This document shows, one piece after another, positions 1 through 64,000 of a DNA stretch of 64,000 nt (position 1 is the first letter of the stretch; every line of letters begins with the position of its first letter). Source of the stretch: Escherichia phage HY126; the sequence record PP658200.1. One strand, given 5' to 3'. The notes under the pieces were generated by a model. It had not been told where the DNA came from. It did no database searches and saw only the letters and a list, made by a program, of their open reading frames with translations. The position numbers were made by a program, and so were the translations under genes.

Positions 1-1125
1 TGCAGACGGAGCATCAGAAGTTTTAACCGGAACTTTAGTTGTTGCTTTGCAATTAATAAGGTCGTTAACAGCGTCATCAACTTCTTTAATAGAAGAGATA
101 GCACCTAGTTTATATTTAGTTTCAATTGCATCTCGGAAAGGTTTGTGTTTAAACAACGGTCCCCAGAATTCTACACAATCAGTAGCTTTAGCACGCCATG
201 ATTTTTCTTCACGAATCATTTCGCCTGTTTCTTCGTCAAGGAATTCTCGAGCATACCACCCGGCTTTAGGCTTAACTACAAAACCGATTTCAGTTGCCAT
301 TTCTAACAAGCCACTGAATGGGTCAATACCGCCATCAAAATTAACCGTGATCGGGAAAGTAGATTTCTCTTTAACTGTACGAGATTTTTCTGCTTTCAAC
401 GTGAAGTCATAACCGGTCAATTCTGTACCTTCTTTAACCTGACGTTTAGAGATAAAAAATACCGTGTTGGCAGAATAAAGAATACCTGTACCACCGCCCA
501 TAATCTCTTTAGGATATAGTCCGCCGATTTCCATTGCTGTATGGTTAATTGCAACACACGGAATATCTTTAATAGTCAGATACGGGGTCACAATACGGAA
601 AAGAGATTTAAGTGCCTTAGCACGAGACATATCACCTACGACTTTCTCGTTCAACGCATCTTCGGTTTCTTTCTTAGATGCAGTATTACCGATTGAATCG
701 ATAAAGATAATAACTTTATCACCGCGTTCAATCGCGTCAAGCTGATTAGTCATATCAACTTTAAGTTGTTCGACAGATTGAATCGGAGTATGAACTACAC
801 GGTCTAAATCAACACCCATTGAACGAAAATAAGATTCTGAAGCACCAAATTCTGAATCATAGAACAAACAAATTGCATCTTTATATTTCTTCATATATGC
901 TGCAACCATGGTCAGTCCAAACAACGTTTTAAAGTGTTTAGAAGGAGCAGCAAAAATAGTTAAGCCTGATTGCAACCCAGCATTCAGTGCACCACCTAAT
1001 GCAATATTCAACATCGGAATACGAGTAGGGACTTCATCGCGATTATTAAACAACTTAGACTTAGTCAAGTCTGCAGTCATTTTAGAAGTAGAAGCTTTAA
1101 TCAGACGAGATTTTAAATCAGACAT
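1..1125 (-). CDS. uvsX: UvsX RecA-like recombinase, C-terminus cut by window edge
   Basis: Minus frame open to window edge, ATG at 1125..1123; translation MSDLKSRLIKASTSK...GGTGILYSANTVFF matches T4-family UvsX. Absent from ORF track because it runs off the edge. Confidence 0.95.
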   Translation of the reverse strand, partial: MSDLKSRLIKASTSKMTADLTKSKLFNNRDEVPTRIPMLNIALGGALNAGLQSGLTIFAAPSKHFKTLFGLTMVAAYMKKYKDAICLFYDSEFGASESYFRSMGVDLDRVVHTPIQSVEQLKVDMTNQLDAIERGDKVIIFIDSIGNTASKKETEDALNEKVVGDMSRAKALKSLFRIVTPYLTIKDIPCVAINHTAMEIGGLYPKEIMGGGTGILYSANTVFFISKRQVKEGTELTGYDFTLKAEKSRTVKEKSTFPITVNFDGGIDPFSGLLEMATEIGFVVKPKAGWYAREFLDEETGEMIREEKSWRAKATDCVEFWGPLFKHKPFRDAIETKYKLGAISSIKEVDDAVNDLINCKATTKVPVKTSDAPSA

Positions 1126-1224
1126 TGTATTTTTCCATAGGCATCATTATATTTTACTCATGTTTAAAAGATAAGACGATTATATACTAAGGGTTATACA
1201 GCATTTAAAACTTTAAACAGGCTC

Positions 1225-1773
1225 TTAACGAGCCCATTTGATAATTTCTGTAATCAAATTATTACGTTCGCTTGCATTAAATCCTATAACTTTGTTAGCA
1301 CCATCATGATTAAGTAATTGATACGTTTGGATTTCGTTATGAATTGCAAACTCTTCAAAATATGAAATGACTGTATTAAAACCGAACGAAGACAAAGTAA
1401 TAAGGTCGTCTTCAAAACTTTCAGTCATTTCGTTACGTGTTAAAATAATTGTGAACACATCATGGTTTTGGCAAAGACGAACATAATCCTGTTCATAAAC
1501 GTCAAGAACCGAGTCCGCATCTTGTCGAATACGTCCATAAACCCAGTTACTAATATATCCACGGTCTAACAGATAAATCTTAGTAGGGTCTAAATAATTC
1601 AACATCGTTTCGAAACAGCCAACTTCATTTCGAGACTTAACATCGAAACGTCCATCAACTGTTCGTTTAGGGAAATCAATCTTTACATATCTTTCACTAA
1701 TTTCCATTATGTCATTAATGAAAGTTGTTTTACCAGCATTATCCGGGCCATCTACTAAAATAATTTTAGCCAT
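1225..1773 (-). CDS. Thymidylate/dNMP-kinase-like P-loop kinase
   Basis: ORF track 182 aa; Walker A GPDNAGKTT and downstream LLDRGY (DR motif) as in Tmk-type kinases. Confidence 0.6.
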   Translation of the reverse strand: MAKIILVDGPDNAGKTTFINDIMEISERYVKIDFPKRTVDGRFDVKSRNEVGCFETMLNYLDPTKIYLLDRGYISNWVYGRIRQDADSVLDVYEQDYVRLCQNHDVFTIILTRNEMTESFEDDLITLSSFGFNTVISYFEEFAIHNEIQTYQLLNHDGANKVIGFNASERNNLITEIIKWAR

Positions 1774-1774
1774 T

Positions 1775-2674
1775 TTATTCCTCGATTACGACATCTTCAT
1801 ATTTAGGTATATTATACGGCGAAGAAATTAAAGCATTAAAGTAGATGAACTCGCCAAGACCTGGATGGAATACTTCTTCAGGATTTTCGAAATATTGAAT
1901 CTTCGGACGTCCTTTAAGAATTTGATAGTACTCAGTTTTAGTTGGTTTAAAAATTCGAATCAACGCTTCTTCAGGATACTTATTTCTGTCGAAGCTATTA
2001 TTTGGATCGGTTATATAAAGCGGTTGGCCTAATTGAATTGCACATTCAACCACTTGTTCAAAACGATAGCACGGGTCACTAATTCGAAATGGATGAAAAA
2101 TACCATCTAGATGAATAGGAGCCAAATCACCTACAAGACGCTGCATGATGGAAGGACGTATAACTTTCTGCGTTACGATAATCTTATTACCATCTGCACC
2201 TGCGTTAACCAGCACTTCTTTTTGACGTTCATTCAACACAGTAGTTTGAAGTGAACGATTAACCGACAACATATCAGTTTTTAAGAATTCGTCAATATAA
2301 AAACGTGGTTTATTAGGGTCTGCAGTGATATTGAAATTGAATTCCACATCAAAAGTGCCGGCATATCCGGTGATATCTGTGATTAGAAAATCACAATCAT
2401 AATAAGCAATTAATGAATCAACCACAAATTCATTTTCAGACCAGAAATATTTACGAGTGTTATACGCGTTATCTTTATACCATAATGGAACAAACTTAAA
2501 TTCTGGAAAAAGACGTTCGCATTCTTTAATATCAGATGCATTACGTGGATATGTAATCACATCACCCGGATTAGCACGGTGCAAATGAAGTTGGAAGTTG
2601 CCATCCTTAAGGATAGCATACTGTCCAGTTTCATAAGACCGCATACTCAAGATAGGTACGCGGAAAATAGCCAT
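1775..2674 (-). CDS. Hypothetical protein at the position T4 uses for beta-glucosyltransferase
   Basis: ORF track 299 aa; ATG overlaps gene 42 stop; no recognisable similarity to T4 beta-gt or alpha-gt. Confidence 0.6.
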   Translation of the reverse strand: MAIFRVPILSMRSYETGQYAILKDGNFQLHLHRANPGDVITYPRNASDIKECERLFPEFKFVPLWYKDNAYNTRKYFWSENEFVVDSLIAYYDCDFLITDITGYAGTFDVEFNFNITADPNKPRFYIDEFLKTDMLSVNRSLQTTVLNERQKEVLVNAGADGNKIIVTQKVIRPSIMQRLVGDLAPIHLDGIFHPFRISDPCYRFEQVVECAIQLGQPLYITDPNNSFDRNKYPEEALIRIFKPTKTEYYQILKGRPKIQYFENPEEVFHPGLGEFIYFNALISSPYNIPKYEDVVIEE

Positions 2675-3390
2675 TAGTCAAGGAATCCTTTAACATAATC
2701 AAAATCACGTTCAAACACATGGGCACTTACCATGGTATGAGTATAATCACCAACTTCTACACCACATTCGTTAGCGATATAATGAAGTAATTTTCCTTGG
2801 AGATAAAAATCCAACTGCATAACAACAGCACAGTTCTGAGAACGCATATGACAGTGGGTATAAAGCTTACCATCACGAATATAATAAGTCACTGAGTCAG
2901 TACATGGATATTCAAGCGTTTCGTCTGAATCAAGCAAAGCCTGATCGGAACTTTCTAGAATTTGGAACACAACTCTTCGGGAGTTAGGCTTCTCTTTAAG
3001 TTCTTTTAGAAGAGCTGGTAATTGGGCCGCAATGCGAGGACCATAGAAAGTGTTGAAGTTTGCAGGCAAAGCGTCTGATTTAGGTTTAGAAATAAATTTA
3101 GCGACGTTAGGATATGCCTTAAATGCTTCTTTTGCATCAGTACCACCAGAAATCATAAATTTCCAGAAATCTTCAGCATATTCATAAGAGATGCGATTAA
3201 TACGTGGGTCGGTCATTTTGAATGATGAAGGGGTATCAACAACTACTGTCATAGACCCAATTTCATTACAACGTCCAATACGAGAATCAGTAACGAACTG
3301 TGGATTTTCTAAAATTTCACGATTGACAGCTTTAAATGCGGATTGAAAATCTGCGGCTTTAATATATTTCATTGTGTTATGTTTTCCCAT
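2674..3390 (-). CDS. 42: dCMP hydroxymethylase
   Basis: ORF track 238 aa; thymidylate-synthase-fold signatures (NSRRVVFQILE, CTDSVTYYIRD, SAHVF) as in T4 gp42. Confidence 0.85.
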   Translation of the reverse strand: MGKHNTMKYIKAADFQSAFKAVNREILENPQFVTDSRIGRCNEIGSMTVVVDTPSSFKMTDPRINRISYEYAEDFWKFMISGGTDAKEAFKAYPNVAKFISKPKSDALPANFNTFYGPRIAAQLPALLKELKEKPNSRRVVFQILESSDQALLDSDETLEYPCTDSVTYYIRDGKLYTHCHMRSQNCAVVMQLDFYLQGKLLHYIANECGVEVGDYTHTMVSAHVFERDFDYVKGFLD

Positions 3391-3572
3391 GTTTACCTCA
3401 ATACAGTTATTATATACTCAATTCATAAAGCTTATTTGAATTTCTTAGCGATGTTGATATAACGTAAAGCTTCAGCATCGATACTTCCAAGAACACTATG
3501 AAGAAATGCATCAGCATAGTATTCTAGTTGAACAGGTTTCTTTAATCACTTTAAGCCGCTTTGGTTTCAAAC

Positions 3573-3592
3573 AGGCCCATAAGGGCCTTTTT
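3573..3592. terminator. Stem-loop AGGCCC-ataa-GGGCCT with T5 run on the plus strand
   Basis: Perfect 6-bp stem read directly; lies ~80 nt 3' of the 3670..4830 stop in the 42/sugar-module intergenic gap. Confidence 0.35.
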
Positions 3593-3669
3593 AAGAATTT
3601 GTTCGTTGCTGTTAATTTTCATAGTCAAAATCTCTTCATTAAGTTGGTGGTTAAAAGTTTTTCTAGAAA

Positions 3670-4830
3670 TCATTCTGGGTACCTCAAAGCGTCGTCAGAG
3701 TTAGTTATATCAATAATAGATATAGAGTTTTCTGATAACCCATTTTTAGATAATTGACGTTTATAATATCTTTCACAATATGTACACGTCGTCCCACAGA
3801 TTTCATTAGCACAATCGAAATCTGGATGTCTGAACCACCTTTTTTCTAAAAAGCCATCTAACAAAGAGGTTTCAATATTTACCGTATGTGAAAACTCGGT
3901 CTCATTTTCAAGAGTGAAAATGGTCTCTAAAGGCTTCCACAATTCCAACAAATTACCTTCAAATTTTTCGGAAGCATAAGCTTCAAGAACTTTCAAAATG
4001 TAGTCTGTGCTACCTGTACGTCCTGAAACTTTGAATTGAGTGATACCAATATCATTATAAAGTTTCAAATCTTGAGGACGAACAAAACGAGTTCTCAACC
4101 AGTTAAATGGATCTGTATCACGAGCTTTAATGCAGTGTTGCATTGGATATCCATTTAAGGATTTAGCATCATCAGCGGTAACATCAGTACTATGGAAAAT
4201 ATAGCAAGAGTCACGATAGCTACAATGTGTTGTATACCCTTTACCAGCATTAGAACAGAACTCATTTACAAGAACTTCAAATATTATATTGTTCTTATTG
4301 CAAAACTCTGCTGCACGCTTCAGGAAAGAAACCGAACGGTTCTTATGAATTCCACAGCAGACCTTTTTGATATTATACTGGTCATGCAAGTATTTGATTT
4401 GAGTTACAGCATCGACATGTAGAATTGTTGAAACTTCAATCTCAATGTCTTTATTGACTTCACGAACAATTTCCATAACAACAGGGTTAGCGATAGTAAT
4501 ACGCCATACGCCTATTGACCAAAGATACTGAACATAATCCTGAATAGCTTTCTTCTTCCACTCAACTAGTTCTCTTTTTGAACCAGGATTTATCGTGTTG
4601 AGTGTATAGTTAAAGCAAATACCTAATTCGTTACAACGTTTAACGTAATCTTCTAACATCTTTTTGTCAACGTCAGGAAGCCTAAAATCAGGTCTGGCTG
4701 CTACAAAAGCCATTTCTCTTGTAGAGCCGTATACTTCATTTATCAAGCTATTAGGATAAGTTTTATTGAGCTCTACGATTTTATCAAGAAGAGCTAAATC
4801 AAAATTCGTTCCGATTTTAAAAGTATTCAT
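3670..4830 (-). CDS. Cys-rich protein of unknown function, last gene of sugar-nucleotide module
   Basis: ORF track 386 aa; C-terminal CANEICGTTCTYC cluster; weak resemblance to TIM-barrel/U32-like proteins, not firm. Confidence 0.6.
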   Translation of the reverse strand: MNTFKIGTNFDLALLDKIVELNKTYPNSLINEVYGSTREMAFVAARPDFRLPDVDKKMLEDYVKRCNELGICFNYTLNTINPGSKRELVEWKKKAIQDYVQYLWSIGVWRITIANPVVMEIVREVNKDIEIEVSTILHVDAVTQIKYLHDQYNIKKVCCGIHKNRSVSFLKRAAEFCNKNNIIFEVLVNEFCSNAGKGYTTHCSYRDSCYIFHSTDVTADDAKSLNGYPMQHCIKARDTDPFNWLRTRFVRPQDLKLYNDIGITQFKVSGRTGSTDYILKVLEAYASEKFEGNLLELWKPLETIFTLENETEFSHTVNIETSLLDGFLEKRWFRHPDFDCANEICGTTCTYCERYYKRQLSKNGLSENSISIIDITNSDDALRYPE

Positions 4831-4884
4831 TTTTACATCTCGCGTTAATTGATGCGATGGTTTTTGCAGGTCTTACTTAAATTA

Positions 4885-5271
4885 TTATAGATTCGGTTTA
4901 TATGATTTAAATGTTTCGAATTCGCCTTTATTCATAAGAGCTTTGAATTCGTCAGGACGCATAGCTTTGTCGTCGATAATCCAATCATATACTGGTTTAT
5001 GTGTTAGCAAATTATGGTACTTCAAGCCAATGTTTGCCAAGTTCTGAATCAGACTTGGGAGAATGTCAATTGCTATACGACCAGGACCTACTGACTTCAT
5101 ACCGCGAGCAGTGTAAAGCGTTATTGTATGCCCTGCATCATACAGGGCATTAATGGCAGACACCATTTCGACGTCTGGTTTGAAGTTCACGTAATCACGA
5201 TTGTTATTCCACTCGGTTATACAATCATCGACATCAAAACAAAGATTAAGCATGTTTTCTACACGGTGCAT
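4885..5271 (-). CDS. HAD-superfamily phosphatase (sugar-phosphate phosphatase-like)
   Basis: HAD motifs FDVDDCIT, TARG, DWIIDDK; start moved to second ATG (5271) which overlaps upstream stop by 1 nt (track start 5286). Confidence 0.7.
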   Translation of the reverse strand: MHRVENMLNLCFDVDDCITEWNNNRDYVNFKPDVEMVSAINALYDAGHTITLYTARGMKSVGPGRIAIDILPSLIQNLANIGLKYHNLLTHKPVYDWIIDDKAMRPDEFKALMNKGEFETFKSYKPNL

Positions 5272-6959
5272 TAGATTCGTTCCCATTGATGAGTGATATC
5301 GCCACCGATTGGACGATAGGAAACACCAGTTTCTTTATCAGTTAGTACCCATTTACCAGGATTTTTTGTAATCAGAGTAGCCGTTACAGGTTCTGCTACG
5401 TCATAACTAATAGAGCCGTCCTGAAGTACACGGCCCATGTTACGTAATTGCTTAGTCAGAAGTTCCATACCTTTATAATATGCGGCTACCGCTTTAAGTG
5501 GATTATTCTTGAAATAACCACCTAATGCAATCCAGATAATTGCCACTGCCAAATGATGATACTCGTTAAACGAACTCATCTTTCCATATTTGTAAACTAA
5601 TGGATTGATGTTAATAGACACATTACAAGTTGTTTCATCAATAGTAAACTGTCCCCAAGTCGGATTAGCGTTGAATTCATCATAACCTGAAACAGCGTAA
5701 AGCACTTTAGCTTCATCATACAATTTTGGCCCATAAATCTTGGTTTCACCAAAATATCCACGAGGGTCGATAAACTTGACTTCACAATTATCAGTAATCA
5801 TAGTATTACTGAAGTTCGGGTCGCCATGAATAACAGAGTACTGTCCCTGAGAACGGTTATGATAACGAATAAGGTGTTCTAAAGCTTGTTTCAACATTGG
5901 CTTCAGACGCCCAATCTTAGTGTAGTTCACATGTGTTATTTTACCAAATGAATCAATCAATGGTTGAATACTTTCACAACGATCAATAACTTTAGTATAG
6001 AATTCTTTAGTGAAATCACGACGAACAGTTTCAGGACTTACAAAATAAGTGTCTGTGCTGAATTTCAGTGCATCTAAAATTGCATCAACAATTTGTGGAC
6101 GAGCAAGACTTGATTTGGATTTAATATATTCAAATGCTGGCTTACCTTTAATACGTTCCATAATAAAGTGGCCGCCAGGATGATAACTTACAATCCGTGG
6201 AACTGAATCTGATTTAACTTTCTTATACCAATTGACTTCATCTTTTTGAAGTGCAACGCCCTGTTCTGTTAAAGCAATCTTTGTTACCGTTTCTTCGCCA
6301 ATTTCAACTGCATTAAAACTACGATTAAGTTCACGAACTTCATGAGCTTTTTCAAGTTTAGGCATATCACCAAGGTCGATGATATTCATAAGCTCTGATT
6401 TATTGAATGCGCTGCCGTAAAGGAATTCTACGAAATCACGTCCTTTGCAGTATTCATGAATTTCCTCATCAGTAGAACCCATATAGAATTCCCAGTCTTT
6501 GAACTGATAAATTCCTACAACATTACCACCTGTTGAACCTACATTAGTGATATTTTCACCGTCGAAATTATATCGACATTCGTCACCCTTAACATAGATT
6601 GCGTTAACATTCCAAGACCACGAACCAAAATCAGGAATAATATCACACCAGTTAACAATTACATTATGGCCGTCTAAATCTTTGTGCAATTTAGCAAGAG
6701 CATAAGCAGAACCATACGCTTCATCAACTGTACGAATAGTCACATTGAACCCTTCTTGCTCACAATAAGCTCGAACAGTTTCAGCAAATTTTGAATGAAC
6801 TACTACAATAATTTCATCTGCGCCAAGGTCAGAATAAATTGTATACAAATTGCTCAGAATAGTGTCTTGTTTATAGTTAACAAGCACCTTAGGAATATGA
6901 TGCGTTATTGGATACAAACGAGTTGCCAGTCCAGCACCAAGAATAACAGCTTTTTTCAT
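5271..6959 (-). CDS. Bifunctional sugar-1-phosphate nucleotidyltransferase / sugar kinase
   Basis: ORF track 562 aa; N-term ILGAGLATRLYPIT...PKVLV (NTP-transferase fold); C-term IHGDPNFSN (APH/choline-kinase-like catalytic loop). Confidence 0.75.
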   Translation of the reverse strand: MKKAVILGAGLATRLYPITHHIPKVLVNYKQDTILSNLYTIYSDLGADEIIVVVHSKFAETVRAYCEQEGFNVTIRTVDEAYGSAYALAKLHKDLDGHNVIVNWCDIIPDFGSWSWNVNAIYVKGDECRYNFDGENITNVGSTGGNVVGIYQFKDWEFYMGSTDEEIHEYCKGRDFVEFLYGSAFNKSELMNIIDLGDMPKLEKAHEVRELNRSFNAVEIGEETVTKIALTEQGVALQKDEVNWYKKVKSDSVPRIVSYHPGGHFIMERIKGKPAFEYIKSKSSLARPQIVDAILDALKFSTDTYFVSPETVRRDFTKEFYTKVIDRCESIQPLIDSFGKITHVNYTKIGRLKPMLKQALEHLIRYHNRSQGQYSVIHGDPNFSNTMITDNCEVKFIDPRGYFGETKIYGPKLYDEAKVLYAVSGYDEFNANPTWGQFTIDETTCNVSININPLVYKYGKMSSFNEYHHLAVAIIWIALGGYFKNNPLKAVAAYYKGMELLTKQLRNMGRVLQDGSISYDVAEPVTATLITKNPGKWVLTDKETGVSYRPIGGDITHQWERI

Positions 6960-7000
6960 GTTGTGGTCCTCATTGGTAAGTAGGAGTATTGTACACTATT

Positions 7001-7144
7001 CTAGTTAAAGCATTCATACTTTGCTTGTAGTCCAATCATAATCCATCCGATTATAAGAGTCGGAATCATTACTGGAGCCGTTAAGCTCCAGTAGATAGTC
7101 ATGACAAGCATCAATAGTAAAAGTCCTATTGTTATTGCTTTCAT
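7001..7144 (-). CDS. 47-aa hydrophobic peptide (MKAITIGLLLLMLVMTIYW...)
   Basis: ATG overlaps SIS gene stop (ATGA); stop TAG at 7003..7001 precedes the GAGG SD of 5271..6959; two predicted TM stretches. Below ORF-track size cutoff. Confidence 0.4.
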   Translation of the reverse strand: MKAITIGLLLLMLVMTIYWSLTAPVMIPTLIIGWIMIGLQAKYECFN

Positions 7145-7776
7145 TGTTCGCCTCGTAACATGGCACCTAGTGCACCGCCAGGGTGGAACTTAAGGAAGTC
7201 ATTAGAGGTAAATCCACGTTCAGACGAAAGGTTGATAGCAAACGTATCGATAAGCGCTAACAACAATGTAGTGGACATAGTCGGAGCCAGAGAATTCTCA
7301 TCAACCTCTACTGCGATGCCTGTACAGAACGTATAATCAAAAAGAGCTTCGTATTCTTGTGGAATGTCCGGGTTACAATGCAACAGAATCTGTTTGACGT
7401 TCGGACGAATCATTTTAAGATGCTTAGCCACGCCTATCATTTCTTCAGTTTTACCAGAACGACTAATATGAATCAACACATCATTAGGCGCAATGAATCC
7501 TGCATCACCGTGAGAATAATGCCCAGTGTTCAAGTACATACTCGGGATACCGAGTGAAGCAAATGTCTCAGAAGCTTTAGTTGCAATATTAGCATTCTTA
7601 CCAACACCTGTAATAATTACTCGGCTTTCATAATTACTAAGTCCTGGGCGTCGAAGAGTTTCTAGAATAGCATTATAACGAGCAGGGTTTTGACTAATTA
7701 CTTTGGCCATAGCGGCCAAAGAAGAAGCTTGTTTTATGATTGCGTCAATAGCGATAGTAATAGGAGTAGTTTTCAT
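7141..7776 (-). CDS. SIS-domain sugar-phosphate isomerase, KdsD/GutQ-type (arabinose-5-phosphate isomerase-like)
   Basis: ORF track 211 aa; VIITGVGKNANIATKASETFASLGIPS, HGDAG, ISRSGKTEE, PTMSTT pattern typical of KdsD-type SIS domains; no CBS domains. Confidence 0.75.
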   Translation of the reverse strand: MKTTPITIAIDAIIKQASSLAAMAKVISQNPARYNAILETLRRPGLSNYESRVIITGVGKNANIATKASETFASLGIPSMYLNTGHYSHGDAGFIAPNDVLIHISRSGKTEEMIGVAKHLKMIRPNVKQILLHCNPDIPQEYEALFDYTFCTGIAVEVDENSLAPTMSTTLLLALIDTFAINLSSERGFTSNDFLKFHPGGALGAMLRGEQ

Positions 7777-7816
7777 ATTTCTCTCATTTAATTAGTTTAC
7801 CGTCCATGACATTATA

Positions 7817-10528
7817 TCAAAAATCGAACATATCGAACAGAGATGCTTTCTTCTCATAATCGAGTTTCGCTGCTGATGTGAATCCTTCAAGTGGTTTAAT
7901 AAATGTCTTCTCAAGGAGAACAGTGTAGTCCATCCAGTGAAGTACATCGTCTTTAATTAAATCTGTGATTTCAGTACCAGAAGGCCATGCGATACATTTA
8001 TCACCGAATGGGTTTCCTTCACGTAAAGGCAGAACATATACTTTTTCACCTTCTACAACTTGCGGTGCATCGATATTACCTTTGATAGCACGGTTATACG
8101 TCAGAATTCCACGAATATGGAACGGGCATTTGGGACCAGGGAATCCACCTACATCATATTTAGCAATGTTATTCGCAGAAGATACCGACGCGATGCTAAT
8201 ATAATTCAATTGACGGAATTCTTTTTCAAACTCTTTAAAATATTCTTGTAATGATTCTTCACCTTCTTGAAGCATACGACGAATACATTCTTTAAGAGCT
8301 TTCTGTACTGCTTTAGGAGTCGAAGATTTCTGAGTCTCTAGACCCATGATTTTGAGTTTAGGCTCAGCGTAACGAGTACCTTCCATATCCCACACGTTTA
8401 ATGCATAACGTTTCTTACCAGTCCAGAATCCACCAATACCTTTAGAACCGAGTGGAGGCCCAGCGATAGCTTCTCGGTCCATGAACATTAAGTGTTGTTT
8501 ATTGTTCATGTATTCACACATTTCACGGAAACCTCTATCAATAGCTGGTTCCATACGTTCACGTGCAAACTTATCTAAGAAGTCTACCCAATGGTTGGTA
8601 TCACGGAATTTAGATTCACCAACCTTATCGATAATTTTATCAGCAGATACGTAAATAGAGTCTGTATCACCATAAAGAACGAAAGCTTCACCTTCTGTAC
8701 CACAAACTTCATTCAGATATTCATTAACTTTACGTTCAATCCACTGTAAAGCCATTTGCCCGAATGTTGTGATTGCAGTAGCATTACGCAAATCATAATA
8801 ACGGAACCAAACGTTGCCAAGTGCACCATAAAGCGAGTTGATGAGCAATTTACGGTTAATTTGGGCAGTCATACCTGCAACTTCAGTACGTTGAGCTCTA
8901 AACAACATTTCATTAAGAGATTTAGCAGACAACTTTTTAATCTTTTCTTTAATCTCATCGCTGAAGTCGAAACGATAATCAACATCTAATGGTTCGTCAA
9001 CAGAAAGATTAGGATTATGCAATGCCTCTTTAATTATTTCACCATTACGTTGAGCTGCAAGCATGTAACCTTTATGTTCTTTACGTTGATTAAAGACCTT
9101 AGTGATTTCAGTTGGAACTACACCATCACGGTCTTTATAATACATCATGCCGTTAGGAGAACAACTGTACACATCAGAAGGACGTTCAGCAACAGCGTTA
9201 ATATAATCATGCAATGGAGCTACTTTAAACGTTCCTGCTATTGTTTCTGGGCTAATATTCACTTGGCGAATAATACTTGGATACAGAGATGTGAGGTCGA
9301 AGCTCATCACATATTTGTATCGATTTGGAATAGGTTCCTTAACAAAAGCACCAGGATAAGGTTGAACCGGATGAGAACGACCTTGTGGAATCACCTTGTT
9401 CTGCTCTTTAAGGCTATTAAAAATAATAGCATCCCATGTTTTAATTGGGCTAAACACGGATTGAATCTGTATCTTAGCATAATAACCCATGTCCAAACTC
9501 AAGTTGATGAACTGACGCTTAGCATCAATTTGCAATACACGATACACGTCGATAATGTTATAAGAAATATATCGTTGGTGATTGCTTTCACGAAGCTTAG
9601 AAATAGGGCCGTCATATTTCAGTTTACCAACGTTCAATTCAAATTCTGAAATGTAATCCAGAGAATACGACGGTTGATTGGTAAAAGAGAATTTTTTGTA
9701 AAGGTCAATGTAATCAAGAACAGAGATACCGAACAGTGTAATGATTTCACGAGAACCATACATGTTTTCGATAACTTTAACACGAGTTTTACGATGTGGT
9801 GATAAACGTTTCGCAGTAGATTCGCCAAAAATATTCTTGATTCGGTTATACACATATGGAATATCAAATGACTCAACGTTCCATCCAGTCAAAATGACAG
9901 GAGTTTTCTGTTGCCAGAAGTTGAGATATTCCATCAACAATTCTTTTTCGTTATCGAACGGCATATAAATGATTTTATCGATAATTTCGGATGGAACTTC
10001 ATCACCACCTTGTTCTTGAAGCTTAGCTGCAATTTCGATAGACCATTCTTCCACATTACCATATGGAGAATTCAATAGATCAAATACGTAGAACCTGTCG
10101 TCAATTGAGTCATAATGAGTGATAGCATCAATAGGATGTTTTGCTTGTGACGGCTCAGGGAACCCATCCGGAGATGTTACTTCGATGTCGAAGTTAGCCA
10201 CACGAATTTTTGTATGGTCGTATTTGATTTCATAGTTATAAGTGTCAGACAAATACGCCAATTTGAAATCGTCCATGCCAAGTGCTTCAAGTCCGATATC
10301 TTCCATGCGTTTAATCCATTGTGAGGCATCACGCATATTAGCGAACAACTTACGAGTACACGGCTTACCGTAGATATCGAAATATTTCGTAGCCTGACTT
10401 TCCGGACAATGAGCAAACAGTGATGGTTTATATTCTACTTCACGAGTACGTTCACGGCCGTTAGAATCGATGTAACGTTCAAAAATTGAATCACCAATCT
10501 GTTCAACCGTTAAGTAAAATTCTTTCAT
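7817..10528 (-). CDS. 43: DNA polymerase
   Basis: ORF track 903 aa; family-B polymerase with exonuclease domain; sequence is RB69-type gp43 (MKEFYLTVEQIG..., YGDTDS). Confidence 0.98.
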   Translation of the reverse strand: MKEFYLTVEQIGDSIFERYIDSNGRERTREVEYKPSLFAHCPESQATKYFDIYGKPCTRKLFANMRDASQWIKRMEDIGLEALGMDDFKLAYLSDTYNYEIKYDHTKIRVANFDIEVTSPDGFPEPSQAKHPIDAITHYDSIDDRFYVFDLLNSPYGNVEEWSIEIAAKLQEQGGDEVPSEIIDKIIYMPFDNEKELLMEYLNFWQQKTPVILTGWNVESFDIPYVYNRIKNIFGESTAKRLSPHRKTRVKVIENMYGSREIITLFGISVLDYIDLYKKFSFTNQPSYSLDYISEFELNVGKLKYDGPISKLRESNHQRYISYNIIDVYRVLQIDAKRQFINLSLDMGYYAKIQIQSVFSPIKTWDAIIFNSLKEQNKVIPQGRSHPVQPYPGAFVKEPIPNRYKYVMSFDLTSLYPSIIRQVNISPETIAGTFKVAPLHDYINAVAERPSDVYSCSPNGMMYYKDRDGVVPTEITKVFNQRKEHKGYMLAAQRNGEIIKEALHNPNLSVDEPLDVDYRFDFSDEIKEKIKKLSAKSLNEMLFRAQRTEVAGMTAQINRKLLINSLYGALGNVWFRYYDLRNATAITTFGQMALQWIERKVNEYLNEVCGTEGEAFVLYGDTDSIYVSADKIIDKVGESKFRDTNHWVDFLDKFARERMEPAIDRGFREMCEYMNNKQHLMFMDREAIAGPPLGSKGIGGFWTGKKRYALNVWDMEGTRYAEPKLKIMGLETQKSSTPKAVQKALKECIRRMLQEGEESLQEYFKEFEKEFRQLNYISIASVSSANNIAKYDVGGFPGPKCPFHIRGILTYNRAIKGNIDAPQVVEGEKVYVLPLREGNPFGDKCIAWPSGTEITDLIKDDVLHWMDYTVLLEKTFIKPLEGFTSAAKLDYEKKASLFDMFDF

Positions 10529-10556
10529 TTAATTTCCTTTAGACGAGTTATTGTCT
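10529..10556 (-). promoter_or_regulatory. Gene 43 translational operator (hairpin with loop AAUAACUC plus SD)
   Basis: mRNA-sense AGAC-AAUAACUC-GUCU followed by AAAGGAAAUUAA-AUG; loop sequence identical to the T4 gp43 autoregulatory operator. Confidence 0.6.
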
Positions 10557-10586
10557 TTTGTTTGTTGATGAACTTATTATACTCCA

Positions 10587-10606
10587 AATGGGACCGAAGT
10601 CCCATT
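10587..10606 (-). terminator. Stem-loop AATGGGAC-TTCG-GTCCCATT 3' of regA
   Basis: 8-bp perfect stem with UUCG tetraloop directly after regA stop; followed by TATAAT; weak U tract. Confidence 0.5.
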
Positions 10607-10609
10607 GCT

Positions 10610-10978
10610 TTAATTACCAATTGTATATTTTGCTTTCAAAGTCCAGTCATCTTTCTGTTTAAAAGAGATAACACGGAAGTTATTAGTCAGGCCAAACAGA
10701 TCTTCACGAGCAGAGTCTTCAATAACAATCAATCCCCATTCTTCAAGCAACTGAGCAATCGAATCACGTCGCTGATAGTCTTCACCGTCAATATCAACCT
10801 GACGTCCGTCCATACGCAACATTTCTTTAAAGTGGACGATATAGTATTTACCTTGCTTTTGGAGGATATGACAAGACTGGTAAAGGACTTTATCCTTGTT
10901 ATTAGCGATGCCCATACGGGTCAAAGTCTCTTTGACTTTCAGAAAATCTTCAGGGTTCTTCAATTTAATTTCAATCAT
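10610..10978 (-). CDS. regA: RegA translational repressor
   Basis: Matches T4 RegA (MIEIKLKNPEDFLKVKETLTRMGIANNKDKVLYQSCHILQK); start taken at fourth codon ATG (track start 10987). Confidence 0.9.
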   Translation of the reverse strand: MIEIKLKNPEDFLKVKETLTRMGIANNKDKVLYQSCHILQKQGKYYIVHFKEMLRMDGRQVDIDGEDYQRRDSIAQLLEEWGLIVIEDSAREDLFGLTNNFRVISFKQKDDWTLKAKYTIGN

Positions 10979-10980
10979 TT

Positions 10981-11544
10981 TTACCATTCCAATGCTAATT
11001 TTTTAAATTGTTTTTGTTCTTTCACATTTTTTGTAACTTCTTTGAGAAACTCATCAGTGACCATGGCCTTCAGTTCTTTAAGGACTATTGGCAACTTGTT
11101 ATTTTTTTCAAGGAGCCGCTTATACTCAGTAGCATCATTCATGTTGATTGTGTAATGTTTCATCAACAGTTTGATAACTAGTAACTCTGAAGTGTCTTCG
11201 ACTAGTTTAGCCCATTTAGAGAATCGACGACCACGCGGAATTGCCGCCATCATATAGTTGAAGTGCGCTTCATCACTTAATTCAGAACCGACTAAGTTCA
11301 TCATGTAAACAGCTGGCATACATTCTGGGAACTGGGATAATGAGTTCTCAACCATAAATTTTGAGTAGTCAACCTGAGCAATTGACATAGATTTCTTTTC
11401 ATTAATAGCATTAATGATTTTAAAGAATTCATTCTCAGGTTTTTCTTTAAACATATCAGCACATTTTTGAATCGCATCAGCGTCATTAGACTTCCATGCA
11501 ATTTGGTGCTCGTTAAGCTGGACGTCATCATCGAATAAGTTCAT
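10981..11544 (-). CDS. 62: Clamp-loader small subunit
   Basis: ORF track 187 aa; position and length as T4 gp62. Confidence 0.9.
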
Positions 11545-11545
11545 A

Positions 11546-12508
11546 TTATTTCCAAGTCAGTTCGCAGGTCAGTTGAAGAAGCATATACATAACATGTAAT
11601 TCAATATTACTTGCTAATCCATGAAACTTATTATTTTCGCCTGCAATTTCGTAAAGCGAAATAATACTTTTACCAGGTGCAACTTGGTCATAACATTCTG
11701 AAACTAATTTATCGATGAACCATGAATAATCTGCAGCATATTTTGGAGCTAATGCACGAAGTTGTTTGATATCTTTGTTCTTCATTGCTTCGATAACATC
11801 AGAGACTGTGCCACGGTCATTAGTTACGATAGACAGAATACCTGCGTCAAGAACACCTTTAGACGAGTACTGGTCTAATTGGCCAATTGTACGACGAAAG
11901 TCTGGGAAGTTCTTTTTAACCAGAGCTGCAACAACTTTCATATCAGCGATTTCGATATTTTCGTTCTTACAGATTTCAACCATACGATGAATCATTTTCT
12001 TCATCATCGAGATTTTATCTTCTTCAGTCGGACGACCGAATTCGATAACTCGACAACGGCTACGTAATGGTTCAATAATTCCATCAATATTGTTAGCAGT
12101 GATAATAATAGAGCAGTTACTAGAGAATTCTTCCATAAACGTACGAAGGTGACGTTGTGATTCGGCGAGGCCACTACGGTCAAATTCATCAATAACAATA
12201 ACTTTAGGCTTGCCTTCCATTGAGACTGAACGAGCGAATGCAGTTAACGGACCACGCACAAAATCAATCTTACAATCAGAACCGTTGACGAACATCATTT
12301 CGGCATTGATATCATTACATAATGCTTTTGCTACGGTTGTTTTACCTGTACCAGGAGAAGGAGAGTGCAAAATAATATGAGGAAGTTTTCCTTTAGATAC
12401 TAAAGACTTGAATGTTTCATGGTCATACGCAGGCAGAATACATTCGTCAATGGAAGAAGGACGATATTTCTGTTCTAGAATGTGTTCTTTGGAATTGATA
12501 GTAATCAT
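11546..12508 (-). CDS. 44: Clamp-loader large subunit (AAA+ ATPase)
   Basis: ORF track 320 aa; Walker [11 protein letters not shown], Walker B VIVIDEFD. Confidence 0.95.
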
Positions 12509-12533
12509 GTAATTTTCCTCATTATCATTAAAC

Positions 12534-12577
12534 TGGAGGATTTCTCCTCCATAATCGTACTACATTAAACGTAAAGC
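12534..12577 (-). promoter_or_regulatory. Putative MotA-type middle promoter and stem-loop upstream of gene 44
   Basis: mRNA-sense aGCTTTA box, 12-bp spacer, TACGAT; adjacent hairpin TGGAGGA-gaaa-TCCTCCA, then GAGG SD of gene 44. Confidence 0.35.
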
Positions 12578-12583
12578 TTTGAC

Positions 12584-13270
12584 TTAGAAGTCGTGAGTAG
12601 AATCGGCTTCCATTGCAATAACATAACTTACTTGAGAGCTTTCAAACTTGGCTGCAACTTTATCACCAGCTCCCCACAACATTACTTTATAGTTACCCGG
12701 CTGGATTTTCATATTAGCCATATTGATTACGAAGTTAAAGTTGTTAGAACCATCGTAATCGGTAAGAGTCAAAGAATACTTAGGACGAGTCAAGCCAGAA
12801 TCTTCAACTTTATTATAGCCGTTGATAACAATTTTACCATCTTTATTTGTAATAGCAATTGTATCAATCTGAAGACCACGTGAAACTCGAAGCAATTGTT
12901 GAAGGTCTTCAGCTTTAATTTCAGTAATCACAGAAGCCACTGGGAATTGAATTGGCTTATTAGGAAAAACAATGGTGCTCTTGTCAGCGGCAGGCCAATA
13001 AACCGTGGAACGTGTATCTGCAATTTTAATATTGCCATCGGTGTGCATCGAAATTTCAGCATCATCAGACACTAGACTCAAAATGCTTAAGAAGCTATTC
13101 AAATCATAAAGTGCTACGTCAAAATCAATTTCATCAGAGATATTTGCTTCCGCATAAGTGGTGCCATTAACTGCACGAGTCATAATAAATTTACCTTGAC
13201 TCAGCAGAATGCCGGAGTTAATAGAGGCAAAGTTTTTCAGAATAGCGATAGTATCTTTAGACAGTTTCAT
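12584..13270 (-). CDS. 45: Sliding clamp
   Basis: Matches T4 gp45 from MKLSKDT (228 aa); track ORF begins 5 codons upstream at 13285. Confidence 0.95.
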   Translation of the reverse strand: MKLSKDTIAILKNFASINSGILLSQGKFIMTRAVNGTTYAEANISDEIDFDVALYDLNSFLSILSLVSDDAEISMHTDGNIKIADTRSTVYWPAADKSTIVFPNKPIQFPVASVITEIKAEDLQQLLRVSRGLQIDTIAITNKDGKIVINGYNKVEDSGLTRPKYSLTLTDYDGSNNFNFVINMANMKIQPGNYKVMLWGAGDKVAAKFESSQVSYVIAMEADSTHDF

Positions 13271-13310
13271 TTTATTTCCTTTCAAGACAATTCAAAGTTT
13301 AACAAATTTA

Positions 13311-13727
13311 TTATGCAGCAACCATCTGCTTTTTAATAGCTTCAGGCAGTGATTCAATATATTCTGGAATTTTAGAAGCAACAATTTCACCAGCTGCAAT
13401 TAGTTGTTCGTCGGCATCAACACAGTAGAGATCTTCCAGACGCTCAGAACCATCTTTATCAAGAACGATTTTTCCGCCGGCTTCAATAGAATCTTTATAG
13501 TGCTTACGCATCAGATGAATCCACATATCAGATACATCGTTATCAATAAAACCATAAATCATAAAACGAGTTTCTTGTGGCAAAGATTGGAGTTTTTTAG
13601 CACTTACGTCATCACAATGCAGGACCCATGCTTTACGAACACGATTATGGTTATGTGGGTTAGCGTCAGTACGGATAGAAGTAACTTTCAGATCAGCAGC
13701 AGTGAAACCTTTAGCAGTAGTAAACAT
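13311..13727 (-). CDS. rpbA: RNA polymerase-binding protein RpbA (positional)
   Basis: ORF track 138 aa; between 45 and 46 as in T4. Confidence 0.6.
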   Translation of the reverse strand: MFTTAKGFTAADLKVTSIRTDANPHNHNRVRKAWVLHCDDVSAKKLQSLPQETRFMIYGFIDNDVSDMWIHLMRKHYKDSIEAGGKIVLDKDGSERLEDLYCVDADEQLIAAGEIVASKIPEYIESLPEAIKKQMVAA

Positions 13728-13739
13728 ATTATTTCTCTC

Positions 13740-13940
13740 TTATTCGTAGAAGTCGGTAACTGTCCATGCGGAATTGCGATTAGACATTATTTTATTATAC
13801 TCATCTTTAAAAGCAGATTTGAGCATTTGTTCAGTAACAATATGTTCTTCACCTGAAAACGTATTGGTCAAAACATATTTTTTAATTTCAGGGACAACGA
13901 GAAGATGTTGCCCGGTTGAATACTCCATGTTGTTCTCCAT
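13740..13940 (-). CDS. Hypothetical small protein (45.2-like position)
   Basis: ORF track 66 aa, tightly packed between rpbA and 46. Confidence 0.45.
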   Translation of the reverse strand: MENNMEYSTGQHLLVVPEIKKYVLTNTFSGEEHIVTEQMLKSAFKDEYNKIMSNRNSAWTVTDFYE

Positions 13941-13982
13941 TTAATTTGATGTGGTCATTATAACCACATCATGTTAAAGCGT

Positions 13983-15671
13983 TTATGAAACAGTCATTAC
14001 CGTAAATCGTCCAACTTTGCTCATCTGAAGATGTTGTCCATAAGCTTGTGGGTCATGGTCTCTATGACTAATTATAAACACGTTTGCATCGGTTAGAGAG
14101 TTAAGAATTGTTGAAATAGCTTTAATACCTTCAGAATCAGTAGCGGAATCCATGACTTCGTCCATAATTAATGTATTGATTCTAACACCAGAGACCTTTT
14201 CAGCAATATCTCGCCATGTAAACAACAATGCGATATCGATACGTGCCTTTTCACCTTGACTAAATGAAGCATAACTAAAATCTTCACGACCACGTGATTT
14301 TATAGATTCATTGAATTCTTCGTCAATAGAAAATACGTAATCAGCTTCCATGATTTTAAGATAATGGTTAATCTGCTTGTTGAACAGAGGCACATATTTT
14401 TTAATGATAGCACCTTTAATACCAGAATCTTTTAACATATCTGTGATAATACCACGATGGTATTTTTCAAGAACGATATCAGATTTTGTTTTAATGATTT
14501 TATCAAGTTCTTTTTGAAGCAAAGCTATCTCATCAGCATGGTCGATAAATTCCGCCGAGGCTTGTTCTATTGCAGCTTTAACTTTCTTAGCTTTATCAAT
14601 AGTGGCAATCATTGCTTGTTTCTTGGTACGAATATCAGATGCAAGGTCCTGTTTAGTCTTAACATTAGCTCTATATTCGTCCACTAGGACACTCAGATTA
14701 TCTCTGTGACATGTAAGTTGCTCGAATGAGTGATTACATTCATGAAGCTTATTGGTAATCTTAGAGACAATAGGATCACCCTGGTGCAACTGTGATGCAC
14801 AAGTAGGACATGTACCACCATCATGATACATCTTAATAACTTTGTTATACGAGTCAATTTTAGATTTAATCAAGAATGCTTCTTGTCCTATCTTGTTGAA
14901 TGCCTCAGTAGGGTCTTCATCAAGAACGATATTAAGTAGTCGCTCATTAGCTTCTTCGATTTCTGCTTTTAATGAACGAGCTTCTTTGGCTAGGTCGTCA
15001 TACATATTCTGTAGACGCGCTACATTATCACCAGATAATTTCTTTTGACGTTCGATATTCTCGTTATAAATCTTAATTTGTTGGATAACACCATCTTTCT
15101 TGGCATCGAGAACTTGTCCCTGGGAATTAAGTTCTCGAACTTGAGACTTATTGATTTTATCCATTTCAGCGAGTGTGCCGACTTCTAAAAGGTCTTCGAC
15201 AAGTTTTCTGCGAGCAGGGGTGCTAAGAGCCATGAAAGGGGTATACCCTGCCGTCCCAAGCACAACGATTTGTTTAAAAGACGCGTATGACATTCCGATG
15301 CTGCGTTCAAATTCTTCTTGGAAGTCACGACTGCTGGCAGATTCATCAAGACGAACACCGTCAACGGAGATTTCGAAAATATTGGGCTTTTGGCCACGTT
15401 TAATGAAGTATTTTTTACCATCGAATTCCATCCAAAGCTCAACTAAGAGCTCTTTCTTGTTCGTGCTATTAATGATTTGCCCTTTCTTAACATCACGAAA
15501 TGGTTTACCGAAAAGTCCGAAAGTAATGGCTTCTAACATCGTAGATTTACCACCACCATTTTTACCAGTGATTAATGTCTTTTGGACTTTATCTAATTGG
15601 ATGTCAATAGGATTCCCACCTACCGACATGATGTTTTGATAACGAACACGATTTAATTTAAATGATTTCAT
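13983..15671 (-). CDS. 46: Recombination endonuclease subunit (Rad50/SbcC-like ATPase)
   Basis: ORF track 562 aa; Walker A GKNGGGKST, long coiled coil, C-terminal signature region. Confidence 0.95.
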   Translation of the reverse strand: MKSFKLNRVRYQNIMSVGGNPIDIQLDKVQKTLITGKNGGGKSTMLEAITFGLFGKPFRDVKKGQIINSTNKKELLVELWMEFDGKKYFIKRGQKPNIFEISVDGVRLDESASSRDFQEEFERSIGMSYASFKQIVVLGTAGYTPFMALSTPARRKLVEDLLEVGTLAEMDKINKSQVRELNSQGQVLDAKKDGVIQQIKIYNENIERQKKLSGDNVARLQNMYDDLAKEARSLKAEIEEANERLLNIVLDEDPTEAFNKIGQEAFLIKSKIDSYNKVIKMYHDGGTCPTCASQLHQGDPIVSKITNKLHECNHSFEQLTCHRDNLSVLVDEYRANVKTKQDLASDIRTKKQAMIATIDKAKKVKAAIEQASAEFIDHADEIALLQKELDKIIKTKSDIVLEKYHRGIITDMLKDSGIKGAIIKKYVPLFNKQINHYLKIMEADYVFSIDEEFNESIKSRGREDFSYASFSQGEKARIDIALLFTWRDIAEKVSGVRINTLIMDEVMDSATDSEGIKAISTILNSLTDANVFIISHRDHDPQAYGQHLQMSKVGRFTVMTVS

Positions 15672-15922
15672 ATGTATTCTCTTCGAATGAAGTCCTCTAC
15701 ATATTTTAACATGTCATCTCTATCAGCAAAATATTCATCTAGTTCTGCATACATAACAACACCTGGTGCGTACTCACAGGTAACATACATTGTTCCAAAG
15801 AAACGAGGAGTTGATTCCTCGTAATTCTCAGTCCATTCAACGATACCAATATAACCGTCACCAATACTAAATTCGTGACGATGGATTTCATAGTCAGTCT
15901 TCGTCATTATACGCATCCTCAA
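15668..15922 (-). CDS. Hypothetical protein
   Basis: ORF track 84 aa; start overlaps upstream ORF end. Confidence 0.45.
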   Translation of the reverse strand: MRMRIMTKTDYEIHRHEFSIGDGYIGIVEWTENYEESTPRFFGTMYVTCEYAPGVVMYAELDEYFADRDDMLKYVEDFIRREYI

Positions 15923-16151
15923 TACACGCTTCAGCCATTTTAAGAATAGAGCCAGGAGTATCGTTGTCCATTATATTAAAGCTAAATTCAATAGCCCAGT
16001 CGGTGCAGACATGAACTGCTTTAACTTCATTACCTTCAACGCGTAATGGCTCAATCCAATACTTGATAGTGTTCTCGAATCCATCACCATCTTTAACGTC
16101 TATTTCAGCTTCAAGCCCGAGCCCAGCATTGTTAAATTCATCTAAAGTCAT
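15894..16151 (-). CDS. Hypothetical acidic protein
   Basis: ORF track 85 aa; ATG overlaps gene 47 stop. Confidence 0.45.
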   Translation of the reverse strand: MTLDEFNNAGLGLEAEIDVKDGDGFENTIKYWIEPLRVEGNEVKAVHVCTDWAIEFSFNIMDNDTPGSILKMAEACIEDAYNDED

Positions 16152-17167
16152 TGTGTTGCCTCAATATAAAGTTCGTTAGAATATTTGACCAGCGCTTCTC
16201 TGTCTTCGTCTGAGATATCTGGAATCGCGTCAATATATTCTTTAATGATATCTTGAAGTGATTTAATCTCGATTTCCTGGTCGTCATCAGATTCAACACT
16301 GTTATCAACTTTAGAAACCATACGAAGAGAGTGTACTACTTTTTCAAGTTCAGATTCAAACTTAGTCAACTCTGAATCAATTTCTGATACTATAACACGT
16401 AAGGCTAGATTAGTATAATCAGAATAATTGATTTTGCCTTTAAATGGATAAGTGATTCGTCGATGCCATGTTGTTTCATTAGGAATAAATTCCATACGTT
16501 CAACATCAGTGTCAAATACCCAGAATCCGCGCGGGTCGTTCTCATCGCCTGCAGTAAGTGTCCATGGTGTCCCAATATATTTGACGTTAGCAGCTTCAGA
16601 GATTGTGTGGAAGTGGCCGGACCAGACTTGTTTATAGGTCTTTAAGAAATCAGGTTCAAGCCCATGAGACTTCATTCCTTTATAGAAATAAAAGCCGTTC
16701 AGTTCCCAGTGCCCAACACAATACGCTGCGGAAGAAGTCTTGATGTGCTCTAAGATTTCACCTGTATTTTCTTCACACATCCATGGAACGATATCAATCA
16801 GACATCCGTCAAAATCTACAGTAGTTGGATGCTCGTAAATAGTAAAGTTTTCAAATTGAGTTAACAATTCAGAAACAGTGTTAGGTGTTATTGTATTCTT
16901 AAACGCCATGTCATGGTTTCCTATCGTGACATGAACGTGAATGCCTGCTTTAGAAATCATATCAACAATTTCACGATTGAATTCCATTGTACGATGTGTT
17001 ATTGCTTTACGGACGTCAAACCAATCACCGTACTGAATCCAAGTTTTAATCCCGTGTTTCTTAGAGTATTCAATTGCTTGACGAATACCATCACGTTGAA
17101 TATCTTGAACCCATGGGTCGTCTTGTTTGACTCCGATATGGAAGTCGCCTAAGTGCAAAATTTTCAT
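16148..17167 (-). CDS. 47: Recombination endonuclease subunit (Mre11/SbcD-like phosphoesterase)
   Basis: ORF track 339 aa; MKILHLGDFH, GNHD metallophosphatase motifs. Confidence 0.95.
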   Translation of the reverse strand: MKILHLGDFHIGVKQDDPWVQDIQRDGIRQAIEYSKKHGIKTWIQYGDWFDVRKAITHRTMEFNREIVDMISKAGIHVHVTIGNHDMAFKNTITPNTVSELLTQFENFTIYEHPTTVDFDGCLIDIVPWMCEENTGEILEHIKTSSAAYCVGHWELNGFYFYKGMKSHGLEPDFLKTYKQVWSGHFHTISEAANVKYIGTPWTLTAGDENDPRGFWVFDTDVERMEFIPNETTWHRRITYPFKGKINYSDYTNLALRVIVSEIDSELTKFESELEKVVHSLRMVSKVDNSVESDDDQEIEIKSLQDIIKEYIDAIPDISDEDREALVKYSNELYIEATQ

Positions 17168-17213
17168 ATTATTTCCTCATTAGTTAATTCATTCTATCAT
17201 CCGTTTATAAAGC

Positions 17214-17238
17214 AAAAAAAGGAACTCCGAAGAGTTCC
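17214..17238 (-). terminator. Rho-independent terminator (GGAACUC-UUCG-GAGUUCC + U7)
   Basis: 7-bp stem, UUCG tetraloop and seven U on the minus-strand transcript, directly after the 17238..17411 ORF stop and upstream of gene 47. Confidence 0.7.
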
Positions 17239-17411
17239 TATCCACATAGTACACCGTACAGAGGCTCATTTGAACTTTTAAATCGAATGGGCTTGTATGT
17301 AATAGTTCCTTCGGCTTTAGCTTTATCATAAGACTCTTTAAAACGTCTCATTCTTTCTGCTTTGCCTTTACGGATTTTATCGAAATTTTCAGAGGTCAGG
17401 TCGTTCGTCAT
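17238..17411 (-). CDS. 57-aa basic protein (MTNDLTSENFDKIRKGKAERMRRFKESYDKAKAEG...)
   Basis: Hand-translated; ATG at 17411, TAG at 17240..17238, followed by terminator. Below ORF-track cutoff. Confidence 0.4.
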   Translation of the reverse strand: MTNDLTSENFDKIRKGKAERMRRFKESYDKAKAEGTITYKPIRFKSSNEPLYGVLCG

Positions 17412-17450
17412 GCATAATCACCTCTCAGAAAATACCTAAATCGATTTCTC

Positions 17451-17672
17451 TCATCGTTTCCACCATTTCTTAACTTGAAATGAATCAACCCACACGAGTT
17501 GTTTTGGGTCTGCCTTTACAATAGGCGGACAAATTTCTGTAATAGAACCGTCGTGATATTCCTTTTCGGAAATTTTAACACAAAGAGGACCTCCCAATTT
17601 AAGGGTGAACCCTGCGTTCAGCTTCAGACGTTTAAACTTTGTTTGAACTAGCGCCATTAATGATGTCCTCAA
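17451..17672 (-). CDS. Hypothetical protein
   Basis: ORF track 73 aa in region where T4 carries alpha-gt and small ORFs. Confidence 0.35.
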   Translation of the reverse strand: MRTSLMALVQTKFKRLKLNAGFTLKLGGPLCVKISEKEYHDGSITEICPPIVKADPKQLVWVDSFQVKKWWKR

Positions 17673-17955
17673 TAGCCTGACGAGTAGTAACCCACTGGAT
17701 TTTAATTAACTTGTCATTATATGGTTGTCGTAGAATATCCCGAGATTTCTTAATAGCATATTCGTAAGCTTCGAAGTTGTTTTGAATTGCTGCTTCTTGA
17801 GCATGAGCATAAAGACGGTTTAGCTCAAAACGATTCTTTTTAAGAATCTTTTCGGATTTTTTACGTGCTTCAGCTTCATTTTTCTTTTGGATTTCTTGTA
17901 GCATTTTAGCTACTGCATCTTCTGCTTCTTTATTTTCAATAATCTCGGTAGTCAT
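17632..17955 (-). CDS. Hypothetical Lys/Glu-rich protein
   Basis: ORF track 107 aa. Confidence 0.45.
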   Translation of the reverse strand: MTTEIIENKEAEDAVAKMLQEIQKKNEAEARKKSEKILKKNRFELNRLYAHAQEAAIQNNFEAYEYAIKKSRDILRQPYNDKLIKIQWVTTRQAIEDIINGASSNKV

Positions 17956-17956
17956 A

Positions 17957-18172
17957 TTATCTCATTAAATTAAAATAAAAACGTCCATCCTCTTCAATAC
18001 AGAACTCATACTCAACCGGAGTCCCATTTATCGAAAATGACACGTCATGTGGGTTCAAAGGGTCGATGTCAAAATTAATTTTAAATTCACGACCCAACAG
18101 TTTTACCAAATAAGGGATTGCTTCGTCAAAAGGTTCTTCTAAGTAGTTAGAGATGTCAATTGTCATCCTCAT
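17957..18172 (-). CDS. Hypothetical protein
   Basis: Track ORF 17957..18250 trimmed to internal ATG 18172 that overlaps the gene 55 stop by 17 nt. Confidence 0.4.
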
Positions 18173-18713
18173 ATAAAAAATCCAAACTAGGCGAATCGCT
18201 AACAACTTCCTTCTTTTCAGCCCCAGGAGCTTTATAAGCGGATTCTTCATAATGCGTCATTTTATCGTAGATGTCTTGAATAAACGTTTCATCTACCAAC
18301 GCTACCATATCATCGTCATGACTGTCGTAGACGTTATGAACGAAGTAACTATATTTCTTTGCAACTTCCTTACGCTCTTTTTTGATACGTTGGACAAAAG
18401 CATTAAAACAAGCTCGAGTTATGTATGCATGTGGGTTATTGTACTTAGTTTCGTCGAAATTATGAAGTCCCTTAATAGAGGCTTCAATCCCATCTGCAAT
18501 CATCTCCTGCTTCCAAGACTGGGTATATCCTGAAAAGTTGAAACGTTTGGACAGGCCTTCGGCGATAAGCATAATTGCTAAACCGATGGTATCATTCTGA
18601 CGAATAATTTTGTTTGGGTCTTTATTATTTAAGAGCTCCTTTTTCCACTCGATTATAGCGGCGAGAAGCTCTTTATTATTCACATAGTTATTTTTAGGTT
18701 TTTGTTCAGTCAT
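18156..18713 (-). CDS. 55: Late sigma factor
   Basis: ORF track 185 aa; near-identical to T4 gp55 (NYVNNKELL...[33 protein letters not shown]). Confidence 0.95.
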
Positions 18714-18734
18714 AAGTACCTCTTAGCTCAATTC

Positions 18735-18769
18735 ATAGGTCTATTATATCATAATATTTAGAGACCTAT
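18735..18769 (-). promoter_or_regulatory. Hairpin-embedded -10 element upstream of gene 55
   Basis: Inverted repeat ATAGGTCT/AGACCTAT flanking TATAAT (minus sense), followed by AAGAGG SD and gene 55 ATG. Confidence 0.4.
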
Positions 18770-18785
18770 CTTAAAGCACGAGATA

Positions 18786-19055
18786 CTATCGGAGCAAACA
18801 ATAAGCCTGAAACACTTTTTCCATTAAACGTTTGAACTCATGGATATCGATATAAAGCTCAGTAAGACCGGCATTATAAAGAAAATCTAAAAAGTTCTCA
18901 TGTGTTTCGTTATAGTCGCCTTCGTTTAATTGAGACACATGAGTTTCCCAAAAACCAACACCTTTAACGAATGGAAAATACGTGACTTTCATGTATTCGT
19001 CAACATAAAATTCGCCCAGCTTTTCTTCAGTTATACTGATTCGAGTTAATTTCAT
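18786..19055 (-). CDS. Hypothetical protein
   Basis: ORF track 89 aa. Confidence 0.5.
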   Translation of the reverse strand: MKLTRISITEEKLGEFYVDEYMKVTYFPFVKGVGFWETHVSQLNEGDYNETHENFLDFLYNAGLTELYIDIHEFKRLMEKVFQAYCLLR

Positions 19056-19279
19056 TCTAGTTCCTTTGCTGCTTCAAGAGCAGCATCTAACGAATCAAAT
19101 TGGTCAACGAAATCGATATTCAACGCATCGTCAGCCGTAGCATATAGCCACCATTGTTTGAATTCATATTCTAGGATAAATCCAAGCCCTTCAATCTGAG
19201 AAAGACCTAGACTATTTGTACCAACTTCGTAACCGGCTAGACGCAGGTCATTAATCAAAGTTTCTGTTAATACGCTCAT
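19052..19279 (-). CDS. Hypothetical acidic protein
   Basis: ORF track 75 aa; overlapping start/stop with neighbours. Confidence 0.5.
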   Translation of the reverse strand: MSVLTETLINDLRLAGYEVGTNSLGLSQIEGLGFILEYEFKQWWLYATADDALNIDFVDQFDSLDAALEAAKELE

Positions 19280-19608
19280 TTTACCGCCTTAACAATTTTC
19301 AGGTCAACGAATTTTTTCTTACGTTGATTTTTCATACGACGGATAGTCTTTTCAGAGATTTCATGTTTCTGATAAGCTTTAGATTCAACACCAAATGCAG
19401 CAACGTCAAATTCAGAAAGAATATATTGTACTAGAATTTCACGAATAGAATTACGTCCAATTTTCTGGTCGTGTTTTTGCATGATTTCATAAAGACGGAA
19501 TTCCCATGCGTCAAGAACTTGAGGAGTAACAATATTGCCGGATTCCAGAAGAGCAACAACTTTATCGAAAGCGAAAGAATTAACTACGTTTTTGATTTTA
19601 GTAGACAT
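19276..19608 (-). CDS. Hypothetical protein
   Basis: Track ORF trimmed to ATG 19608 (GAGGAAAATAAT-ATG) downstream of promoter cassette. Confidence 0.5.
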   Translation of the reverse strand: MSTKIKNVVNSFAFDKVVALLESGNIVTPQVLDAWEFRLYEIMQKHDQKIGRNSIREILVQYILSEFDVAAFGVESKAYQKHEISEKTIRRMKNQRKKKFVDLKIVKAVK

Positions 19609-19645
19609 ATTATTTTCCTCGGTTATTTTATTATCCAATGATAGA

Positions 19646-19674
19646 ATTATACTCTGCTCTCAAGAGTTTATATA
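19646..19674 (-). promoter_or_regulatory. Early-type promoter cassette (degenerate -35, TATAAT)
   Basis: Near-identical copy of the 50061..50095 cassette (CTCTTGAGAGCAGAG-TATAAT) but with the -35 degraded to TATAAA. Confidence 0.4.
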
Positions 19675-19914
19675 CTATTTTTTAAGCATGAAAAGTAAGT
19701 AATTTGTATCACGTGGAGTAATATCAACACCCATATCAAAGATGCCTTTATAGATTGGGTATTTGTTTTCGGTTGTATCGAAGCTGAAACTATTTCCATC
19801 ACAACTAACAGTAATAGCATCTGTTAAAATGTCATACTCAATCCTAACAATTGAATCCCCAATTTTAACGTCGAGGTGTTTTTTGAATTTGATAAAATCT
19901 AATTCTTGGGCCAT
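19675..19914 (-). CDS. Hypothetical protein
   Basis: ORF track 79 aa. Confidence 0.5.
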   Translation of the reverse strand: MAQELDFIKFKKHLDVKIGDSIVRIEYDILTDAITVSCDGNSFSFDTTENKYPIYKGIFDMGVDITPRDTNYLLFMLKK

Positions 19915-19936
19915 GATATTTTCCTCATTTTAAGAC

Positions 19937-19975
19937 GATAGGAAGATAATAACATGTCTTCCTATCGTTGTACAT
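19937..19975 (-). promoter_or_regulatory. Promoter/stem-loop cassette
   Basis: Minus sense TGTACA-17-TATTAT with inverted repeat ATAGGAAGA/TCTTCCTAT flanking the -10; GAGG SD and ATG follow. Confidence 0.45.
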
Positions 19976-19977
19976 TA

Positions 19978-20190
19978 TTAACCGAACTTTTTAGCGCCTT
20001 TCCAGCCTTCATACATAGCTGCGCAAGTCAATAGCACAGCGTGTTGGCATTCTTTGTATTTGTAAATCCAGAACCAACGTAAAAAGTCTTCGTCCTCAAC
20101 ACCGTTGAGTTTCATATTGGCAAAGAATTCGGCACGTTCTTCACGAAGTTGCCATGACACAATATTTTCAGGATTCATTTTGTGTTCCAC
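19978..20190 (-). CDS. Hypothetical protein
   Basis: ORF track 70 aa. Confidence 0.5.
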   Translation of the reverse strand: MEHKMNPENIVSWQLREERAEFFANMKLNGVEDEDFLRWFWIYKYKECQHAVLLTCAAMYEGWKGAKKFG

Positions 20191-20309
20191 GCCCCATTTT
20201 CATCGATGAACTTAATCCAGTCATTTACGGACCATTTAGTTGTATCACCCTTTGGATTAACATTTAAAGTATATAATCCCTGCTTAAAAAGCATTCGTTT
20301 GATATTCAT
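20175..20309 (-). CDS. Hypothetical small protein
   Basis: Track ORF 20175..20402 trimmed to ATG 20309 (GAGG SD) to avoid overlap with 20317..20610. Confidence 0.35.
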   Translation of the reverse strand: MNIKRMLFKQGLYTLNVNPKGDTTKWSVNDWIKFIDENGAWNTK

Positions 20310-20316
20310 AATTTCC

Positions 20317-20610
20317 TCAACTGTAACGATAACATTCATTAGCTTTACGTTTGGCTTCAGTATGAGAAGTATTATAATCATAATCTTCTTTACTGTAAAC
20401 ATCTTTTTTCAACTTACGAACTTCTTTGCGGAGTTGTCGATTCATTTCGTTCTTGACTTCAGAATCAACGCCTTTCATACGTTTCCATTTATCTGAGCGG
20501 AATATGTTTTCAACCATGTCTTTGTGGCTAACACCGTCAGGAGCTTTACGTTTACCAAAATAGTCATAATCACGAACTTTCAAATCTTTACGACGATACG
20601 TTTTACCCAT
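20317..20610 (-). CDS. Hypothetical basic protein
   Basis: Track ORF trimmed to ATG 20610 preceded by GAGG. Confidence 0.45.
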   Translation of the reverse strand: MGKTYRRKDLKVRDYDYFGKRKAPDGVSHKDMVENIFRSDKWKRMKGVDSEVKNEMNRQLRKEVRKLKKDVYSKEDYDYNTSHTEAKRKANECYRYS

Positions 20611-20617
20611 AAGTACC

Positions 20618-20866
20618 TCAGAGGTTGATTGATACAATACGTTTGATAAAATTCACTTCACTTACTGAAAGGTCTTTAAGACCGATTGATTCTAAACGCT
20701 GAGTAAGAGTCAACATTGGGATATAGTCCCATTGTGTTTTAGACGTTTGATAAGTACGGACGCCATTAGCAATTTCAACATGCAAATCGGAAATGGTAAC
20801 GAATACTGGACGTTCGTTGTTTACATTAAGAGTTAGAACAACTTTCTTTGAATCTAAACTAATCAT
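20618..20866 (-). CDS. Hypothetical protein
   Basis: ORF track 82 aa. Confidence 0.5.
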   Translation of the reverse strand: MISLDSKKVVLTLNVNNERPVFVTISDLHVEIANGVRTYQTSKTQWDYIPMLTLTQRLESIGLKDLSVSEVNFIKRIVSINL

Positions 20867-21165
20867 GGCTTAATTTCCTTCGCAATTGAACAGAAGATAC
20901 CACGGTCACAAAGCATTTCACCAATTTCTGGATATTTGATTGAACGGTACCAAACATCCAGGCTTGAAACTCTGGTTATCTGTATTGCATTACCATTGAC
21001 AGAATAGTACTGGTCGACCTTAATTTCTTTATCTTCAATTGTCATTTTATTTTCCTCTATAGTAGATGGTTTAATCTTAACACATCTATTGAGGATGTAA
21101 ACTGTTTTATGAAAATATTTTCGATTTGAGAGGGGCACAAGGAGATAGTGAAGTGAAGATTCCAA
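20863..21165 (-). CDS. Hypothetical protein
   Basis: ORF track 100 aa. Confidence 0.5.
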   Translation of the reverse strand: MESSLHYLLVPLSNRKYFHKTVYILNRCVKIKPSTIEENKMTIEDKEIKVDQYYSVNGNAIQITRVSSLDVWYRSIKYPEIGEMLCDRGIFCSIAKEIKP

Positions 21166-21210
21166 TGGATTATATTAGAAATGAGATAAAGAAGACCAGG
21201 CGGCACCTGG

Positions 21211-21534
21211 TCAATCTTCTATGATATCAGAGTCGTATCCTAATGAAATCAAGGACTTTTTAAACTCTGCAATATTCTTTTGTTTCTTATCATTTAAAAA
21301 TATGACAGGATAACGAATATTAAGTGAAGTGAATCCTGCACGTTTAGCAAGAGATACGATTAAAGGACGGTCATATTCAATCTTACCATTATTAGTGAGG
21401 ACTTTATAAAATGTATAAGGAGCATTGAGCTCCTTTAAAAGTTTTGTAACAGTATAACATCCCGGACAACGTCCTACTTCTTCAGGGATGCCATAAATTT
21501 CAATCTTGTTCTTTAAGTTCGAGTTTTGTTCCAC
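21211..21534 (-). CDS. Glutaredoxin-like protein (NrdH-like)
   Basis: IEIYGIPEEVGRCPGCYTVTKLL with CPGC redox motif; N-terminus of track ORF overlaps upstream gene, so start placed at GTG 21534 (uncertain). Confidence 0.5.
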   Translation of the reverse strand: MEQNSNLKNKIEIYGIPEEVGRCPGCYTVTKLLKELNAPYTFYKVLTNNGKIEYDRPLIVSLAKRAGFTSLNIRYPVIFLNDKKQKNIAEFKKSLISLGYDSDIIED

Positions 21535-21817
21535 GAGAAATAATTCCTTGGTAAGCCCAATAAGGAGGATTAACAGAATCCTCGCCAGAGTTTTCTTCAG
21601 GAAAATAAACCTGGATAACAAATCCAGATGCATCAAAGGTAAAATAAACCGTAGGCAGTTCACCTAACAATTCGGCGCGAGCATTAATTTCTTCGAGATC
21701 TCGTTCACGTCCAGCCCAAAAACTAGGATTTAGACTACATTCATAGAAATAATAGTCATTACCGAACATATCAAAACCTTTCCAATTCTCTACCACATAC
21801 CGCTCAAAACTAATCAT
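21500..21817 (-). CDS. Hypothetical protein
   Basis: ORF track 105 aa. Confidence 0.45.
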   Translation of the reverse strand: MISFERYVVENWKGFDMFGNDYYFYECSLNPSFWAGRERDLEEINARAELLGELPTVYFTFDASGFVIQVYFPEENSGEDSVNPPYWAYQGIISRGTKLELKEQD

Positions 21818-21819
21818 AA

Positions 21820-22059
21820 TTAAGCCTTTTTATCAAGAACAGAATTCAGTTTATTAGTAATTTTGTCCAAACGTTCATTGAATTCGCTGGAGGATAAACC
21901 CTTTTCCGGAGAAATTAAACTAATCACGAAAAATACACCAGTAAAAGGAATAAGAAAAATAGCTCCAACTGCCATAAACAAAAAGAACGTTACAGTTGTA
22001 AGAAAATCAGCTAAACCTTTACGAAATTTATACATATTTACCCTTAATTGATTAACCAA
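21820..22059 (-). CDS. Small membrane protein
   Basis: ORF track 79 aa; hydrophobic stretch FLFMAVGAIFLIPFTGVFFVISLI. Confidence 0.5.
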   Translation of the reverse strand: MVNQLRVNMYKFRKGLADFLTTVTFFLFMAVGAIFLIPFTGVFFVISLISPEKGLSSSEFNERLDKITNKLNSVLDKKA

Positions 22060-22149
22060 ACATTGATAAACACTAAACTATATTGCGAATAAAATTCTGG
22101 ACCAAAACGAAAAATCATATCATTTATAGTATCCATAGTGTAATTCAAT

Positions 22150-22620
22150 TTAATCATGTTTCCACACCCCATCGGTATTTGACCAAAGTCGCTGATTATC
22201 TGATCCTCGCCACAGTTTTTTGGTCGGAAGATTTTTCTCATACTTCCCATCAATAATAACATCAACATATTTAAGCATTTCTAGTTGTTTAATATCTTCA
22301 AACTTGTACCCTGTCCACAACCAAATGCTTTTATTGGGATAAAGATTTTTTACTGTTTGAGCAATGCAATGAACAACATCTCTGTTATCAGGATAAAGAG
22401 GGTCTCCTCCAGTTATAGTTAATCCTTCTATATAATCATTATTCAAACATTCAATTAATTGCTCTAGTGTTTCACCAGTGAATGGAACGCCATTTCTAGC
22501 ATTCCACGTTGATTTATTATAACACCCTTCGCATTTATGCAAACAACCTGTAACGAAAAGAACGACCCTGCATCCAGGGCCATTCACAAAATCACAGGGA
22601 TAAAATCTATCATAATTCAT
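22150..22620 (-). CDS. nrdG: Anaerobic ribonucleotide reductase activating protein (radical SAM)
   Basis: ORF track 156 aa; CLHKCEGC cluster. Confidence 0.9.
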   Translation of the reverse strand: MNYDRFYPCDFVNGPGCRVVLFVTGCLHKCEGCYNKSTWNARNGVPFTGETLEQLIECLNNDYIEGLTITGGDPLYPDNRDVVHCIAQTVKNLYPNKSIWLWTGYKFEDIKQLEMLKYVDVIIDGKYEKNLPTKKLWRGSDNQRLWSNTDGVWKHD

Positions 22621-24434
22621 TGGTGTTTAACCCTATGCATGATTTCTTTATTTTTGCCGAGATTAAATCCGCGTTCGTTAGGATTTCCCAAATAACCACA
22701 AGTTCTTCTTATTGTGTTCATCTTTTTAGGGTCAGTTTCTCCACAAATAGAACAAACAAATCCGTTTTCAGTAGGAGTCATTTCATGGGTACTTCCACAT
22801 GTAAAACATTTATCTACTGGCATATTAACACCAAAATAATCTAAATGTTGTGCAGCATAATCCCACACGGCCTCAAGACCTTTTAGGTTATTTTTCATAT
22901 CAGGAAGTTCAACATAAGAAATGTGACCGCCTGTCGCAATGAAATGATATGGGGCTTCGCGAGAAATCTTTTCAAACGGAGTAATATTTTCTTCTACTGA
23001 AACATGGAAACTATTAGTGTACCAGCCTTTATCAGTAACATCTTTTACACTTCCATATTTTTCGGTATCAAGTTTACAGAAGCGATAACAAAGGTTTTCA
23101 GCAGGAGTAGAATACAAACTAAAAGCAAAACCAGTTCTTTCAGTCCACTGCTTAAGACGAGCATTCATTTTAGTCAAAATTTCTTGCCCAATATCACGAC
23201 CGACAAGAATATTCAATTCGTGAATACCAATGTATCCTAAGGACACTGAACTTCTGCCGTTTTTAAATAACTCAATTATATCGTCATCAGGTTTAAGACG
23301 AACCCCGAATGCACCTTCTTGGTAAAGAATAGGAGCAACAGTAGCTTTAACTCCTTTTAAGGAACTAATTCTACACATCAATGCTTCAAAACATAAATCC
23401 ATTCGCTCATTGAATAATTCAGTAAATTTCTGTTCATTGAACTGTGTTCCAATATAAGAATCTAGCGCAATACGAGGAAGATTCAGTGTTACAACACCAA
23501 GATTATTACGTCCATCAAGAATTTCATTACCAGTCGAATCTTTCCATACGCTCAAGAAACTACGGCAGCCCATTGGAGAAACTGGAACTGAAGAACCGGT
23601 GATAGCTTTATTATTCTTAACTGAAATAATATCAGGATACATTCTTTTGCTTGCACATTCTAAAGCAAGCTGCTTAATATCATAATTCGGATCGTCTTTA
23701 TAAAGATTAACACCTTCTTCAACGAACATAACAAGTTTAGGGAAAATAGGAGTTATCCCATCACGACCGAGACCTTTAATACGTTTTTTCAGAATTGCTT
23801 TCTGAATCATTCGTTCAGTCCAGTCAGTTCCCGTGCCAAATGTAATTGTTACAAAAGGCGTTTGCCCGTTTGAACTAAAGAGAGTATTTACTTCATACTC
23901 ATAAGCTTGGAATGCATCGTATACGTCTTTTTCTGTTTTAGATTGAGCATAATTCGGTGCATCGGTGATTTGCCATTTTTCTGCATCCTCGATATGTTTT
24001 GCATAGGTGCGTTTAACATAAGGAGAAAGTACTTTATCTACATTCGCAAAAGTCGTTCCACCATATTGATGAGAAGCAACTTGTGCAGTAATTTGCGCCA
24101 TAATTGCAGTAGCAACACCAATTGATTTAGGTGTTTCGATCTGCGCATTACCAAGCTTAAACCCGTTCTCAAGCATTCCTTTTAAATCTACTAAACAGCA
24201 ATTAGTAAATGGAAGAGCAGGGGAATAATCAATATCATGAAAATGGATAATTCCACTTTCATGCGCTTTCATAATAAAAGACGGGACCATATTTTTGGCA
24301 ATGTGCTTAGACACAATACCAGCCATAAGGTCCCGTTGAGTTGGAAAAACACGAGAATCTTTATTAGCATTCTCGTTCAAAAGATCTTTATTAGTTTTAC
24401 GAATTAATCCTTCAATTTCTTTTTCAATTTTCAT
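22617..24434 (-). CDS. nrdD: Anaerobic ribonucleoside-triphosphate reductase
   Basis: ORF track 605 aa; C-terminal glycyl-radical motif RRTCGYLG; contiguous, no intron. Confidence 0.95.
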   Translation of the reverse strand: MKIEKEIEGLIRKTNKDLLNENANKDSRVFPTQRDLMAGIVSKHIAKNMVPSFIMKAHESGIIHFHDIDYSPALPFTNCCLVDLKGMLENGFKLGNAQIETPKSIGVATAIMAQITAQVASHQYGGTTFANVDKVLSPYVKRTYAKHIEDAEKWQITDAPNYAQSKTEKDVYDAFQAYEYEVNTLFSSNGQTPFVTITFGTGTDWTERMIQKAILKKRIKGLGRDGITPIFPKLVMFVEEGVNLYKDDPNYDIKQLALECASKRMYPDIISVKNNKAITGSSVPVSPMGCRSFLSVWKDSTGNEILDGRNNLGVVTLNLPRIALDSYIGTQFNEQKFTELFNERMDLCFEALMCRISSLKGVKATVAPILYQEGAFGVRLKPDDDIIELFKNGRSSVSLGYIGIHELNILVGRDIGQEILTKMNARLKQWTERTGFAFSLYSTPAENLCYRFCKLDTEKYGSVKDVTDKGWYTNSFHVSVEENITPFEKISREAPYHFIATGGHISYVELPDMKNNLKGLEAVWDYAAQHLDYFGVNMPVDKCFTCGSTHEMTPTENGFVCSICGETDPKKMNTIRRTCGYLGNPNERGFNLGKNKEIMHRVKHQ

Positions 24435-24904
24435 TTTAAACTCTTTCTAAGCTGCTTTTTGAATGAAGCTATTAATTGTGTTTTAGTATCAGATTCATTA
24501 TATTCAAATCCTCTTTGAAGCATCTCGGCCATCATTTCCTCTTTACCTAGTCTTGAGAACTCTTTAGTTTTGTCTGGAACAAAATTAGGATGGATATTAT
24601 TATCAGAATAATCTTGTTTCAAATAAGCAAGAAGAGCTTCAAGCCATTCGAGGTAGTTGACATCACGGCCTTTAAGACCGGAACGGTTGAACTTATGCTT
24701 CATTTGACCTTCTGCTGCGTTGCACAGATTACAGAGTAACCCACGAACTCTACCTGCTTTTGGCCCGTTTAATTCGTGGTCGTGGTCAAGATGGTTACCT
24801 TGAACATCAGGGTCTAATTCACGGTGGCAAATAGGACACTTACCATTCTGTGCATCATAAAATTTTTGTTTTTCTTCTTTGTATAATTTGCCAGATAATA
24901 ACAT
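24431..24904 (-). CDS. 49: Endonuclease VII (Holliday junction resolvase)
   Basis: ORF track 157 aa; near-identical to T4 gp49 (MLLSGKLYKEEKQKFYDAQNGKC...). Confidence 0.95.
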   Translation of the reverse strand: MLLSGKLYKEEKQKFYDAQNGKCPICHRELDPDVQGNHLDHDHELNGPKAGRVRGLLCNLCNAAEGQMKHKFNRSGLKGRDVNYLEWLEALLAYLKQDYSDNNIHPNFVPDKTKEFSRLGKEEMMAEMLQRGFEYNESDTKTQLIASFKKQLRKSLK

Positions 24905-24932
24905 AATAAACCCTTACCATATTAGATAAGGG

Positions 24933-24940
24933 TATTTATA
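24933..24940 (-). promoter_or_regulatory. Late promoter TATAAATA upstream of gene 49
   Basis: Exact TATAAATA on the minus strand about 29 nt upstream of the gene 49 ATG. Confidence 0.55.
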
Positions 24941-24942
24941 AT

Positions 24943-25122
24943 TTAATAAATGTTATAAAAGTCACGATGGAAACGTTTGTATTGGCGAATCATTCTTTTA
25001 GTAGGACGTGTTACCGAAATGATTGAAGTCCTCATGTTCGGATTGTTTGGAGCACCAATTATAACAAATTTCCAAGATTTTTGACCGTTTGTTCTTTCGC
25101 CAAAAAATAATGCAGTTTTCAT
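24943..25122 (-). CDS. 59-aa basic protein, paralog of 25547..25717
   Basis: Hand-translated MKTALFFGERTNGQKSW...VTRPTKRMIRQYKRFHRDFYNIY; shares the RPTKR...R.HR.FY core with the second copy. Below ORF-track cutoff. Confidence 0.45.
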   Translation of the reverse strand: MKTALFFGERTNGQKSWKFVIIGAPNNPNMRTSIISVTRPTKRMIRQYKRFHRDFYNIY

Positions 25123-25131
25123 AATAAGCCC

Positions 25132-25545
25132 TTAACTTAAACGTCTTTCTAAATATTCAATGTATTCCGCTGCGGCTTGCATCAGATTACCTTCATAACC
25201 GTCATTATTTTCTTGGGCGGCTAATTTAGCTAAAGCATAAGAAATACGTTCACCTTCGAATTCGCCAAGTTCACCATCACAAACTACTTGGTCAATTTCT
25301 TCGAGTTCATCTATTGAATGGGATTCCCAGAAGCACCAAAGAGAAGTATCACGGTCATAGATGCAAAGTTTCTCACCTGTGTTCAACATCACTTCGATAA
25401 TGCCATGGTCGCCATAACCATCTTCGGTAGTAGTACCAATTACCTTGATGATCGTATCTTTCTTTAATTCAGGAAACTTATCTTGGAGTTCTTCGTCTTC
25501 TTTAACAATCTTGAACCATTTACCGCGAGTTTCAGAAATATTCAT
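25132..25545 (-). CDS. Hypothetical acidic protein
   Basis: Track ORF trimmed to ATG 25545 (MNISETRGKW...) to abut the upstream small ORF. Confidence 0.5.
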   Translation of the reverse strand: MNISETRGKWFKIVKEDEELQDKFPELKKDTIIKVIGTTTEDGYGDHGIIEVMLNTGEKLCIYDRDTSLWCFWESHSIDELEEIDQVVCDGELGEFEGERISYALAKLAAQENNDGYEGNLMQAAAEYIEYLERRLS

Positions 25546-25546
25546 A

Positions 25547-25717
25547 TCAATATTCTCTATAAAAGTTACGATGGGAACGTTTAGCTTTGCGAAGCTGACG
25601 TTTAGTAGGACGAACTGTAAATGGTTGTCCAGAGAAAAAATTCGGATCGGTTTTAATAAGCAAATACCAATCATGCTTGCCATTTTTTAATAAACGGTAC
25701 AATAATTTAACTTGCAT
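25547..25717 (-). CDS. 56-aa basic protein, paralog of 24943..25122
   Basis: Track ORF trimmed to ATG 25717 (MQVKLLYRLLKNGKHDW...TVRPTKRQLRKAKRSHRNFYREY). Confidence 0.45.
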   Translation of the reverse strand: MQVKLLYRLLKNGKHDWYLLIKTDPNFFSGQPFTVRPTKRQLRKAKRSHRNFYREY

Positions 25718-25845
25718 AATAATCTCTTCCCATTTCCATATCAATTAATTCATTTATTGAAGGTTCATCATAACACGTTTCTTCGTCATTGTAAACTGTT
25801 TCGACGTCTGGCTCGACTGTCTCCCATCGAGCCGAATACCACGGT

Positions 25846-26202
25846 TTAACCCCGGAGTTTATTGAGCTCTTCATAATCAATCCAGGATTCTAGTCCGGAT
25901 GGCAGGTCACATTCAATGTTCCACAGAAGCTCTTCAATGGCTTGCAGGCGATTATATTCTTCAACGGTAATGGTAACCATTGGTGCAACCGGTTCTGCCT
26001 TTTTAACCATCATATCGTTCATCAGGACGTAAAGGTCATCACGAACGACAGTGTCGTTCCAACCCCATGATTTGGCTTCGTAAGCTAATGATGAAGGGAG
26101 CACATTTAAAACTTCAATAATAGTTGGAGCATCAGGACCAAGTTCATTGGCACAAACTTCGTATACATCTTGGAAATCTTTAAGATTTAATGAATATGTC
26201 AT
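25846..26202 (-). CDS. Hypothetical protein
   Basis: ORF track 118 aa. Confidence 0.5.
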   Translation of the reverse strand: MTYSLNLKDFQDVYEVCANELGPDAPTIIEVLNVLPSSLAYEAKSWGWNDTVVRDDLYVLMNDMMVKKAEPVAPMVTITVEEYNRLQAIEELLWNIECDLPSGLESWIDYEELNKLRG

Positions 26203-26462
26203 TTAAAATATTCTCGTAGTTGGTCAAAGCCACCGATCGAAGTTCCATCAGGAGCAAACACTTGAGGCATAGTCAATCCAACTTGTGATTCACGACCAAG
26301 CTTAACCAGAAGCTCAGCAATTTTCTCATCATCGAACACACCTTTTTCTGGCATAACATTAATGAATTCGAATGGTTGTTTCTTAACAGTCAGCAATCGT
26401 TTCGCATTATCGCAATAAATGCATTTATGAATAGTAGAGTCATACCCGTACACTTTAAACAT
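26199..26462 (-). CDS. nrdC: Thioredoxin/glutaredoxin-like protein
   Basis: Near-identical to T4 NrdC from MFKVYGYDS...CIYC; start at sixth codon of track ORF. Confidence 0.9.
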   Translation of the reverse strand: MFKVYGYDSTIHKCIYCDNAKRLLTVKKQPFEFINVMPEKGVFDDEKIAELLVKLGRESQVGLTMPQVFAPDGTSIGGFDQLREYFK

Positions 26463-26868
26463 TATTTTTCCTTTCATCGATTAAATATGCAATGCCAAAT
26501 ACAATACATGTAATAAAACCTGTGATACAGATAGAAACCAACAACACTGTACCAAAGAACCAAATCAAGTTATCTTTAGTAGTTTGTTTGATATCCATCT
26601 CACGAATTTCTATAGCTATCGTATCACCTTTATTCAGAAGCGTATAAAACGATGGCGATACACGCCTGTCAAAAACTCGTCCTTGCTCATCTTTATAGAC
26701 TGCAATAAATTCTAATTTAGAATATTTTCCTGTAGATTGGCCTGAGATTAATTCCACTACCTCCACAGGAATTACTTTAGTTTCCATGTAAGTATTCTGG
26801 CTGTTCCAAATGAATGGAATAATAGCAAAAACTAAAGCTGCGATAAAACAACGAAGGCTATATCTCAT
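26455..26868 (-). CDS. Membrane protein
   Basis: ORF track 137 aa; N- and C-terminal hydrophobic helices. Confidence 0.5.
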   Translation of the reverse strand: MRYSLRCFIAALVFAIIPFIWNSQNTYMETKVIPVEVVELISGQSTGKYSKLEFIAVYKDEQGRVFDRRVSPSFYTLLNKGDTIAIEIREMDIKQTTKDNLIWFFGTVLLVSICITGFITCIVFGIAYLIDERKNNV

Positions 26869-27173
26869 TATAATGTTCTCTCAAATTTGTGGAAGCATTT
26901 ACGGCATTTCAATTTCAAGTTATCAGTGGTCCAGTTAACCAGTTGGACTTGGATAGTTCCACATTCCGGGCACGGATGTTTTGCTGCCGATTTGGCAGCA
27001 TTTTCACGTCGTTCAACCATTTTCATTATTTCGTTCCATGCCGGAGGAACGAACTCTTCTTCACCGTGGATTTTATCTCGCTGAACAAATTCAATCTTTG
27101 AACTATCGTCAATAAACTTAACCAAGCCGTGATTAGTGCTCATATCAATATCCTCTAAAAGACGTAGTTTCAT
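26868..27173 (-). CDS. Zinc-ribbon protein
   Basis: ORF track 101 aa; CPEC...CRKC. Confidence 0.5.
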   Translation of the reverse strand: MKLRLLEDIDMSTNHGLVKFIDDSSKIEFVQRDKIHGEEEFVPPAWNEIMKMVERRENAAKSAAKHPCPECGTIQVQLVNWTTDNLKLKCRKCFHKFERTL

Positions 27174-27847
27174 TATAAAACCTCAATGGCATTTCGTAAA
27201 CCATCAGCTTTTGCATTCAGAGCTTTTAATGATTTAGTTTGTTCTGCAATCTGGGCTTCGACTTCTTTCAGGCGAGATTTGAGATATTCGCGTTCTTCTC
27301 TTAAGTTATCAACTTTTTCTGCTTTAGGCTCTTTAATAGGCTTATACTCGTTAGGGTTCTTCAACTTAATTTGAATGCGAGAACTGTATAACATTGAACC
27401 ATTATCTTCGGTTTCATCATACATTTCTACCACGTCCATGATTCTTAACATCATGCGAAGTTTATAAGACAGCGAACGAATGGTTTTGTTGTGCTTATTA
27501 ATTTCTTCGGCTTTCATGGTACCGAGATTACGTGAGTAGTAATAAGGAACCTGGATATCAATTGATAATGATGCGGTACCATTACCTGTTGGTTTGAACA
27601 CTGCAGTAACCCAATCTTTAGCATGAACTGTATTTGTACGATCATCGCCACCTGTGAATAATTTACGTGAATGTTTAAAAAGCATATTCACTTGGTTATT
27701 GAATTCACAAGCAAATTTATCAGCAAATTTAGTTTCAGGAATGGTAGATAACCAATCAGCCAAATGAGTCTTTTTAACATCATTAACAATAGTGAATTCA
27801 ACCAAATCAGTTTTAGATGTCACAGATTTAATAAAGCTCGGCTTCAT
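27173..27847 (-). CDS. Paralog 1 of tandem family (C-terminal 224 aa from internal ATG); N-terminal region open but start codon is ACG
   Basis: In-frame extension of 95 codons upstream to a TAA at 28135..28133 contains no ATG/GTG/TTG; at the position where paralog 2 has ATG (SD GAGGAA + 6 nt) this copy has ACG at 28117..28115. Confidence 0.5.
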   Translation of the reverse strand: MKPSFIKSVTSKTDLVEFTIVNDVKKTHLADWLSTIPETKFADKFACEFNNQVNMLFKHSRKLFTGGDDRTNTVHAKDWVTAVFKPTGNGTASLSIDIQVPYYYSRNLGTMKAEEINKHNKTIRSLSYKLRMMLRIMDVVEMYDETEDNGSMLYSSRIQIKLKNPNEYKPIKEPKAEKVDNLREEREYLKSRLKEVEAQIAEQTKSLKALNAKADGLRNAIEVL

Positions 27848-28145
27848 AAAGTTTTTAATGTTATCGCGAGCTACAGTAGAAGATAATAAACGAGAACGTT
27901 TGAACCAATGAAGCAGTGTCCCTAATGAATGAGAATACGCATTCTGAGTATCTTTACAGATATGATTTTCTTGGCCTGTGTATGTACCAAAATCGCGAAG
28001 AATACCACTTACTACAACTCGGTGTGGAACATCAAATCCTAATGAACCAGAAGCACGTTGGGCATGAACGTTAGCGATAAGACCTGCAAAATAATCAATG
28101 TAATGTGAACGTGTCGTAATATTTTCCTCTCGTTAAGATAGAAAG

Positions 28146-28175
28146 ATTATACTCCAACCATCCTTGGTTGTAAAC
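28146..28175 (-). promoter_or_regulatory. Promoter/stem-loop cassette (GTTTACA, hairpin CAACCA-agga-TGGTTG, TATAAT)
   Basis: Minus sense GTTTAC-18-TATAAT directly after the stop of 28180..29115; repeated at 29142 and 30202. Confidence 0.5.
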
Positions 28176-28179
28176 TGAT

Positions 28180-29115
28180 TTATGATTTTAATGCATTCAT
28201 TGCGTTAAAAAGTTTAGAGTACTGCAACTGGAGCTTGGTAACTACTTGTTGAGCATCACGAAGCTTAGCTTGTGCTTTGTCAAGTTCAACAGACAGTTGG
28301 TCCACAGTGGCTTTGATTTGATTATAATAGTAATCTTCGGCAGGAAGAAGACCGTTAGAGATTTCCAGTTTAGTCGACGGTGAAGTGTATATAGATGGAG
28401 CAGTAAAATATGCACCTTGAACTTCAGCATTGCCAATTGGGGTTGTAGTAATTGACGCTTCGAACGTTGCATTTTCCTTTTTAAGATTTTGATAGTATTC
28501 AGAGTCTTTGTGCCACCATGGCGCAGGAACCTTTTTACCAATAGATACACGAGCCTGGATAGCGATATGGCCCTTATTCTTGATAGGGTTGATAATATTA
28601 AGCTCACGAGAATAAATTGCTTTAATCTGGTGGATATTATCACCTAAAACTTCCAACGCTTGATGGAATACACGAGCAACGTTATCATTCTTAGGTTTAT
28701 ACGTAAGAGTGAACTCGTTCTCACTGATAACCATGATTTCTAACTTATCGTAAGTATATTTCAAATGTTTCATGTTAATTGCTTGAGGACGAATACGAGA
28801 AGCAATGGCCATCAGATTGTTAAGGTTATTCCTGAACTGCTTAGCGAAATATTGCCCTTCACCGCCAATACAAAAATTACGAAGTTTCTGTTTGGCTAAT
28901 AAACGGCTGAACTCACCATTTTTAATGAACTCTTTAACGGGTGTGTTAGTAACGCATTCAAATTGAGTAAACTTACGAGAATTAATCCCATAATATGAAC
29001 AGATTTCCTCAATCTCTTCAGGAGTCTTTACAGGCATACGGATAGGATTAGGTCCTGGGGTATATGCGTTCGAGGTAAATTCTTTGATAAGTTCTCTACG
29101 TGTAATAGAAGCCAT
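28180..29115 (-). CDS. Paralog 2 of tandem family, coiled-coil C-terminus
   Basis: ORF track 311 aa; MASITRRELIKEF...; homologous blocks with paralogs 1 and 3. Confidence 0.6.
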   Translation of the reverse strand: MASITRRELIKEFTSNAYTPGPNPIRMPVKTPEEIEEICSYYGINSRKFTQFECVTNTPVKEFIKNGEFSRLLAKQKLRNFCIGGEGQYFAKQFRNNLNNLMAIASRIRPQAINMKHLKYTYDKLEIMVISENEFTLTYKPKNDNVARVFHQALEVLGDNIHQIKAIYSRELNIINPIKNKGHIAIQARVSIGKKVPAPWWHKDSEYYQNLKKENATFEASITTTPIGNAEVQGAYFTAPSIYTSPSTKLEISNGLLPAEDYYYNQIKATVDQLSVELDKAQAKLRDAQQVVTKLQLQYSKLFNAMNALKS

Positions 29116-29141
29116 TTTATATTCCTCATGTTGAAAAATTT

Positions 29142-29170
29142 ATTATACTCCAACCATCCTTGGTTGTACA
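29142..29170 (-). promoter_or_regulatory. Promoter/stem-loop cassette
   Basis: Minus sense TGTACA-17-TATAAT with CAACCA/TGGTTG hairpin; near-identical to 28146 copy. Confidence 0.5.
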
Positions 29171-30166
29171 TCATTCCTTAAGAAGTTTTACTACCTGAAT
29201 AAGATTAGCTCGTTCTGTTTTATTTTTACTGTTTAAGCCTGCTAATCGTGAGATTTCATCGTCAGTCTGTTGAATAGTTACATTAAGTTCGTTAATCAAA
29301 GCTTCAAAGTATTTGATTTGCTCAGCATGTTTTGATTCGAATTTCTGAACCGGAATAACGTCTTGGTTTAGTTCATCAATAAGGTCTTTAAGAGCATCTT
29401 CTTGGTTGATATCATATTCAACTTCTTTTATTTCTTCAACGAGCTCGTCTTTATATCTAACGTCTTTTAGTCCTGGTGCTGGTCCTGAAATCTCTTCTTT
29501 AAGAGTACAAACATATCCAATACGGTATCCAATGCTGTCTCGCTTGATATCAACTTCGTCAATAAATCCACAATGTTTAAGACCAGAGCCGATTAGGTCA
29601 AAATATCCTTGACGTCGTCCTTCAAACGTTACACGAACTACTAAGACAGTTTTACCTGCGACCTTTTGAAGCTCACATTTATAAAAGTCTGTTGAACCTG
29701 AATAACGTGGATGAGTTTTAAAGTTCATCTGACGATCTAGGCCCATTTGTAAGCGTGCTGATACGGCCATAAAACGTGTTTGGTTCTCGTTAAGATGTGC
29801 AACAATCCATTTCAAAGGCATTTTACACTGTTCACGGCCGAACAAATCAGTACGTCCTAGATTACGCAGGATGTTGTTAGAGTTAATCATCGACAGAACG
29901 TTAAGTTTATTCAGCGCGCTGAAGATTCCATCAGCCATTGATTTTCCGTAACCTTTACACGCTTTAATAAGCGCTCGCGGTAGATTAGTATAGATTTCAG
30001 ATGGCATATGAAAATCAAATTTACTAGTCAGTAATTGATGAACTTGGATAGCAATTTGCTCATAATTAAGTGCTCTGCGATCATTATGGTCTTTAAACCA
30101 CACTTTAATCTGTGAAGCACATAAACCGTTAATTTCATGTTTTACCGCATCAGATGTAATGCTCAT
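29171..30166 (-). CDS. Paralog 3 of tandem family, coiled-coil C-terminus
   Basis: ORF track 331 aa; MSITSDAVKHEING... Confidence 0.6.
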   Translation of the reverse strand: MSITSDAVKHEINGLCASQIKVWFKDHNDRRALNYEQIAIQVHQLLTSKFDFHMPSEIYTNLPRALIKACKGYGKSMADGIFSALNKLNVLSMINSNNILRNLGRTDLFGREQCKMPLKWIVAHLNENQTRFMAVSARLQMGLDRQMNFKTHPRYSGSTDFYKCELQKVAGKTVLVVRVTFEGRRQGYFDLIGSGLKHCGFIDEVDIKRDSIGYRIGYVCTLKEEISGPAPGLKDVRYKDELVEEIKEVEYDINQEDALKDLIDELNQDVIPVQKFESKHAEQIKYFEALINELNVTIQQTDDEISRLAGLNSKNKTERANLIQVVKLLKE

Positions 30167-30201
30167 AACTATTTCCTCAGATTGAATTGGAACTCAAAAC
30201 C

Positions 30202-30224
30202 ATTATAACCCATCCTTGGGTAAA
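30202..30224 (-). promoter_or_regulatory. Promoter/stem-loop cassette (degenerate)
   Basis: TTACC, hairpin ACCCA-agga-TGGGT, TATAAT on minus strand. Confidence 0.4.
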
Positions 30225-30228
30225 GCGT

Positions 30229-30756
30229 TTATGCGTGAACCGTCTTTAAACGTTCTTCAAATTTCCGAAGAGTACTAATACGTTCTGATTTCTGTTTTGT
30301 ATAGTTTGCAATACGTTCTGAAGTGAGAGCGTATCGTTCATTTACTGTTTCTTTCATGAAGTCAGGGATTTCACGAGAAGCTTTAATTTCATCAAACTTA
30401 TCGAGTACTGCCTGGTCTTCAGCGATTAAATTTTCGTACATCTCGATATCTTTCTTGATAAACTCGATATCTTCCTGGGTTACTTTGGATAAACGAGATG
30501 CTTTATCCTTTTTGTACTGCTCGTTAGTTTCACGAGACCAGAATAATGTACGTTTTTTGTTAGTGTTTTTATAGACTTCCACAATTCCAACTGAATCGAT
30601 GATAGCAATCCAATTCCAGCGAGATTTGAAAATCTGACCTCCGTCCACGGTAATCTCGTTACCATAAGCAACGTCATTAAAGAACTTGCTTTGTGCTTCA
30701 GATTTAAATTTACCGTCGTTATAATTTACCAGGTTGAAAATATCTTTAGCGTTCAT
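30229..30756 (-). CDS. Hypothetical protein
   Basis: ORF track 175 aa; GGAGGT SD. Confidence 0.55.
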   Translation of the reverse strand: MNAKDIFNLVNYNDGKFKSEAQSKFFNDVAYGNEITVDGGQIFKSRWNWIAIIDSVGIVEVYKNTNKKRTLFWSRETNEQYKKDKASRLSKVTQEDIEFIKKDIEMYENLIAEDQAVLDKFDEIKASREIPDFMKETVNERYALTSERIANYTKQKSERISTLRKFEERLKTVHA

Positions 30757-30774
30757 GTTTTACCTCCAGTAGTT

Positions 30775-30812
30775 GATAGGTCTATAATATCATAACCATA
30801 GACCTTGTAAAC
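30775..30812 (-). promoter_or_regulatory. Promoter/stem-loop cassette
   Basis: Minus sense GTTTAC-17-TATTAT; inverted repeat AGGTCTAT/ATAGACCT brackets the -10. Confidence 0.5.
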
Positions 30813-30814
30813 AA

Positions 30815-31102
30815 CTAAAAGAAACTTTTTTCGGTATTTTTTCCACTGAACCAAACAGACTTCGGGATTTTTTGTAATTTTTCAGATTTAAGTTTCTCTT
30901 CCTGTTCTTTCTTATATACAGCCTTGTCGTACTGGAGCATCTCTATGGCATTCTTTTGTAGACGGTCTAAGGTAATTAAGGCTTTAGTTTTTCCTTTCAA
31001 GGAAGAGTCCTGGCGAACCTCCTCGCTATATTGCATTGTAGAACTAACCATACGATGAGCATAGAGTTCTACTGCGGCTTTAATTTTTTGCATAAAATCC
31101 AT
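30815..31102 (-). CDS. Hypothetical protein
   Basis: ORF track 95 aa. Confidence 0.5.
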   Translation of the reverse strand: MDFMQKIKAAVELYAHRMVSSTMQYSEEVRQDSSLKGKTKALITLDRLQKNAIEMLQYDKAVYKKEQEEKLKSEKLQKIPKSVWFSGKNTEKSFF

Positions 31103-31240
31103 AACATATCCTCTTTGATTTGTACATCATTATTTTTAAATATTTCTATGCCCTCAGTAGGTTCCTGGTGTCCTTCTTTGAGGTAAGCCATATGATTATT
31201 CATCTTTATGGCTTTTGTTACCTCAGAACTTCCTATAAGC

Positions 31241-32242
31241 TTATTTCAGTAAAGTTACTTCGGAGATTTCTTCCCAACCATCTTTATCAGTTGAAATAAA
31301 ATCTGCTACATAAAGAGCCGTACGTAACGATACATTGCGAAGACGAGATACGTTAGCCTTCATCCAGGACAATGCTTTATACGTTTCTGCATCCGTCAGA
31401 CCACGTTTCTGCATCATGTCAGTAGATAATATTACATCTTCAACTCGAACCATAATCTCTTCATTAGAGTGTACTCCAAGGTCGAGATACACTGAACGAG
31501 ATACTAAAGCTTGAAGGTGTGGGGCAAGTTTCGAACCGCGTTCTAACTCTTTATCGATATCAACGTTTGTAATGAAAACGATAGTACCTTCAAACTCAAA
31601 TTCTTTATCAATACCCTTATCATCGAGATAAGATGACGCAGTGCTCCAGCAAACTTTGCGTTTATCTCCAGTATCTAATGCTGCTTTAAGAAGGTTCAAG
31701 ATGTCCATATCCGAGAATACGTCAACGTCGTCGATTAAGAGAACGCTGTCTGCATCACGGTTGAGCCAAAGTTGTTCGTAAAGGCCAATACCGGAGATTT
31801 TACCATTAATGCTTTTGTATTTGATGAAACCGTTATCATTAGCATTATTAAGTGCTTTATCCAGAGAATACGTCTTACCAATACCAGCTGCACCTGAAAT
31901 AATGAGTGAACGAATTTTGCCATCGATAATGCCATTCGTCATCATGTTCATTACTTTAAAGCGTTTGTTGATACGAGTTTTCATATCTTCAGTGCTTTCA
32001 ACAACTGCAACTGGTGACGTCTCAACTCCTTCCATTACGATGTCTGATTTGAAGACCCATACTCCACGTTCAGAACCATCAATCATAACGAAAATTTTAC
32101 CATCACCTAAGTGGGAACATTCAGGATTAAGCTTTGCCGGGAACCAGGTCTTTGTGGCAACATAAGAACCAGAGATTTCGTTATTACGATAGATACCTTT
32201 TTTGATTTGAACGTTGAACATTTTATTCTCCAATTTACTCAT
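31241..32242 (-). CDS. AAA+/P-loop ATPase of unknown function
   Basis: ORF track 333 aa; Walker A SGAAGIGKTY, Walker B VLLIDDVD, sensor-like FITN. Confidence 0.6.
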   Translation of the reverse strand: MSKLENKMFNVQIKKGIYRNNEISGSYVATKTWFPAKLNPECSHLGDGKIFVMIDGSERGVWVFKSDIVMEGVETSPVAVVESTEDMKTRINKRFKVMNMMTNGIIDGKIRSLIISGAAGIGKTYSLDKALNNANDNGFIKYKSINGKISGIGLYEQLWLNRDADSVLLIDDVDVFSDMDILNLLKAALDTGDKRKVCWSTASSYLDDKGIDKEFEFEGTIVFITNVDIDKELERGSKLAPHLQALVSRSVYLDLGVHSNEEIMVRVEDVILSTDMMQKRGLTDAETYKALSWMKANVSRLRNVSLRTALYVADFISTDKDGWEEISEVTLLK

Positions 32243-32250
32243 TTCGTTTC

Positions 32251-32288
32251 GATAGGTCTATAATAACATATCCTAAAAGCATGTACAC
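32251..32288 (-). promoter_or_regulatory. Promoter cassette
   Basis: GATAGGTCTATAATAACA...TGTACAC motif (minus sense GTGTACA ... TTATTATAGACCTATC). Confidence 0.45.
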
Positions 32289-32317
32289 CACTTTTTTAAA
32301 TATTTTAACCCCCTAAA

Positions 32318-32333
32318 GGGACCCGAAGGTCCC
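32318..32333 (-). terminator. Stem-loop GGGACC-UUCG-GGUCCC immediately 3' of 32339..32620
   Basis: 6-bp GC-rich stem with UUCG loop 5 nt after the stop; U tract weak (UUUAGGGGG). Confidence 0.4.
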
Positions 32334-32338
32334 CACAT

Positions 32339-32620
32339 TTACTTATCGCACTTAGCAACATAATTAGGCATATCACAGAATACGGAGCGAGTAACTACTC
32401 GGCCCTTTGACCATGCTTCAGTTGCTTGTCCGGCGGTGCTATTAATATAGCTTGATCTAATGTTCTCAATACCCTGAGAATGTGATGCATTTACCGAACC
32501 ATTAGAAGGCCCAGAAGACTGGTTACCACCAGCTCCTGCACTACCGCCAGCAGCACCCGTGGTAGCACCAACAGAGAACGCCATCATTACTGCGAATAAA
32601 CCAATTACTAATTTTTTCAT
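32339..32620 (-). CDS. Small secreted Gly/Ser-rich protein
   Basis: ORF track 93 aa; N-terminal signal peptide MKKLVIGLFAVMMAFSVGA, low-complexity Gly/Ala/Ser region. Confidence 0.55.
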   Translation of the reverse strand: MKKLVIGLFAVMMAFSVGATTGAAGGSAGAGGNQSSGPSNGSVNASHSQGIENIRSSYINSTAGQATEAWSKGRVVTRSVFCDMPNYVAKCDK

Positions 32621-32651
32621 ATTTACCTCAAGTTAATGGTTATTTATCTAC

Positions 32652-33641
32652 TTATTTATAGTAAGAATTATGATTTTCGAGATAGACTTGTTCAAGGAAG
32701 TCATCCCAGAAACTCATATCTACTTTTTGTTGCATACCGTTCTTGGCAGCTTGTTCTGACGCATGTTCAACTTGGTCAACGATATCTTCTAGGAATTCTT
32801 GTACAGTTTTAAACGTATGTTTACCAAGCTTAACATCGAGAATAAATGGAGCATCCTGAAGTGGGTAAACCAGGTCGCCGGTTTTGTAAATTTCCAATAA
32901 TTGAAGTCCACCACGACATGCATGACTCAATGCTTTCCAGTCAATACCTTCGTTAGCTTCTGCCTTACGAGCACGTTCGCCATAGTTCTCTTCCAGTTTA
33001 ACCAGGATGGCATTGAACTCTTTATTGGTTAACGTATCTTGGAATTTACGGTCTAACAGATTATAGAATGTTTGCTTACCTGTTTTCTCGTTTTCGGTTT
33101 CAACCCATGAAGCAAATTCACCTACAGGCAGAACATTCTTCATATGTGATAAACGAATTACTGCACCGTTATCAAAGTATTGTCCCCATTCATTAGAACG
33201 TTTAAGGGCTTGACGAAGAACAGCCAGTCGAGAACCCTTGACACCATATTTAGAAGCTTGCTTACGGACATACCCTAAATAAGATTTCATGTTAGTAGTA
33301 TAGAAACGAGACCTGTTATCTTGAATATACTTCCATACATCAGGCAAATCAGATTTAACTACTAGACTTTGTGGAGTGTGAAGCATATCTAATGCGACGG
33401 TTTCACCGTCTGCAGCTAGTTTAAAGAAATATTTGAGACTATACAACTCATGGTCCACGTCGTCTTTTGTGTTCTTAGAAGCAGTGTTGTTAGTGTTCTT
33501 GCTCATGTGTTCTTTAACGTTACCGGTCAAGATATCACGAGCATGAGGGACATAAATTTCTTTAAAATCGACGTCAGATTCAGGAGTAGACGTTCCATAA
33601 AGGTGGCTACCAAAGTAAGCCTTAACAATCGTTTTCATCAT
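32652..33641 (-). CDS. Nucleotidyltransferase-fold protein (pol-beta superfamily)
   Basis: ORF track 329 aa; YFGSHLYGTSTPESDVDF (GS-x11-DxD) plus downstream VALDML carboxylate strand. Confidence 0.6.
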   Translation of the reverse strand: MMKTIVKAYFGSHLYGTSTPESDVDFKEIYVPHARDILTGNVKEHMSKNTNNTASKNTKDDVDHELYSLKYFFKLAADGETVALDMLHTPQSLVVKSDLPDVWKYIQDNRSRFYTTNMKSYLGYVRKQASKYGVKGSRLAVLRQALKRSNEWGQYFDNGAVIRLSHMKNVLPVGEFASWVETENEKTGKQTFYNLLDRKFQDTLTNKEFNAILVKLEENYGERARKAEANEGIDWKALSHACRGGLQLLEIYKTGDLVYPLQDAPFILDVKLGKHTFKTVQEFLEDIVDQVEHASEQAAKNGMQQKVDMSFWDDFLEQVYLENHNSYYK

Positions 33642-34111
33642 TTAGCCTTATATTCAAGAGTAGGACAGACTTTTTCTTTACGAGCTTTAAGGTATTCACC
33701 TATTAATGATTTCTTACGTTCAATAGGCTCAAGTCCATTTTTAATTCGTTCTTGGTTTTGCGCAATGAGCTCAATTTCTTTATAATATTTTCTGTCGTTA
33801 TATTTGTCTAACAACCAAGACGGACCAATTACCGCCCCGACAGCAATAAGAACCATTACTGATATTGTTAAAATGCCTATACCAATTGAAGCAGGAACTA
33901 ATGTCCATAAACTACTAAAGACAAAGAATTTAGTTAAAATTTCTTGGCCAATGATTGCGGCACCTGCTAAAGTTGCAAATCCAACAATTGAAACAGCTAA
34001 TACCGGAATAAACGTTTTCCAAAAATAAGCACATAGCGTTTTTGGACGATTCCACGTACTATTGAACGCGGCATAAATTTTAAAGTGCCAAGAGTTTTCA
34101 TTGATAATCAT
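33638..34111 (-). CDS. Multi-pass membrane protein
   Basis: ORF track 157 aa; three hydrophobic helices. Confidence 0.55.
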   Translation of the reverse strand: MIINENSWHFKIYAAFNSTWNRPKTLCAYFWKTFIPVLAVSIVGFATLAGAAIIGQEILTKFFVFSSLWTLVPASIGIGILTISVMVLIAVGAVIGPSWLLDKYNDRKYYKEIELIAQNQERIKNGLEPIERKKSLIGEYLKARKEKVCPTLEYKAK

Positions 34112-34120
34112 AATAATTCC

Positions 34121-34651
34121 TTATTTCAAAGTCGGGATAATAGAATCAAGATAAGCTTTAAGAGCAACTGCTTCATCTTTGTCTAATGTAATGATATGTT
34201 GACGAAGGTCATCAATTTGACGAATAACTACGACATCACCATCTTCATAAGAAGGATTAACGCTCAGGACTGTTGTATAGTCAGGGCGGTCCTGATTTGT
34301 AATAAAAGCATTACGACATTTAGCCCATTGAAGTTTGGCCTTTTTGACTGTTTCAGATTCCATGAATTCTTTCACTTTAGTGACGAATGTTTTCCAATTA
34401 TTAATAGAAAAACATTCGTCTTCAGTTTCGATATTAACCCCACTATAAAGTCCGTGATAAAAACGAACTTGAAGGTCTTCATCAATGTTAATTACAGATG
34501 CATGGCCTGGCGGATTGAGTTTCAAAATCTTGTCTAGTTCCATAGGAAGAATAGTAACAGCATCATCTTCTTGCGTCAGAACGTAAGCATAACCGCGTTT
34601 TTCAATACATAAATCACCGAACAACTCTGTTGTTTCAATTACAGTTTTCAT
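34121..34651 (-). CDS. Hypothetical protein
   Basis: Track ORF starts at TTG 34663; first ATG is 34651 (MKTVIETTELF...). Confidence 0.55.
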   Translation of the reverse strand: MKTVIETTELFGDLCIEKRGYAYVLTQEDDAVTILPMELDKILKLNPPGHASVINIDEDLQVRFYHGLYSGVNIETEDECFSINNWKTFVTKVKEFMESETVKKAKLQWAKCRNAFITNQDRPDYTTVLSVNPSYEDGDVVVIRQIDDLRQHIITLDKDEAVALKAYLDSIIPTLK

Positions 34652-34652
34652 A

Positions 34653-34832
34653 TTATTCACCAATTAAAGTTTCAACAAAATTCACCAAAGCATTCTGGCA
34701 AGCGTCAACCTGATTTTCATAAAAGTCTTCGTTATCATTTACCGCATGATAAGCGACATCATTCAAATCTGAATCGGCTTCACGTAAGTCACGGATAAGG
34801 TCCATCAATTTATTAGCTTGTTCACGTGTCAT
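34653..34832 (-). CDS. 59-aa acidic protein (MTREQANKLMDLIRDLREADSDLNDV...)
   Basis: Hand-translated; stop 1 nt before next ATG. Below ORF-track cutoff. Confidence 0.4.
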   Translation of the reverse strand: MTREQANKLMDLIRDLREADSDLNDVAYHAVNDNEDFYENQVDACQNALVNFVETLIGE

Positions 34833-34958
34833 TTTACCATACTCGTTTCAATAAGATTCACTATGCCGTTTACCATGTTATAAGTAAACATCGGATAATT
34901 GTATTGTACTACAACATAAGCGATAAGCAAAAGTTTCATTTTGTTCTCCGTTTGTTTT

Positions 34959-34997
34959 GATAGGACTACTATAACATAGTCCTACCAAGATGTAAAC
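34959..34997 (-). promoter_or_regulatory. Promoter/stem-loop cassette
   Basis: Minus sense GTTTAC-18-TATAGT; inverted repeat TAGGACTA/TAGTCCTA around the -10; -35 abuts the stop of 34997..35233. Confidence 0.5.
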
Positions 34998-35233
34998 TAC
35001 CGATTGTGTTTTAAATGTTGATAAAGTTCTTCAACTTGTTTAGGGTCCAAAACAATTAAGTCATTTTCTTGACGAAGATAAATCCATCCCTTATCCCCAG
35101 GGCCATTTTTACAAAACATCACCGTCGTCATATCGTCATCTTCAGCGCTTTCAGGTAAAAGTTCAAGTACACCGTCTTCAGATTTTCCAGTATAATCGTA
35201 AAGCATAATATCCTCACATAATCTCGTTAACAT
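34997..35233 (-). CDS. Hypothetical acidic protein
   Basis: ORF track 78 aa. Confidence 0.45.
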   Translation of the reverse strand: MLTRLCEDIMLYDYTGKSEDGVLELLPESAEDDDMTTVMFCKNGPGDKGWIYLRQENDLIVLDPKQVEELYQHLKHNR

Positions 35234-35393
35234 ACATTTGCAATTCGGTGTGGGCTTCAGCCATCTTTTTCATAGCTCTGTTAATGTCGATGTCTCTATC
35301 TTCGCAACCATGAGCATTTTCCCAATCAGATACCGCATTAGCGTACTCTTCAATCAAAAACATTAACTTAGAAATTTTTTCTTTACGTGTCAT
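35214..35393 (-). CDS. Hypothetical protein (rI.-1 position)
   Basis: Track ORF trimmed to ATG 35393 (MTRKEKISKLMF...) preceded by GGAG. Confidence 0.45.
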   Translation of the reverse strand: MTRKEKISKLMFLIEEYANAVSDWENAHGCEDRDIDINRAMKKMAEAHTELQMYVNEIM

Positions 35394-35400
35394 AACGTTC

Positions 35401-35448
35401 TCCTCTAGTAAGTAAGGACTACTATAACACAACCTGAGGAGAAGTAAA
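35401..35448 (-). promoter_or_regulatory. Promoter/stem-loop cassette with SD in 3' arm
   Basis: Minus sense GTTTAC-ttct-CCTCAGG...TTATAGT...CTAGAGG then ATG; imperfect repeat. Confidence 0.45.
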
Positions 35449-35459
35449 CTGCTAAATGC

Positions 35460-35488
35460 CAAAAAGCCCCAACCATAAGGAAGGGGCT
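35460..35488 (-). terminator. Rho-independent terminator 3' of rI
   Basis: mRNA-sense AGCCCC-12 nt loop-GGGGCU followed by U6, 7 nt after the rI stop. Confidence 0.65.
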
Positions 35489-35494
35489 AGTAAA

Positions 35495-35797
35495 TTAGAT
35501 AGATGTAGGCTCTAATTTTATTTTCATGAACTCGGCAAATTGTCTGGCGGTTTTTATGCCTTGTTCATGACATTCAAATGCATCATCACAGGGGCTATTT
35601 TTGTAATGCTTTGCCATATACTTATAGAATTTTTCAGAATTCTCGACATTTTGAATTTCAAACAAAGTATATACGTTTTTAATCCCTGATTCCATAAAGT
35701 TATCAAAATATGGGTCGATATGTGCAGTACCAACGATAGGAGTTGTTGCTGCAAAAAACCCCAGCATCGCTATGACAGCTATCGCTCTTAAGGCCAT
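35495..35797 (-). CDS. rI: Lysis-inhibition regulator RI (periplasmic antiholin partner)
   Basis: ORF track 100 aa; signal-anchor plus DPYFDNFMESGIKNVY...CDDAFEC matching T4 RI. Confidence 0.85.
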   Translation of the reverse strand: MALRAIAVIAMLGFFAATTPIVGTAHIDPYFDNFMESGIKNVYTLFEIQNVENSEKFYKYMAKHYKNSPCDDAFECHEQGIKTARQFAEFMKIKLEPTSI

Positions 35798-35809
35798 ATA
35801 GGCCTCCTG

Positions 35810-36022
35810 TTAATTTTGGCCAGTATTTATTTTTCGCCTTTGGACGGCCTTAACATCTGTGAGGTATTTTTCCAGCTTGCGCTTGCGTGTATAATCAGCT
35901 TTAGAACCAGTTTGACGGATATCCTCGTTTAAATGAGAAATAGAATGTCCTAATTCTCTTCGGATTTCATCCAATTGGGTTACAGTAAGATTACGAAGTT
36001 GTCTTTCGTTTAATTGCTGCAT
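35810..36022 (-). CDS. Hypothetical basic protein
   Basis: ORF track 70 aa. Confidence 0.5.
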
Positions 36023-36049
36023 ATATACCTCTTGGTTAGATATTAGTAT

Positions 36050-36631
36050 TTATAACAACCCTGTCAAATCATTCCAATGCTTCCGGCATAATGACACATA
36101 TCTATCAGTATCACCAATTTCAATTTGACTGCCATCTGTAATTGGAAGTCCGTCTTCCGTGACTCTAGCTACCATTGTGGCCTTTTTACCACAATGACAG
36201 ACACCTTTAAGTTCAACAAGCTTATCGGCAATAGCCATTAATGCTTGAGAACCTTCAAATAGATTACCTTTAAAATCTGTTCGTAGTCCATATGCCATTA
36301 CCGGCACATTGTATACGTCAACAATACGACTAAGTTGATACACCTTTTCAGTAGTTAAGAATTGAGCTTCGTCAACAAATACACAATGAATATCCTTTTG
36401 TGCTGCAGCCCATTTATAGAATTCAAAGATATCCATGTCTTTTGTAATTATATTGGCGTCCTGACGAATACCAATACGAGAGACTATTTCACCTTTTGAA
36501 TCGCGAGTATCAATAGCAGGTTTAAGAACTAATACACCCATTCCGCGTTCTTTATAATTATGCGCAGCAGTCAAAAGAGAAGCAGATTTTCCAGCATTCA
36601 TTGCTGCATAAGTAAAAATTAAACTCGCCAT
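36050..36631 (-). CDS. tk: Thymidine kinase
   Basis: ORF track 193 aa; MNAGKS P-loop, VDEAQF, CxxC zinc ribbon. Confidence 0.95.
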   Translation of the reverse strand: MASLIFTYAAMNAGKSASLLTAAHNYKERGMGVLVLKPAIDTRDSKGEIVSRIGIRQDANIITKDMDIFEFYKWAAAQKDIHCVFVDEAQFLTTEKVYQLSRIVDVYNVPVMAYGLRTDFKGNLFEGSQALMAIADKLVELKGVCHCGKKATMVARVTEDGLPITDGSQIEIGDTDRYVSLCRKHWNDLTGLL

Positions 36632-36632
36632 C

Positions 36633-36821
36633 TTAGTCCTTAGTTAAATTTTCTAAATATGTTTCTAAATCATTTTCAGCTTTATCGATAGATTTTACTA
36701 ATTCGTAGTATGTTTCAGCATCTCCATAATCCGAAGCCAATTCAAAAGATAAATCTCGTTCTAAACTAATAATTTCGCTGATTAAAAATCGTATTTCATT
36801 CTTTTGTTCGCGAGTAATCAT
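36633..36821 (-). CDS. Hypothetical acidic protein
   Basis: ORF track 62 aa. Confidence 0.45.
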   Translation of the reverse strand: MITREQKNEIRFLISEIISLERDLSFELASDYGDAETYYELVKSIDKAENDLETYLENLTKD

Positions 36822-37024
36822 AAGGAATTTATATAATCAATAAGTTCTTGTTCTTTATCGTCGAAATCTTTACACAGTTCTTCGTATTCGTCGGTATTAA
36901 AAGGACCGCATTCATCGCAAACTTTTTCCAATTCACTATTTTTATCCATAACTTCGTGAATAAGAGAAAACAGTCTGTCTTTTTGTTCTTTACTTAAACT
37001 CATAACCATGTAACCTTTAAGCAA
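36818..37024 (-). CDS. Hypothetical protein
   Basis: ORF track 68 aa. Confidence 0.45.
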   Translation of the reverse strand: MLKGYMVMSLSKEQKDRLFSLIHEVMDKNSELEKVCDECGPFNTDEYEELCKDFDDKEQELIDYINSL

Positions 37025-37227
37025 TATTCTTCTACATGTTGTTTACGACCTTTCTTATCAATAAAGGTATATTCAACGAATGTTCCAATATAGTCTTTAT
37101 CTACATCATGTGGACTATTAATTGGGCATTTAGTACGGCAAATGCGTTCCCATTGACGAATAATTACTGCCTTATTCTTTGGGTCATACGGATGTGGATA
37201 ATGTATATTCATAATAATGGTTCCCAA
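37000..37227 (-). CDS. Hypothetical protein
   Basis: ORF track 75 aa. Confidence 0.45.
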   Translation of the reverse strand: MGTIIMNIHYPHPYDPKNKAVIIRQWERICRTKCPINSPHDVDKDYIGTFVEYTFIDKKGRKQHVEEYCLKVTWL

Positions 37228-37706
37228 TCAACAATCACAATTTCTAGTTTAGTGGAATACGTATCTAAAATCTCTTCAATGACATCCCAGTTTCCACCAC
37301 CGATACCTGCACCAATTCTTGGCATATAAATTACAGGCTTTGTTATCTTATTCTTTCCGAATTCATTTAATTCTATTATACAATTCATTAAAGCAGAGTA
37401 CTCAAAATTAGGTCCCGGCTCAAACTGTGTATAAAGATTAAAGCAATAAGCTTTATGGGTCTTAAAATATTTTTCATAAACCGAATAAGTCCCGAGTTTA
37501 GACTCGTCTCCGAATTCGGTTTGAAGTTTATCGGCTTCCAGAATTTTTGGATAAGCCTTTGCTAATTGTCCTGCTACACCGGCGCCCATTGTATGAAAAC
37601 AATTACACCCATGAGCAATATTATTACCTTTAGAAAACAGGGCGACAATATCGCCCTTGATATAGTTTTTAATCACTTGCTGCAAGTCCTCTAGTATAAG
37701 AGTCAA
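37209..37706 (-). CDS. Macro-domain-like protein
   Basis: ORF track 165 aa; NIAHGCNCFHTMGAGVAGQL resembles macro-domain glycine-rich ADP-ribose-binding loop. Confidence 0.55.
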   Translation of the reverse strand: MTLILEDLQQVIKNYIKGDIVALFSKGNNIAHGCNCFHTMGAGVAGQLAKAYPKILEADKLQTEFGDESKLGTYSVYEKYFKTHKAYCFNLYTQFEPGPNFEYSALMNCIIELNEFGKNKITKPVIYMPRIGAGIGGGNWDVIEEILDTYSTKLEIVIVDWEPLL

Positions 37707-38016
37707 CTAGACGGTCCACCATAGAATTGCATGCTGCCTTATCTTTAGGTTCCGCCACCGAGCATTCTAATATTTGCCATTTTTTATAGTATCTTTTAAT
37801 TAAGGTAGACGCCTTGAACCTACTAGACGCCCCATCTTTTTCTCCGTCTTTATACGCATATAACAATTTTTGTGAAAAATCTACTTTACACTCTTGACTT
37901 TTACCACAATAATCAGACGCCGTTCTGTTTGTATACTCCGTTACATCAGTATATGTAGTATTAGCAAGAGCGCTAAATGAAACCAAGCCAACTATTAAAG
38001 CCAACATTTTGGTCAT
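37669..38016 (-). CDS. Small secreted protein
   Basis: ORF track 115 aa; signal peptide MTKMLALIVGLVSFSALA, four Cys. Confidence 0.5.
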   Translation of the reverse strand: MTKMLALIVGLVSFSALANTTYTDVTEYTNRTASDYCGKSQECKVDFSQKLLYAYKDGEKDGASSRFKASTLIKRYYKKWQILECSVAEPKDKAACNSMVDRLVDSYTRGLAASD

Positions 38017-38555
38017 TCTTTTATTTCCAGTAGTTTATTTGATTTAAGGTAATTAGCCTTTTCTAGGACTTCAGAAGCATATTTACTTCCAGCACTTGTC
38101 TTCCATCCCGCGTTATATGAGGATATAGCTTTTCTTATATCCCCGTTATGTATATTTAACCAATAAGAAAATTCGATATAAGCCCATCTGGCTGAATTAG
38201 ACCGCTTAGATAGCATTTTCTTAATTTGGGCATCAGTCATATTATAACCAAGCTGGTTAATTCTTGCCCTCATTGTTGGTAGATAATTTTGGAACATTCC
38301 ATACGCATGGTGACCTTTCTTATCTTTAAGATTAATACCGGCAGATGATTCCTGCCATAGTATTGCGGCCATTATGTATCCAAGTCCTTTCTTATGCATA
38401 TTTTCATGCGTTTTAAATTTTCCATCCTTAGAAAACTGTTCCCCAAACTGATAAGCATAATTCAAGTTATCGAGTTGGACATTACTAAAAGTATGCTCGG
38501 AGCTATGTGCTGATAATGAAAGAGCAAATAGACCAGCGAGTAGTGCTTTTCTCAT
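38013..38555 (-). CDS. Periplasmic lytic-transglycosylase-like protein
   Basis: ORF track 180 aa; signal peptide; SLT motifs ILWQESS, GMFQ, SYNAG. Confidence 0.6.
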   Translation of the reverse strand: MRKALLAGLFALSLSAHSSEHTFSNVQLDNLNYAYQFGEQFSKDGKFKTHENMHKKGLGYIMAAILWQESSAGINLKDKKGHHAYGMFQNYLPTMRARINQLGYNMTDAQIKKMLSKRSNSARWAYIEFSYWLNIHNGDIRKAISSYNAGWKTSAGSKYASEVLEKANYLKSNKLLEIKE

Positions 38556-38563
38556 GTTTACCT

Positions 38564-39022
38564 CTAGATTTTAATCACTGCTTTAGAAGCTTTTCCTGGT
38601 AGTCGTTTACTGTTAATAATAGCCATTCTGCATTGAAGAGTCTTCATTTTGAATGCTGGATTTTCGCGACAAACTGTAAGTCCTAACCAAAGATTTCCAT
38701 CAGTTATTTCTAAACGGCCTGGGCGATATTCGACACCTTCGACAAAATCTTCATCAACATCTGGACGTGCTGGCATTGATAAAAATTCTGCAACTTCTTT
38801 AACATGATTTTTTACTTTACGAAATAATTCAAAAACGTAATTCTCATCTATTTCTCTCTGGATGGCACGATCTAAGAGATGTTGAGAATACTTGATATGA
38901 AAGCCTGGTAGTCCAAGAGACTTTGCAGCATCTTTTATACTGGCATTTATTTTGCGGAACTCCGTTTCAAAGATTCGACGGAGTTTATTACGGCGGATAA
39001 AAACGTCTGAATTGATAGTCAT
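38564..39022 (-). CDS. regB: RegB site-specific endoribonuclease
   Basis: ORF track 152 aa; near-identical to T4 RegB (MTINSDVFIRRNKLRR...CRMAIINSKRLPGKASKAVIK). Confidence 0.9.
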   Translation of the reverse strand: MTINSDVFIRRNKLRRIFETEFRKINASIKDAAKSLGLPGFHIKYSQHLLDRAIQREIDENYVFELFRKVKNHVKEVAEFLSMPARPDVDEDFVEGVEYRPGRLEITDGNLWLGLTVCRENPAFKMKTLQCRMAIINSKRLPGKASKAVIKI

Positions 39023-39032
39023 TTTGATTTCT

Positions 39033-39079
39033 CCTCTAGTTGACAGGTCTATAGTAACACAACTAGAGGAGAAGTAAAC
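39033..39079 (-). promoter_or_regulatory. Promoter/stem-loop cassette with SD in 3' arm (upstream of regB)
   Basis: Minus sense GTTTAC-ttct-CCTCTAGTTG...TTACTATAGA...CAACTAGAGG then 10 nt, ATG; 10-bp inverted repeat. Confidence 0.5.
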
Positions 39080-39420
39080 TACTCTTTGAAAGGAATTAAC
39101 TTTTTAACTGCTTTAGATACTTCGTCACGAACCTGGTGGAAGTTCTTGAGCTGTTCAAGGCGTTGTTCGTAATACGCAATCTCATCTTCTTCAAGACAAT
39201 CGTCAGCGTCTTCTTTCAGATATGCCTTGTACTCATTAAAGAGGGCCCATAGGCGATTCTCAAAGTCATCAAGGCTTTGAATTTTCTTGTGCTTCGGAAC
39301 AAGGCCAAAAGGATTGCTTTCAGTTATGCGTCGAGATGCTTCATAATGAGTTCCAAAGCCTGATAGGATTTGAGCCATTAGTATTTTTCCTCTGGTTGAA
39401 ATACCGCACGACAAGCCCAC
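39079..39420 (-). CDS. Hypothetical protein
   Basis: ORF track 113 aa. Confidence 0.45.
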
Positions 39421-39623
39421 ATACTAGCTTCCTTTAGGCGTTCTTTAGCACAGTTCAATTGGGACAAAGCCGTCAGAGCTTCAGGAGTATTTGCTGATAA
39501 TGCTTCTTCTGCCAGGGCGTCTAGAATAAGTCCTAAACGAACTTCGGCATCTTTAATAGCGTTCACTTTACCGATTTTATCATCGGTATGCGGCTTGTAG
39601 CCTTTGATGTCTTCAATCGACAT
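39378..39623 (-). CDS. Hypothetical 81-aa protein at the T4 vs.4 position
   Basis: Track ORF trimmed to ATG 39623 (GAGG SD); [31 protein letters not shown]... Confidence 0.4.
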
Positions 39624-39837
39624 AAGGAATTTCCTCATCTGTGGCAAGGTCATATTCGACCAATTGGATAGGCTCATTAATACCATATCCACGTACAGTG
39701 ATATCAGTTGCCGGATAGTTTCCAGTAATATCACCCGTTCTAAATGCTTCAATGAATGATTGCTCGCCTGAGCAACTAAACCAGGCGGCAAAACATTTTA
39801 AAACATCTTCAGACCCTTCTATAATCAATTTAGCCAT
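39613..39837 (-). CDS. Hypothetical protein
   Basis: ORF track 74 aa. Confidence 0.45.
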   Translation of the reverse strand: MAKLIIEGSEDVLKCFAAWFSCSGEQSFIEAFRTGDITGNYPATDITVRGYGINEPIQLVEYDLATDEEIPYVD

Positions 39838-40199
39838 TATAGACTCTCAGTAAAGGTACGAGCGATAACGTCACGCTGCTGTTCCGGAGTCAGAGAGTTA
39901 AAGCGAACTGCATAACCGGATACACGGATGGTCAACTGCGGATATTTTTCTGGATGCTTAACTGCATCTTCCAGAGTTTCACGACGCAGAACATTAACGT
40001 TCAGGTGTTGACCACCTTCAATTTTAACTTTAGGTTGATGTTCAATTTCAATTTCACGGGCATTCAAACCGTAGAAAATTTCCGGGTCTACAATAGCGTC
40101 TTCTTTAAAAGTCTTAGAGACAATAATCCGGGCTTGAGTACCGTCTTCAAAATAAATAGTGCCTTTGTGTGTGCCTTCAAGAATTTGATATGCTTTCAT
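39837..40199 (-). CDS. Autonomous glycyl-radical cofactor (GrcA/YfiD-like)
   Basis: ORF track 120 aa; C-terminal [27 protein letters not shown] matches the PFL/GrcA glycyl-radical motif. Confidence 0.85.
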
Positions 40200-40205
40200 A
40201 TAACC

Positions 40206-40514
40206 TCAATTAGAAAATAAATTTATCCAAGTTTTTTCTTTAATCAAAAATGGGACGGAATTAAACGCCATTAAACTTTGAGTGATTAATCCCTTAAATG
40301 GCCCATCAATAAATTCCATTTTGAAATGTGGAATACTAGTCATCAGTCGTGCATTAGGAGCAGTACAAAGAACCTGCTGCCCTGCGAACGGACCTTTAGT
40401 TAAACGATATCGTTTAGGTTTAAAATGGTAAATCTCGTAATTTTCTACAAGCGCCCTTTTATTGCATACTGGACTGTTATAACAATATTCAAAAACTTCA
40501 ATAGTGGTCATCAT
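40206..40514 (-). CDS. Hypothetical protein
   Basis: ORF track 102 aa. Confidence 0.5.
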   Translation of the reverse strand: MMTTIEVFEYCYNSPVCNKRALVENYEIYHFKPKRYRLTKGPFAGQQVLCTAPNARLMTSIPHFKMEFIDGPFKGLITQSLMAFNSVPFLIKEKTWINLFSN

Positions 40515-41086
40515 TGCATTCCAATCACAAAAAATTGAGGACGAGCATTACCGCCGATGCAATATTTGCTTTTACAGCAGTACTGTACTGTTTTAATATG
40601 GACATTGTAAATCTTATCCATATCAGGAGCTTTAATAGGCTCGTCAATTATATACAGAATACGAGAAAGCGTTAATCCACGGAATTTAGAACCTTCATTG
40701 CCAATAAAACTACGAACAGAATCAGTAAATAAACGGAATCGAATATCGTCGCTAGAATAACGAGAAAATTCTTTTTCAATGTTGCCAGCAGAAATTTTAG
40801 CATAAGCTGAAGTATTAGAAAGAACAATAACCGTTCCACCATCATACAGCCAATTAGCAGCAAAGTTAGTCACAGCAATTGATTTACCTGATTGTCGGCC
40901 GCCGTCTAAACGAAGTGTACAGTACTGCTTGAGTACGTCTTCAAATGGTGGGACATATCCGTTCTTACAAATTTCTTCTACTCTAGCATCAGAATGGTGT
41001 GTAAAAGCATTCATCAGGGATAGATAAGGTCCAGTTAAAAATGTTCTCATATTATTTCTCTTAAGGTTTGGGCCATTCCGTGGCAC
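40511..41086 (-). CDS. P-loop NTPase of unknown function
   Basis: ORF track 191 aa; Walker A GGRQSGKS, Walker B ILYIIDEP. Confidence 0.5.
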   Translation of the reverse strand: MPRNGPNLKRNNMRTFLTGPYLSLMNAFTHHSDARVEEICKNGYVPPFEDVLKQYCTLRLDGGRQSGKSIAVTNFAANWLYDGGTVIVLSNTSAYAKISAGNIEKEFSRYSSDDIRFRLFTDSVRSFIGNEGSKFRGLTLSRILYIIDEPIKAPDMDKIYNVHIKTVQYCCKSKYCIGGNARPQFFVIGMQ

Positions 41087-41222
41087 ATGTTAGGTCCTTC
41101 GACTCGCTATGTAAACCCATTACCGCATTGCGCTCGACCTTATTACAGGTTGGAAAAGGTACATCACTCAGAGGACTCGACGTTCATGAGGAGAGGTTGC
41201 GTTTCCCTTTATTAGGCAAGAA

Positions 41223-41552
41223 TTATACTCTAGGCTTTTGAGCTTGTTTGGTATTGGATTCCCATGCAGCTTTGGTAATTTTGTTAGCGGCATAACCAAA
41301 GGCATTAGATAGAACACCTTTAGAGTTGAATACATCCAATCCAATAAGTACACCGGCTGCGTTAAATTTAGGAGCAAAGTATGCATTAGTTTTAGAAAGA
41401 GCTTTTTTCAATTCAGGGTCTTGAACCAAACCATCAAAAACGCCTTTACTATTTACTTTATATGTTACTTTGGGATTTTTACCTTCTTCGATAGCAGCTT
41501 TCTGTTCCGCAGATAATGTAACTTCAGTGATAAACTCTTGATACGTTTTCAT
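41223..41552 (-). CDS. Internal-protein-like, capsid targeting sequence MKTYQEFITE
   Basis: ORF track 109 aa; N-terminal 10 aa match T4 IP targeting/protease-cleavage leader. Confidence 0.65.
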   Translation of the reverse strand: MKTYQEFITEVTLSAEQKAAIEEGKNPKVTYKVNSKGVFDGLVQDPELKKALSKTNAYFAPKFNAAGVLIGLDVFNSKGVLSNAFGYAANKITKAAWESNTKQAQKPRV

Positions 41553-41577
41553 TTTGTTCCTATTGTTTTAATTTATG

Positions 41578-41892
41578 TTATTCTTTAGGGAAGTTTTTAG
41601 AGTATGCATCATAAAGTTTATTACCGATGCGACGGAAGACTTTAGCTGCAAAACGGTTTTCAGGGTTTTTAATCATGATTTGCATCATGTAAGTTCCTGC
41701 ATCCGAAAGAGCTTCTTCATAGTACCCATTAATTTCTTTAAGAGTCCTACGTTTACCACCAGGACCATCAACAGTAATTTTCCATTTACCTGTAGAAGTG
41801 CGGCTAGGTGGCTCAACTTGTTCAATCCAAATATAACCACCTTCAACGCGTTGGTTGGCGGATTCTGCAATAAATTCTTTATACGTTTTCAT
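41578..41892 (-). CDS. Internal-protein-like, capsid targeting sequence MKTYKEFIAE
   Basis: ORF track 104 aa. Confidence 0.65.
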   Translation of the reverse strand: MKTYKEFIAESANQRVEGGYIWIEQVEPPSRTSTGKWKITVDGPGGKRRTLKEINGYYEEALSDAGTYMMQIMIKNPENRFAAKVFRRIGNKLYDAYSKNFPKE

Positions 41893-41913
41893 TTTTGTTT
41901 CCTTGGTTGTTTT

Positions 41914-41952
41914 GATAGAGTAATTATACCATATTAATACTTAAGCGTAAAC
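41914..41952 (-). promoter_or_regulatory. Early-type promoter (GTTTAC-18-TATAAT)
   Basis: Minus sense GTTTAC and TATAAT upstream of 41578..41892; -35 abuts the stop of 41956..42216. Confidence 0.45.
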
Positions 41953-41955
41953 AAT

Positions 41956-42216
41956 TTAAGCTTTACCGCCAGAAATAATTCCGAAGTTGTTAAAATCGTA
42001 TCCAATATCGTCAACATCTACTTTAGGGCTTGCTACAACATAAGCAATTTCACTACGTTTTGCATAGGTGTTGATTTCTTTACCATCGCCACCTAAGAAA
42101 AAATACCCATTACGTTTTAATGAGCCAAAGTCTTCCGCATCACCAATGAAAGCTTTAACTTTAAATTTAGGACCTTTGGCATCTGCTTCAGCGATAAATT
42201 CTTGATACATTTTCAT
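41956..42216 (-). CDS. Internal-protein-like, capsid targeting sequence MKMYQEFIAE
   Basis: ORF track 86 aa. Confidence 0.65.
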   Translation of the reverse strand: MKMYQEFIAEADAKGPKFKVKAFIGDAEDFGSLKRNGYFFLGGDGKEINTYAKRSEIAYVVASPKVDVDDIGYDFNNFGIISGGKA

Positions 42217-42222
42217 TTTTCC

Positions 42223-42636
42223 TTAGTAAATTGATTTACCATAGTATTTGTACCAAGTAGGGCGTTGAGCAATTTTTTCATCTAAGCGAGCTTGACTTAT
42301 CGCAATGGACGCTTCGGACGGGACATAATTATTACGAAATTCGGCAGGGATGTCGGAAATATCCTGGACAGTCGTGTCCTTGATTTTGAAACCACGTTTC
42401 AAGCATTCGGCGATTAGCTCGATTTGACGTAAACGTAAAAATTCGAGTTTGTCGTAAAAGAATGTTACGTGACCTGTGCCTAAGATAAATGTTGGAGAGA
42501 TTTTAAAATCCTTTACACGTTTACCGTTTTGAACATGTTTACGGACTGCACCAAATACGCGTGGTAATTCACGATACTCAGCCATAAGATGTTGGTCAGT
42601 CAGTTCAGAAACAAGTGTTAAATTGATACGAGTCAT
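42223..42636 (-). CDS. denV: Endonuclease V (pyrimidine-dimer DNA glycosylase)
   Basis: Near-identical to T4 DenV from [12 protein letters not shown]; start at fifth codon of track ORF. Confidence 0.9.
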
Positions 42637-42641
42637 AATTT

Positions 42642-42693
42642 CCTCCAAGTAGTTGATGAATGTATAGTATCAAAACCCTTGGAGGAAGTAAAC
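42642..42693 (-). promoter_or_regulatory. Promoter/stem-loop cassette with SD in 3' arm (upstream of denV)
   Basis: Minus sense GTTTAC-tt-CCTCCAAG...TACTATAC...CTTGGAGG-aaatt-ATG. Confidence 0.5.
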
Positions 42694-42694
42694 A

Positions 42695-42976
42695 CTATTT
42701 TTCTGAAGCGCCTGAAATATATTTTTCAAGACGTTGTTTCATCAGCGAGCCGTTCTTAGCGATTTCTTCCGGTTTATCGCACATACGTAACAAGGCTTCA
42801 AGCTTAGCGATATCGCTGGTACGTTCAAATTTGCGAGTATCTATCTTACTAGCAAGTTCAGAAATACGTGCTAGTAGACTTTCGGCTTCAACCAAAGCTG
42901 CACCTAGCTTAGTTGCAAATGTGTCAGTAGCTTCGTTAAGAATAGATTCTGATAAAAATTCACTATAGGTTTTCAT
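42695..42976 (-). CDS. Internal-protein-like, capsid targeting sequence [10 protein letters not shown]
   Basis: Track ORF trimmed to ATG 42976, overlapping gene e stop (ATGA). Confidence 0.65.
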
Positions 42977-43461
42977 ATATACGCTTTCCAAGTTCCTGTT
43001 TTAAATGTTGAGATTACACGTTTCGCGCGATTAGGTGTCTGACGATACCATTTAGATTGGGCTAGATTTACTGCCGCTTCATCCCAACGTTTCTGTTGAA
43101 GCATACGAAGAGAATTAGTAAAACCAGCGACGCCTGCTACACCCATTTGGAAGACCATATTGACCAATGCACAACGACGAACCGCATCTAAAGAATCATA
43201 TACAGGTTTAAGTTTAGCATTACCTAAGATTCCGCGAACGGCTTTATCAACGTCTTCATTAAATAGCTTTTCAGCCTCATCAAGGGTAATTGTACCGTTG
43301 CATTTACGACCGATCATTCTGTCAAGTTCAGCTTTAGCTACGGCTAAAGACGGGTTCTTTGTTACTAAATGGCCTATGCCAATCGTCCAAAAGCCTTCAG
43401 TGTCTTTGTATAAAGTCAGTCTAAGACCTTCGTCATTACGAAGCATTTCAAATATATTCAT
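42973..43461 (-). CDS. e: Endolysin (T4 lysozyme)
   Basis: Near-identical to T4 lysozyme from MNIFEMLR...[22 protein letters not shown]; track start is an upstream GTG. Confidence 0.95.
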
Positions 43462-43463
43462 AA

Positions 43464-43487
43464 TACCTCCCACGTTTATAGGAGGTA
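43464..43487 (-). promoter_or_regulatory. Gene e translational-control hairpin (SD sequestered; late-promoter-like TATAAACG in loop)
   Basis: Minus sense TACCTCC-TATAAACGTG-GGAGGTA-tt-ATG; same architecture as the T4 gene e SD hairpin. Confidence 0.55.
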
Positions 43488-43495
43488 TTTATTAC

Positions 43496-43954
43496 TTATA
43501 GGAGTGTAGTGAGCACCTTATATAATGATTTGCCCATTACATATTCCCATTGAGAAGGTTTAATTAAAGCGAATGCATCAAATTCAGGAATCTGTCGTCC
43601 GTCTGGGAATGTATGATATGAATTACAAACACTGTTTCTGAATTGCTCGTGCTCTACAGGGATGGTATATAGGAACAGATGAATATTCTTATTGTCTGAG
43701 TAATGATGTTCGCCTAGGTCTTTCAGGAAGGCAGGGTCATATTGTGTAAACCCAGTTTCTTCTTCGCATTCACGAATAGCGGCTTCAATAGGAGATTCAC
43801 CAGGCTCGACACGTCCTTTAGGAATATCCCAGCGATGAGCTAATGCACCTTTAGGACGAGAACCAGTTACACGCCCCATGAATAATTCTTTATCTTCGGT
43901 AAGGAAAATAATACCAGCTGATAATTCTTTCACTTTATTTTTCTTACTCATCAT
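43496..43954 (-). CDS. nudE: Nudix hydrolase
   Basis: ORF track 152 aa; Nudix box GRVEPGESPIEAAIRECEEETG. Confidence 0.85.
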   Translation of the reverse strand: MMSKKNKVKELSAGIIFLTEDKELFMGRVTGSRPKGALAHRWDIPKGRVEPGESPIEAAIRECEEETGFTQYDPAFLKDLGEHHYSDNKNIHLFLYTIPVEHEQFRNSVCNSYHTFPDGRQIPEFDAFALIKPSQWEYVMGKSLYKVLTTLL

Positions 43955-44195
43955 CTCGGTCCCATGATTTGGCCATTAATTCGGACATAAATTCTTCAAT
44001 GCGCGTTTCTTTAGATGGACTTTCACTATTAGAGACCGCAAGTTTGTAATCTGCAATAGGACAGAACATATCAAGGTCCATATTAAGGTCGTCTTTGATT
44101 TTTTCTTCTGACACATCTTTATCGTATGTGTACAGATAACTATCACATGATTCTGATTTAATGTAAATTGCTATACTCATCTCAAATTCCTGCAT
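43944..44195 (-). CDS. Hypothetical acidic protein
   Basis: ORF track 83 aa. Confidence 0.45.
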   Translation of the reverse strand: MQEFEMSIAIYIKSESCDSYLYTYDKDVSEEKIKDDLNMDLDMFCPIADYKLAVSNSESPSKETRIEEFMSELMAKSWDRDDE

Positions 44196-44668
44196 TCGGT
44201 AATAAAACGTTCAACTTCATTATTCTTGGCTTTTATCTTGTCTTTATGTTCTTGTAAACTACTTTTAATAAGATTAATAATGATGCCTACAGTACCTCCA
44301 CCAATTATACCGCCAATTATACTTACGATAGTAGATGCTAATAAGATAGCAATAATATCAACAAAACCGAAAGAACTCACCTTAGTACTAAAAAACCACA
44401 CTGATGGTACAAATATAATCCATCCTGTTATCCATTGACACTTATTGAAAAACTTTTCAAGCTCAGCTTGAGTTGTTCGTATTACTTCATCGATAGGTTG
44501 ATAACCATTAATATGTCTGTTCACGATAATACCTGCTGGCTGGTCGATTTTAAATTCTTGGCAAATACGTTTCACTAAGTAGGATGGACATCCTGTCCAA
44601 TCCACTGAATAGTACGAAATACCTTCATTGCCGTCGTCAATATTAGACCAATATGTTTTGTTAATCAT
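44177..44668 (-). CDS. Membrane protein, C-terminal ERFITECR motif family
   Basis: ORF track 163 aa; hydrophobic helices then Lys-rich tail ending NEVERFITECRNLR. Confidence 0.55.
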   Translation of the reverse strand: MINKTYWSNIDDGNEGISYYSVDWTGCPSYLVKRICQEFKIDQPAGIIVNRHINGYQPIDEVIRTTQAELEKFFNKCQWITGWIIFVPSVWFFSTKVSSFGFVDIIAILLASTIVSIIGGIIGGGTVGIIINLIKSSLQEHKDKIKAKNNEVERFITECRNLR

Positions 44669-45381
44669 TACCAGCCTTCCATAGGGAATTCCAGATAAAC
44701 TTGAGCGTTGACACGAATTTCGTTGGTAATCTTTTTAACTCGGTCTGTATTACGAGATACACGTCCGAACCAACGCCATCCATTACTAATTGCACGAGAA
44801 CCAGTGTGCCATGTTTGCCAATCAAACTGAAGAAGAGTACGGTCTGGAGCTTCCCATTTCTCTAGTTCGCCTTTTTCGATTTTTTCGAGGACTTCTTTGT
44901 GCCACTGGCGATAGATAAGTTCGCCATCAGGAATCTGACTGAACTCTGCAGTTCCTGTTGCAAAATGAGTAGGACACACATCAGCGTTAACAAGACCAAG
45001 AATATGTTCAGAATGGTAACGAGGGTTGTCATAATCAGGTTGTCCTGCAGTAATAAAGTGTTGACCAACCGGAATATCCGGGCGTGGTACATCATCATGG
45101 TGATAACCTGGGATAGCAGGGTACCAACCAGGCATCAGCATGTGGACTCGTGAATCAAATACAACCTGGTCGGTGTTCCAATCATCAGGCAAGTTCATGA
45201 TGAAGCTGCGAGTAATAGGACCACCGTTATTATAAGCAAATTCTAAACTACAGTTGAAGAACATAGGCTCGTTTTTAATCTGGTCATTTTTAATCGCATG
45301 AGCAAAACCACCTACTGCACGAGCTTGACTATTAAACACTTTAGAACTATTCATATTATTTTCCTCGACATTCTTTAACAA
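44668..45381 (-). CDS. Hypothetical protein
   Basis: ORF track 237 aa; Trp/His/Pro-rich, no recognised motif. Confidence 0.55.
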   Translation of the reverse strand: MLKNVEENNMNSSKVFNSQARAVGGFAHAIKNDQIKNEPMFFNCSLEFAYNNGGPITRSFIMNLPDDWNTDQVVFDSRVHMLMPGWYPAIPGYHHDDVPRPDIPVGQHFITAGQPDYDNPRYHSEHILGLVNADVCPTHFATGTAEFSQIPDGELIYRQWHKEVLEKIEKGELEKWEAPDRTLLQFDWQTWHTGSRAISNGWRWFGRVSRNTDRVKKITNEIRVNAQVYLEFPMEGW

Positions 45382-45661
45382 AATTTTCTAAATCTGTTGA
45401 TTCAATAGCTTTTTTACGAGCTTCAGCGTGTTCTTCTTCAGTTAATCTACGTTTAAACTTGACCCAAACATTATGGTCGAAACCTGTTGTCGCGTATAAT
45501 AACAGAGCACCAACGAATAACAAAAACGGTGATAAAAATACACAACCAGGAACACCGTCCATGCCATAGGCCTTTTGTAATACTGCAACAGAAAGCACAG
45601 CATAAAAAGGTGATGTAAGTATCGTTAAAAGGCCAATTCGGTTGGTTTCGGATAATTTCAT
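45356..45661 (-). CDS. Membrane protein, C-terminal ENFVKECR motif family
   Basis: Track ORF trimmed to ATG 45661 (GGAG SD; MKLSETNRIG...); two TM helices; ends ENFVKECRGK. Confidence 0.55.
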   Translation of the reverse strand: MKLSETNRIGLLTILTSPFYAVLSVAVLQKAYGMDGVPGCVFLSPFLLFVGALLLYATTGFDHNVWVKFKRRLTEEEHAEARKKAIESTDLENFVKECRGK

Positions 45662-45680
45662 AATATTCTCCTCATGTTTA

Positions 45681-45718
45681 ATAGGACTACTATAACATAG
45701 TCCTATCAGTTTGTACAC
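45681..45718 (-). promoter_or_regulatory. Promoter/stem-loop cassette
   Basis: Minus sense GTGTACA...TGTTATAGTAGTCCTAT with inverted repeat ATAGGACTA/TAGTCCTAT. Confidence 0.5.
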
Positions 45719-45919
45719 TTATTTTGACATTTCTTCGATGTCACGACGATACCCATCACGAACTTCACGAAGAGCTTCAAGGCCACACATAGGCTCGATA
45801 CCAGTAATGTGAACTTGATTAATCTGATACTCTACATCTTCTAACTGAGCGAAAACATAACGACGTTCTGCTGCACAACCAGGTTTAGCTTTACCGAAAC
45901 GTTTATTCAAAGTAGTCAT
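45719..45919 (-). CDS. Hypothetical protein
   Basis: Track ORF (GTG start 45937) trimmed to ATG 45919 with GGAG SD. Confidence 0.45.
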   Translation of the reverse strand: MTTLNKRFGKAKPGCAAERRYVFAQLEDVEYQINQVHITGIEPMCGLEALREVRDGYRRDIEEMSK

Positions 45920-45948
45920 TTTTATATCTCCATTCACTCATTTGTTTT

Positions 45949-45987
45949 GATAGGTCTATAGTATCAACAACTACAGACCTTGTAAAC
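45949..45987 (-). promoter_or_regulatory. Promoter/stem-loop cassette
   Basis: Minus sense GTTTACA-AGGTCT...TACTATAGACCTATC; -35 abuts the stop of 46000..46956. Confidence 0.5.
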
Positions 45988-45999
45988 AGTTTTGCGAAA

Positions 46000-46956
46000 T
46001 TATTTGAAAGGTTTTACCATATGGAAATTTTGTTTGAAACGTTTGACGTAATCGTCATGTCCTAAGCTTTGGTACATACTTACTACTTTGCTGTAGTTTT
46101 CCCAGGCATACTCACGGAACCAACCAGAGGTGATGCTTGTACAGACTTTTTCCAATGCCATCATGAAACTGACTTCAGGATTAATTTTAAAGTCATTAGG
46201 AATTTGAGAACGTTCTAATGCTAGTACACATGATTCTTCGTATACACCGGCCAATTTGACCATTTCTGGTAATGATTCAAACTTCTCGCGTGAGGTCATG
46301 ACTTCAGAACCATCTTTCATATAAAATGTATACGCTGGACGGTCTGTTAGTGCAATGGCTTCATGAATAGTATCATGGTCATACGTATAGATGTCATCTT
46401 TAAAGAACGCACTTTTAGAAGTGTCAAGAACTGGGTGAGCATAGTTCAAGGTTTCTTTCTGGCGTTTCAGCATAATTTCAGTAAGTTCATCGTTCAGTGT
46501 AACACCTTTACCACGAAGATACTGAATATGGTTCATAGTCTTTAAAAAGAATGGATTATTTTTCTTGAAACGATGAGACATCTTAATTGCAAGACATAAC
46601 TCAGGAGTTGCCCAATAAAACCCGTTCAAACGGTCTTTAGACAAATTTTTCTTGGCGTATTTTAAAAGGTCATAAGAAGACGTGAAATCTTCAGGAGTGA
46701 GTTCACCGACTAATTCACGGACATTAGTGATTGCCGGAACAATATATGCTTCAAAATGAGTTTCGCGTCCATTATGGAAGCATTTGAAAACTTGGACATC
46801 AGGGTTATCTTGTTGAACATATACACCCATCATTTGATTTTTGAATGCATTCCAAGAACCTTGGTCTGCAATAAAGTCCCAGTCACTATTTTTGATAGCG
46901 TTAGAATCAATAAGACCATGATAGTGAAGTGCACGAGAACCAATAACTAACATCAT
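46000..46956 (-). CDS. Hypothetical 318-aa protein
   Basis: ORF track; N-terminal IGSRALHYHG...SDWDF is only loosely nucleotidyltransferase-like (spacing atypical). Confidence 0.6.
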   Translation of the reverse strand: MMLVIGSRALHYHGLIDSNAIKNSDWDFIADQGSWNAFKNQMMGVYVQQDNPDVQVFKCFHNGRETHFEAYIVPAITNVRELVGELTPEDFTSSYDLLKYAKKNLSKDRLNGFYWATPELCLAIKMSHRFKKNNPFFLKTMNHIQYLRGKGVTLNDELTEIMLKRQKETLNYAHPVLDTSKSAFFKDDIYTYDHDTIHEAIALTDRPAYTFYMKDGSEVMTSREKFESLPEMVKLAGVYEESCVLALERSQIPNDFKINPEVSFMMALEKVCTSITSGWFREYAWENYSKVVSMYQSLGHDDYVKRFKQNFHMVKPFK

Positions 46957-46984
46957 AATATTTTCCTCGGATTAATTCATTAAC

Positions 46985-47224
46985 TTAAATTTCACGACAT
47001 GCGATATCATATTCATCCCAGAGGTCATCGTGTGAAGCCTCTACCAATGGAACGATTGTACCATTTATGTCTTCATTATAAGGGCAAATTGTACAGTGTG
47101 CGTCTTCGAATCGGATACCTTTGTGTTCAGATTTTTTATAACGCATATCGAATATCTTTGCAAATTTTTCACGAGTAATGGTTTTACCAACCACTTTGGT
47201 TCCGATACTTTCGTAATAAATCAT
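46985..47224 (-). CDS. Hypothetical protein
   Basis: Track ORF trimmed to ATG 47224 with GGAG SD; CTICPY...IACREI. Confidence 0.45.
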   Translation of the reverse strand: MIYYESIGTKVVGKTITREKFAKIFDMRYKKSEHKGIRFEDAHCTICPYNEDINGTIVPLVEASHDDLWDEYDIACREI

Positions 47225-47243
47225 TGTGGACTCCATTTAATTT

Positions 47244-47282
47244 GATAGGACTACTATAACATAGCCCTATCTTGTTGTAAAC
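47244..47282 (-). promoter_or_regulatory. Promoter/stem-loop cassette
   Basis: Minus sense GTTTACA...TGTTATAGTAGTCCTATC. Confidence 0.5.
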
Positions 47283-47286
47283 TGTT

Positions 47287-47484
47287 TTAGCAAGAATAAC
47301 TAGACGATACCCAGCCTTGAACAGTGATACTATTGTGGGATAATGAGATCGCGTCCTGGAGATTCAGACCTGCGTTATCTTCAATCCATAACGTAACTTC
47401 TTCGCGTTCTTCTGTTGCAATTTGGAACAGGTTTTCCAGAGCAGCTACTGCCGTACGTACAGCACAATCTAATTCACGAGACAT
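47287..47484 (-). CDS. Small acidic protein, member 1 of C-terminal W-x-SS-x-x-C triad
   Basis: ORF track 65 aa; ends QGWVSSSYSC. Confidence 0.5.
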   Translation of the reverse strand: MSRELDCAVRTAVAALENLFQIATEEREEVTLWIEDNAGLNLQDAISLSHNSITVQGWVSSSYSC

Positions 47485-47493
47485 ATGGTTTCC

Positions 47494-47766
47494 TTAGCAA
47501 GTGTGAGAAGATGCGATCCAACCACCAGTTTCGAGGCTTAGGTTGTAGTCGTATTGGTAAACGTCGGCCCATTCAGCATAGCCGTTTTTTGTACAACGTT
47601 CAAGGTCGGCTTTAAGCTGTCCGGGTGAATGATATGTTCCACCCATACCATAAGCTGGATACAAGTCGAATGTTGTGTTTTGTTTATCAGCAATTTCTTT
47701 GGCAGCCTCAATAGCTGCATAGATTTTTGCTACAGCTTCAGCCAGTTCGGTTTGTTCTTTAGACAT
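47494..47766 (-). CDS. Small acidic protein, member 2 of triad
   Basis: ORF track 90 aa; ends TGGWIASSHTC. Confidence 0.5.
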   Translation of the reverse strand: MSKEQTELAEAVAKIYAAIEAAKEIADKQNTTFDLYPAYGMGGTYHSPGQLKADLERCTKNGYAEWADVYQYDYNLSLETGGWIASSHTC

Positions 47767-47775
47767 AGTGATTCC

Positions 47776-48081
47776 TTAGCACAACGCAGAAGACGAAACC
47801 CAAGCACCTTCAGTAATAACGTAACCATTACCTTCACGCTTAACATCGCCACCATTATTTTCAATTTCATTTTTCATCCACTGGGATACGATTTCACCCT
47901 TAGGATAATAAGTACGACCGCTACCATAATCACCTACAGAAAATGATACGGCATATTGGTCTGCGATCTTTGTTGCTTCTTCTTCGATACGTTCAGCTTG
48001 ATTCAGAAGTTTATAAATTGCATCTGAAGCGGATTTGGCATCATTAAACTCTGGTACTTTAATTTCAATAATCTTACTCAT
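47776..48081 (-). CDS. Small acidic protein, member 3 of triad
   Basis: ORF track 101 aa; ends EGAWVSSSALC. Confidence 0.5.
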   Translation of the reverse strand: MSKIIEIKVPEFNDAKSASDAIYKLLNQAERIEEEATKIADQYAVSFSVGDYGSGRTYYPKGEIVSQWMKNEIENNGGDVKREGNGYVITEGAWVSSSALC

Positions 48082-48437
48082 TTTCTACATTCCTTAATAA
48101 AGTTTTCGATTGTTTCATTTTCACGTCTAGCTAGGAGTTCATTATAACTAATCATTTGAGAAGCGTAAACCTTTTTATTTTTCTTGTTGTGGTTTATAAA
48201 ATCGTAGTAAAAATAGACTACAGTACAAAATGATGCGATGGATGCAAAGGCTTGGGTATACCGTAAGTCCTGCCATTGGTCTGTGAATCCACCAGTGTTC
48301 CCTATAAATCCTAACACAACGCCGTCAATAAGAAATCCAACTAATCCAAAGGCAAATCCCATGCCAATACTCATAATAAAAATTAGAATGTTCTCACCAA
48401 GAGAAGGCCATACGGTTAAGAGTTGAGGCTTTTGCAT
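48078..48437 (-). CDS. Membrane protein, C-terminal ENFIKECR motif family
   Basis: ORF track 119 aa; two TM helices; ends ENETIENFIKECRK. Confidence 0.55.
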   Translation of the reverse strand: MQKPQLLTVWPSLGENILIFIMSIGMGFAFGLVGFLIDGVVLGFIGNTGGFTDQWQDLRYTQAFASIASFCTVVYFYYDFINHNKKNKKVYASQMISYNELLARRENETIENFIKECRK

Positions 48438-48811
48438 CTTATTTCCTTAACGAATTCCATAGCTTCTTCATATTCATACTTTTTAACAGCTTCATCATAC
48501 TGAGCTTGGGCTTTTGCGCACTGAACTTTCCATTCTCTTAATCGGGCTCTGTGATGACGGCCTTGGTGCCAATATCCTACCCAATTAATAGGCATTAATA
48601 AAAACGGTACAATAAGTGGTGCGACGAACATTAATGAAAATGCTGCATCAGACGATATAACTTCACTAGAATCTAAAACAGCTCCTATAATCATAAAGAT
48701 TAAAAATGCTAAAGCCAAAATAGGGCCAAATAGTACTTCGTTTGGGATTAATTTACGTTTGTATTCGTATGCCCAGGGCTTAATTGGCATGTACAGGGTT
48801 GGCTTTGACAT
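48416..48811 (-). CDS. Membrane protein, C-terminal MEFVKEIRCK motif family
   Basis: Track ORF (TTG start 48841) trimmed to first ATG 48811; start uncertain. Confidence 0.5.
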   Translation of the reverse strand: MSKPTLYMPIKPWAYEYKRKLIPNEVLFGPILALAFLIFMIIGAVLDSSEVISSDAAFSLMFVAPLIVPFLLMPINWVGYWHQGRHHRARLREWKVQCAKAQAQYDEAVKKYEYEEAMEFVKEIRCKSLNS

Positions 48812-49382
48812 ATTCTCTACATTCCATAATAAATTGCTCAAGGATTAAATTGTTAGTGAAATTAGGACTAACAACCATAGTTTCATAAAGCGCATCAATA
48901 GCACTTAAAGCATCAACTCTTTTAAGCAAAAGCTTGCCTTCATACATAGTTTCAGAATCGACGATTAACGTAAAGTAATATTTTTTATTATCGACTAGAA
49001 CTTCTGTATCGATATAAAACATATTAGACCTCAGAAGCTTATCTCTAAAACCATAATAATCTTCTGAATGTTCACTGATATATTCCCATTCAGTGTTTAA
49101 ACAACAAACAGACCACGTAGGAGCGACGAAATCAGTGAATCTAATATCATGGTCTGCAACTAGTTTAGCAATAGCTCCGATATCATGAATCATAATACCT
49201 GGGGCTAATAAAGATTTTCTGCTATGGCTAGCCGTTTTCTCGGTGGTCTCATAAGAAGCTGACCAGTACCATTTACGTCCGGTTGCAACATATCGTAATG
49301 AATCAACTAAAGACGTAGGTGGATTTACCTTATCTCGGAACTCTTCGAACATTGAGTCAATATCATTATTTTGGTTTCGCAT
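48780..49382 (-). CDS. Hypothetical protein with LEQFIMECRE motif near C-terminus
   Basis: Track ORF trimmed to ATG 49382 (MRNQNNDIDSMFEEF...). Confidence 0.5.
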   Translation of the reverse strand: MRNQNNDIDSMFEEFRDKVNPPTSLVDSLRYVATGRKWYWSASYETTEKTASHSRKSLLAPGIMIHDIGAIAKLVADHDIRFTDFVAPTWSVCCLNTEWEYISEHSEDYYGFRDKLLRSNMFYIDTEVLVDNKKYYFTLIVDSETMYEGKLLLKRVDALSAIDALYETMVVSPNFTNNLILEQFIMECREYVKANPVHAN

Positions 49383-49431
49383 GTTAACTCCTTTATTATC
49401 CAAAAGGAGGACCGGAGTCCTCCGTATTATT

Positions 49432-50025
49432 TTATTTCAAAGAGTTAATATATTCTTGTACATCAGCAGAAGTGGTTTCGACACCGGCTGGAGTACCATT
49501 GAACGTTTCAACACGAGTCAGAGTGTCTTCGATATCAACCTTAGTCAGCGCAGCGATTTCAATTACATCATCGGCCGTAGAGATACCAAGGGCATTGGCT
49601 GCTCGAGTTTCACGAATGTATTCGAGTTTGATTGCCAGATTCTGACGAGCATCATCAAGTTCAACCACCTTACGAGCAATTTCAATTCGCATAGCGGCAT
49701 ACCCGTCAGCTTTTGTATTAAGTTGTTCGGCAGTTCGACGATACAGAAGACCAAGCTTAGCATGCATGGTAACATCTTGTCCTTCAGCCAGGAGCTTACG
49801 AATTTCACGTTCCTTAGAAGCGGCTTGCTTATTCTTTTCAATAACAAGTTCGCGAATACGTTTTTCTTCATTAATAGATTTAACAGAAGCCGTTTTTAGT
49901 TCTTTGATTTGGGTAATCAACTTATCTGCAGCTGCGTTATACTGTTCTTCGACAGTCAGATTTTTAGCCATAGCAGTACCCAGTTTAGTGCGGATGAATT
50001 CAACAAGTTTCTTCAGTGTGTTCAT
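49432..50025 (-). CDS. Coiled-coil protein (PspA-like resemblance only)
   Basis: Track ORF (TTG start) trimmed to ATG 50025; ~200 aa predicted all-helical. Confidence 0.55.
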
Positions 50026-50060
50026 ATTATTACCTTTCAATTGGTGGTTTATTATCCAAT

Positions 50061-50095
50061 GAGAGCATTATACTCTGCTCTCAAGAGTTTGTAAA
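50061..50095 (-). promoter_or_regulatory. Early-type promoter TTTACA-17-TATAAT with GAGAGC/GCTCTC repeat
   Basis: Read directly; canonical spacing; inverted repeat brackets the -10; duplicated at 19646..19674. Confidence 0.45.
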
Positions 50096-50323
50096 TTATT
50101 TTTTAATCAAATTGACATAAAACTTGGCGTCTTCGGGGTGCATGCCTTCACAGTATTCTTCAACCATGAACTTCTTAACAGCTTCATAAGGACCGCTCAG
50201 ATTAAGCTCAGTTGTCCAGAACTTGGAATCTTGGACTGAATCGATACGAACTTCAGGGTGTCGGTTGCGAATAACTTCTTCGGTGTATTCATAATCAACG
50301 ACATCAATACTAACTTTAGCCAT
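50096..50323 (-). CDS. Hypothetical protein
   Basis: ORF track 75 aa. Confidence 0.5.
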   Translation of the reverse strand: MAKVSIDVVDYEYTEEVIRNRHPEVRIDSVQDSKFWTTELNLSGPYEAVKKFMVEEYCEGMHPEDAKFYVNLIKK

Positions 50324-50342
50324 TTTGTTTTCCTCTTGATTT

Positions 50343-50380
50343 GATAGGACTACTATAACATAAACTTACTTAGATGTAAA
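50343..50380 (-). promoter_or_regulatory. Promoter cassette TTTACA-17-TATAGT + AGTCCTATC
   Basis: Minus sense; -35 overlaps the stop codon of 50370..50534. Confidence 0.5.
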
Positions 50381-50534
50381 TTATTTCAACGTCACCTTTA
50401 GCTGCTTTATAACCTTCAGCCCAAGATACAACAGAGTTTTTATCTGAGGATTCAAATTCAGGCATTGGGCTTTCGCCAATGTTCACACAGTATGTTTCTT
50501 CATTTTCGTCAAACCAAATAATTAAAGTAGTCAT
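50370..50534 (-). CDS. Hypothetical 54-aa protein
   Basis: Track ORF trimmed to ATG 50534 (MTTLIIWFDENEETY...). Confidence 0.4.
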   Translation of the reverse strand: MTTLIIWFDENEETYCVNIGESPMPEFESSDKNSVVSWAEGYKAAKGDVEIIYI

Positions 50535-50555
50535 TTTGTTTACTCCTCTGTAGTT

Positions 50556-50593
50556 GATAAGTCTATAGTAACACCGTCCTTGGCGTTTGTACA
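50556..50593 (-). promoter_or_regulatory. Promoter cassette TGTACA...TTACTATAGACTTATC
   Basis: Minus sense; -35 abuts stop of 50594..51097. Confidence 0.5.
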
Positions 50594-51097
50594 TCATTTA
50601 TTTTTAATTTTGCAAATTTTTTCTGCTTCAGCAATTGCAGCGTCAATGATGCTTTGTGCAATTTTATTACTAGTTGACCTGGCAATCACACTAAGAACAA
50701 TTTCTTTTTCTTCACCACCCCAACCCCAAGTCCTTTGTTCGTGGGTACCTTTAACTACAGCTGAAACTTCAACAGAACGTCCACCATCAGAAGTTTTAAC
50801 ATCTACAACCCAATCACCATCTTTCTCTTCTACCCTTGATTTATCCCAAGAAATACTAATATATGATTCGCTGTCAATAGAAGTCGCCGGGTTTTTCTCT
50901 ACCGTAAGACCTTCACTTTCCAGCCATTCAATAGTATTTGCGCATAAATCAGAAGAACACCTCATCGGAAACCTGCAAGATTTTTCACCTTTAGCTGCAG
51001 TGTTATACATCTTTTCTAAAATACGCTTTTGCACGTTTTTAAAAATAGTTTCAGCAGATTCTTCAGATTTTTTATTCAGTTCGGTATAAAGACTCAT
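50594..51097 (-). CDS. Hypothetical protein
   Basis: ORF track 167 aa. Confidence 0.55.
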   Translation of the reverse strand: MSLYTELNKKSEESAETIFKNVQKRILEKMYNTAAKGEKSCRFPMRCSSDLCANTIEWLESEGLTVEKNPATSIDSESYISISWDKSRVEEKDGDWVVDVKTSDGGRSVEVSAVVKGTHEQRTWGWGGEEKEIVLSVIARSTSNKIAQSIIDAAIAEAEKICKIKNK

Positions 51098-51116
51098 AAC
51101 ATTTTCCTCATGTTTT

Positions 51117-51154
51117 TATAGGTCTATAGTAACACATCTAGGGAAGAAGTAAAC
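51117..51154 (-). promoter_or_regulatory. Promoter cassette GTTTAC...TTACTATAGACCTATA
   Basis: Minus sense, upstream of 50594..51097. Confidence 0.5.
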
Positions 51155-51186
51155 AACTTTTTCAGTAAGTTATAGACCCCCTAATG

Positions 51187-51202
51187 GGGACCGAAGTCCC
51201 CA
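51187..51202 (-). terminator. Stem-loop GGGGAC-UUCG-GUCCCC immediately 3' of 51207..51833
   Basis: 6-bp GC stem with UUCG loop 5 nt after stop; no U tract, so may be a stability element rather than a terminator. Confidence 0.35.
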
Positions 51203-51206
51203 TTCT

Positions 51207-51833
51207 TTACTTACGAGTTTTTGCATACTGAGCAGCGTCAGCAGCCAAACGACCTGCCTGACGAAGTTTTTCTTTAATCGCATCGTGAAGTGGTTGAGTA
51301 TACTTCAAACCTTCGATAGTCAAATAAAGACGATAAAGGTCTGGGGTATCAAGGTTGTTGATATGTTGGCCATTACGAAGACTGTTGAATTCACGAACGA
51401 GTGAAGATGTATCGGATTCAATATCACGAACAAGCGAAGATAGTTGTTTATATTTTTTTTCCAGGCTAGAAGTATCAAACTTAAGAGCAGGAGCTTTAGG
51501 AGTTGCTTTTACTTCCGGCTTAGGCTCAGGTTTTGCTATTGCTTTAGGGGTCGCAGGTTTAGGAACGGTAGGAGCAGGTTTTACTTTAGGCGAACCCGAT
51601 TTAGCAGAAACACCGCCACTAACAATATCTTTGAATGCTTTAGAAGCTCTGTAATATTCTTTTTGGCTGGAAGTGTCGATACCATACATGGCTTGAACGT
51701 TTTTGAAAAACTCTGTACTAGTTTTTGTACCAGAAATAGCATCGTAAGCAGCTTGCCATTTCTCTTTTGTCATACGTACACCGGCTTCGGTGATTACTTC
51801 CGTTTCGGCTAAAAATTCATTAAAAGTATACAT
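51207..51833 (-). CDS. Internal-protein-like (leader MYTFNEFLAE) with Lys/Pro/Ala-rich central region
   Basis: ORF track 208 aa; CTS-like leader; SPKVKPAPTVPKPATPKAIAKPEPKPEVKATPKAP low-complexity segment. Confidence 0.6.
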   Translation of the reverse strand: MYTFNEFLAETEVITEAGVRMTKEKWQAAYDAISGTKTSTEFFKNVQAMYGIDTSSQKEYYRASKAFKDIVSGGVSAKSGSPKVKPAPTVPKPATPKAIAKPEPKPEVKATPKAPALKFDTSSLEKKYKQLSSLVRDIESDTSSLVREFNSLRNGQHINNLDTPDLYRLYLTIEGLKYTQPLHDAIKEKLRQAGRLAADAAQYAKTRK

Positions 51834-51868
51834 TGATGGTCCTTAGAAAGTAGGTTTATTGTTTACTA

Positions 51869-51876
51869 TATTTATA
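51869..51876 (-). promoter_or_regulatory. Late promoter TATAAATA
   Basis: Exact TATAAATA on minus strand ~36 nt upstream of the 51833 ATG. Confidence 0.5.
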
Positions 51877-51877
51877 C

Positions 51878-51906
51878 AAAAAAGCCCCAACCTTTCGGAA
51901 GGGGCT
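51878..51906 (-). terminator. Rho-independent terminator (AGCCCC-loop-GGGGCU + U6)
   Basis: GC stem and six U on the minus-strand transcript, 3' of the ORF-free 51950..52200 region. Confidence 0.7.
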
Positions 51907-51949
51907 ATATACCTTGTCGGGGTTTCCACCTACTAAGGCAAGTGTTTGT

Positions 51950-52195
51950 ACGAAACGCCGGGATTCGAACCCGGTTATTAAGCAGTTGACGCTACTCAAT
52001 ATTTTTAAAAGGCCATATCTCGACCATATCCGAACGTTCCGTCAAAAACGCTACTCGGCTTACGGCAAAGATATTTCCTCGAATCGATAATTCTTTGCGC
52101 CGTTTCTGCTGTGATGTAAGGGGATATTAACAAATCATAAAGATTTATTAAGACCAGTCCTTACTCAGGGAACATCAGTCCGACGACTTGCCGGT
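51950..52195 (-). ncRNA. Candidate stable RNA with tRNA-like 3' end (T4 rnaC/rnaD-like position)
   Basis: ~250 nt without credible ORF; minus-strand 3' end CCGGGTTCGAATCCCGG-CGTTTCG mimics tRNA T-arm/acceptor but no full cloverleaf; several internal stems. Confidence 0.3.
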
Positions 52196-52209
52196 AGCGA
52201 CCCGGCTTC

Positions 52210-52554
52210 TTATTTTGACATATCATCAATTTGTTCTCTACGTCTACGCCATAGATTAATTACTTCATCAACACATTCAGCATTTGGTATATGACGACAA
52301 TAGTATAGTGATTCGCGTTTCTGGAACCGATGTTGTAATGGAATTTCGTTTAAAAGGTCTTTACGGTCAAAGTATTCAAAACTAGTTAACCCGGAACGGT
52401 TTTTAAGAAACTTCCAATGTCCGAATTCATTTTGAAAATAGACATAATCAGCATGCTGATACAGCGAATTAATTAACCTATCGGAAATAACTGTTTCACG
52501 TTCGTTAAAATAAAACGTTAAGTCATGAACTACCAGATAAATATTGCCTTTCAT
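52210..52554 (-). CDS. Hypothetical protein
   Basis: Track ORF trimmed to ATG 52554 with GAGG SD (MKGNIYLVVHDLTF...). Confidence 0.45.
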   Translation of the reverse strand: MKGNIYLVVHDLTFYFNERETVISDRLINSLYQHADYVYFQNEFGHWKFLKNRSGLTSFEYFDRKDLLNEIPLQHRFQKRESLYYCRHIPNAECVDEVINLWRRRREQIDDMSK

Positions 52555-52633
52555 ATTTTCCTCACTTAAAGTTGGTGCCTCTAGAAAGATTTGAACTCTC
52601 ACCATTAACCTTAGAACGATTATATGCTATCCA

Positions 52634-53299
52634 TTACACTATAGAGGCAATTAAATTATTTACAATATCTTCTTTATAAACTTCAGCATAATGAAGTTCA
52701 TATATTTCCCATCCTAATGATTTTATAATATCATGGCGTTCTTTATAATAAGGGGCCAAAATCTTTTTCTTAGGATTGGAGTAATGTTGGTTTCCATTAA
52801 CTTCAATAATAATCTTTTTATCTATTAAAGCAATATCCGTGCAATACGCTCGGTTTTTAACCGGTTGGTATTCTTCAATAAATGAAATTCCGTTTTCTAT
52901 TAATTTAGATTTCAAAAATTCACAAGGCACAGATTTAAATTTTGTATTTTTCTTCCAAGGATGTTTATCAGGGTTTTCATTCAACCATTTTTTCCGAGCA
53001 TTAGATATTTTTATTCTAGATTCCTCAGAGTGTTCTCTACCTAATGAAGCGGCTGACAATTTTTGTCTAGTCTCTTCCGAAATTACTACAGGGACACCAG
53101 TCTTTTTAGATACAACATACTGGTTTAAATTACCTGAAGCTATACGTGCTTTATTCATTGCTGCAATGGCTGATTTAGAACTTTCTTTATACAATTCCAA
53201 TTTAGGGTTGGATTTACACCATCTAGTGTGGTTAGCCATCCATCCTTTAGGTTTATTAGAAATATCAAATTCCATATTACAATGTTTACAAATGCTCAT
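52634..53299 (-). CDS. Freestanding homing-endonuclease-like protein (Zn finger + NUMOD-like repeats + DUF559/Vsr-like nuclease)
   Basis: CKHC...HTRWC; ISEETRQKLSAASLGREHSEESRIKISNARK; IIEVNGNQHY...ELHYAEV; start at ATG 53299 (track start is TTG 53305). Confidence 0.6.
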   Translation of the reverse strand: MSICKHCNMEFDISNKPKGWMANHTRWCKSNPKLELYKESSKSAIAAMNKARIASGNLNQYVVSKKTGVPVVISEETRQKLSAASLGREHSEESRIKISNARKKWLNENPDKHPWKKNTKFKSVPCEFLKSKLIENGISFIEEYQPVKNRAYCTDIALIDKKIIIEVNGNQHYSNPKKKILAPYYKERHDIIKSLGWEIYELHYAEVYKEDIVNNLIASIV

Positions 53300-53309
53300 T
53301 ACCAATTAT

Positions 53310-53328
53310 CTCCTATAAAATATAGGAG
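53310..53328 (-). promoter_or_regulatory. SD-sequestering hairpin upstream of the endonuclease-like gene
   Basis: CTCCTATA-ttt-TATAGGAG; 3' arm contains AGGAG 10 nt before the 53299 ATG. Confidence 0.4.
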
Positions 53329-53373
53329 TATTTATTATTTGGATAGAGCACTTAATTTACTTCGTTTAAATTA

Positions 53374-53445
53374 CTGGCGCACTTGGACTCGAACCAAGAT
53401 AAAGGAGTTAACAGCTCCCCGTAATAACCTTTATACGATGCACCA
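53374..53445 (-). tRNA. tRNA-Asn (anticodon GUU), CCA not encoded
   Basis: Hand-folded: acceptor TGGTGCA/TGCGCCA, D-arm with GG, anticodon stem GGGAG/CTCCT loop CTGTTAA, T-arm CTTGG-TTCGAGT-CCAAG. Confidence 0.8.
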
Positions 53446-53451
53446 TTTGTT

Positions 53452-53526
53452 TGGTGACCCTGGCTGGTTTCGATCCAGCTACCTATCAGTTATGAGCTGA
53501 CAGCTCTCCCATTGAGCTACAGGGCC
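53452..53526 (-). tRNA. tRNA with CAU anticodon (Met, or Ile if lysidine-modified), CCA encoded
   Basis: Hand-folded: acceptor GGCCCTG/CAGGGTC, D-arm GCTC-AATGGGA-GAGC, anticodon loop CTCATAA, T-arm GCTGG-ATCGAAA-CCAGC, 3' ACCA. Confidence 0.8.
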
Positions 53527-53605
53527 TAAATAACTTTCTATTATGAAAGGCACTTTAGAGCACCTTTGGTAATAGAGGGTATGAATTAATAATAACACAT
53601 AATTC

Positions 53606-54121
53606 TTAAAGCAAATCAATCATTTTAACAGTCGGCAAAACAATTTCTTCTTCAATATAAGCGAATTCAACACGTTCAACTACACGCAAGAAATCATAGT
53701 CGTAGTATTCAGAAGCATAGCCAAGAATATCAATAAGGCCTTGGGATATCTCATCGCCTTTCACAAAGAACAGGTCGAATACACGCGATTCGTCTTCTTC
53801 AGATTTATTACCAAGGTCGACTTCAATATCAAAGACCTTTTTAATGAATTCTGGATAAAGCTGGTCTGAGAACAGTCCTTCAACCAAGTATTCATAGATT
53901 AAAAGCGAGCAATCACTGAATGGTGTATTACCACAGTAACGTTCAGCTTTAGTGCTAGAATGACGACTCTTAAATTTCTTCAAGAGATATTTAAACTGTT
54001 GGAGCTCATGCTCTTCTACACCAAATAATGTTTTGGTTTTATAGTTGTCGCCGTCATTTTCCCAAGTAGTGACATCAATTACGTAACCTTTAGGAATTGT
54101 ACTGCCTAAACAAATATTCAT
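53606..54121 (-). CDS. Hypothetical acidic protein
   Basis: ORF track 171 aa. Confidence 0.55.
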   Translation of the reverse strand: MNICLGSTIPKGYVIDVTTWENDGDNYKTKTLFGVEEHELQQFKYLLKKFKSRHSSTKAERYCGNTPFSDCSLLIYEYLVEGLFSDQLYPEFIKKVFDIEVDLGNKSEEDESRVFDLFFVKGDEISQGLIDILGYASEYYDYDFLRVVERVEFAYIEEEIVLPTVKMIDLL

Positions 54122-54125
54122 TTAC

Positions 54126-54416
54126 TCACCGTACCATATTAATGTAATTATATTCAATGCAACATAATTTCAAAGGATTCTTGAAAATATCATATTCAAG
54201 AGGACCTTTTTCTGTTTCAATAAAGAAATCAAAGTTCACACTATTAAATTTGCGGTCTTCCCAAAGTAATTTAACCTGTGAAGATGAACGGTCGACGTAA
54301 ACCTTTTCAACTTCAAAGTGGGTCAAAATACCATAGTAATCGACTAGTGCTTTAGCTGCAGCTCGGTCGCTTTCATATCCATTCTCAACGGATTTTACCT
54401 TAGCATAAAGAATCAT
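54126..54416 (-). CDS. Hypothetical protein
   Basis: ORF track 96 aa. Confidence 0.5.
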   Translation of the reverse strand: MILYAKVKSVENGYESDRAAAKALVDYYGILTHFEVEKVYVDRSSSQVKLLWEDRKFNSVNFDFFIETEKGPLEYDIFKNPLKLCCIEYNYINMVR

Positions 54417-54775
54417 GAATGTTCCACCATTTCAAAGGTATGAGCATCAACAATATGATACCAGTCAAAATTTTCTTCTGCGTTTTTACAAATTTCGCGA
54501 AGAGCCTCAACAGTTTTTCCTGTAGCAACAAGGTCGTCAATACCGCCAAGAGGATAACAGTCGTAACCGGCAAACAGAAGGAAATTAATAGTTTCTGTAG
54601 GGGCCGGATGCAGTGTACCATTGTCATCGACTACTTCAAAGAACATATAACCAGGCGATTTAGATTTAATCCAAGCCCATGCTTGAGCTGCTGAATCAAA
54701 TGGTCTGCGTATCAAACGACAATCAGGGTCTTTAGAAGGATTTGCTTCAAAATCCGCATATACGTGATATTTCAT
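54413..54775 (-). CDS. Hypothetical protein
   Basis: Track ORF trimmed to ATG 54775 (MKYHVYADFE...). Confidence 0.5.
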   Translation of the reverse strand: MKYHVYADFEANPSKDPDCRLIRRPFDSAAQAWAWIKSKSPGYMFFEVVDDNGTLHPAPTETINFLLFAGYDCYPLGGIDDLVATGKTVEALREICKNAEENFDWYHIVDAHTFEMVEHS

Positions 54776-54776
54776 T

Positions 54777-54962
54777 TTACTCACCTTTTGCAATTTTATC
54801 CATAACGATAGCGATTAAGCCGATTAGAAATGCTACTACCAATGAGATAGAATTTTCTGTTGTTGTCAGTAGTCCACAAATGAATCCTACAAACATCGAA
54901 AAACTAAAAGCCATTGAAGCAATTACTACAGCAACATTACGAATCAGTTCAGCGCGTTTCAT
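54777..54962 (-). CDS. Small membrane protein
   Basis: Track ORF trimmed to ATG 54962 with GGAG SD; two TM helices. Confidence 0.45.
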   Translation of the reverse strand: MKRAELIRNVAVVIASMAFSFSMFVGFICGLLTTTENSISLVVAFLIGLIAIVMDKIAKGE

Positions 54963-54991
54963 TTTATTTCTCCATTTACTCATTTTGTTTT

Positions 54992-55030
54992 GATAGGACT
55001 ACTATAACATAGTCCTATCAGCGTGTAAAC
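54992..55030 (-). promoter_or_regulatory. Promoter/stem-loop cassette
   Basis: Minus sense GTTTACA...TGTTATAGTAGTCCTATC; -35 abuts stop of 55034..55321. Confidence 0.5.
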
Positions 55031-55033
55031 TAC

Positions 55034-55321
55034 TTACAGAAGAGTTTTTGCAATAATTTTAAGCTGAGCTACAGAAATGTGCTTAGCTTTAAACAGTGCA
55101 GTCTCTTCAGCCGGAGAGATAACAATAGTAGCGCCATCTTTCTTAGCGGACCACCCGTCTCCTAAGTAAACAGTACCTTTTACTTCTTCGCCGTCAGCTA
55201 GACTAATCATTGGTTTACCCTCACGGCCTTTGTTTGCTTTAATAACTTCGGAAGTAAGGGTTGCTTCAGTCAGAGTAGAAACGTTAGCAACAGGTGATAT
55301 AAATTCTTTATAGGTTTTCAT
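55034..55321 (-). CDS. Internal protein I-like (MKTYKEFISP leader), positional ipI
   Basis: ORF track 95 aa; CTS leader; lies just upstream of 57B as ipI does in T4. Confidence 0.7.
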   Translation of the reverse strand: MKTYKEFISPVANVSTLTEATLTSEVIKANKGREGKPMISLADGEEVKGTVYLGDGWSAKKDGATIVISPAEETALFKAKHISVAQLKIIAKTLL

Positions 55322-55346
55322 TTTATTTCCTTGAGGTTGTTTATTT

Positions 55347-55385
55347 GATAGGATGATAGTAACACACCATCATCCTTATGTAAAC
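55347..55385 (-). promoter_or_regulatory. Promoter/stem-loop cassette
   Basis: Minus sense GTTTACA-taAGGATGATG...TTACTATCATCCTATC; 8-bp inverted repeat. Confidence 0.5.
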
Positions 55386-55398
55386 TGTTTTGTGAAAA

Positions 55399-56084
<686 letters not shown>

Positions 56085-56088
56085 TTTA

Positions 56089-56823
56089 TTACCTTAAGAT
56101 TGTTTCAATTTTAGAATAAAGCTCTTCTAAAGAGCCGTCGTTTGTAATAACTAAATCGCCTTCTTCAATAGGCAACCCAGCTTCTGTAATATGTTTATCG
56201 GTGGATTCCGTACCAGAGCGAACCACATGAATAACTGTAGCACCCATCGCTCTAGCGGTTTCCATTTCATGGACTTGACGTGTATCGGTTACGACATAGT
56301 AATCGAAATCACTTCCAATATAATCCATATAGTTTAATGCAAAAAGTTTAACCCAATACATACGGTCAAATAAATTAACGACAACATCCGTACCGAGGGC
56401 TTGCATAAGACGGCGGATTGACCATGTGTCGTTGATATTATTTATAGCTTCACGCAGGGCTTCATATGGTTTAATATCTAGATACGAATATCCACCTTCT
56501 AACGATGATAATACTTTAACATTATTAATTGGTAAATATTGACTTTGCAAATAAATTAGCGCTTCTTCCAATAATTCAATAACATCCAACTTATTGAGAT
56601 TTAATGGTGTTTCACGGTCGTATCCAATGCCTTCAAAGTATTCGTATTTCAACTCTGTGAATACATCAGGGTTTTCAGCATGCCTACGTCCCCAGGCTAT
56701 TGCTAGAGCGTCTTTAATCGGATATGCCAATTGGTATTTTACGGATTTAAAGTTTGAATTGATGTAATCAGCAGTAGTGTCTTTACCACTACGTTTGATG
56801 CCACTTAAAAAGATTAGCTCCAT
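56089..56823 (-). CDS. 1: dNMP kinase
   Basis: ORF track 244 aa; near-identical to T4 gp1 (SGIKRSGKDTTAD...RRLMQALGTD...MYWVKLFAL). Confidence 0.95.
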   Translation of the reverse strand: MELIFLSGIKRSGKDTTADYINSNFKSVKYQLAYPIKDALAIAWGRRHAENPDVFTELKYEYFEGIGYDRETPLNLNKLDVIELLEEALIYLQSQYLPINNVKVLSSLEGGYSYLDIKPYEALREAINNINDTWSIRRLMQALGTDVVVNLFDRMYWVKLFALNYMDYIGSDFDYYVVTDTRQVHEMETARAMGATVIHVVRSGTESTDKHITEAGLPIEEGDLVITNDGSLEELYSKIETILR

Positions 56824-56876
56824 AGGTTTTCCTCATATAATTTATGAGTGATTATAACATACGGAGCTAGAAGCGA

Positions 56877-57467
56877 TTAACGCAAGGAAGGGTGTCTAGA
56901 AATGGATTTAGATTCGACAGCTTGGCGTGGTTGTTGAGATACAATGACTTCGCCATCCTTTTCTATCGTCATATACGCGTAGTGAATAGTTGCTACGCAC
57001 GTAACGGCAGGGTCAGAGTCTTCGGTGTAACTAAATTCAATTTCACTCAAATCGGAAATCCATGGTTTATAGAAATTTGCCGTCAAAACTACTTCGGTCT
57101 TATTGTTGTTTAAAATGTGCAAAGTAACAAACTCAGGACCATCAGAGTGGGCCGTATTATGGCCGGTTATATAGTTATTAGTGCTGAGCATCCATTTATA
57201 CATGTTCATCCAGGACGTCATGTCTTCATCAACTATAAATCGTACAATAAAAGGGTCATATTCAAATGTGGTGCCTGCACGCATTGCACGTCCTAGCCCC
57301 ATTGTGCCTGTCACAGTTTCAACAACAGGAATTCTCACACCTGGCAATGGAGCCGTTTGGGCATTGAGCACAAAACCTGAAGTTCGTGTACTATCTGGGA
57401 TATCCACAACAAAGTTTGTTATATTTGTTTGGTTAAAAATCTGTCTCGCTGGACGAGTCATAAGCAC
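56877..57467 (-). CDS. 3: Tail completion / sheath stabiliser protein (positional)
   Basis: ORF track 196 aa; between genes 1 and 2 as in T4. Confidence 0.75.
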   Translation of the reverse strand: MLMTRPARQIFNQTNITNFVVDIPDSTRTSGFVLNAQTAPLPGVRIPVVETVTGTMGLGRAMRAGTTFEYDPFIVRFIVDEDMTSWMNMYKWMLSTNNYITGHNTAHSDGPEFVTLHILNNNKTEVVLTANFYKPWISDLSEIEFSYTEDSDPAVTCVATIHYAYMTIEKDGEVIVSQQPRQAVESKSISRHPSLR

Positions 57468-57563
57468 CTCAAAAACGCTTTAATAAAAATGCAGTATAAT
57501 GGTTTTAGGTCTCTTCCATTAATCCGGTTCAACAGAATATCAGAAGAACGGAAGAGAATAGAA

Positions 57564-58385
57564 TTAAGATTTCCAAACAGTATTCGCAGAGAAACGTTTT
57601 CCTTTTGACATAAACTGCTGAGTAGGTAACATGATTATGTTAGCCCAGTCTTTAGGAGCTATTTCTGTTATTGTTCCTCTAATGTGGCCTGGCAGGTATG
57701 CTTTAATCATTTTGTCAGCACCTTGAAATCCTTTCACCTTGCTCCAGTCTATCTTCAACTTTGTGTTATTAGTAATAGTAGTTGTGCTAGCATATTGCTT
57801 CAGCAATTCTTCAAGAAACTGTTGACGTGCTTTAGGTGGGATATAGTGCAAGTTTAACCCATACATCAAATTATGTTTACCTAATCCTAAATAAATAATC
57901 AAAGGATATCGGTCCCAGTATGGCAGAGTATCTTTATGTTTAGCATCATAAACGTAAGTATAAATTTTGCCTGGCGTAGGCTTGACTACTTTATGACCTT
58001 TTACACTTTTCTTAATTGTTTCAACAAACCACTTAGATGATTTGTTGTTTACTGCTGCGCCTTCATTTCTAATCTTTTCTCGTATTGAACTGTGAAACGA
58101 GTTTATCATCAGAAGTTGACGTTCTTGCTTATTGAGTTTATTTTTAGGTTTAGATTCAAGCGTTTCAATTTTCTGTGCAGTCTTAATAGATGATGCATAT
58201 CTAGACATTGCAAATGTAAACGACGAGTATTTTATTCCTTTTGATTCTGCAAATGCTTTTGCAGTGATTCCTTTCTCTTTAGCTTTCTTGTATTCTAATC
58301 CTATCTCAATCCATTTTCTTTCATTCATAGACTGAGCAATCTTAGGGGCTTGTACGCCTTCAGATATAATTTGGAATATGCTCAT
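57564..58385 (-). CDS. 2: DNA end-protector protein
   Basis: ORF track 273 aa; position and size as T4 gp2. Confidence 0.85.
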
Positions 58386-58387
58386 AA

Positions 58388-58837
58388 TTACCCCTTGTAT
58401 CCGAGTTTTCTAAGACCATCTTCGGTTAGAACTCGAAATTTTATATTTCTCTTTTCAGCAACAGCTGAGGCGGCTTTCCATTTGTCACAGTTCACAGACC
58501 AGGTATATATTTCATTCATATAACGTTTCTTTGCTGCAGTTGTAAGATTTGCAGGCTTAATAGGTGGTTGAGTTTCTTTCTTTGGTTTTATTTCTACAAA
58601 GAACTCTTGACCTGATGCATCTTTCATCCATATGTCCATATAGTATCGACGTTTCTTACCTTCAGCATTACAAAAATATGGAATTACTGCTGTTTCACTA
58701 CCCCATGCAATAATTTCTGGATTTTTATCTAACCATTCGAAAAAGAATTTTTCCCAGTTTGAACGATACGTTATTTTGGTATGGTCTCCACGGTATTTTT
58801 TTAAATTTTTTGGGACCCATTTACCAGAGTAGGCCAT
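58388..58837 (-). CDS. 4: Head completion protein
   Basis: Near-identical to T4 gp4 from [11 protein letters not shown]; start at ATG 58837 with AGGAGG SD (track ORF begins upstream). Confidence 0.9.
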
Positions 58838-58848
58838 GTTGTCCTCCT

Positions 58849-58856
58849 TATAAATA
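58849..58856 (+). promoter_or_regulatory. Late promoter TATAAATA for gene 53
   Basis: Exact TATAAATA on plus strand ~43 nt upstream of the gene 53 start. Confidence 0.55.
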
Positions 58857-58863
58857 GTATTAT

Positions 58864-58871
58864 TATTTATA
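58864..58871 (-). promoter_or_regulatory. Late promoter TATAAATA for gene 4
   Basis: Exact TATAAATA on minus strand ~27 nt upstream of the gene 4 ATG; divergent from the plus-strand copy. Confidence 0.55.
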
Positions 58872-58898
58872 CCAATTTCATATTGGAAGGAGACTATC

Positions 58899-59474
58899 TT
58901 GTTATTTACATTCTTCGACCCAATAGGATATAGTGCTAAAACAGTTAATAAGAATGCACCTACTATTCCTATGACAGACATATTTCGTAACTATAAAGAG
59001 TACTTTAAACGTGTTGCTGCCAATTATAGATTACGTTCTTATTATATTAAAGGTTCTCCGCGTCCTGAAGAACTAGCAAACATAATTTATGGCAACCCTC
59101 AATTATACTGGGTCCTTTTGATGTGTAATGACAACTATGATCCGTATTATGGTTGGATTACATCTCAGGAAGCAGCATATCAAGCTTCTATTCAGAAATA
59201 TGCTAATGCTGGCGGCGACCAAGTTCTTTACCATATTAATGAAAATCGTGAGAAATTTTACAATTTGGTTTCATATCCGGACGAGCCTTTAGTGTGGTAC
59301 GATAAAGGTGATGAAGCTCGTAAGTATCCGCAATATAAAGGACCTTTAGCTGCAGTAGATACTTATGAAGCGGCAGTATTAGATAATGAAAAACTTCGTA
59401 AAATAAAAATTGTTGCAAAAGAAGATATAAACTCGTTTATCACAGATTTGATTCGTGAGATGGAGATTGCATAA
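58899..59474 (+). CDS. 53: Baseplate wedge protein
   Basis: ORF track 191 aa; near-identical to T4 gp53 (MLFTFFDPIGYSAKTVNKNAPTIPMTDIF); apparent TTG start. Confidence 0.9.
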   Translation: MLFTFFDPIGYSAKTVNKNAPTIPMTDIFRNYKEYFKRVAANYRLRSYYIKGSPRPEELANIIYGNPQLYWVLLMCNDNYDPYYGWITSQEAAYQASIQKYANAGGDQVLYHINENREKFYNLVSYPDEPLVWYDKGDEARKYPQYKGPLAAVDTYEAAVLDNEKLRKIKIVAKEDINSFITDLIREMEIA

Positions 59475-61207
59475 TGGAAATGATTAGCAGTAGCCTTAAT
59501 TGGTTCGTTGGTGTTGTCGAGGACAGAATGGACCCATTAAAACAAGGGCGAGTTCGAGTTCGAGTCGTTGGTCTTCATCCGGCACAGAGAGCACAAGGTG
59601 ACGTACAAGGTATTCCTACAGAAAAACTTCCGTGGATGACTGTTATTCAACCTATTACGTCTGCGTCAATGTCAGGTATTGGTGGTTCTGTTACAGGTCC
59701 TGTTGAAGGAACTCGAGTATATGGTCATTTCTTAGACAAATGGAAAACAAACGGTATTGTACTCGGTACATACGGTGGAATTGTACGCGAAAAGCCTAAT
59801 AGACTCGAAGGTTTTTCCGACCCTACAGGTCAATATCCACGACGTTTAGGTAATGATACGAACGTATTAAACCAAGGCGGCGAAGCTGGTTATTATTCGA
59901 ACTCTAACGTAATTCAAGATAACAACTTGGATTATGGTATAAACCCAGATGATACAGATTTAGCAAATATTCCAGAAGATGATGACCCTAATTTTACAAT
60001 AACAGAAATGTTACGTCGTGACGAAGGTCTTCGTGATAAAGTGTATTGGGACCATCTCGGATATCCTACAGTAGGTATTGGACACCTTATCGTAATGGAA
60101 AAGACCCGAGATATGTCTCGAATTAATAAATTGTTATCTGATCAAGTAGGGCGTGAAGTAACAGGAAATCCCGGGACTATTACATTAGAAGAAGCAACAG
60201 CGTTATTTGAGAAGGACCTTGCTAAGATGCAGAAAGACATTCGTTCTAATTCTAAAGTAGGTCCTGTTTATGCTAAAATGAACAGATCACGCCAAATGGC
60301 ATTAGAAAACATGTGCTTCCAAATGGGCGTTGGTGGTGTAGCAAAATTCAATACTATGCTTAAAGCAATGGCCACAGGCGATTGGAAAACTGCATACAAA
60401 TCTGGACGCGATTCATTATGGTTCCAACAGACTAAAGGACGCGCTTCACGTGTAACAACAATTATTTTAACCGGTAACATGGAATCATACGGTGTTCCTG
60501 TTAAAACACCGCCTTCACCAGGAGTTGGTGCCGATTTAGTTACTAGAAATACCGATCCAGAAGACCCGGCTGGTCCTCCTGTTCCATTAGATTCGCGCAT
60601 CCTTTTTAAAGAACCGGAATCAAGTTATCGTGGCGAGTACCCATATGTTCATGCTATGGAAACAGAAAGTGGTCATATCCAAGAATTTGACGATACTCCA
60701 GGTAATGAACGTTATCGCTTAGTTCATCCAACAGGGTCATATGAGGAAGTTTCTCCGTCTGGGCGTCGTACTCGTAAAACTGTAGAAGACCTTTTTGACA
60801 TCACTAATGGCGACGGGAACTTCTTGATTTCTGGCGATAAGCTTGTTAACGTTGGCGCTAATGAAATATATTATAACATGGCAGACCGCCTCCATCAAAT
60901 AGACGGCAATGACACAATCTTTATTCGTGGTAACCAAGCTAAAACTGTTGAAGGCGATGGAACTCTTTACGTTAAGGGCAATATCAAAATAGTTGTTGAC
61001 GGAAATGCAGATATTCTTGTTAAAGGTGATGCTAAAACTCAGGTCGAAGGGAATCATGATTACACCGTCAACGGAAACGTTAAATGGACTGTTAATGGTA
61101 ATGTTGATATGACTGTTGCCGGGGATTGGGCAGAAACAATGTCTACAATGAGCTCAGTAGCTTCAGGACAATACACTGTTGACGGATCTCGTATTGATAT
61201 TGGGTAA
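59474..61207 (+). CDS. 5: Baseplate hub subunit and tail lysozyme
   Basis: ORF track 577 aa; MEMISSSLNWFVGVVEDRMDP, central lysozyme domain, C-terminal VxGxxxxxV beta-helix repeats. Confidence 0.95.
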   Translation: MEMISSSLNWFVGVVEDRMDPLKQGRVRVRVVGLHPAQRAQGDVQGIPTEKLPWMTVIQPITSASMSGIGGSVTGPVEGTRVYGHFLDKWKTNGIVLGTYGGIVREKPNRLEGFSDPTGQYPRRLGNDTNVLNQGGEAGYYSNSNVIQDNNLDYGINPDDTDLANIPEDDDPNFTITEMLRRDEGLRDKVYWDHLGYPTVGIGHLIVMEKTRDMSRINKLLSDQVGREVTGNPGTITLEEATALFEKDLAKMQKDIRSNSKVGPVYAKMNRSRQMALENMCFQMGVGGVAKFNTMLKAMATGDWKTAYKSGRDSLWFQQTKGRASRVTTIILTGNMESYGVPVKTPPSPGVGADLVTRNTDPEDPAGPPVPLDSRILFKEPESSYRGEYPYVHAMETESGHIQEFDDTPGNERYRLVHPTGSYEEVSPSGRRTRKTVEDLFDITNGDGNFLISGDKLVNVGANEIYYNMADRLHQIDGNDTIFIRGNQAKTVEGDGTLYVKGNIKIVVDGNADILVKGDAKTQVEGNHDYTVNGNVKWTVNGNVDMTVAGDWAETMSTMSSVASGQYTVDGSRIDIG

Positions 61208-61210
61208 TAT

Positions 61211-61726
61211 ATGGCACAAATACTTCCTTTAAATACCGACTTAGGAGAAGACATGGAAGGGGCGTCTATTGACGTCCTTTTTACTCCACAGTTAGAAACA
61301 ACCGAAACTTTAGTGTCAATAAATATAACAGATTATGAACCGACACAAGGCATTACGGTAGATGGTAATCGTTTATATGGAACATATGAAAGTGTGTTTA
61401 GCTTTTCTTCAGACGCATTGAAATACCGATTAAATGATGATTTTGAAACCGCATCTTCATGGGATGATTTACCAAAAGATGAGTCTACACAGTTATATTT
61501 GTGGAGAGCTCCTCAGAATCTTCGTAAAGTGTTTAGTTATACGGTTGAAATGATTTATAACTACCAAGAAGAAAGTTCATCAGGCGGTTCTAGAAGTGGC
61601 TCTGGTACAGAACCTCCACCGGCTCCAGTACAAAAAACTCTTACTAAGGTTTATACAAAAACTATAGTAGGAAATTGGAGCAAATGGGCTCATCAATTAC
61701 GAAACTATGTTTATGTGAGGCCGTGA
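61211..61726 (+). CDS. 5.1: Baseplate-associated protein (positional 5.1)
   Basis: ORF track 171 aa. Confidence 0.55.
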
Positions 61727-61728
61727 AA

Positions 61729-62022
61729 ATGTCTGGCTTAAGTTACGACAAGTGCGTTACAGCAGGTCATGAAGCATGGCCTCCTACTGTAATAAATGCT
61801 TCCCAATCTAAAGTGTTCACCGGCGGTATTCCTGTTCTTGTGGCAGGAGACCAAATAACACCTCATACAGAAATTAAAAAACCATACGAGACTCATGGAG
61901 GTGTTACTGAACCTCGTACATCTAAAGTATACGTCACCGGTAAAAAGGCCGTTCAAATGGCTGACCCAATTTCATGCGGGGATACTGTTTCTCAGGCCTC
62001 GTCAAAAGTCTTTATAAAATAG
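61729..62022 (+). CDS. 5.4: PAAR-repeat spike-tip protein
   Basis: Internal ATG of track ORF; [19 protein letters not shown]...PISCGDTV 97 aa, matching T4 gp5.4. Confidence 0.8.
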
Positions 62023-62030
62023 GAATTAAA

Positions 62031-64000
62031 ATGGCAAACACTCCTGTAAATTATCAATTAACACGAACAGCGAATGCTATTCCCGAGATTTTTATCGGGG
62101 GCACATTTGCCGAAATAAAACAAAACATTATCGAATGGCTCCATGGACAGAATGAATTTCTTGATTATGATTTTGAAGGTTCACGCTTAAACGTATTGTG
62201 CGACCTTTTAGCATATAACACTCTTTACATCCAACAGTTCAGTAATAGTGCAGTGTATGAAAGTTTTATGCGTACTGCAAACTTGCGTAGTTCTGTTGTA
62301 CAAGCGGCTCAAGATAATGGATATCTGCCTTCATCTAAATCAGCAGCACAAACAGAAATTATGCTCACATGTACGGATGCATTAAATAGAAACTATATCA
62401 CCATTCCACGTGGCACTCGTTTCTTAGCATACGCTAAAGATACTTCTGTTAACCCATATAACTTTGTTTCTACTGAAGATGTCATTGTAGTTAAAGACAA
62501 AAATAACCAATATTTTCCACGTCTTCGATTAGCTCAAGGACGTATTGTTCGCACTGAATTAACATTTGATAAATTAAAACCTATCATTATTCGTGATAAG
62601 AATATTGACCGTAATTTGGTTAAGTTGTATGTTGACGGAGCAGAATGGATTAACTGGACTCGTAAGTCGATGGTTCACGCTGGTTCTACGTCAACAATCT
62701 ATTATATGCGTGAAACAGTTGATGGGAACACCGAATTTTATTTTGGTGAAGGCGAAATCTCTATTAACACGTCAGAAGGTGCGTTAACGTCTAACTATAT
62801 TGGTGGCCTTAAACCTGTTCAGGGTTCTAAAATCGTAATTGAGTATATTTCTACTAATGGCGCAGATGCTAACGGTGCCGTAGGATTTTCTTATGCTGAT
62901 ACATTAGCTAATATCACGGTAATCGATATTAACGAGAACCCTAGCAATAACCCGGACTTTGTTGGGGCTGACGGCGGTGGTGACCCTGAAGATATTGAAC
63001 GTATCCGCGAATTAGGCACAATTAAACGCGAAACTCAACAACGTTGTGTAACCGCTTCCGACTATGACACATTCGTTTCTGAGCGGTTTGGTTCTATTAT
63101 TCAAGCGGTTCAAACATTCACAGATTCATCTAAACCAGGGTATGCATATATTGCTGCTAAGCCTAAATCTGGATTGTATTTGACTTCTGTTCAACGTGAT
63201 GATATCAAAAACTATTTAAATGATTATAACTTAGGGACTATTACACCTGTTGTTATTTCACCTGATTATTTGTTTATCAAAATGAATATCAAAGTTACAT
63301 ACGCGTTGAATAAACTCCAAGAATCAGAACAATATCTTGAAGGGCAAATTATTAATAAAATTGACCGATATTATATTGAAGATGTAGAAATTTTTAACTC
63401 ATCGTTTGCAAAATCTAAAATGCTAACTTATGTCGATGATGCAGATATTTCTATTATTGGTTCTTCAGCTACTATTCAAATGGTTCGCGAAGTACAAAAC
63501 TTCTATAAAACGCCTGAGGCCGGTATTAAATACAATAATCAGATTAAAGATAGATCGATGGAATCTAATATATTCTCGTTTGATTCACACAGACCTAATC
63601 CAGAAAATGCAAACGAAACCATTAAATACGGTGTTCGCATAGTATCTTCTGACCGTAATGACCGTGGCATAGGTCAAGTTATTATTGGTCCATTTGCAGA
63701 CGGTGATGTTGTTGAAAACGAAAATATACAACCTTATACAGGTAATGATTTTAATAAACTTACTGTTACTGACGGACGAAACAAATACTATTCAATTGGT
63801 GAAGTGAATTATCCTGCCGATTCGATTTATTGGAACATTGCTAAAATTGACCTCACTTCAGACCGTTTTGAAGTTCAAACAATTGAACTTTATTCCGACC
63901 CTGCAGATGATATTATTTTTACAAAGGATGGTTCTTTAATCGTATTCGAAAATGACTTACGTCCTCAGTACTTAACTATAGATTTGGAGCCTATTTCACA
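62031..64000 (+). CDS. 6: Baseplate wedge protein, C-terminus cut by window edge
   Basis: ATG at 62031, frame open to window end; MANTPVNYQLTRTANAIPEIF matches T4 gp6. Absent from track because it has no stop. Confidence 0.9.
   Translation, partial: MANTPVNYQLTRTANAIPEIFIGGTFAEIKQNIIEWLHGQNEFLDYDFEGSRLNVLCDLLAYNTLYIQQFSNSAVYESFMRTANLRSSVVQAAQDNGYLPSSKSAAQTEIMLTCTDALNRNYITIPRGTRFLAYAKDTSVNPYNFVSTEDVIVVKDKNNQYFPRLRLAQGRIVRTELTFDKLKPIIIRDKNIDRNLVKLYVDGAEWINWTRKSMVHAGSTSTIYYMRETVDGNTEFYFGEGEISINTSEGALTSNYIGGLKPVQGSKIVIEYISTNGADANGAVGFSYADTLANITVIDINENPSNNPDFVGADGGGDPEDIERIRELGTIKRETQQRCVTASDYDTFVSERFGSIIQAVQTFTDSSKPGYAYIAAKPKSGLYLTSVQRDDIKNYLNDYNLGTITPVVISPDYLFIKMNIKVTYALNKLQESEQYLEGQIINKIDRYYIEDVEIFNSSFAKSKMLTYVDDADISIIGSSATIQMVREVQNFYKTPEAGIKYNNQIKDRSMESNIFSFDSHRPNPENANETIKYGVRIVSSDRNDRGIGQVIIGPFADGDVVENENIQPYTGNDFNKLTVTDGRNKYYSIGEVNYPADSIYWNIAKIDLTSDRFEVQTIELYSDPADDIIFTKDGSLIVFENDLRPQYLTIDLEPIS

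Follow-up and report, generated by a model that had tools for sequence, protein, structure and literature searches.

A stand-alone macrodomain protein of Escherichia phage HY126, orthologous to T4 Tk.4 (AdfM), is a likely eraser of DarT2-made thymidine-ADP-ribose with a predicted glutamine-type active site

The gene at 37209..37676 on the minus strand of the window (the whole 64,000-nucleotide stretch of Escherichia phage HY126 DNA that was analysed, from record PP658200.1) encodes a 155-aa protein with a single macrodomain, and it is the orthologue of T4 tk.4 (adfM, anti-DarT factor macrodomain), a member of PHROG 335 (match E=7e-67). We consider it likely that this protein, Tk.4, acts as an AdfM orthologue: a macrodomain eraser of the thymidine-ADP-ribose made by DarT2, using glutamine-based chemistry. 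The HY126 and T4 proteins align without gaps along their full 155 residues, at 84% identity. The T4 gene occupies the same slot between vs and tk.3, has the same start position and Shine-Dalgarno sequence, and its product has all of the family-invariant residues in common with the HY126 protein. The differences lie at 25 of the 155 residues, including a K in T4 at the position of HY126 G127 in the phosphate-binding loop, and in the start codon, which is ATG in T4 and GTG in HY126; furthermore, HY126 is a Mosigvirus-like T-even phage, unlike T4.

What the T4 gene does is known from genetics. When a T4 transposon library was grown on DarTG2 hosts, one gene alone, tk.4, came out as significant; a clean knockout made the phage DarTG2-sensitive, T4 did not need the gene on a host that lacked DarTG2, and tk.4 was renamed adfM (bioRxiv 10.1101/2025.11.20.689424). 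This finding filled a gap: every member of the Tevenvirinae that has been tested withstands DarTG2, and the resistance does not depend on AdfA or AdfN; T4 deleted for both remains resistant (PMC11257639). The requirement for tk.4 during growth on DarTG2 hosts was demonstrated by others, specifically for the T4 orthologue, and enzymatic removal of ADP-ribose from DNA by T4 AdfM was inferred there from genetics only (preprint of November 2025, bioRxiv 10.1101/2025.11.20.689424). A search of the literature on Tk.4 proteins found this genetic preprint and no biochemical study. The earlier note had proposed, from the letters of the DNA, an ADP-ribose eraser that counters an ADP-ribosylating defence, and the published work on the T4 orthologue agrees with that proposal; the check it suggested, plating a deletion mutant on DarTG hosts, corresponds to what the T4 study did with its tk.4 knockout. 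Both the gene and the role of its orthologue are therefore already known; GenBank labels it ‘macro domain protein’ or ‘phosphatase’, and records of the phage collection encode proteins up to 99.4% identical to it. The only point that goes beyond the published description is the apparent Gln-type, SCO6735-like active site of the T-even AdfM, as read from alignments. In practical terms, an intact tk.4 predicts that HY126 should resist DarTG2-carrying E. coli and Shigella, which is relevant to the choice of therapeutic phages.

The boundaries of the gene follow from comparison with its relatives. The maximal open reading frame (37209-37706, minus strand) has 165 aa from a TTG, and its translation contains NIAHGCNCFHTMGAGVAGQL, as the earlier note had quoted it. 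That note took the whole frame as a 165-aa product; the frame and the motif are real, but alignment with T4 and the lengths of homologues give 155 aa from a GTG. By direct reading of the sequence, this probable start lies at 37674..37676 (minus strand). In a DNA alignment it falls on the T4 ATG, and the Shine-Dalgarno-like GAGGA 10 nt upstream of it (37687..37691, minus strand; the plus strand reads tcctc) is common to the HY126 window, T4 and phage moskry. The ten extra codons that begin with the TTG (37677..37706, minus strand) lie inside the 3′ end of vs. In T4, a 1-nt indel takes the TTG extension out of frame; in relatives below about 90% identity, the alignment begins only at residue 11 of the 165-aa frame; database homologues have a length of about 155 aa; and the moskry annotation starts the tk.4 counterpart at the same GTG, giving 155 aa. 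On the strength of the T4 alignment, the upstream frame shift in T4 and the homologue lengths, we reject the TTG start and a 165-aa protein. Thus tk.4 almost certainly starts at the GTG at 37676 and has 155 codons, and codons 37677..37706 of the maximal frame are probably not translated. At its 5′ end the GTG overlaps the TAA stop of vs (37671-37669) in GTGATTAA; at its 3′ end the TGA stop (37211-37209) and the ATG of tk.3 (37212-37210) form an ATGA overlap (37209..37212, minus strand), read from the sequence, which suggests that tk.4 and tk.3 are translationally coupled in one transcription unit. From this ATG, tk.3 encodes 70 aa that match DUF7202 end to end.

The surrounding genes, all on the minus strand, follow the order regB, vs.1, vs, tk.4, tk.3, tk.2, tk.1, tk, which is identical in T4. 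Because all of these genes are on the minus strand, tk.4 lies 5′ (transcriptionally upstream) of tk; the earlier placement of the gene downstream of tk holds in plus-strand coordinates only and is reversed in transcription. The 2.6 kb around tk.4 are 99.2% identical to Shigella phage phi25-307 and share 96-98% identity with many Mosigvirus-type T-even phages. A scan of 35900-39600 for promoters and terminators yielded 10 promoter-like sites compared with 13.3 in shuffled sequence; with such sites rarer than in shuffled sequence, no promoter could be assigned in this interval. Two plus-strand antisense frames, 37036-37329 and 37566-37694, sit opposite strongly conserved coding sequence.

Sequence and structure searches agree on the fold. 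The protein matches the Pfam Macro family (PF01661) with 28.1 bits, against a gathering threshold of 22, over model positions 2-117 of 118. A single-sequence search of the PDB found BT1257 (6e-11), and a profile of 36 family sequences found BT1257 (9e-17), TARG1 (2e-15), SCO6735 (2e-13) and M. tuberculosis DarG (3e-12). An AlphaFold2 model, built from the 36-sequence family alignment with the T4-like database protein P0004 standing for the T4 sequence in the modelling input, has a mean pLDDT of 95.2 and a pTM of 0.90, and its top Foldseek matches in the PDB are TARG1 (E-value 3e-10), Poa1p (2e-9), BT1257, DarG and SCO6735, all with probability 1.00. HY126 Tk.4 has the three-layer alpha/beta macro fold, with both the GxG loop (G31-A-G33) and the second glycine-rich phosphate loop (G122-A-G124) of a macrodomain; in macrodomains, the GxG ADP-ribose-binding loop follows the second strand (PMC9503650). 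The earlier note had called the protein macro-domain-like and had named a predicted fold that does not match a macrodomain as the refutation; the model and the Foldseek search show a fold that does match. By the model, Tk.4 belongs to the TARG1/DarG/SCO6735 (‘ALC1-like’) macrodomain class, and within this class it is best regarded as a separate subfamily that is carried mostly by phages.

This subfamily is widespread. A tblastn search (E up to 1e-5) located Tk.4 in 2,800 of 50,697 phage records, mostly of phages with Escherichia, Klebsiella, Salmonella, Pseudomonas, Vibrio, Shigella, Acinetobacter and Aeromonas as hosts. Such wide spread agrees with a survey in which the macrodomain was the commonest ADP-ribose-processing domain of phages (PMC9503650). 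Bacterial plasmids carry weaker stand-alone homologues, and the plasmid tblastn matches comprised only stand-alone macro and SLOG-fusion proteins, with no DarG among them. In Bacillus thuringiensis plasmids (for example, NC_018509.1 139336-139788), the genes at which distant homologues of about 28% identity are found bear the annotation ‘SLOG family protein’, a hint of macro-SLOG fusions, or of neighbouring genes, within bacterial conflict systems.

To locate the active site, the HY126 protein was aligned with T4 Tk.4, two distant phage relatives, BT1257, SCO6735, TARG1, two DarG macrodomains and PhiKZ gp104, with the PDB sequences taken from HMMER alignments (those of DarG and SCO6735 by querying with PhiKZ gp104 and with a homologue from a Streptomyces plasmid), and conservation was counted over 121 relatives of 39-97% identity. 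The motif NIAHGCNCFHTMGAGVAGQL (residues 19-38; 37563..37622, minus strand) comprises the H22-G-C-N25-C active-site loop and then the G31-A-G33 loop. In these alignments, the segment that had been read as an ADP-ribose-contacting loop corresponds to the HxCN catalytic loop together with the GxG loop that binds ADP-ribose, in keeping with that reading. H22 is conserved in 118/121 relatives, N25 in 119/121 and G33 in 121/121; also invariant in all 121, along with G33, are Q84, N80, Y82, D49, A35 and G62. Q84 (codon 37427-37425, codons checked by eye) closes the strand end N80-L-Y-T-Q84 (37425..37439, minus strand). The alignments place the phosphate-binding loop, P119-R-I-G-A-G-I-G-G-G128, at 37293..37322 (minus strand); its P119, G122 and G124 are present in 119/121 relatives, the remaining two being gapped at these positions.

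Several of these positions have counterparts in characterized enzymes. Specifically, N25 is equivalent to the conserved catalytic-loop asparagine that is N22 in DarG and N27 in SCO6735 (PMC9411070, PMC13309987), and H22 is equivalent to SCO6735 H24 and to the conserved TARG1 histidine. Q84 falls in the column of DarG K80, TARG1 K84 and SCO6735 Q85, so that a glutamine stands in place of the catalytic lysine, and G126 falls in the column of TARG1 D125, which leaves the second residue of the TARG1 dyad absent. The pattern of conservation is as in an enzyme and points to a lysine-independent, SCO6735-like mechanism. With an invariant glutamine where DarG needs a lysine, Q84 and N25, and no lysine, are the residues that we predict should be mutated. 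In the column of the invariant D49 (codon 37530-37532, minus strand), DarG, SCO6735 and BT1257 have a tyrosine.

SCO6735 of Streptomyces coelicolor (PDB 5e3b) and BT1257 of Bacteroides (PDB 2fg1/2afc) are likewise stand-alone proteins with a glutamine at the lysine position; Q84 and N25 align with Q85 and N27 of SCO6735, as a glutamine with its positioning asparagine. SCO6735 clears DarT-made thymidine-ADP-ribose from DNA and shields Streptomyces from DarT; its Q85A mutation abolishes activity and N27S nearly does so, and the mechanism proposed for it is water-mediated, with the glutamine positioning the distal ribose (PMC9411070). Despite these similarities, SCO6735 and BT1257 are only 22-30% identical to HY126 Tk.4, and the residue before the glutamine is a threonine in Tk.4 (as in DarG and TARG1) but a glycine in SCO6735 and BT1257. 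Also missing are the lysines that position DNA in SCO6735 and its extended mobile loop: A32 stands in place of K34, and the segment after Q84 has no lysine to match K89 and falls short of the SCO6735 loop by about six residues. Tk.4 would therefore need a different means of binding DNA, a point that weighs against the proposed eraser role.

Human TARG1/OARD1 (PDB 4j5r) aligns with HY126 Tk.4 nearly without gaps through the active-site region, and TARG1 also removes thymidine-ADP-ribose from DNA (PMC13036486). Its Lys84/Asp125 dyad is absent, however, as the alignments have Q84 and G126 in those columns; a TARG1-type dyad is thus ruled out. Yeast Poa1p (PDB 6lfq) is structurally close and has the HxCNC motif in common, but it has a serine at the position of the Tk.4 glutamine.

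DarG, the antitoxin partner of DarT, matches only in part. With the NCBIfam DarG equivalog the protein reaches 31.6 bits, where the cut-off is 250 (model positions 4-146 of 338), and with the PADLOC DarG model 33.2 bits (positions 4-145 of 329), in both cases over the macro part only. DarG and DarG2 (PDB 5m31, 5m3e, 5m3i, 7omu) have a catalytic Lys80 where HY126 Tk.4 has its glutamine, and K80 is an active-site residue in the T. aquaticus and M. tuberculosis enzymes (PMC13309987, PMC9411070). Neither a DarT-binding domain nor a darT neighbour was found: HY126 Tk.4 is a single domain of 155 aa, adjoined by vs and tk.3. DarG membership is ruled out by the NCBIfam score together with the missing catalytic lysine, second domain and darT neighbour, and, given the lack of the catalytic lysine, the chemistry of Tk.4 probably differs from that of DarG.

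A second phage protein bears on this comparison. PhiKZ gp104, from the chimalliviruses, is a phage stand-alone macrodomain that counters DarTG2 and is also named AdfM; it is imported into the phage nucleus and removes DarT2 marks from DNA in vitro (PMC13309987). In contrast to the Gln-type HY126 Tk.4, gp104 is DarG2-like and Lys-type, with N23, K78 and an FPTKDNW motif. Among PDB entries it matches M. tuberculosis DarG best (9e-25), whereas hhalign relates it only remotely to Tk.4 and its family (probability 95.5%, 22% identity). T4 Tk.4 and PhiKZ gp104 are thus different enzymes under one name, which annotation pipelines could easily conflate.

These observations lead us to the following model. 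Host DarT2 would attach ADP-ribose to thymidines in single-stranded phage DNA, and replication would thereby be blocked. Tk.4, whose gene presumably shares a transcription unit with vs and tk, would then act as a phage-borne orphan ‘antitoxin’: most likely it binds the ADP-ribose and cleaves the ribose-thymine bond, restoring normal DNA. In this scheme N25 would hold Q84 in place, and Q84 in turn would orient the distal ribose so that water-mediated cleavage could occur, following the mechanism put forward for SCO6735. We infer the hydrolase activity, the thymidine-ADP-ribose DNA substrate and the glutamine mechanism alike. Tk.4 may in addition erase uracil-ADP-ribose on RNA, an activity that is possible by analogy because TARG1, DarG and SCO6735 all have it (PMC13036486). 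Tentatively, and with slightly less than even confidence, we suggest further that the T-even AdfM/Tk.4 proteins are a lysine-less, TARG1-like branch rather than a captured DarG2, and that they carry out SCO6735-like cleavage by glutamine and water without the DNA-gripping lysines, by way of, for example, D49. If so, phage counter-defence against DarT2 arose at least two times and with different chemistry, Gln-type in Tk.4 and Lys-type in PhiKZ gp104.

A different explanation for the phenotype of the T4 knockout is that Tk.4 protects mainly by binding DarT2 as a stoichiometric inhibitor, with no hydrolysis of ADP-ribosylated DNA. Catalytically dead SCO6735 (Q85A), DarG (K80A) and TARG1 (K84A) all lower DarT activity in vitro, SCO6735 most strongly, and since dead SCO6735 and DarG inhibit DarT by direct interaction, protection could be had without hydrolysis (PMC9411070); moreover, AdfA, the other T-even anti-DarT factor, acts by binding the toxin (PMC11257639). 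However, H22, N25, G33, Q84, G122 and G124 are invariant or nearly so down to 39% identity, as expected of an enzyme, and the 155 aa of Tk.4 leave out the separate DarT-binding domain of DarG, whose models span 329-338 positions. We therefore regard pure inhibition as unlikely, although it is the strongest of the alternatives.

Less probable again is a housekeeping role, in which Tk.4 would be an ADP-ribose-1″-phosphate phosphatase or an O-acetyl-ADP-ribose deacetylase that cleans up NAD metabolites, as the database label ‘phosphatase, A1pp motif’ implies. Poa1p acts on ADP-ribose-1″-phosphate, and its H23 and S30 are matched by H22 and T29 in HY126 Tk.4. Against this, the label is a carry-over by homology, Poa1p has its serine where the Tk.4 family has an invariant glutamine, and the only known phenotype of the T4 orthologue is DarTG2 sensitivity, the gene being dispensable when DarTG2 is absent. 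To our knowledge, ADP-ribose-1″-phosphate is not a product of the T4 tRNA repair pathway.

Least probable, and in our view very improbable, is that Tk.4 erases some other ADP-ribose, whether on the protein or RNA targets of Alt, ModA and ModB, on RNA bases modified by CmdT or by uracil-ADP-ribosylating toxins, or in Thoeris-type signals: the closest structural matches are erasers of DNA thymidine marks and not ThsA, the Alt and Mod enzymes modify arginine, and we know of no macrodomain of the ALC1-like class that cleaves ADP-ribosyl-arginine. CmdTAC, a defence that ADP-ribosylates mRNA, is strongly effective against wild-type T4, which carries tk.4, and Tk.4 therefore does not neutralise CmdT (PMC11618068). 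Two of the roles that had been suggested earlier, removal of the marks of the phage's own ADP-ribosyltransferases and degradation of a Thoeris-type signal, found no support here, and Thoeris goes unmentioned in the text of the T4 preprint. Erasure of DarT2-made thymidine-ADP-ribose remains the reading that we prefer.

The neighbourhood of tk.4 holds several further features. At the 5′ end of the gene, a terminator-like hairpin (37639-37657, minus strand) reads AGGGCGAT-ATT-GTCGCCCT followed by GTTTTCTAAA; it sits 20-38 nt past the start codon and is the sole intragenic hairpin recorded in the scan of 35900-39600. The 26-nt stretch that contains it is 100% identical in T4, while its flanks have diverged. 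The hairpin could be a chance feature of conserved codons, or it could be an RNA element that affects expression from tk.4 to tk.

Directly upstream of tk.4, vs (valyl-tRNA synthetase modifier; 37669-38016, minus strand) matches no Pfam family; in T4, vs showed the strongest depletion of insertions in minimal versus rich medium (bioRxiv 10.1101/2025.11.20.689424). The next gene, vs.1 (38013-38555, minus strand), has a signal-peptide-like N-terminus and a weak match to the SLT lytic-transglycosylase family (18.8 bits, under the cut-off of 21.3), and several GenBank records call it ‘endoribonuclease’ or ‘RegB’. This label is probably an annotation error that spread from the adjoining regB (38564-39022), which is a true REGB_T4 match. 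On the other side of tk.4, the paralogous genes tk.1 (36633-36821, minus strand) and tk.2 (36818-37003, minus strand) both match Pfam DUF7438, and the moskry counterpart of a small frame at 34653-34832 carries the same VOG label as tk.2; from these sequences, the acidic proteins of about 60 aa that recur around tk look like a small family. Farther along the window, 52573-53526 (minus strand) holds three phage tRNA genes, Arg(tct), Asn(gtt) and Met(cat), a cluster that is usual in T-even phages.

What the first reader, a model, noticed from the sequence alone, without database searches (positions are those of the whole stretch)
37669..38555. Pair of signal-peptide proteins including a periplasmic lytic-transglycosylase-like enzyme, separate from the endolysin
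38013..38555 has a cleavable signal peptide and the three SLT-domain motifs (QESS, GMFQ, SYNAG). 37669..38016 is a 115-aa secreted Cys-containing protein whose start overlaps the SLT stop. The phage already encodes endolysin e and the gp5 tail lysozyme, so a third, Sec-exported muralytic enzyme made from the early region points to a periplasmic role during infection rather than lysis.
Basis: partly seen in the sequence, partly recalled or inferred. Interest (0 to 1): 0.4.

Follow-up and report, generated by a model that had tools for sequence, protein, structure and literature searches.

The report
T4 vs.1–vs exported gene pair
The two reading frames are the well-known phage T4 genes vs.1 (a predicted secreted cell-wall-cutting enzyme, untested) and vs (labelled a modifier of the host's cytoplasmic valyl-tRNA synthetase), and the new point is that vs has every sequence mark of a secreted protein, which clashes with its label.

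Summary
The window is a T4-type (Mosigvirus-like) phage. ORF 38013..38555(-) is the ortholog of T4 vs.1, and 37669..38016(-) is the ortholog of T4 vs, the "valyl-tRNA synthetase modifier".

**Vs.1.** It has a signal peptide, an invariant Glu in WQES, and the GMFQN and SYNAG motifs. Its AlphaFold model matches only lytic transglycosylases and goose-type lysozyme. This SLT similarity was published in 2003 and 2006, so it is not new. The enzyme has not been tested.

**Vs.** It also has a signal peptide. This holds in all 56 orthologs examined, and five loci carry a lipoprotein lipobox instead. Four Cys are invariant. The mature part is a confident four-helix bundle that evolves much faster than Vs.1.

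**The pair.** In 56 of 70 Vs.1 loci, vs starts within -8 to +7 nt of the vs.1 stop. Vs was never found without Vs.1.

**Best reading.** This is a conserved, co-translated, Sec-exported pair: a periplasmic lytic transglycosylase plus a small partner. That conflicts with the cytoplasmic role assigned to Vs, and I could not resolve the conflict. In T4 transposon data, vs is the most depleted gene in minimal medium and vs.1 trends the same way.

Known genes; moderate interest.

The parts
38013..38555 (-). vs.1 ortholog: 180-aa precursor of a predicted exported SLT-type (GH23-like) lytic transglycosylase
   Evidence: The ORF is. PHROG 600 matches at 3.7e-67. Pfam SLT scores 18.8 bits against a 21.3-bit cut-off for this protein, but hits 21 of 22 family members, best 1.3e-7. 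The protein is 84% identical to T4 Vs.1. The AF2 model has pLDDT 84.5. The Foldseek PDB top 15 are MltD, Slt, LtgA and goose-type lysozyme, with probability 0.87-1.0.
38502..38555 (-). Vs.1 signal peptide (aa 1-18, MRKALLAGLFALSLSAHS, predicted cut after A-H-S)
   Evidence: The heuristic n/h/c analysis is. The pattern is kept in Tevenvirinae, Acinetobacter, Aeromonas, Kuttervirus and Felixounavirus homologues although the sequence varies. AF2 pLDDT is about 50 here.
38343..38354 (-). SLT motif I, QESS (aa 68-71). E69 (38349..38351) is the predicted catalytic glutamate, at the C-terminal end of helix 59-70.
   Evidence: W67, E69 and S71 are invariant in 22 sequences. Helix boundaries come from the AF2 model.
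38289..38300 (-). SLT motif II, GMFQ (aa 86-89)
   Evidence: G86, Q89 and N90 are invariant.
38106..38120 (-). SLT motif III, SYNAG (aa 146-150)
   Evidence: Y147, N148 and G150 are invariant; S146 and A149 are at least 90% conserved.
38561..38564 (-). GAGG Shine-Dalgarno of vs.1, overlapping the regB stop codon (8-nt regB-vs.1 gap)
   Evidence: Read directly from the sequence.
38013..38016 (-). ATGA overlap: the vs start codon overlaps the vs.1 stop codon (translational coupling)
   Evidence: The overlap is read. The vs start lies -8 to +7 nt from the vs.1 stop in 56 of 70 related loci.
37669..38016 (-). vs ortholog ('valyl-tRNA synthetase modifier'): 115-aa precursor; the mature part (about 97 aa, 11.0 kDa) is a four-helix bundle
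   Evidence: PHROG 1256 matches at 3e-35. Identity to T4 Vs is 68%. The family is PF26829. The AF2 model has pLDDT 86.7 with helices 20-37, 41-64, 69-85 and 90-114. No structural relative was found outside the family in PDB or BFVD.
37963..38016 (-). Vs signal peptide (aa 1-18, MTKMLALIVGLVSFSALA, predicted cut after A-L-A)
   Evidence: All 36 aligned orthologs and all 56 locus orthologs have a K/R, then a hydrophobic core, then a small-x-small site, while the sequence is only 29% identical. Five loci and P0164 have the lipobox ALSGC instead. AF2 pLDDT is 47-56 here.
37906..37908 (-). Cys37 codon. With Cys43 (37888..37890), Cys85 (37762..37764) and Cys96 (37729..37731) it makes up the four invariant cysteines, all at one end of the bundle.
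   Evidence: The four Cys are invariant in 36 sequences, in the distant members P0162 and P0164, and in 47 of 47 full-length locus orthologs.
38564..39022 (-). regB (endoribonuclease), first gene of the tightly packed regB-vs.1-vs-tk.4 run
   Evidence: Pfam REGB_T4 matches at 3.1e-69. Synteny is kept in T4, VR26, Potts1 and L005.
39031..39079 (-). T4-early-promoter-like GTTTAC / TGnTACTAT plus a 12-bp inverted repeat upstream of regB; the likely transcription start for the block
   Evidence: Read from the sequence. It was not picked up by the consensus scan, so it is an inference.

Best explanation
The two ORFs are the orthologs of phage T4 vs.1 and vs, and they form one conserved, translationally coupled two-gene module whose products are both exported through the Sec pathway.

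**Vs.1.** It is made as a 20.6-kDa precursor, loses an 18-residue signal peptide, and is released into the periplasm as an 18.7-kDa basic enzyme. It has the goose-lysozyme/SLT fold, and Glu69 would cleave the MurNAc-GlcNAc bond of host peptidoglycan to give 1,6-anhydro-MurNAc ends. The gene sits behind regB in the pre-replicative leftward block. Vs.1 would therefore act on the sacculus from within the periplasm during infection, well before holin/endolysin lysis.

**Vs.** It is translated by ribosomes terminating on vs.1. It is exported and cleaved, or in some phages lipid-anchored. It folds into an 11-kDa four-helix bundle held by its four conserved cysteines.

**Partnership.** Vs never occurs without vs.1 directly upstream, and it evolves much faster than vs.1. 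I therefore infer that Vs is a periplasmic partner that tunes or restrains the transglycosylase, or that targets a variable host or competitor envelope component.

**Shown here:** gene identity, motifs, fold, signal-peptide architecture and its conservation, gene coupling and co-occurrence.

**Inferred:** export, cleavage, disulfides, enzymatic activity, timing, and any Vs.1-Vs interaction.
For: **Identity and synteny.**

**SLT membership.**
- The motifs E69-S, G86-x-x-Q89 and Y147-N-x-G150 are invariant.
- Pfam SLT hits 21 of 22 family members.
- The AF2 model has pLDDT 84.5, and the Foldseek PDB hits with probability above 0.85 are lytic transglycosylases and goose-type lysozyme.

**Export of Vs.1.** The signal peptide is kept in three unrelated myovirus lineages.

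**Export of Vs.**
- The signal-like N-terminus is present in 56 of 56 orthologs while its sequence drifts (29% identity).
- Lipobox variants exist.
- Four Cys are invariant.
- AF2 gives low confidence only for the N-terminal 18-20 residues.
- Only 3 of 165 window ORFs pass the same heuristic.

**Coupling.**
- The gap is -8 to +7 nt in 56 of 70 loci.
- All 27 Vs loci lie on contigs that also hold Vs.1.

**Rates.** Mean pairwise identity is 0.40 for Vs, 0.67 for Vs.1 and 0.59 for RegB.

**Phenotype in T4 (HIDEN-SEQ, 10.1101/2025.11.20.689424).**
- Both genes are dispensable in LB.
- Both have roughly ten-fold lower insertion counts than their neighbours.
- In M9 versus LB, vs has log2FC -2.19 (adjusted p 0), and vs.1 has -0.87 (p 0.0055, adjusted 0.155).

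**Solubility.** His-tagged T4 Vs made in the cytoplasm is insoluble (PMC8076793).
Against: - T4 vs is defined genetically and biochemically as the source of a roughly 10-kDa factor that binds cytoplasmic ValRS. From my own knowledge of Neidhardt's and Marchin's work, not re-read here, it rescues a temperature-sensitive ValRS in vivo. That requires a cytoplasmic protein.
- The minimal-medium phenotype of vs fits an aminoacylation role at least as well as an envelope role.
- The vs.1 depletion in M9 is not significant after correction, and it may be a polar effect on vs.
- Vs.1 occurs without Vs in Aeromonas, Slopekvirus-like, Kuttervirus, Felixounavirus and jumbo phages, so Vs is not required for Vs.1 to function.
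- The window protein itself is below Pfam's SLT gathering score (18.8 versus 21.3 bits). Foldseek E-values are weak (0.08 or higher) and TM is about 0.5.
- No enzymatic data exist.
- No dedicated signal-peptide predictor and no model coordinates were available. Cleavage versus a signal anchor, and disulfides versus a metal site, are therefore undecided.
Confidence: 0.55

Rival explanations
1. The annotation is right as it stands. Vs is the cytoplasmic tau factor that binds host ValRS. Its hydrophobic N-terminus is not, or only inefficiently, used for export. Its position behind vs.1 is ordinary T4 gene packing with no functional link. Only Vs.1 is periplasmic.
For: - The window protein is 68% identical to T4 Vs, and the whole family is labelled ValRS modifier.
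- The T4 vs knockout is specifically impaired in glucose minimal medium, where charging of tRNA-Val could plausibly be limiting.
- Overlapping start and stop codons are the rule across the whole block, for example the 8-nt vs/tk.4 overlap.
- The mature size of 11.0 kDa and the precursor size of 12.8-13.1 kDa are both near the reported ~10 kDa.
Against: - A signal-peptide architecture kept in 56 of 56 orthologs despite sequence drift, plus lipobox variants, would have no reason to persist in a cytoplasmic protein.
- There are four invariant Cys and no CxxC-type spacing.
- ValRS is highly conserved among enterobacteria (established knowledge), yet Vs is the fastest-evolving of the three neighbours.
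- Vs orthologs persist in Acinetobacter phages, always glued to vs.1.
- I could not find the primary evidence that links the genetic locus to this particular ORF.
Confidence: 0.3
2. Vs.1 is an accessory lysis enzyme rather than an early periplasmic remodeller. Its weakly hydrophobic, Ala/Gly/Ser-rich N-terminus would act as a signal-anchor-release (SAR) domain. That domain would keep the enzyme tethered and inactive until the T holin depolarises the membrane, with Vs possibly acting as a brake.
For: - The hydrophobic region ALLAGLFALSLSA is rich in Ala, Gly and Ser.
- T4 already uses a SAR domain in RI. That is established knowledge; rI lies 2 kb away at 35495..35797.
- The Felixounavirus homologue is annotated 'putative lysin' and lies near the spanins.
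- Earlier authors suggested 'some role in cell lysis'.
Against: - The uncharged stretch is only 13-16 residues long and is followed by a canonical small-x-small site in every lineage, which fits a cleaved signal peptide better.
- The gene sits in the pre-replicative block, not with the late or lysis genes.
- vs.1 is dispensable in T4, whereas e and t score as essential or near-essential in the same screen.
Confidence: 0.12
3. Vs.1 has the SLT fold but is not an active glycan-cleaving enzyme. It would serve as a peptidoglycan-binding or decoy protein in the periplasm.
For: - The Pfam score is below the gathering threshold.
- Profile searches of PDB sequences find nothing.
- Foldseek E-values are weak.
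- A family-specific N-terminal helix (F23..G38) precedes the core.
Against: The catalytic Glu and all three family-1 motifs are invariant across 22 sequences down to 39% identity, and also in the Kuttervirus and Felixounavirus homologues. This is the pattern expected of an enzyme under selection for catalysis.
Confidence: 0.08

Closest known systems
Phage T4 Vs.1 (NP_049725) and its orthologs (PHROG 600)
   Same: It is the same gene. Identity to T4 is 84%, and 100%-identical copies exist in public Mosigvirus genomes. It occupies the same position between regB and vs.
   Different: Nothing differs. The family has no experimentally determined function.
Phage T4 Vs, 'valyl-tRNA synthetase modifier' (NP_049724; PF26829; PHROG 1256)
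   Same: It is the same gene: 68% identity to T4, the same length, and the same position overlapping vs.1 and tk.4.
   Different: The sequence features (signal peptide, lipobox variants, four Cys) point to the periplasm, whereas the assigned function is cytoplasmic.
Family-1 lytic transglycosylases (Slt70/Slt, MltD, LtgA; Pfam SLT PF01464, GH23) and goose-type lysozyme
   Same: The helical fold, the Glu-Ser catalytic motif at a helix end, and the G-x-x-Q and Y-N-x-G motifs are shared.
   Different: Vs.1 is a single small domain of 162 aa with its own conserved N-terminal helix. Sequence similarity is marginal (12-21% identity in structural alignments). It is phage-only and made during infection.
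Phage muralytic enzymes with other roles: lambda R transglycosylase (endolysin), T7 gp16 and PRD1 P7 (virion entry enzymes), T4 e and gp5
   Same: All are phage-encoded cell-wall glycan cleavers. T7 core protein gp16 appears as a weak Foldseek hit (rank 16).
   Different: Those enzymes lack Sec signal peptides. They reach the wall through a holin or from the virion. Vs.1 would be exported on its own, from an early gene block.
T4 Spackle (sp): small, signal-peptide-bearing, helical periplasmic protein that inhibits the gp5 lysozyme
   Same: It is a concept-level analogue for Vs: an early, small, helical, exported T4 protein with cysteines that acts on a muralytic enzyme (established knowledge).
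   Different: Spackle does not appear among the listed PDB or BFVD fold-search hits for the Vs model. There is no evidence that Vs binds any lysozyme.
Proteinaceous lysozyme / LT inhibitors (Ivy, MliC/PliC, PliG, LprI/DUF1311)
   Same: They are small periplasmic or lipid-anchored proteins, often encoded next to or acting on glycan-cleaving enzymes. Some Vs orthologs are lipoproteins.
   Different: Those inhibitors are mostly beta-rich, except DUF1311. There was no Pfam hit and only a chance-level DUF1311 fold hit (rank 36, probability 0.05).

Membership tests
Family-1 lytic transglycosylase / Pfam SLT (PF01464) | Catalytic Glu followed by Ser (E-S motif) at the C-terminal end of a helix | tested here: met
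   W67-Q-E69-S-S71 is present, and E69 and S71 are invariant in 22 sequences. E69 lies at the end of predicted helix 59-70.
Family-1 lytic transglycosylase / Pfam SLT (PF01464) | Motif II, G-[LM]-[MF]-Q, and motif III, [AS]-Y-N-x-G | tested here: met
   G86-M-F-Q89-N90 and S146-Y147-N148-A-G150 are present, and the key residues are invariant.
Family-1 lytic transglycosylase / Pfam SLT (PF01464) | Score above Pfam's gathering threshold | tested here: inconclusive
   The window protein scores 18.8 bits against a cut-off of 21.3 (E = 1.3e-3). However, 21 of 22 family members hit SLT at E of 0.01 or better, best 1.3e-7.
Family-1 lytic transglycosylase / Pfam SLT (PF01464) | Goose-type-lysozyme-like all-helical fold | tested here: met
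   The AF2 model has pLDDT 84.5. The top 15 Foldseek PDB hits are MltD, Slt, LtgA and ostrich g-lysozyme, with probability 0.87-1.0 and TMq 0.40-0.52, but E-values of only 0.08-0.75.
Family-1 lytic transglycosylase / Pfam SLT (PF01464) | Non-hydrolytic cleavage giving 1,6-anhydro-MurNAc products | not testable with these tools
   This needs an enzyme assay on sacculi with muropeptide analysis.
Sec (type I) signal peptide | Positive n-region, 7-15-residue hydrophobic core, small residues at -3 and -1, hydrophilic mature protein | tested here: met
   Both proteins pass the heuristic, along with only one other of 165 window ORFs. The architecture is conserved in 36 Vs and 22 Vs.1 sequences and in the locus survey. 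No SignalP-type predictor was available.
T4 Vs family (PF26829 ValRS_modifier, PHROG 1256) | Sequence homology to T4 Vs over the full length | tested here: met
   Identity to T4 Vs is 68%. PHROG 1256 matches at 3e-35. PF26829 is recorded on all homologues.
T4 Vs family (PF26829 ValRS_modifier, PHROG 1256) | Binds and modifies cytoplasmic host valyl-tRNA synthetase | not testable with these tools
   No complex prediction or assay was possible. The sequence features (signal peptide, lipobox variants, four Cys) argue against a cytoplasmic location.
SAR (signal-anchor-release) muralytic enzymes | Uncleaved, weakly hydrophobic N-terminal transmembrane domain of about 16-20 residues that leaves the membrane on depolarisation | tested here: inconclusive
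   The hydrophobic region is Ala/Gly/Ser-rich, but the uncharged run is only 16 residues (aa 4-19) and includes a canonical A-x-S site. Cleavage itself cannot be tested here.
Known lysozyme/LT inhibitor families (Ivy, MliC/PliC, PliG, LprI) and T4 Spackle, as candidates for Vs | Sequence or fold similarity to a characterised inhibitor | tested here: not met
   There was no Pfam, NCBIfam or PADLOC hit for Vs. PDB and BFVD fold searches return only Vs-family members above noise.

The most novel reading that the evidence does not exclude
The ORF called vs is not, or not only, a cytoplasmic modifier of valyl-tRNA synthetase. It would be the exported, disulfide-stabilised partner, such as an inhibitor, regulator or targeting subunit, of the exported lytic transglycosylase Vs.1.

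Together they would form a periplasmic cell-wall-remodelling module. That module is conserved across T4-like phages of enterobacteria and Acinetobacter, and it matters most on slow-growing, nutrient-limited hosts.

If so, the 'ValRS modifier' label would be one of two things. It could be a historical mis-assignment of the genetic locus to this ORF. Or it could be a second activity of a precursor fraction retained in the cytoplasm.
Probability: 0.3. Interest if true: 0.7.

Novelty: already known. Interest (0 to 1): 0.4.

Why it matters
Vs.1 and Vs are conserved in hundreds to thousands of T4-like and other large virulent phages. These include many proposed for therapy (2060 and 795 public phage records respectively). 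Neither protein has a mechanistically understood role.

An enzyme that a phage exports into the periplasm minutes after infection, separately from its endolysin and its tail lysozyme, would be a distinct way of manipulating the host wall. Possible uses are growth of the infected cell, turnover and recycling, lysis timing, or competition with other phages.

The purpose of the T4 modification of valyl-tRNA synthetase has been an open question since the 1960s. If the gene assigned to it really encodes a secreted protein, either that assignment or the view of where the protein acts needs revisiting. The recently reported minimal-medium phenotype of vs gives a direct assay for testing this.

Tried and rejected
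- **PDB sequence searches** with Vs.1, Vs and the Vs.1 profile gave nothing meaningful.
- **NCBIfam and PADLOC** gave no hits for either protein.
- **Fold searches with the Vs model** against PDB and BFVD returned only generic helical bundles outside its own family. There was no Spackle and no known lysozyme inhibitor. A DUF1311 hit at probability 0.05 was rejected as noise.
- **The Vs profile against 1.84 billion representatives** gave 8 hits, all phage Vs. No cellular homologue could hint at a function.
- **Primary papers.** Miller 2003 (PMC150520) and Müller & Marchin 1975 (PMC354445) are not held. Searches for the ORF-to-locus evidence and for any experimental work on vs.1 found none.
- **The consensus promoter scan** found no promoter directly in front of vs.1 or vs. 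MotA-box matches are not positioned to serve them.
- **A4** was too divergent for the search for related loci, so A3 was used instead.
- **Virion enzyme.** I considered and rejected the idea that Vs.1 is a virion enzyme, because a cleavable signal peptide is incompatible with cytoplasmic assembly.
- **Chance.** I also rejected the idea that the two signal peptides are a chance finding, given a base rate of 3 in 165 and conservation across lineages.
Full report
**1. What the window is and what the ORFs are.**
A 1.9-kb stretch around the finding is 99.2% identical to several T4-type coliphages of the genus Mosigvirus and matches 656 phage records.

The leftward gene order here is regB (38564..39022), a 180-aa ORF (38013..38555), a 115-aa ORF (37669..38016), a macrodomain gene (37209..37676), three small ORFs, and tk. 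T4 itself has the same order, regB, vs.1, vs, tk.4, tk.3-tk.1, tk. So do a Gaprivervirus and a Klebsiella phage.

The 180-aa protein is PHROG 600, 84% identical to T4 Vs.1, with 100%-identical copies in public genomes. The 115-aa protein is PHROG 1256 / PF26829 and is 68% identical to T4 Vs, the 'valyl-tRNA synthetase modifier'.

**2. Checking the observation.**
- both N-termini;
- the QESS, GMFQ and SYNAG motifs;
- the four cysteines;
- the ATGA start/stop overlap at 38013..38016.

A fixed heuristic was applied to all 165 ATG-ORFs of at least 60 aa in the window. It requires a positive n-region, an uncharged hydrophobic core, a small-x-small site and no further membrane segment. Only three ORFs pass, and two of them are these neighbours. 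The same call locates endolysin e at 42979..43461 and the gp5 lysozyme domain at 59999..60490. The phage therefore does have two other muralytic enzymes.

**3. Vs.1.**
- *Conservation.* In an alignment of 22 homologues down to 39% identity, the invariant residues include W67, E69, S71, G86, Q89, N90, Y147, N148 and G150. These are the three motifs that define family-1 lytic transglycosylases.
- *Pfam.* The window protein alone is just below Pfam's SLT cut-off (18.8 versus 21.3 bits). Even so, 21 of the 22 members hit SLT, with a best E-value of 1.3e-7.
- *Structure.* The AlphaFold model (pLDDT 84.5) is all-helical, with E69 at the end of helix 59-70. The fifteen best Foldseek matches in the PDB are MltD, Slt, LtgA and a goose-type lysozyme. 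Probabilities are 0.87-1.0, but E-values are weak (0.08-0.75) and TM is about 0.5. It is thus a divergent small member of the SLT fold.
- *Signal peptide.* It is present throughout the family, including the Acinetobacter, Aeromonas, Kuttervirus and Felixounavirus homologues.
- *Distribution.* The family is found in 2060 phage records and appears phage-only.
- *Prior literature.* The SLT resemblance of vs.1 was reported by Nolan et al. 2006, who cite Miller et al. 2003 for the same match and suggested 'some role in cell lysis' (PMC1524935). I found no experimental work on it.

**4. Vs.**
- *N-terminus.* Thirty-six orthologs share a variable N-terminal 17-24 residues that always read K/R, hydrophobic core, small-x-small. 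A well-conserved mature part follows, with four invariant cysteines and an invariant C-terminal C-x-SMVDRLVDSY-x-RGL.
- *Structure.* AlphaFold predicts a four-helix bundle (helices 20-37, 41-64, 69-85, 90-114). pLDDT is above 90 for the mature part and about 50 for the N-terminus. All four cysteines lie at the same end of the bundle.
- *Fold relatives.* None were found outside the family in the PDB or BFVD.
- *Family breadth.* A profile search of 1.84 billion representatives finds only eight clusters. Two are distant members: P0162 has a classical signal peptide, and P0164 has a lipoprotein lipobox (ALSGC). Both keep the four cysteines.
- *Location of the distant members.* Both are encoded directly downstream of a Vs.1 ortholog that is still 65-68% identical to the window's.
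- *Acinetobacter.* Phage AB-Navy1 has an unannotated Vs-like gene in the same position.

**5. The pair as a module.**
I surveyed 70 loci encoding Vs.1 relatives in IMG/VR.
- In 56 of them, the gene starting -8 to +7 nt from the vs.1 stop matches a Vs profile (E from 1e-54 to 4e-14).
- All 56 have a signal-like N-terminus.
- All have four cysteines, apart from two truncated alleles.
- Five carry the lipobox.
- The other 14 loci have Vs.1 alone. These are Aeromonas-type, Slopekvirus-like and jumbo phages.

All 27 Vs loci found independently lie on contigs of the Vs.1 set. In these surveys, therefore, Vs does not occur without Vs.1, but Vs.1 occurs without Vs.

Across 47 loci, mean pairwise identity is 0.67 for Vs.1, 0.59 for RegB and 0.40 for mature Vs. 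The first 18 residues of Vs are only 29% identical.

**6. Expression and phenotype.**
The block is tightly packed. The regB stop overlaps the vs.1 Shine-Dalgarno, vs.1 and vs overlap by 4 nt, and vs and tk.4 overlap by 8 nt.

The only sizeable gap lies upstream of regB. It holds a T4-early-promoter-like GTTTAC / TGnTACTAT and an inverted repeat over the regB ribosome site. The generic promoter scan did not flag it. Pre-replicative expression is therefore inferred from this and from what is established for T4.

In the T4 HIDEN-SEQ transposon screen (bioRxiv 10.1101/2025.11.20.689424):
- vs and vs.1 are both non-essential in LB;
- both have far lower mean insertion counts (26.6 and 22.6) than their neighbours vs.3 (652), vs.4 (265) and tk.4 (290);
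- in M9-glucose versus LB, vs is the most depleted gene (log2FC -2.19, adjusted p 0), and a clean knockout plaques poorly on minimal medium;
- vs.1 moves the same way (log2FC -0.87, p 0.0055, adjusted 0.155). This could be a polar effect on vs.

N-terminally His-tagged T4 Vs expressed in the E. coli cytoplasm goes to inclusion bodies (PMC8076793). That is compatible with an uncleaved signal peptide and unformed disulfides, but it does not prove them.

**7. Interpretation.**
The best-supported reading is a co-translated, Sec-exported pair: a soluble periplasmic lytic transglycosylase and a small cysteine-stabilised helical partner.

Export of Vs.1 is well supported. Activity is likely but untested.

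Export of Vs is supported by the conserved signal architecture, the lipobox variants and the cysteines. It collides with the accepted function of Vs as the roughly 10-kDa factor that binds cytoplasmic valyl-tRNA synthetase. From my own knowledge of the classical papers, which are not held in the library, that factor also rescues a thermolabile ValRS in vivo.

I could not find the evidence that ties that genetic locus to this particular ORF. The T4 GenBank records carry no note. The predicted mature mass (11.0 kDa) and the precursor mass (12.8-13.1 kDa) are both compatible with the reported size.

The conflict therefore stands. One possibility is that the N-terminus is not used for export and the annotation is right, which I put at about 0.3. 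The other is that the protein is periplasmic and the label is a mis-assignment or a second activity.

A functional Vs.1-Vs interaction is my inference from strict adjacency and one-way co-occurrence. It is weakened by the lineages that have Vs.1 alone.

**8. Comparison with known systems and verdict.**
Vs.1 works like a family-1 lytic transglycosylase and passes the motif and fold tests. It is borderline on the Pfam threshold.

Unlike lambda R, T7 gp16, PRD1 P7, T4 e or gp5, it carries its own Sec signal and sits among early genes.

Vs resembles T4 Spackle only in concept, as a small exported helical early protein. It is not related to Spackle or to known lysozyme inhibitors by sequence or fold.

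The genes, and the SLT prediction, are already known. What seems not to have been pointed out is that the 'ValRS modifier' has the hallmarks of a secreted or lipid-anchored protein and is locked to an exported transglycosylase.

That is a testable puzzle of moderate interest (0.4). The finding as written is otherwise ordinary annotation.

Noticed in passing
window 37209..37676 (-): The gene just downstream of vs is the tk.4 macrodomain protein (Pfam Macro, 2.2e-6). Its GTG start overlaps the vs stop by 8 nt. The mechanical ORF list extends it to a TTG at 37706. In T4 this gene was recently named adfM, an anti-DarTG2 counter-defence factor (bioRxiv 10.1101/2025.11.20.689424).
   Followed up: partly
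window 32339..32620 (-): This 93-aa ORF (MKKLVIGLFAVMMAFSVGA|TTGAAGGSAGA...) is the only other ORF in the window that passes the signal-peptide heuristic. It has a Gly/Ala-rich mature N-terminus and 2 Cys. It belongs to PHROG 2243, function unknown.
   Followed up: partly
window 39031..39079 (-): The 56-nt gap upstream of regB holds a T4-early-promoter-like GTTTAC, a 16-nt spacer and TGnTACTAT. It also holds a 12-bp inverted repeat (39060..39071 with 39031..39042) that would sequester the regB GGAG ribosome site. The generic promoter scan missed it.
   Followed up: no
L007:2956-3288 (Acinetobacter phage AB-Navy1) and L057-L065: Acinetobacter T4-like phages carry an unannotated, highly diverged Vs homologue with a signal peptide and four Cys. 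It overlaps the vs.1 stop and is labelled only 'hypothetical protein'. tblastn with the window Vs does not detect it.
   Followed up: yes
L041-L043, L045, L066, L005:4401-4727 (P0164): A subgroup of Vs orthologs has a lipoprotein lipobox (ALSGC followed by K) instead of a type I cleavage site. This predicts a lipid-anchored form.
   Followed up: partly
L030:3041-3298 (= phage vB_EcoM_005, P0160) and L045:3049-3246: These are truncated vs alleles of 85 and 65 aa with only two of the four Cys. They suggest that vs is decaying in some phages while vs.1 stays intact.
   Followed up: no
public records listed: Annotation errors have propagated. vs.1 is variously named 'endoribonuclease RegB domain-containing protein', 'putative RNA endonuclease', 'C-type lysozyme/alpha-lactalbumin family protein' or 'putative ABC transporter ATP-binding protein'. 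vs is often named 'valyl-tRNA synthetase' itself.
   Followed up: no
window 38441..38489 (-), Vs.1 aa 23-38: The Vs.1 family has its own conserved N-terminal helix ahead of the SLT core, F23-x3-Q27-x2-N30-x3-A34-x3-G38. It is modelled with high confidence and is kept even in the Kuttervirus and Felixounavirus homologues. Its role is unknown.
   Followed up: no
window 39837..40199 (-): This is the vs.6 ortholog, a GrcA-like stand-alone glycyl-radical domain (spare part for pyruvate formate-lyase). It is annotated as such in related genomes.
   Followed up: no

Follow-up and report, generated by a model that had tools for sequence, protein, structure and literature searches.

The window analyzed in this work (the whole 64,000-nucleotide stretch from Escherichia phage HY126, record PP658200.1) very probably carries both of the standard anti-CBASS genes of T4-type phages, one for the sponge Acb2 (Vs.4) and one for the nuclease Acb1 (57B). 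Sequence comparison further indicates that the hairpin tip of the Acb2 protein lacks 7 aa relative to the usual forms and that it entered the gene as a patch of roughly 150 bp. Both genes are ordinary orthologues, already known, publicly deposited and named. The 81-aa Acb2 sequence occurs exactly in 72 public contigs (e.g. that of Escherichia phage a20), and its one-residue variants in PhAPEC2 and Bas47 have the UniRef label "Acb2/Tad1 hairpin domain-containing protein". The 151-aa Acb1 sequence occurs exactly in 170 public contigs under the UniRef name "Anti-CBASS protein Acb1". In GenBank the vs.4 and 57B genes are mostly labeled "hypothetical protein" or "RNA ligase". No family was assigned to either protein in an NCBIfam scan, and no match was obtained when plasmids were searched by tblastn with Acb2. 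Taking into account that a stretch of 3 kb around the vs.4 slot shares 97-99% identity with Mosigvirus coliphages such as ECO26.1, AV117, JN02, O157 typing phage 3 and HX01, and that AV117 is classified as Straboviridae; Tevenvirinae; Mosigvirus, the window can be assigned to Mosigvirus, that is, to an RB69-like T4-type coliphage.

The original prediction had named two ORFs, 39378..39623 and 55399..55854, as counter-defence candidates. Both are present, on the minus strand. The first had been placed in the vs.4 slot of T4, and the gene order in the window, vs.8-vs.7-vs.6(GrcA)-vs.5-[vs.4 ORF]-vs.3 slot-regB-vs.1-vs-macro(tk.4), is indeed the same as the annotated order of RB69 and T4. The slot is anchored on one side by a vs.5-like ORF (39613..39837, minus strand; phrog_1986, E=3.7e-38; annotated as vs.5 in RB69), and on the other side by the gene of the RegB endoribonuclease (38564..39022, minus strand; Pfam PF10715, E=3.1e-69). 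The vs.6 product is GrcA-like, the vs.5- and vs.7-like neighbours match PHROG families, and the product of the tk.4 slot is a macro-domain protein. For the vs.1 slot a weak, sub-threshold SLT-like match was obtained (E=0.0013, 18.8 bits as compared with a cut-off of 21.3).

The vs.4/acb2 orthologue (39378..39623, minus strand), which has 81 codons plus stop and is predicted to encode a sponge for cyclic dinucleotides, is preceded by the Shine-Dalgarno sequence GAGG, which can be read directly at 39633..39636 (minus strand), 9 nt 5' of the ATG. The start of vs.4 overlaps the vs.5-like ORF by 11 nt, whereas in T4 the two genes are separated by a 36-nt gap. At the other end, the stop codon of vs.4 and the following ATG overlap within TAATG. 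The tight overlap of the ORFs suggests that vs.4 is co-transcribed with the vs cluster. When positions 38400-41400 were scanned for sigma-70 promoters and terminators, 9 sites were found as compared with 8.5 expected from shuffled sequences, and no promoter is claimed. A longer, 137-aa ORF initiated by TTG (39378..39791) was also considered as the real gene. It was rejected: it shares sequence with vs.5 in a different frame, the homologues all begin with M-(S/A)-IEDIKGY, and it is the ATG at 39623 that has a Shine-Dalgarno sequence in front of it.

The similarity to Acb2, which the original prediction had left to be checked by alignment, was readily detected. A phmmer search of all PDB sequences returned a single match, T4 Vs.4 (7UQ2, E=7.8e-30), and the protein scored 65.5 bits with the Pfam family PF24729, Acb2_Tad1_hairpin (cut-off 27, E=4.9e-18). 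Its match in PHROGs was phrog_717. With a profile built from 38 relatives, the Acb2 of Pseudomonas phage PaMx33 (8H2J, 8IXZ) was also reached at an E value of about 1e-3 (1.1e-3). An AF2 monomer model based on the 38-sequence alignment predicts the antiparallel two-helix hairpin of the Acb2 family, with a pLDDT of 84, rising to 93-97 over residues 21-70. In the model, the helices span residues 13-44 and 47-74 and are joined by the two-residue turn N45-T46. When this model was compared with the PDB by Foldseek, the 7uq2 chains ranked at the top (E=1.9e-6, TM 0.73), followed by 8h2x and 8h2j, which are structures of PaMx33 Acb2. The relationship to the PaMx33 protein (8H2J, 8H2X, 8IXZ) is thus seen in the profile and in the predicted fold, but the identity is only about 19%.

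In T4 Vs.4 (7UQ2; Jenson et al. 2023, PMC10097602), cGAMP is stacked by Y8 and F82 and polar contacts are made by Y8, H11, K23 and R79, with S74 close to the ligand and T12 acting as helix cap. The role of Y8 and F82 was confirmed for 2',3'-c-di-AMP in the Panoptes paper (PMC12657218). In an alignment with T4 Vs.4 taken from NC_000866, all residues of the dinucleotide pocket are identical (Y9, H12, K24, S67, R72 and F75 in the numbering of the window protein), and so is the cap residue, T13. Y9 and K24 also correspond to Y11 and K26, which are among the dinucleotide-pocket residues of PaMx33 Acb2 (PMC10312549). The hexamer interface of T4 Vs.4 is formed by L29, A66, A73 and A77, with a milder contribution from F33, whose replacement by alanine is mildly destabilizing (PMC10097602). 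Four of these five residues are identical in the window protein (L30, A59, A66 and A70), and the fifth, F33, is conservatively replaced by L34. Among 121 sequences (120 cluster representatives and the query), the contact and interface positions are practically invariant, with a column entropy of about 0.

These residues fall into two conserved modules separated by a variable one. The N-terminal ligand-binding and interface module (39513..39623, minus strand; codons 1-37) includes Y9, H12, T13, K24, L30 and L34, and 33 of its 37 residues are identical to T4. The C-terminal module (39381..39449, minus strand; codons 59-81), with A59, A66, S67, A70, R72, F75 and P77, is identical to T4 at 21 of 23 positions. 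Between them lies the hypervariable hairpin tip of minimal length with the turn N45-T46 (39450..39512, minus strand; codons 38-58), in which identity to T4 drops to 4 of 29 aligned columns. The window protein is thus like T4 Vs.4 in its slot, its cGAMP contacts, most of its interface and its predicted hairpin, and unlike it in that the tip has been replaced, the length is 81 rather than 88 aa, and the CxxC pair of the T4 tip is absent.

In comparison with T4, pN/pS was 0.046 for the N-terminal module, and for the segment L63-Y81, where pS was 0.57, there were no nonsynonymous differences (pN/pS 0). It should be noted that pS values in the conserved modules (0.57-0.79) are near saturation. In comparison with Bas47, likewise a carrier of the short allele, nine of the ten differing codons were synonymous. 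Because pN/pS is 0-0.05 relative to T4, and because nearly all codon differences from Bas47 are silent, the substitution pattern identifies vs.4 as an expressed gene under purifying selection and not a decaying remnant.

Judged by its T4 orthologue Vs.4, the protein would form a hexamer of helical hairpins, in which pairs of protomers would make up three pockets that close around a cyclic dinucleotide (e.g. 3',3'-cGAMP). In these pockets Y9 and F75 would stack on the ligand, whereas H12, K24, S67 and R72 would provide polar contacts. The cyclic dinucleotide would be sequestered rather than degraded, and the CBASS effectors would stay inactive. It is this likeness to the T4 protein that makes hexamer formation, ligand binding and the in vivo phenotype probable for the window protein.

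The lengths of the 121 homologues range from 81 to 98 aa, thus the protein encoded here belongs to the shortest class. The difference is located in the tip: in the 114 sequences in which both anchors could be located, the segment from G31 to L63 has modes at 38 and 43 aa, and its length in the window protein, 31 aa, is the minimum, found in only three of them. Across most of residues 41-58, column entropy is 2-3.4 bits (121 sequences). A second 81-aa lineage (P0002) is 74% identical to the window protein and has a tip of the same length but different sequence. P0002 is encoded upstream of regB in other T4-like contigs, in the same slot as vs.4 here, and the minimal tip is thus a viable form. 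A variable middle region of Acb2 has already been described in the literature, and tip variability as such is not new in kind.

The window gene closely resembles the RB69-type vs.4 genes (RB69 NP_861808, JK36 and Bas46) in genus, in the flanking DNA and in the N- and C-terminal modules of the product, but it differs from them by an intragenic patch of about 150 bp (39392..39541, minus strand; boundaries approximate), which has a different ancestry than the corresponding segment of the sister Mosigvirus phages and thus represents an allele swap. It also differs in the length of the product, which is 88 aa in the RB69-type phages and 81 aa here. When the sequence was compared with that of Shigella phage JK36, identity was 96-100% in the flanks but fell to 36-52% in 50-nt windows inside the patch. 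Synonymous differences reach into the conserved C-terminal codons, which argues for an imported segment of different ancestry. The 246-nt allele was found in about 37 phage records; in the RB69-type phages the allele has 267 nt.

Besides the dinucleotide pockets, PaMx33 Acb2 has a separate three-fold pocket, in which R67 and T74 mediate the binding of cyclic trinucleotides (PMC10312549). T4 Acb2 has D61 and T68 at these positions and fails to bind cA3, also after the mutation D61R; its three-fold pocket is crowded by Y37, A57, L60, D61 and T64 (PMC10312549). The equivalents of the crowding residues in the window protein are A38, L50, L53, S54 and N57, and E61 stands at the position of T68. Expressed as changes relative to T4, the lining of the pocket carries Y37A, A57L, D61S, T64N and T68E. 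R67 and T74, which contact the cA3 phosphates and mark the broad-spectrum subclass (PaMx33/JBD67 type), are thus replaced by S54 and E61, and because both phosphate-binding positions are missing, binding of cyclic trinucleotides is not expected; this activity was considered for the window protein and judged unlikely. Most likely, as far as can be predicted from these residues, the short-allele Acb2 keeps the spectrum of T4 Acb2, accepting dinucleotides but not trinucleotides. However, because the lining of the three-fold pocket differs, the spectrum outside the dinucleotide pocket need not be T4-like.

Published data on the Panoptes defence allow a comparison of the two alleles within one species. 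Bas46 (ChristianSchoenbein) and Bas47 (AlbertHofmann) of the BASEL collection both belong to Mosigvirus phapec2. Bas46 has the 88-aa allele, whereas Bas47 has the 81-aa allele, which differs from the window protein only by Q76R. In the Panoptes source data, the fold protection values conferred by VnOptSE were 260, 1300 and 2000 against Bas46 and 2.5, 91 and 50 against Bas47 (geometric means of about 878-fold and about 22-fold, respectively). With KpOptSE, the values were 130, 1300 and 2000 against Bas46 and 10, 1000 and 3333 against Bas47. Restriction of T4 by Panoptes requires dinucleotide binding by Acb2 (PMC12657218). Taking into account this requirement, the restriction of Bas47 by Panoptes suggests, by analogy, that the short allele encodes an active sponge, although the relationship is correlative and the VnOptSE restriction of Bas47 is weaker and noisier than that of Bas46.

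The second candidate ORF, the 57B/acb1 orthologue (55399..55854, minus strand; 151 aa), encodes a predicted 2H phosphoesterase acting on CBASS cyclic oligonucleotides. The two H-x-T/S motifs that had been recognized in it are H43-S44-T45 (55720..55728, minus strand) and H112-I113-T114 (55513..55521, minus strand); they align with the catalytic residues H44/T46 and H113/T115 of T4 57B. The proposed position was also borne out. On one side the ORF is flanked by the gene of the 57A tail-fibre chaperone (55854..56084, minus strand; Pfam PF17594, E=5.9e-23), with gene 1 (dNMP kinase; DNMK, PF21448) close to it. On the other side lies ipI, encoding an internal protein and nuclease inhibitor (55034..55321, minus strand; Pfam PF11634, E=1.1e-49), and the order 1-57A-57B-ipI is as in T4. 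The anticipated similarity to Acb1 was strong: the protein matched Pfam PF23474, Acb1, with 196.8 bits (cut-off 27, E=1.8e-58) and the Acb1 structure 7T26 in the PDB with E=7.9e-59, and it is 84% identical to T4 57B (128 of 152 columns).

In T4 Acb1, the catalytic tetrad H44/T46/H113/T115 is accompanied by the stacking residues Y12, W74, F107 and W147, and by E141, which reads the adenine N6 (PMC9117128). All of these are conserved in the window protein, where, the N-terminus being one residue shorter than in T4, the numbering is shifted by one (tetrad H43/T45/H112/T114; Y11, W73, F106, W146; E140). The C-terminal lid is present as 'LDWAEDLK'. The tetrad, the stacking residues, the glutamate and the lid are features common to the window protein, to T4 57B and to Acb1 of Erwinia phage FBB1 (7T26/7T27; Hobbs et al. 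2022, PMC9117128). The FBB1 protein differs in the first motif, which reads H-T-T instead of the H-S-T present here and in T4. In T4, the degradation of cGAMP was shown to be due to 57B (PMC9117128). Given the high identity to the enzyme assayed in that work, the window protein would be expected to have the same type of cleavage activity: its tetrad residues would act in a metal-independent acid-base catalysis to hydrolyse cyclic di- and trinucleotides that contain adenosine. The sequence matches, which far exceed chance expectation, the predicted fold, the functional residues and the synteny concur with the reading originally proposed, that is, with an Acb1-type 2H phosphoesterase and a Vs.4-type sponge.

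Several other interpretations were weighed against this one. It could be argued that the short-hairpin Acb2 still functions, but that its ligand spectrum has been retuned, owing either to weaker binding of decoys of the 2',3'-c-di-AMP type or to an altered three-fold pocket, and that the swap was adaptive in an arms race between sponges and decoys. The sharp boundaries of the patch within genomes that are otherwise 96-100% identical are consistent with this idea, and so are the location of the second-pocket residues of T4 and PaMx33 in the variable segment, the smaller number of records with closely similar Acb2 (only about 30 phage records at 95% identity or more, as compared with 152 for Acb1), and the stronger VnOptSE restriction of the phage with the long allele. 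We nevertheless consider it unlikely. KpOptSE restricts Bas46 and Bas47 similarly, each allele is represented by one phage with noisy replicates and genomes that differ elsewhere, and long-allele Tequatrovirus phages also span a range of 11- to 3000-fold. Moreover, the residues of the dinucleotide pocket are all unchanged, S54 and E61 occupy the positions of the cA3 phosphate-binding residues of PaMx33, and a variable middle is already known from the family, in which it may be only weakly constrained. It appears quite improbable that the tip cassette is an exchangeable specificity module, with which cGAMP sequestration is kept while some decoys (e.g. the products of OptS from Vibrio navarrensis Panoptes) are bound less, and that Mosigvirus phages exchange tips through recombination to evade sponge-sensing defences. 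The sole hint of such a module is the weaker VnOptSE restriction of Bas47, which is not reproduced with KpOptSE.

It is very unlikely that the 81-aa allele arose from vs.4 by deletion and is now decaying without function. Its length is the smallest among the homologues, and Panoptes is known to select loss-of-function acb2 alleles in T4 (PMC12657218), but the reading frame is intact, the contact residues are kept, the interface is kept except for the replacement of F33 by L34, and the codon differences from Bas47 are, as described above, almost all synonymous. In addition, the allele is found in dozens of phage records and contigs (see above), an independent lineage of the same length exists, the hairpin is modeled with high pLDDT over residues 21-70, and Bas47 is still restricted by Panoptes. 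The original prediction had also mentioned Thoeris, and type I Thoeris is indeed inhibited by some members of the Acb2 family, which bind 3'cADPR (PMC12393519). However, the sponge of this kind, Acb2_43, relies on additional beta-strands at both termini, which build its 3'cADPR pocket, and does not inhibit CBASS (PMC12393519), whereas the Acb2 model contains no strands, and the vs.4 protein has the full set of T4 cGAMP contacts and T4-like termini. No feature found here indicates a Thoeris-type sponge, and we regard it as extremely unlikely that the protein in the vs.4 slot, like Acb2_43, sequesters 3'cADPR and is directed against Thoeris instead of CBASS. Hardly any credence can be given to the assumption that 55399..55854 encodes an RNA ligase or a LigT-type RNA-repair enzyme rather than an anti-CBASS nuclease. 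PHROG 755 is labeled 'RNA ligase', the same label is found in many GenBank records, and the proteins have the 2H superfamily fold in common. Yet the score with PF13563, 2_5_RNA_ligase2, was 16.1 bits (E=0.012), below the cut-off of 27, as compared with 197 bits for Acb1; the residues for nucleobase stacking and adenine specificity are all conserved, and T4 57B, to which the protein is 84% identical, degrades cGAMP. Judged by these comparisons, the "RNA ligase" label reflects superfamily kinship only.

With the two genes read as orthologues of acb2 and acb1, the annotation of their products should be changed to anti-CBASS sponge Acb2 (Vs.4) and anti-CBASS nuclease Acb1 (57B). Beyond correct annotation, the significance of the finding is small. 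The Bas46/Bas47 pair, with the long and the short allele in one species, offers a ready reagent for testing how the variable middle affects ligand spectrum and decoy sensitivity. For phage therapy and host-range prediction, the Mosigvirus phage analyzed here can be regarded as equipped with the standard dual anti-CBASS kit, and it is likely to be visible to sponge-sensing defences of the Panoptes type.

Both alleles of Acb2, the predicted cyclic-dinucleotide sponge, occur within a single species: the long one (88 aa) in the BASEL phage Bas46 (MZ501056, positions 219-485 of locus L012) and the short one (81 aa), which has a minimal hairpin tip, in the BASEL phage Bas47 (MZ501047, positions 301-546 of locus L013). 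In the published Panoptes plating data VnOptSE, a defence system sensing Acb2 sponges, restricted Bas46 about 878-fold and Bas47 only about 22-fold, whereas with the related system KpOptSE there was no clear difference between the two phages.

Labels around the vs locus are unreliable in the GenBank records of the relatives. In various records vs.1, vs.7 and vs.8 are named 'endoribonuclease', some give the vs gene as 'valyl-tRNA synthetase', and the JN02 record lists an N-terminally extended Acb2 of 102 aa. The ORF in the vs.3 slot (39079-39375, minus strand; phrog_2037), for which a Pfam scan returned no match, is wrongly named 'endoribonuclease RegB domain-containing protein' in the JK36 record. 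Counted from its ATG it encodes 99 aa, whereas its RB69 counterpart, ORF117c, has 73 aa.

On the 5' side of regB (ATG at 39022), a perfect 14-bp stem of the CUUCUCCUCUAGUU ... AACUAGAGGAGAAA type was found at 39027-39073 (minus strand), with an RNA MFE of -22.8 kcal/mol (z=-3.5 relative to shuffles). In the predicted fold the GGAG Shine-Dalgarno sequence of regB is sequestered inside the stem. Since GGAG is the cleavage site of RegB itself, the stem may act as a translational or autoregulatory element.

The acb1 gene lies directly upstream of an ipI orthologue (55034-55321, minus strand; PF11634, IPI_T4 nuclease inhibitor, E=1.1e-49), thus two counter-defence genes stand side by side, as they do in T4. 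The ipI product and the protein encoded at 41223-41552 (minus strand) share the N-terminus MKTY(Q/K)EFI, which resembles the leader peptide that directs the internal proteins of T4 to the capsid. In the Bas46 record an 'internal head protein' is annotated in the corresponding denV to vs.8 interval.

The position annotated in T4 as the A1pp phosphatase tk.4 is occupied by a macro-domain protein (37209-37706, minus strand; PF01661, E=2.2e-6). This protein is possibly an ADP-ribose-processing enzyme, and it could matter for ADP-ribosylation-based defences.
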